NCBI GenBank assembly: GCA_018260615.1
Contig: JAGWDQ010000126.1
Location: 1-11,710 of the forward strand
Direction of reading: 5' to 3'
DNA: 11,710 nucleotides
From: Candidatus Altarchaeum sp.
GTDB taxonomy: Archaea > Altiarchaeota > Altiarchaeia > Altiarchaeales > Altiarchaeaceae
Part shown: piece after piece, positions 1-11,710 of the stretch
How the letters are laid out: every line of letters begins with the position of its first letter
Numbering within the stretch: the stretch's first letter is position 1
Program-made: the position numbers and the translations under genes
The notes under the pieces: generated by a model
What the model was told of the DNA's origin: nothing
Databases searched by the model: none
The model's input: only the letters and a program-made list of their open reading frames with translations

Positions 1-1645
1 GTTCTGTTGTGTTTGAAGCAACACTCTTTGAAACATTTAAATCGGCTTTGTAAACTGTTATGTTTGTTGTATCCGCAGTAATTGTAACTGTTGTCTGATT
101 ATTATCTAAATCCAATCCTGTTGCATTTGCAAAATTTTCATTTTGTTCTTCTGCTACACATGTCTTTGTATAAACCGAGAAATTTAAAATTATACCCTGG
201 TTTGGTTTTAGTAAGAAATTTTCTTCAAGAGAAAAGGTTATATTTTGCTGGCCGTTTGCTTCGGGAGTAGTAATGTTGGTGATATTGACATCTGTTGAAG
301 GGGTGTAATTTATCTGCAATCCGAGAAAATCAAAACCAATTGTGGCTCCTGCTAGTGGAGTTACATTGCACTTAAACTGAGGGGTTGTGAAATCACTTTT
401 TATCATATCAAGCAAAGGAGAAGAAGTATCTGTACTATTACAGGTAAAATTTATATCGCTTGAACCCAATAAAGTAGTACTGTTTGGAAAACTACAAACT
501 TCTTGCCATTGTCCAGATGTTTTATTAAACCAGGAAATATTTACACGTGCATTTACACTTATTACATCTCCATTAACTTCGCAAACAACACTTGCATTGT
601 TAATAGCATTTACGGCATAAATACTTGTATTGAATGTTCCATTGACTGCATAAGACTCCATTGCAGACAATGTCTTTGTTGCTCTATTATCATCGGAAGC
701 ATTTATCTTTGCAGTTACATCCGTTCCATCACTGTCTGTTGCACTTACAGGTCCTTTATATCCCCAGGTTTTATTTTCAATGTTTCCGATAAATGTTGCA
801 GTTGTATTTCCCGCATAATTATAGCTAAAGCATTTTGGCAGGTGATCTGTTATGTTTATTGCTTTAATTGTTGCATTTCCGATATTGGTTAAATTTATTG
901 AAATTTTTGTGAAATTTCCCGGTTCTGTTGTCTGTTCCCATGTTTTCTTTATTTGTGCATAAGGATAATAAACTGTAACATTTGCTGATGTCTTTGTAAC
1001 ACTTATAGCATTCCCGCTTTCGTTTACTCCTTCGGCACTTGCGTTATTAATATTTGTCCATTCACTTGCATTTGAGGTTGTATATGCTCTAAACATCAGG
1101 GTTAAATTTTCGCCCGGAAGTAATTTGTTATCCGGAATTGATGTTGCTGCAAAAGTGCATACTAATCCCGCATTACAATTTGTAACAAAACAACCGCTTG
1201 TATTTCCTAAATGTGTTAAATTCCACTTAACTAATTGTCTGTCTCCCGGAGAAGCAGGATATGATGTTTCGGTATTTGCATCGTTCCATGTTCTGTTATA
1301 TGTTAAATCTGAAATTGCGGTACAAGTAACAAACCCCACAACCACCGTGCATGTTCCAGAACAGTTCTTCCACACTCTTTCATATTTTATGCTTGCAAAA
1401 TTTTCCGCTTCATTTAATGTCTTATTAAATTTCCATCCGTTTGGCAGCAAGTCGGTAATGTTTATTTTACTAATATTCCCCGACTCGTTATTCTGAATTT
1501 TTATTGTCCAGTCCGTCCAATTTCCCGGCTCCGATGTTAAAGTACTTGCGGTTTTTTCTATAAACACAGATGTGGTCAGAGTTACATAAACCAATCCTGC
1601 CAATAAGAATAAACCAGTCAAAAGTACAATTTTTCCGCTATTCAT
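1..1645 (-). CDS. Large exported DUF11-repeat (Ig-like) surface glycoprotein; 3'-partial, at least 548 aa, runs off the left edge
   Basis: Manual translation from ATG at 1645 has no stop to position 1. N-terminal hydrophobic signal MNSGKIVLLTGLFLLAGLVYVTLTT. Three DUF11-style starts: IEKTASTLTSEPGNWTDWTIKIQN..NITDLLPNGWKF; AQIKKTWEQTTEPGNFTKISINLTNIGN..NITDHLPKCFSY; ADLNVSKSVASNTTE. About 40 N-x-S/T sequons. Not in the supplied ORF track. Confidence 0.88.
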   Translation of the reverse strand, partial: MNSGKIVLLTGLFLLAGLVYVTLTTSVFIEKTASTLTSEPGNWTDWTIKIQNNESGNISKINITDLLPNGWKFNKTLNEAENFASIKYERVWKNCSGTCTVVVGFVTCTAISDLTYNRTWNDANTETSYPASPGDRQLVKWNLTHLGNTSGCFVTNCNAGLVCTFAATSIPDNKLLPGENLTLMFRAYTTSNASEWTNINNASAEGVNESGNAISVTKTSANVTVYYPYAQIKKTWEQTTEPGNFTKISINLTNIGNATIKAINITDHLPKCFSYNYAGNTTATFIGNIENKTWGYKGPVSATDSDGTDVTAKINASDDNRATKTLSAMESYAVNGTFNTSIYAVNAINNASVVCEVNGDVISVNARVNISWFNKTSGQWQEVCSFPNSTTLLGSSDINFTCNSTDTSSPLLDMIKSDFTTPQFKCNVTPLAGATIGFDFLGLQINYTPSTDVNITNITTPEANGQQNITFSLEENFLLKPNQGIILNFSVYTKTCVAEEQNENFANATGLDLDNNQTTVTITADTTNITVYKADLNVSKSVASNTTE

Positions 1646-1671
1646 CTTTTAGTGCTTATGCTTATCTGCAT

Positions 1672-1688
1672 AAAAAATTTGAAAAAAA
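1672..1688 (-). terminator. Possible archaeal oligo-T terminator after the wHTH regulator gene
   Basis: Minus strand has T7 and T6 tracts immediately after the stop at 1691; the background is AT-rich, so support is weak. Confidence 0.3.
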
Positions 1689-1690
1689 TT

Positions 1691-2842
1691 TTACAGCAAT
1701 GATTTAAACCACGATGTAAATTTAACTTTCTGAATTGTAAATGTTTTGTCTAGTTCTATTATTTTTTTATCCTCTAACTTTTTGAGTGCCATTGACAAAC
1801 TTGACTTCGGAAGATTTGTACCTCGCGATATTTCCGTTCTTAATAAGTCCCCGCCGTGTTCCATAAGAAGATTAATAACAATTCTCTCGTTTTCTGTTAA
1901 AGATGACAATAAATTTTCTCTCTCTTTTTGAGTTCTCTCTTTAAACATTTCGTCTCTTTCTTTCTCTTTTCTTTCCGCTTCTGCTTTATATTCTTCTTTT
2001 TTCTTATCTTCCGCAGAAGATAAAGATACGGGTGCATTTCCATCCGGGGTTGTCTGAGATGCCGGGATAGTTGTGGGGGCGGGTGTCGGGAGGGTTGCAG
2101 ATGTTATCATTGTTACACGGGACTTTTCTTCCGCTTCCTTTTCTTCCGCTTCTTTTTCTTCCGCTTCTTTTTCTTCTGTTTTTTTTATGCCTGTCTCAAC
2201 TTTATCAATTTTCTCTTCTGTTTTTTCTACATTATGCTGGACCCGCAAAATATAAAAGAACACGAGAATTATCCCTGAAGCAAAGATTGCGAGGAATAAC
2301 AACCAATCCTGATGAGTATAATTTAGTGTATTCTGCGGATTATTTGTGCCACTAGTTCCGTTACTTTTTACAAAATTTGATGACGAATCATTTGTTAAAT
2401 TTTCTATTTTAAATATGCCTTCAAGTGCGGGAATATCTATATCAGAAAAATTTGTGTATGCGGTAATCAGTGAGAAATCAAGTGTTTTTGTCTCATTTTC
2501 CCTGACTGTCAGGTTTATGCTGTCCAAATATAAATTTTCTTTGCTGTCAATATATGTCACAACAACAAGGTAATTTCCGGAAGTTAAATTTATTGCATAC
2601 TTTCCATTCACTGTTGCTACCTGCTGCATACTGCCTGCACTGTCATAAATTTTTACTTCCGCACCATTTAAATTTTCTCCGTTCGCTCCAATGACATTTC
2701 CTTTGATTTCCGCCGCCAGTGAACATTGCAAAATTGAGGTAATCAAAAGCATTATTAAAAGCAATATGACTGCAGCAGATACAAAATTCCTTAAATTTTT
2801 TGGTTTTATTTTGGTTTTATTTTGTTTCGTTTCGGGAGACAT
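1691..2842 (-). CDS. Membrane-tethered winged-HTH protein (COG2512-like): signal peptide, carboxypeptidase-regulatory-like beta-sandwich, TM helix, charged linker, C-terminal wHTH
   Basis: 383 aa. Hydrophobic N-terminus; IKGNVIGANGENLNGAEVKIYD..NGKYAINLTSGNYLVVVTY is typical of the CarboxypepD_reg-like fold; TM WLLFLAIFASGIILVFFYIL; C-terminal LTENERIVINLLMEHGGDLLRTEISRGTNLPKSSLSMALKKLEDKKIIEL is wHTH-like. Confidence 0.8.
   Translation of the reverse strand: MSPETKQNKTKIKPKNLRNFVSAAVILLLIMLLITSILQCSLAAEIKGNVIGANGENLNGAEVKIYDSAGSMQQVATVNGKYAINLTSGNYLVVVTYIDSKENLYLDSINLTVRENETKTLDFSLITAYTNFSDIDIPALEGIFKIENLTNDSSSNFVKSNGTSGTNNPQNTLNYTHQDWLLFLAIFASGIILVFFYILRVQHNVEKTEEKIDKVETGIKKTEEKEAEEKEAEEKEAEEKSRVTMITSATLPTPAPTTIPASQTTPDGNAPVSLSSAEDKKKEEYKAEAERKEKERDEMFKERTQKERENLLSSLTENERIVINLLMEHGGDLLRTEISRGTNLPKSSLSMALKKLEDKKIIELDKTFTIQKVKFTSWFKSLL
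2124..2176. repeat. 15-bp coding tandem repeat, about 3.5 units, encoding (E/T)EEKEAEEKEAEEKEAEEK
   Basis: TTTTCTTCCGCTTC(C/T) at 2124-2138, 2139-2153 and 2154-2168, with a partial unit to 2176. Confidence 0.95.
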
Positions 2843-3208
2843 TTTCTAATGTATTTTTTAACATTTCTATATCTTTTTCCATTTCGGATAGGTTGTAGTT
2901 AGCACTTTCATTAATTGCCTGTTCCATGTCAATAAGCGACTGATATTCATCTTCCGGTGAAGGTGTAAAATATGTATCCTGAGGCACATATTCCATATCC
3001 GTATAATCTTCAGGATACTCTCCCGGGCTGGTTGTCATGATGAGATAAATTATACATAAAGATATTATAAACAAAATTCCTATGAGCAAAGTTTTCTTAT
3101 CTATTTTTGTAAATAGTGATGATAATTTTATATTTTTCATTTTGAAAAATTTATGTTTTTTCCTTCCCATGCCTTGTTAACACACAGACCTTTATTGCAC
3201 GCTTTATA
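2772..3208. repeat. Tandem segmental duplication, copy A (437 bp)
   Basis: Aligns with 3210-3625: 29 bp identical at the left end, 113 bp identical at the right end, about 26 substitutions in the 261-bp middle, and a net 21-bp length difference. Confidence 0.97.
2817..3140 (-). CDS. Small single-pass membrane protein, paralog A (107 aa)
   Basis: Basic N-terminus, TM LLIGILFIISLCIIYLIM, acidic P/Y/E/D-rich C-terminal part with NES and NLS sequons. I prefer the start at 3140 (MKNIKL) over 3170 because in the paralog the equivalent ATG overlaps the upstream stop as ATGA. Confidence 0.85.
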   Translation of the reverse strand: MKNIKLSSLFTKIDKKTLLIGILFIISLCIIYLIMTTSPGEYPEDYTDMEYVPQDTYFTPSPEDEYQSLIDMEQAINESANYNLSEMEKDIEMLKNTLENVSRNETK

Positions 3209-3259
3209 AGCAGCAGATACAAAATTCCTTAAATTTTTATGACTGGTTTTTGGAGACAT
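3137..3259 (-). CDS. Putative 40-aa chimeric junction ORF MSPKTSHKNLRNFVSAAYKACNKGLCVNKAWEGKNINFSK
   Basis: Open frame from ATG 3259 to TGA 3139-3137. The first 17 aa correspond to the N-terminus of the 383-aa gene and the last 23 aa are identical to the C-terminus of the 433-aa gene. Translation is not demonstrated. Confidence 0.4.
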   Translation of the reverse strand: MSPKTSHKNLRNFVSAAYKACNKGLCVNKAWEGKNINFSK

Positions 3260-3625
3260 TTTCTAATGTATCTTCTAACATTTCCATATCTTTTTCCATT
3301 TCGGATAGATTGTAGTTAGCACTTTCATTAAGTGCATGTTCCATCTCAATAAGGGACTGCTCTTTATCTTCCGGTGAAGGCGTGGAATATGTATCGGGAG
3401 GTATATATTCCGTATCCGTATAATCTTCAGGATACTCTCCCGGGCCGGTTGTCATGATGAGATAAATTATACATAAAGATATTATAAACAAAATTCCTAC
3501 AATTATAGTTTCCTTATCTATTTTTGTAAATAGTGATGATAATTTTATATTTTTCATTTTGAAAAATTTATGTTTTTTCCTTCCCATGCCTTGTTAACAC
3601 ACAGACCTTTATTGCACGCTTTATA
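3210..3625. repeat. Tandem segmental duplication, copy B (416 bp)
   Basis: Begins GCAGCAGATACAAAATTCCTTAAATTTTT like 2772 and ends CCTTTATTGCACGCTTTATA like 3208; the copies are separated by one base (A3209). Confidence 0.97.
3237..3557 (-). CDS. Small single-pass membrane protein, paralog B (106 aa)
   Basis: 85/102 aa identical to paralog A up to ENVS; ATG 3557 overlaps the TGA (3556-3554) of the upstream gene as ATGA. Confidence 0.85.
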   Translation of the reverse strand: MKNIKLSSLFTKIDKETIIVGILFIISLCIIYLIMTTGPGEYPEDYTDTEYIPPDTYSTPSPEDKEQSLIEMEHALNESANYNLSEMEKDMEMLEDTLENVSKNQS

Positions 3626-4855
3626 TGTTCCGGTTCCTGTTAATGTGGCATTTCCGTTTCCCGTGATTGCTATATTTATATCCTTTCCGCTTATCTCAAT
3701 TATTAAATTATTTCCTGTAATTTCAATATTTCCTTCTCCGCCATAGACCTTACCTTCGCCTGAATTTATCTCTTTTAAATTTTTGGGAGAAATTTGTACG
3801 CTGCTTAAGTCCCCTTTTAATGTTACGCTTCCGATAACATAAATTTTAACATTTGCCTTGCTTTCATTATCTCCCTCCCTTATATTTATTACCGCTTTCC
3901 CGTCCCCTTTTGCTACGAATGTTGAATCGGCCGATTCCAGTTCGCTGAGCCATCCGTCAGGGATTGAATTGTATATGTCATTTAATCCGGTTTTTGTTTT
4001 ATAGAGTGATGTGTATGTGCTTTTAAATAAGTTCTCTGCTTCTGCCAGTGACTCGGATGTAGACAGATTCATAAGATTGACGCACTTTTGATAATTTGCA
4101 TAAGACTGGTTTAACAGGTTATTTAGTTTGCATAATTTTTCCTCAATCTCCGTCGTATTATGTCCGGATGCTTTAAGTTGTGCAATATTCTCATTGATCT
4201 TTAAGGAGTCCTCAACCAGGCCGGCAATTACTATTTTCGTCTTATACTTTAATATAGTAGTGACAACCATTCCCCTCATGTTTTGTGACTGGGTGTATGT
4301 TTCCTGCAACTCTTTAATAAAATTTTTAAGCATATCTACATTTAGCTGCGATTTTGAGTCCGTTTGTGATGTGCTTTCATTTAATCTTTTTTTAATATCT
4401 CTTATTTTGTCCAGTAATCGGTTAATCCGGGAAATTTGTTCCTTTTTTGTTATATCATCAAACGAATTCTCTGATAAAATTCTTTTCTTTAACATTTCGT
4501 TATAATTTTCCAGCACAATAGACAGATTCATGGTAAAGTCCCCGGTGGAGCTGATAAAATTTTCGTATTTTTCATCATTTTTGTTTTCAAGATATTTTTC
4601 CCTTGAAATAAGCCACATCGCCTTTGCTTCGCTGTAATTTGATAATGATTCAAAATAGTTATTTTTTGCGATTTCATAGTCATATTCCAGTGCGGACTTA
4701 TTTAAATTTACATCTTCTCCGATAACCACATTCGTTCCTGCAAGTAAAAGTAAAACCAAAATAAAGAAAAGAAAAGTAATGTATGTAGTTGAATTTACTG
4801 TTTTACATTTTCCTGAAAAATTTTTAAATTTTTCCATAGCCCCCGAATTAAACAT
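3554..4855 (-). CDS. Exported/membrane-anchored protein: long helical (coiled-coil) region plus Gly-rich beta-strand C-terminal domain; function unknown
   Basis: 433 aa (alternative start at 4837). Hydrophobic segment YITFLFFILVLLLLAG, heptad-like E/K/L-rich middle, and C-terminal GEGNIEITGNNLIIEISGKDINIAITGNGNATLTGTGTY; several sequons. Confidence 0.85.
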   Translation of the reverse strand: MFNSGAMEKFKNFSGKCKTVNSTTYITFLFFILVLLLLAGTNVVIGEDVNLNKSALEYDYEIAKNNYFESLSNYSEAKAMWLISREKYLENKNDEKYENFISSTGDFTMNLSIVLENYNEMLKKRILSENSFDDITKKEQISRINRLLDKIRDIKKRLNESTSQTDSKSQLNVDMLKNFIKELQETYTQSQNMRGMVVTTILKYKTKIVIAGLVEDSLKINENIAQLKASGHNTTEIEEKLCKLNNLLNQSYANYQKCVNLMNLSTSESLAEAENLFKSTYTSLYKTKTGLNDIYNSIPDGWLSELESADSTFVAKGDGKAVINIREGDNESKANVKIYVIGSVTLKGDLSSVQISPKNLKEINSGEGKVYGGEGNIEITGNNLIIEISGKDINIAITGNGNATLTGTGTYKACNKGLCVNKAWEGKNINFSK

Positions 4856-4968
4856 AACTTAAATTTTACACGGTTCAAACTTTTGGTAAAATTGTATTTG
4901 TAATTATTCTTGATAATATAAATTAAATTTATGAATAAAAGATTTAAAAGAAAATTTAAAATTATAAA
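4856..4968. promoter_or_regulatory. Divergent promoter region between the envelope operon and nif3
   Basis: 113-bp extremely AT-rich gap between head-to-head genes, with several TATA-like hexamers; the functional boxes cannot be picked from sequence alone. Confidence 0.45.
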
Positions 4969-5721
4969 ATGGAAATTAAAAAATTAAAGAACTTCCTTGA
5001 CGAATACCTTAAAATTGCGGAAATTGAGGATGTGTCTGTAAATGGGTTGCAGGTTGAAGGAAAGAAAAATGTCAATAAAATCTGCTTTGCGGTTGATGCG
5101 TGCGCGGAAACATTTAAATTAGCAAAGAAGGAAAATGCAGATATGTTATTTGTTCATCACGGAATGATATGGGGAGGAATAAAGAAGGTTACAGGAATAA
5201 ATTACCTGCGATTGAAATTTCTGATTGAGAACAAAATTTCTCTTTATGCTTCACATTTACCGCTTGACAAACACGAAGAAGTAGGAAACAACATACAATT
5301 TTTAAAAATTTTCGGAATAAATGAAGCAATTGAGGACTTCGGGACATATCACGGAATAAAGATAGGGTATGCAGGAAGGTTTGAAAAGGAAAAAAATTTA
5401 AGCGATTTTGTCAGCGAGATTGAAAAACAACTGAATACAAAATGCAAAATTTTAAAATTTGGAAAAGAGAAAATAAAAAGTGTCGGAGTTGTTTCCGGTG
5501 GTGCCGCTTCTTTAATTGATGAAGCAATTGAGAATGTTGACTGCTTTGTAACCGGAGAGCCATCGCATCAGGTTTATCACATCGCAAAGGAAGGAAAAAT
5601 TAATGTAATTTTTGCAGGACATTATGCAACAGAAACGGTTGGAGTAAAAGCAATGGCAGAGTTCATCGGCAAAAAATTTGGAATTGAAACGAAATTTATT
5701 GATGTGCCGACTGGACTTTAA
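4969..5721 (+). CDS. nif3: Nif3-like dinuclear metal center hexameric protein (YbgI/DUF34 family)
   Basis: 250 aa with family motifs NGLQVEG, FAVDA, FVHHG, ASHLPLDKH, VTGE and GHYATE. Confidence 0.95.
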   Translation: MEIKKLKNFLDEYLKIAEIEDVSVNGLQVEGKKNVNKICFAVDACAETFKLAKKENADMLFVHHGMIWGGIKKVTGINYLRLKFLIENKISLYASHLPLDKHEEVGNNIQFLKIFGINEAIEDFGTYHGIKIGYAGRFEKEKNLSDFVSEIEKQLNTKCKILKFGKEKIKSVGVVSGGAASLIDEAIENVDCFVTGEPSHQVYHIAKEGKINVIFAGHYATETVGVKAMAEFIGKKFGIETKFIDVPTGL

Positions 5722-5769
5722 ATTTTTATTTTCCGAAATAATTGCTCAACTGCAAAAAAATCTGCTCGG

Positions 5770-7311
5770 CTAATGCGGACTTTTGCTATGAACCTTGATT
5801 ATCATCTCGGCAGTAGTCCTTCCTGATAAGGCAACTGTTATAGTTCCGCCTCCTGATGTTGTCCAATGACCGGCCAAATACAAATTTTTAACAGGCGTCT
5901 CGGGTTGCAACCTACTCGTGCCGCTTTGATCCGGAGTTGAAGCCCAGCCATACGCTGCTCCTTCAGAGTTCTGAGTATATCGTTCCAAAGTTAAAGGAGT
6001 CGCTGCATCACTCAGGATAATGTGCTTTGACAATTCGGGTATAACTCTTTCGGCTGTTTTGATTAGTTGATGCATTTTTTCATCTTTTAGTTTTTTATAC
6101 GAACTTCCTTTTTTGCCATTTTCTGTTCCCCAATTTTCATTATAAGTATATGGAACCGGATAGATTAGTCCGATGATGTGCTTGTTATCAGGAGCTAAAG
6201 TAGTGTCATTCAATGTAGGTATATTAATTCCGCAGCCAAGCTCAAATTTACCTTGAAGGCATGAATCATATATATGGTCAGTATCATAGGAAGGATAACA
6301 AAATATCTCATACTCATTGATTCCCTTATCTCTTGGATTCATATCAACGCCTAACCACACCTGAAAAAAAGAGACAGATGGTCCCATTTGATTTAAACTA
6401 TTCAAGAACTTACTGTTCAGTTTCCCCGGTTCTATCATCTTCAAAAAGGTCTGTCTTGCATCAGCATTAGAGACAACATATTTTGCATTTATTTTATCCC
6501 CTTTTGCTGTTTCCACTCCCATCGCCTTGTTATTCTCTATGAGGATTTTTGTAACCTTATTGCCCAACTGAAGTTCTCCGCCATATTTTTTCAGTGCTTT
6601 TGCTAGTATGTTAGCTAAAACCTGACTCCCGCCTTTTGGATAATAGTGACCTTCGAAGTGAGCACTATAAAGATAACCAGCCATTTGCGTAGCCGAGACC
6701 TTAGAAGGAGGCAATCCAACATAAGGCCATCCGGAGGAGATTATGGATCTTAATTTATCATCTTCGATGAAATCTGCCAGCATTTCTGCAAAAGTTTTCT
6801 TGTAATACTTAAAAATCAGTGGAAATTTCAACGGAACAAATATTTTGTCCCATATAAGTAAAGGATTTGGTAGTTTTTCTGCCTCTTCTTTCAACCCCTT
6901 TATTGTATTGAATAGTTTAGAAATCCCTTTTTCTTCTTTTGGAAACTTCTTTGAGAGCATTGAGATATATTCATTTAAATCCGCAGGAATTGAAAATGAT
7001 TCATCACCGAAGAAAACCCTATAAAGAGGATCAATTTTGTGCAGTTCAATTTCTTTTTCAACCTCTAACTCTTTGAGAATTTGATAGAATCTGCCTCTTT
7101 CTCCCAGACCTTCTGAAAAGTGCACAGCAGCATCAAAGATAAATCCGTTTCTCTTAAAAGATGTGCAATATCCGCCCGGAATAGAATGCTGTTCAATGAC
7201 TAAAGTTTTAAGTCCGCTCTTAGCAAGGATGGCTCCGCATGTAAGACCTCCAAGACCCGCTCCAATTATTACGACATCATATTTTTTCACCTCGTTTTCT
7301 TCCATAACCAT
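5770..7311 (-). CDS. FAD-dependent oxidoreductase, phytoene desaturase/retinol saturase superfamily (COG1233)
   Basis: 513 aa; Rossmann motif VVIIGAGLGGL..LVIEQHSIPGGYCTSFKRNGFIFD, YYPKGGSQ, ATPLTLERYT and NLYLAGHW. Confidence 0.9.
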   Translation of the reverse strand: MVMEENEVKKYDVVIIGAGLGGLTCGAILAKSGLKTLVIEQHSIPGGYCTSFKRNGFIFDAAVHFSEGLGERGRFYQILKELEVEKEIELHKIDPLYRVFFGDESFSIPADLNEYISMLSKKFPKEEKGISKLFNTIKGLKEEAEKLPNPLLIWDKIFVPLKFPLIFKYYKKTFAEMLADFIEDDKLRSIISSGWPYVGLPPSKVSATQMAGYLYSAHFEGHYYPKGGSQVLANILAKALKKYGGELQLGNKVTKILIENNKAMGVETAKGDKINAKYVVSNADARQTFLKMIEPGKLNSKFLNSLNQMGPSVSFFQVWLGVDMNPRDKGINEYEIFCYPSYDTDHIYDSCLQGKFELGCGINIPTLNDTTLAPDNKHIIGLIYPVPYTYNENWGTENGKKGSSYKKLKDEKMHQLIKTAERVIPELSKHIILSDAATPLTLERYTQNSEGAAYGWASTPDQSGTSRLQPETPVKNLYLAGHWTTSGGGTITVALSGRTTAEMIIKVHSKSPH

Positions 7312-7427
7312 TTTAAAAAACTTGTAAATAAATATAAATATGAATATAAATACAAACTTTCATAAAATAATTTAATTACCTCCCAAGTTTCCCGCTCACC
7401 TGTAAAAGTTTGGGCATAATTTTTGTT

Positions 7428-7470
7428 TTTACGAGTAATTAATTTTTCAAATTTTAAAATTACCCGTGAA
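7428..7470. repeat. Imperfect inverted repeat, 13-bp arms (11/13) with 17-bp spacer
   Basis: TTTACGAGTAATT (7428-7440) versus AATTACCCGTGAA (7458-7470, reverse complement TTCACGGGTAATT). Confidence 0.6.
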
Positions 7471-7618
7471 TTTTTTATCGTACAGGAAAGTTCGTTTTAT
7501 TGTTCTCTAATCTCGCTGTTGCTCGGATATTTTCAAAAACTCCGCGTTTTGAAAATCGCACCAAGACACGGAGACACAAAGGGCAATGTTGCTCTGTGAC
7601 TTTGTGGCTTTGTGTGAG
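7469..7618. repeat. Dispersed repeat copy 1 (with a 50-bp internal insert relative to copy 2)
   Basis: 7469-7508 equals 9227-9266 (40/40); 7559-7618 matches 9269-9328 (59/60); 7509-7558 stands where copy 2 has CA. Confidence 0.95.
7529..7556. repeat. Hairpin inside the 50-bp insert
   Basis: ATTTTCAAAAAC-TCCGC-GTTTTGAAAAT: an 11-bp stem with one bulged A and a 5-nt loop. Confidence 0.85.
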
Positions 7619-7736
7619 TATTCTTCTGATTTTTTTAATAGTGGGAAATATGGGTTACCTACAAGAAAATAAAAATATATTTTTGGGATTTATAAGGAAA
7701 TTAACGAAGTCGTGTTAAGTGAAGGATTTTACTTAT

Positions 7737-8351
7737 TTATTTTATCGGTTGCCTTATTATTGTTTTTAATTTTTCCGGTGCTGTTTTACGGGGGTCACTC
7801 AAATAAATCTCGTGATGTTTCCCTGAAAATTTATATCCCTTTTCTTTAATAAAAGCGTGAATTTTTTCAATAGTTGTATGTTCCGCATCATAATGCCCCA
7901 CATACAATATTTGGGCAGATAACCCTTCATGCAGGTTTTCAAGCCGTATTTTAGAAAGGAATGGTAAATTTTTCTTCTTTTTAACTTCTTCAAGTGCTTT
8001 GCCGAATATATCTTTTGTTACATATTCCGGCTGCATAATCATCAGCGTCCATTTCCATCTGTCCTTATCCATGCCTTCAAGACCAAATGATGCCATATCA
8101 TCAGCCCACCAAAGTCCTTCAAGAGGCATGACAACATAGTCAACTGAATTTTCTTTTTTGAGCATAAATTTAATAGTATAAGACACGGCATACAATGTTT
8201 CTATTGCATCTTTAAACTCCTGAGATGTGTTTGGATTTCCTGCACCGTCAATCATGAGAAAATTCATCTGTGGGACATCAACAATTACAACCTCTTTTGC
8301 AGAAGAATTATACAGGTCTTTGAGTTCCTTTTTGAAATCAGTTTTTTCCAT
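7737..8351 (-). CDS. GyrI-like small-molecule-binding domain protein (COG4832-type)
   Basis: From MEKTDFKKELKDLY (ATG 8351, preferred over 8396, which overlaps the GNAT gene): FLMIDGAGNPN, VVMPLEGLWW, WKWTLMIMQP, HHEIYLSDPRKTAPEKLKTIIRQP. Confidence 0.9.
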   Translation of the reverse strand: MEKTDFKKELKDLYNSSAKEVVIVDVPQMNFLMIDGAGNPNTSQEFKDAIETLYAVSYTIKFMLKKENSVDYVVMPLEGLWWADDMASFGLEGMDKDRWKWTLMIMQPEYVTKDIFGKALEEVKKKKNLPFLSKIRLENLHEGLSAQILYVGHYDAEHTTIEKIHAFIKEKGYKFSGKHHEIYLSDPRKTAPEKLKTIIRQPIK

Positions 8352-8370
8352 TTTAAAAATTTGTAAATAA

Positions 8371-8796
8371 TTATGGGTTAATGATATATTTAACAAAATA
8401 AACTATTGAATTCGCAGTTGTTTCAGGTATAAACCCGTTATCTGTAAAAAATTTTATCGCATTTAAATTTTTATCTGAAACCCTTGCCGTGCATGTCCTA
8501 ACATTGTTTTCTTCTGCAAAATTTAATAAGTATTGTAAAAGGGCAGTTCCAATGTGCCGGTTTAAAAATTTTCTGTCAACAGCTATTGGGCCGATTTCTG
8601 TCGATGCGTCAGGATAAAAATAAATTCCGCAAAAACCCTTAATGATTTTATCGTCCCAGACAAAAATTTTAAAATTTTTATCCTCTAATGAATAAAGTAA
8701 GAACAATTCATCTATCGGAAATTCAAAATTTTGCAGATAGGAATTATAAATTTCTACAATTGTTTTTAAATCATCATGTCTTGCTTCTCTTATCAT
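8371..8796 (-). CDS. GNAT family N-acetyltransferase
   Basis: 141 aa; MIREARHDDL..I..IY start, EIGPIAVDRKFLNRHIGTALL (motif A) and NLNAIKFFTDNGF (motif B). Confidence 0.88.
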   Translation of the reverse strand: MIREARHDDLKTIVEIYNSYLQNFEFPIDELFLLYSLEDKNFKIFVWDDKIIKGFCGIYFYPDASTEIGPIAVDRKFLNRHIGTALLQYLLNFAEENNVRTCTARVSDKNLNAIKFFTDNGFIPETTANSIVYFVKYIINP

Positions 8797-9221
8797 TTTT
8801 TTAGGAATTTTAATGCATCTTCAATGATACTTATGTGGTCAAATGCCAGTTGCTCGTGTAAAATTTCGCTTATTTTGAAAAATTTTGCATTTTTCGCATC
8901 ATCGCCTGCTAATGGATTTGAATTTTCCAGCGGGACGCACAAAAATGCCGCCGTTATAGTGTGTCCTCTCGGGTCTCTGTCCGGTTTTGAATACACGCCG
9001 ATTAATTTCACGACTTTAACATCTAAATTTGTTTCCTCTTTTGCTTCTCTGATACATGCATCTTCAACTGATTCTCCGTATTCTACAAAGCCGCCGGGAA
9101 GTGCAAAATTTCCCTGAAACGGAGGATTTTTGCGTTGGATTAGCAAAATTTCGTATTCATCATCAGTCCTTCCTTTTCTCCAAATAACTGCGTCGGCAGT
9201 ATTCTTTATGTGCTTTTCCAT
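8793..9221 (-). CDS. NUDIX hydrolase (COG1051, ADP-ribose pyrophosphatase-like)
   Basis: 142 aa; LPGGFVEYGESVEDACIREAKEETNL Nudix box, YSKPDRDPRGH and LAFDH; its stop overlaps the GNAT start (ATGA). Confidence 0.93.
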   Translation of the reverse strand: MEKHIKNTADAVIWRKGRTDDEYEILLIQRKNPPFQGNFALPGGFVEYGESVEDACIREAKEETNLDVKVVKLIGVYSKPDRDPRGHTITAAFLCVPLENSNPLAGDDAKNAKFFKISEILHEQLAFDHISIIEDALKFLKK

Positions 9222-9226
9222 TTTGA

Positions 9227-9328
9227 AATTTTTTATCGTACAGGAAAGTTCGTTTTATTGTTCTCTCACACCAAGACACGGAGACACAAAGGGCAATGTT
9301 GCTCTGTGACTTTGTGACTTTGTGTGAG
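9227..9328. repeat. Dispersed repeat copy 2 (102 bp): 40-bp unique arm plus a 64-bp imperfect hairpin built from 8-bp units
   Basis: Matches copy 1. 9265-9328 is CTCACAC CAAGACAC GGAGACAC AAAGGGCAATGTTGCTCT GTGACTTT GTGACTTT GTGTGAG. It ends 5 bp upstream of the NUDIX ATG. Confidence 0.95.
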
Positions 9329-9438
9329 CATTTTTTATGAAAAAGTTTCACTAATCAAAACTTACTTTTAATTTTGCAATTTTCATAAGAATTAGCAATG
9401 CCTGAATAAATATTGAAACTATAATTTTTAATGTGATT

Positions 9439-9521
9439 GCAATATATTAGAAACTTATGTTTCAATGAAATCATAACATATTAGAAACATAATTTTCAAT
9501 GAAATCCCAATATATTAGAAA
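9439..9521. repeat. 34-bp-period tandem repeat (2.4 units) abutting the ATPase start codon; candidate operator array
   Basis: ATATTAGAAA at 9444, 9478 and 9512; TTTCAATGAAATC at 9460 and 9494; units 1 and 2 are 28/34 identical. Confidence 0.9.
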
Positions 9522-11009
9522 ATGGCAGACAAAATAAAAACAGAGGAATTTTATCGGTTGTGGATATCCGAAACTGATAATTTGCTTGAAGGATACTTGT
9601 ACAATGAAGAAAGAAAACTATATTCAACGAGGGATAAATTTTTCTATTATTGTTCTCTTTTGGAGCGGTTTTTGAATAATCAGATAGATGAGGTAGAAAA
9701 GATTCGTCTCTTATCCGGAATAAGAGGAGTTGGAAAAACAACGCTATTATCCCAGATTTTTTATGCTTCAAAATTTATTCGGGAATCCCAAAAACAAAAT
9801 TATCCGAAAATAATTGAGGGAAATTACAAAAAAATATATATGGAGGCAAGTATTTTGTCAGGTAAGGGAATTAAACTAGGTGAATTTTTTGATTTTTATC
9901 AGGAAATAAACAACTTTCGTTTTGTGAATTTAAAGGAAAAACTGCTAATACTTTTAGACGAGGTTCATTATGATAAAGAATGGGGATTGTTTTTGAAAAA
10001 TCTTTTTGATGTTACAAAGGGACACAACAACATTTTAGTAATTGCAACAGGATCATCTGCTTTAAAACTGAAGATTAATCCCGATTTATCCAGAAGATCA
10101 CTTTTAGATGAAATTTATCCGCTGAAATTTAATGAATATGCTCTTTTAAAATTTAATGGGTCTCCTTTAAATTTTTCTGCCCAGCTCGTTAATACCATCC
10201 TGCTCAGTAAAAATGCGAATGAATTGTATGAGTCCTTTCAGAAAGTCATTCCAAAAATTAATACCTGTTTTTCAAATTTACCTCCGAAAACAGAGGAAGA
10301 ATTTTTCTATTACGGAGGATTTCCTTTTATTTTAAAGGTCAGAGATAAGTCATTGACATATCAGTTAATTGATAATGTAATTGACAAATTAATCATCAAT
10401 GATATTTTAGAAATTGAAAATTTTAGATCCCAAACTATATCCAATATCAAAAATGTTTTAAATTTAATATCTGTTTCGGAAACAACTAATCTTAACACTT
10501 TATCTGCTATCCTCAATCTTAATCATATATCTTTGAGGAATATAATTGATGCATTAGTTCAAAGCGGTATTTTAGTAGAAATAAGAAGTTACGGGGAGGG
10601 ATTCGGAAAAGTAAGAAAACCAATAAAATTTTTATTTATTACGCCCTCTTTGAGAGTGGGAATTTTAAAAGGAATTCTGCCTTCGGGAGTTAAGGGAAAA
10701 ATTTTGGAAGATTATTTAGCGCTGGTTTTTGTTCGCGATTTTTTAAAGCATAAATTGTTCAGAAAAATTGACTTGATGTATGATTCATCTTCCGGCGGGG
10801 CGGATTTTATATTAAAAGCGGATGACAAAAAAATTATCTTTGAAGTTGGTTTCGGAGACAAGAATGAAGGAATAAGGCAAATAAAGACAACCGCAAAAAA
10901 TATCAGGGGATTTGATTATGGGATAATTATTAGTGCAGGAAGCAGCAACATTGAAATTGTTGAGGATAAAATAATAAAGGTTCCGCTAAAATTATGGCTT
11001 GCTATTTAA
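9522..11009 (+). CDS. COG1373-type ATP-binding protein (AAA_14 plus DUF4143-like, with C-terminal PD-(D/E)xK-like fold)
   Basis: 495 aa; Walker A GIRGVGKTT, Walker B LILLDEVH, IATGSSAL, IYPLKFNEY, YGGFP, GKILEDY and GGADFILK..IIFEVG. Confidence 0.85.
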   Translation: MADKIKTEEFYRLWISETDNLLEGYLYNEERKLYSTRDKFFYYCSLLERFLNNQIDEVEKIRLLSGIRGVGKTTLLSQIFYASKFIRESQKQNYPKIIEGNYKKIYMEASILSGKGIKLGEFFDFYQEINNFRFVNLKEKLLILLDEVHYDKEWGLFLKNLFDVTKGHNNILVIATGSSALKLKINPDLSRRSLLDEIYPLKFNEYALLKFNGSPLNFSAQLVNTILLSKNANELYESFQKVIPKINTCFSNLPPKTEEEFFYYGGFPFILKVRDKSLTYQLIDNVIDKLIINDILEIENFRSQTISNIKNVLNLISVSETTNLNTLSAILNLNHISLRNIIDALVQSGILVEIRSYGEGFGKVRKPIKFLFITPSLRVGILKGILPSGVKGKILEDYLALVFVRDFLKHKLFRKIDLMYDSSSGGADFILKADDKKIIFEVGFGDKNEGIRQIKTTAKNIRGFDYGIIISAGSSNIEIVEDKIIKVPLKLWLAI

Positions 11010-11033
11010 ATTTTAAGAATTTAAATTTTAAGA
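11004..11033. repeat. Perfect 15-bp tandem duplication spanning the ATPase stop codon
   Basis: ATTTAAATTTTAAGA at 11004-11018 and 11019-11033. Confidence 0.85.
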
Positions 11034-11048
11034 CACAAACTAAATAAA

Positions 11049-11710
11049 TTAAATTTCCACAATAATCTTTTCTGCTAATTCCCTAACACTTTCATAAAAT
11101 TTTCCCTCCGAAACCAAAGTTCCTTTAATAGTTGCATCTCTTACCTCTTCACTTGCCGGAATTGTGTGAAACAATTTTAAATTTAAATTTTCCGAAAGAT
11201 ACTCCTCTTCCTCTTTATTCCTTATTTTATTCCCTATAACATCCGCCTTTATTTTCAACTCGTTTGCAAATTTAATTATGTCTTTTGTAACGGAAACAGA
11301 GCCATAGCCGGGTTCGCAAATTACAAAAATTTGAGTAACGCCTTTAACCGTGCCTCTGCTCATTATTTCAAGACCCGCTTCCATATCAATGACTGAAATT
11401 TCATTTCGCTTTAATACAATTTCCATCAGCATTGCTCTGAGTATGGAATTTTCGGGACATAAGCAGCCCATTCCCGCTTTTTCAACGCCGCCGATTGCAA
11501 GCAGATATAACTTTTCTGAAATTTTGACGGAAAATTTATCAGTTAAGTCCGAGACACGGGGCTTTAAATTTACTAATCCGTTTTCTAATCGCGCTCTGCC
11601 TTCAACCACATCTTTTATTTTGTTTACCGGAGTTATATTTTCATATCCGAGAAGTGTGGATAAATTTTTTGTCGCATCTGCGTCTATGAGTAAAATTTTG
11701 CCAACGGCAT
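11049..11710 (-). CDS. cooC: CO dehydrogenase/acetyl-CoA synthase nickel-insertion ATPase CooC/AcsF; 5'-partial
   Basis: The frame stays open upstream of the listed GTG (11609) to the window edge: AVGKILLIDADATKNLSTLLG..; GCLCPE metal-binding motif, VIDMEAGLE..SRGT and VIGNK. Walker A lies outside the window. Confidence 0.9.
   Translation of the reverse strand, partial: AVGKILLIDADATKNLSTLLGYENITPVNKIKDVVEGRARLENGLVNLKPRVSDLTDKFSVKISEKLYLLAIGGVEKAGMGCLCPENSILRAMLMEIVLKRNEISVIDMEAGLEIMSRGTVKGVTQIFVICEPGYGSVSVTKDIIKFANELKIKADVIGNKIRNKEEEEYLSENLNLKLFHTIPASEEVRDATIKGTLVSEGKFYESVRELAEKIIVEI

Follow-up and report, generated by a model that had tools for sequence, protein, structure and literature searches.

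A 40-codon open reading frame in an operon of a groundwater-dwelling, Altiarchaeum-related archaeon is the seam of a tandem duplication, at which the head of a regulator-like gene became fused in frame to the tail of the gene for a 433-aa protein. The seam is a head-to-tail duplication with a novel join that is absent in single-copy relatives. In-frame joining is not more than expected by chance, and we consider the ORF (hereafter the mini-ORF) probably a tolerated by-product, in frame by accident, which possibly delivers ribosomes to the small gene downstream (paralog A) if it is translated. The window, that is, the whole stretch of 11,710 nt analyzed here (G000:C126:1-11710), comes from a 2.2-Mb assembly with 33% GC. 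Its nearest named records are Candidatus Altiarchaeum hamiconexum, Ca. Altarchaeum sp. CG2_30_32_3053, and an Altiarchaeales archaeon, and we take the closest assemblies to be those of the Horonobe groundwater series.

The operon is read from the minus strand in the order 433-aa gene, paralog B, mini-ORF, paralog A, 383-aa gene, and DUF11 protein. The features used below are as follows.

3554 to 4855, minus strand: 433-aa gene, the tail donor, with an N-terminal hydrophobic segment, a helical bundle, and a low-confidence C-terminal beta domain (all predicted)
3237 to 3557, minus strand: paralog B, 106 aa, acidic, with one hydrophobic segment and no Pfam domain
3137 to 3259, minus strand: chimeric junction ORF of 40 codons, from ATG 3259 to TGA 3137, made of the regulator head and the 433-aa gene tail
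2817 to 3140, minus strand: paralog A, 107 aa, 81% identical to B, with an ATGA overlap with the mini-ORF and a 26-nt overlap with the regulator
1691 to 2842, minus strand: 383-aa membrane regulator-like gene, the head donor, with CarboxypepD_reg, a hydrophobic segment, and a DUF7343/MarR_2 wHTH
3137 to 3208, minus strand: 72-nt relic of the 433-aa gene 3' end, identical across all seven junction sequences
3210 to 3259, minus strand: relic of the regulator 5' end, a short allele of ancestral length
3209, minus strand: junction base, minus-strand T, the wobble position of Ala17, the same base as in all outgroup regulator heads
3209 to 3625, minus strand: repeat unit B, 417 bp including the junction base
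2772 to 3208, minus strand: repeat unit A, 437 bp, which holds a 21-bp longer regulator head

The small protein encoded by paralogs A and B is restricted to the genus: it was absent outside the genus among the 60 relatives searched, and an Atlas search gave no match. For the 433-aa protein, only five other sequence clusters were found. Its predicted fold had no PDB match at E <= 0.001 (rows for toxins had a TM of about 0.1, which is meaningless) and matched one Atlas cluster, of archaeal hypothetical proteins (TM 0.52). The DUF11 protein (window 1-1645), 3' of the regulator, has a paralog at G000 C43:5300-7234 with 78 to 82% identity.

Codons 1 to 17 of the mini-ORF (3259 to 3209) are the regulator head, and codons 18 to 40 plus the stop (3208 to 3137) correspond to the final 72 nt of the 433-aa gene, identical to 3625 to 3554. 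A first-pass annotation, made from the letters of the window, had described this in-frame fusion, a start inside the 3' end of paralog B, and a TGA overlapping the ATG of paralog A; all were confirmed, together with every coordinate given for them. The stop of paralog B at 3237-3239 leaves a 23-nt overlap with the mini-ORF, and the ATGA at 3137-3140 forms a -4 overlap between the mini-ORF and paralog A. The two repeat units (2772-3208 versus 3210-3625) are 88% identical, with identical ends of 113 and 29 bases. The event is a single tandem duplication with little or no homology at the join and with breakpoints inside both genes flanking the small gene; the duplicated unit took in both overlaps and the entire small gene. 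The 433-aa gene and the regulator share one frame in the single-copy operon (-4 + 321 - 23 = 294 nt), so that the 417-bp unit fused them in frame.

The junction, A3209 included, recurs base for base in five other public assemblies, at six loci besides the window. By sequence match, the carriers are L013 (JGI 3300029890), L022 (JGI 3300029891), L017 (ENA ERZ27239246), L025 and L027 (ENA ERZ27239245), and L021 (GCA_017973855.1); these assemblies come from three sources, and some may share raw reads. Recurrence of the same junction in five other assemblies points to one origin. Identity to the window is 99.7% for L013 and only about 97% for L021 and L022. The latter two carry different alleles beside the junction, which makes an assembly error very unlikely. 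An assembler that stitched two small-gene alleles in tandem could leave identical flanks around a divergent middle, as seen here, and there are N gaps in the region in L014 (across the unit, with both flanks present) and in L021. However, such an artefact would have to arise base-exactly across three assembly sources and two strain types, between differing alleles on either side, and with a junction base found in outgroups and in neither present parent. We therefore give it almost no credence and, given recurrence across assemblies and strain types, reject it; the junction is real biology. A search for the exact junction pattern in metagenome contigs returned 0 matches, in a set that may omit this genome's or very near records.

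Other Altiarchaeum-like loci (G001, G003, L019, L023, L029, and L030) have a single copy of the small gene with the same -4 and -23 overlaps, and the search for related loci yielded only single-copy loci in other species. The first-pass annotation had looked to independent duplications in other strains as a guide to frame. The in-frame junction is indeed shared among strains, but all carriers represent one event (n = 1), and no independent second duplication at the locus was found in the strains and relatives compared.

Elsewhere in the window, comparison with L013/L015 over 8.9 kb placed all 23 differences in two clusters within the Nif3 (DUF34) gene (5193-5572), which represent either a recombined tract or a chimeric assembly. 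A gene for a 513-aa FAD-dependent oxidoreductase and the adjacent repeat (window 5727-7730) are missing from L021, in which the GyrI-like and Nif3 genes adjoin (L021:1816-1832). The direct repeats at 7469-7625 and 9227-9335 have matches on dozens of contigs elsewhere in the genome; they are thus dispersed elements (MITE- or REP-like) that are not confined to the NUDIX-GNAT-GyrI block.

Neither present parent has the junction base A3209; both have T, at 2771 and 3626. On the minus strand, T occupies this wobble position in 6/6 outgroup regulator heads (GCT in G001; GTT in G003, L019, and L023; ACT in L029 and L030), and every regulator allele sampled in this species reads GCA there. A3209 is probably a retained ancestral regulator base, which is the simplest reading; addition of a base without template, or a point change after the event, is a less simple alternative. 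If the ancestral base was kept, the unit would be 417 bp and the join blunt or nearly blunt. Under any of these readings, the earlier observation that A3209 is foreign to both parents supports the reality of the junction but does not extend to function. A tuned change at this position was rejected because all six outgroup regulator heads share the base.

The 21-bp length difference between the two regulator heads likewise has an ancestry outside the mini-ORF. The regulator has 383 aa in the window; L022 and L021 lack the insertion and encode a 376-aa form. The short head also occurs in G001, L029, and L030, and G003 has a different 27-bp insertion. Since the insertion is a polymorphism of the regulator itself, its multiple of three was set by the regulator frame. 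It had been offered as evidence for the mini-ORF, a use that we reject on this ground. L025 carries a 47-aa mini-ORF variant (P0019), in which recombination has brought the long regulator head to the junction.

Copy number and alleles vary among strains, as read from assemblies. The small gene has nine within-species alleles with 36 variable sites, and 29/630 site pairs fail the four-gamete test. Copy order and copy type also vary among strains, with mosaic alleles in L021 and L025. L026 has one B-type copy joined straight to the regulator. Its 433-aa gene matches that of the duplicated L022 exactly, and the 141-mers that span its unit are absent from the duplicated haplotypes. The single copy in L026 is an apparent collapse of the array to one copy. 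Recombination between copies after tandem duplication is the general model, and the mosaic alleles, the 47-aa variant, and the collapse to one copy all indicate that this array has recombined since it formed.

A further haplotype is interrupted. In ERZ27239246, paralog B is broken at codon 3/4 (about window 3549-3551) by a DDE insertion sequence in the opposite orientation (PF13613 + PF13359; contig C51 of the genome; L015:4022-4159 and L017:1-132), which has duplicated an AAT target. The end of the element supplies a new in-frame ATG, giving a 112-aa product. With the element at that position, this haplotype has no unbroken ribosome chain from the 433-aa gene.

The small gene is far more variable within the species (the window, L021, L022, L025, L026, and L027) than its neighbors: 25 of its 29 variable codons change the amino acid, and its pairwise dN/dS is about 0.7 to 1.7 within the species and about 0.3 between species (flanking genes, 0.1 to 0.4). 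The excess of amino acid change is not significant (Fisher P = 0.19 and 0.32), and positive selection was rejected on this basis; we propose relaxed or diversifying selection on the acidic domain. This small membrane gene, which varies fast and lies within the repeat, may be of more interest than the seam.

Breakpoints in both flanking genes copy both overlaps whatever the frame, and the frame is thus the only informative fact about the seam. The rebuilt overlaps had been read as a sign of a relay; since any such duplication reproduces both automatically, they carry no such meaning. The first-pass annotation had also allowed that a random junction is in frame one time in three, and simulated breakpoints agree, with 32% yielding an in-frame ORF ending on ATGA. 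A further 8 to 28%, depending on the range sampled, stop <=15 nt from the start of paralog A. At the real breakpoint, the gap would be 10 nt after a -1 shift and 63 nt after a +1 shift, so that two of the three frames stop within 10 nt of the paralog A ATG. In Haloferax volcanii, gaps of 13 to 14 nt retain 40 to 60% of reinitiation and gaps of 22 to 23 nt abolish it (PMC10666635), and the same two frames would therefore be compatible with some coupling. The in-frame join would accordingly be a one-in-three accident that was then tolerated. Because the origin is single (n = 1), selection for the frame could still have acted.

A scan of the whole genome for tandem duplications gave no other case with this geometry. 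It has two further tandem pairs of whole genes that persist without a bridging ORF, at C109:15614-16270 and C87:6912-10345 (G000); both are older duplications, 82 to 83% identical. The C109 junction has a 4-codon, ATGA-started relic ORF ending 24 nt short, and the C87 gap is 33 nt. Both are a weak control, as their upstream geometry differs from that of the junction locus.

What the mini-ORF might do depends on how ribosomes would enter and leave it, and the statements on translation made here are drawn from sequence geometry. At the exit, the ATGA at 3137-3140 lies within the spacing of about -4 to +3 expected for termination-reinitiation; at the entry, the 23-nt overlap lies outside it. In Escherichia coli, coupling is best at -4 to +3 and none occurs at -25 (PMC12548453), which makes termination-reinitiation doubtful both at the mini-ORF entry (-23) and at the regulator (-26). 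If translated, the mini-ORF would most likely use the copied regulator ATG for de novo initiation, and the regulator presumably also starts de novo from the same ATG context. The mini-ORF would then end on ATGA and pass ribosomes to paralog A as a leader cistron, a role limited to paralog A; regulator output should depend little on it. The proposal that the mini-ORF preserves termination-reinitiation through the operon thus survives in part: the ATGA could feed paralog A, but the steps at -23 and -26 are doubtful. The case for a maintained relay is further weakened by the species' variation, in which a single-copy allele and an allele interrupted by the insertion sequence both exist.

A stricter explanation is that duplications arose in random frames and only the in-frame one was kept, because paralog A needs ATGA termination-reinitiation just as the single-copy gene would need it behind the 433-aa gene. 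The genome offers this explanation some support. The ATGA overlap is kept in every relative, and -4 is the commonest gene spacing (52/814 crude pairs), with +1 second. Shine-Dalgarno (SD) motifs are scarce by crude gene calls (7/58 overlap genes and 3/360 leading genes), although the 16S rRNA retains the anti-SD, and before paralog A a GGAAGG lies 21 nt from ATG 3140, not at the usual spacing. In H. volcanii, overlapping genes show strict coupling (PMC6728339), and the junction is common to strains about 97% identical. Against this, there is one event with a prior of 1/3, or 2/3 if the frame with the 10-nt gap is counted; the entry overlap is -23; and the C109 and C87 pairs do without a bridging ORF, with the reservation on upstream geometry given above. 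The single-copy allele of L026 exists as well. In addition, starts genome-wide have T-rich and then A-rich bases before the ATG (crude calls), and the paralog A start shares this general context and has weak structure (-4.3 kcal/mol over 60 nt), so independent initiation may be possible. We regard filtering of this kind as unlikely for this locus, and chance followed by tolerance as the probable account.

The 72-nt relic bears on the same choice. It has 0 substitutions in the seven junction sequences, and native tails differ from it by 0 to 2 bases. The probability of zero relic changes is 0.42 to 0.12 at strain-level divergence (1.2 to 3%) and about 0.013 at half the paralog divergence (6%; dS between A and B, 0.12), the latter if the junction is as old as the paralog split and drifting. 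Because a relay that needs only the frame would tolerate substitutions, invariance favors youth or homogenization, and we infer that it points to a young junction or recombinational homogenization more than to a relay. It is also the one loose end of the by-product reading and keeps frame filtering alive as a rival.

Invariance could alternatively reflect a function of the 40-aa peptide itself, for example in competing with the Cys-containing C-terminal hairpin of the 433-aa protein. All seven sequences have the relic without a single nucleotide change, and gene callers predict the ORF in two assemblies (L017 and L021). Yet silent sites are invariant too, as recent spread or conversion predicts (P = 0.12 to 0.42 at strain-level divergence), and the head has been freely exchanged for an allele 7 residues longer (P0019). 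A selection test on the mini-ORF had no relic substitutions to score; the ORF exists in 40- and 47-aa variants and was absent in the other species searched. In the predicted beta domain of the 433-aa protein, the junction falls within strand 401-415 (pLDDT about 50 to 60 there), leaving a peptide without the regulator hydrophobic segment and with only the last strands of that low-confidence domain. It has no targeting segment and only a partial fold, and no family match was obtained (none in NCBIfam above the cut-off). A function of its own is highly improbable; the peptide is more probably a fragment left in the cytoplasm with no function, in which a signal n-region that lacks its hydrophobic core is followed by about two and a half beta strands.

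Alone, the seam is of little weight, one more duplication junction in frame by chance. Its value is as a worked control, in which the rebuilt overlaps, the 3n indel, and the silent junction change are each explained by ancestry. A bolder reading is that, in an archaeon that hardly uses SD motifs, duplications in overlapping operons survive only if in frame, so that the ORF is a selected ribosome-delivery cistron licensing a variable-copy, fast-changing surface-protein gene. We hold this to be quite doubtful; if it were true, the invariant relic would reflect that constraint. Should frame filtering hold across many duplications, translational coupling would limit which duplications persist in operons.

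Among known systems, MIRUs, ribosome-delivering uORFs, and bicistronic designs (PMC12548453) share with the mini-ORF a short ORF ending at -4 to the next gene, and by this geometry any role of the mini-ORF would be ribosome delivery. A literature search for chimeric junction ORFs with coupling gave no direct precedent beyond these. Unlike a MIRU, the mini-ORF occurs at a single locus in its own genome, is neither dispersed nor mobile, and is a by-product, a chimera built from two host genes; what is repeated is a 417-bp unit with a whole gene in it. With ATGA termination-reinitiation (PMC6728339, PMC10666635), the mini-ORF shares the canonical -4 geometry at its exit. It differs in an entry at -23, outside the efficient range of -4 to +3 (PMC12548453), and in having no SD at the usual spacing, and coupling in Altiarchaeales is putative. 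The closest likeness is to tandem duplication with a microhomology or no-homology join (PMC11721125), with which the locus shares one novel join inherited unchanged, copy mosaics, and an apparent collapse. Nothing essential differs from that model; the join here happens to be in frame between two overlapping neighbors.
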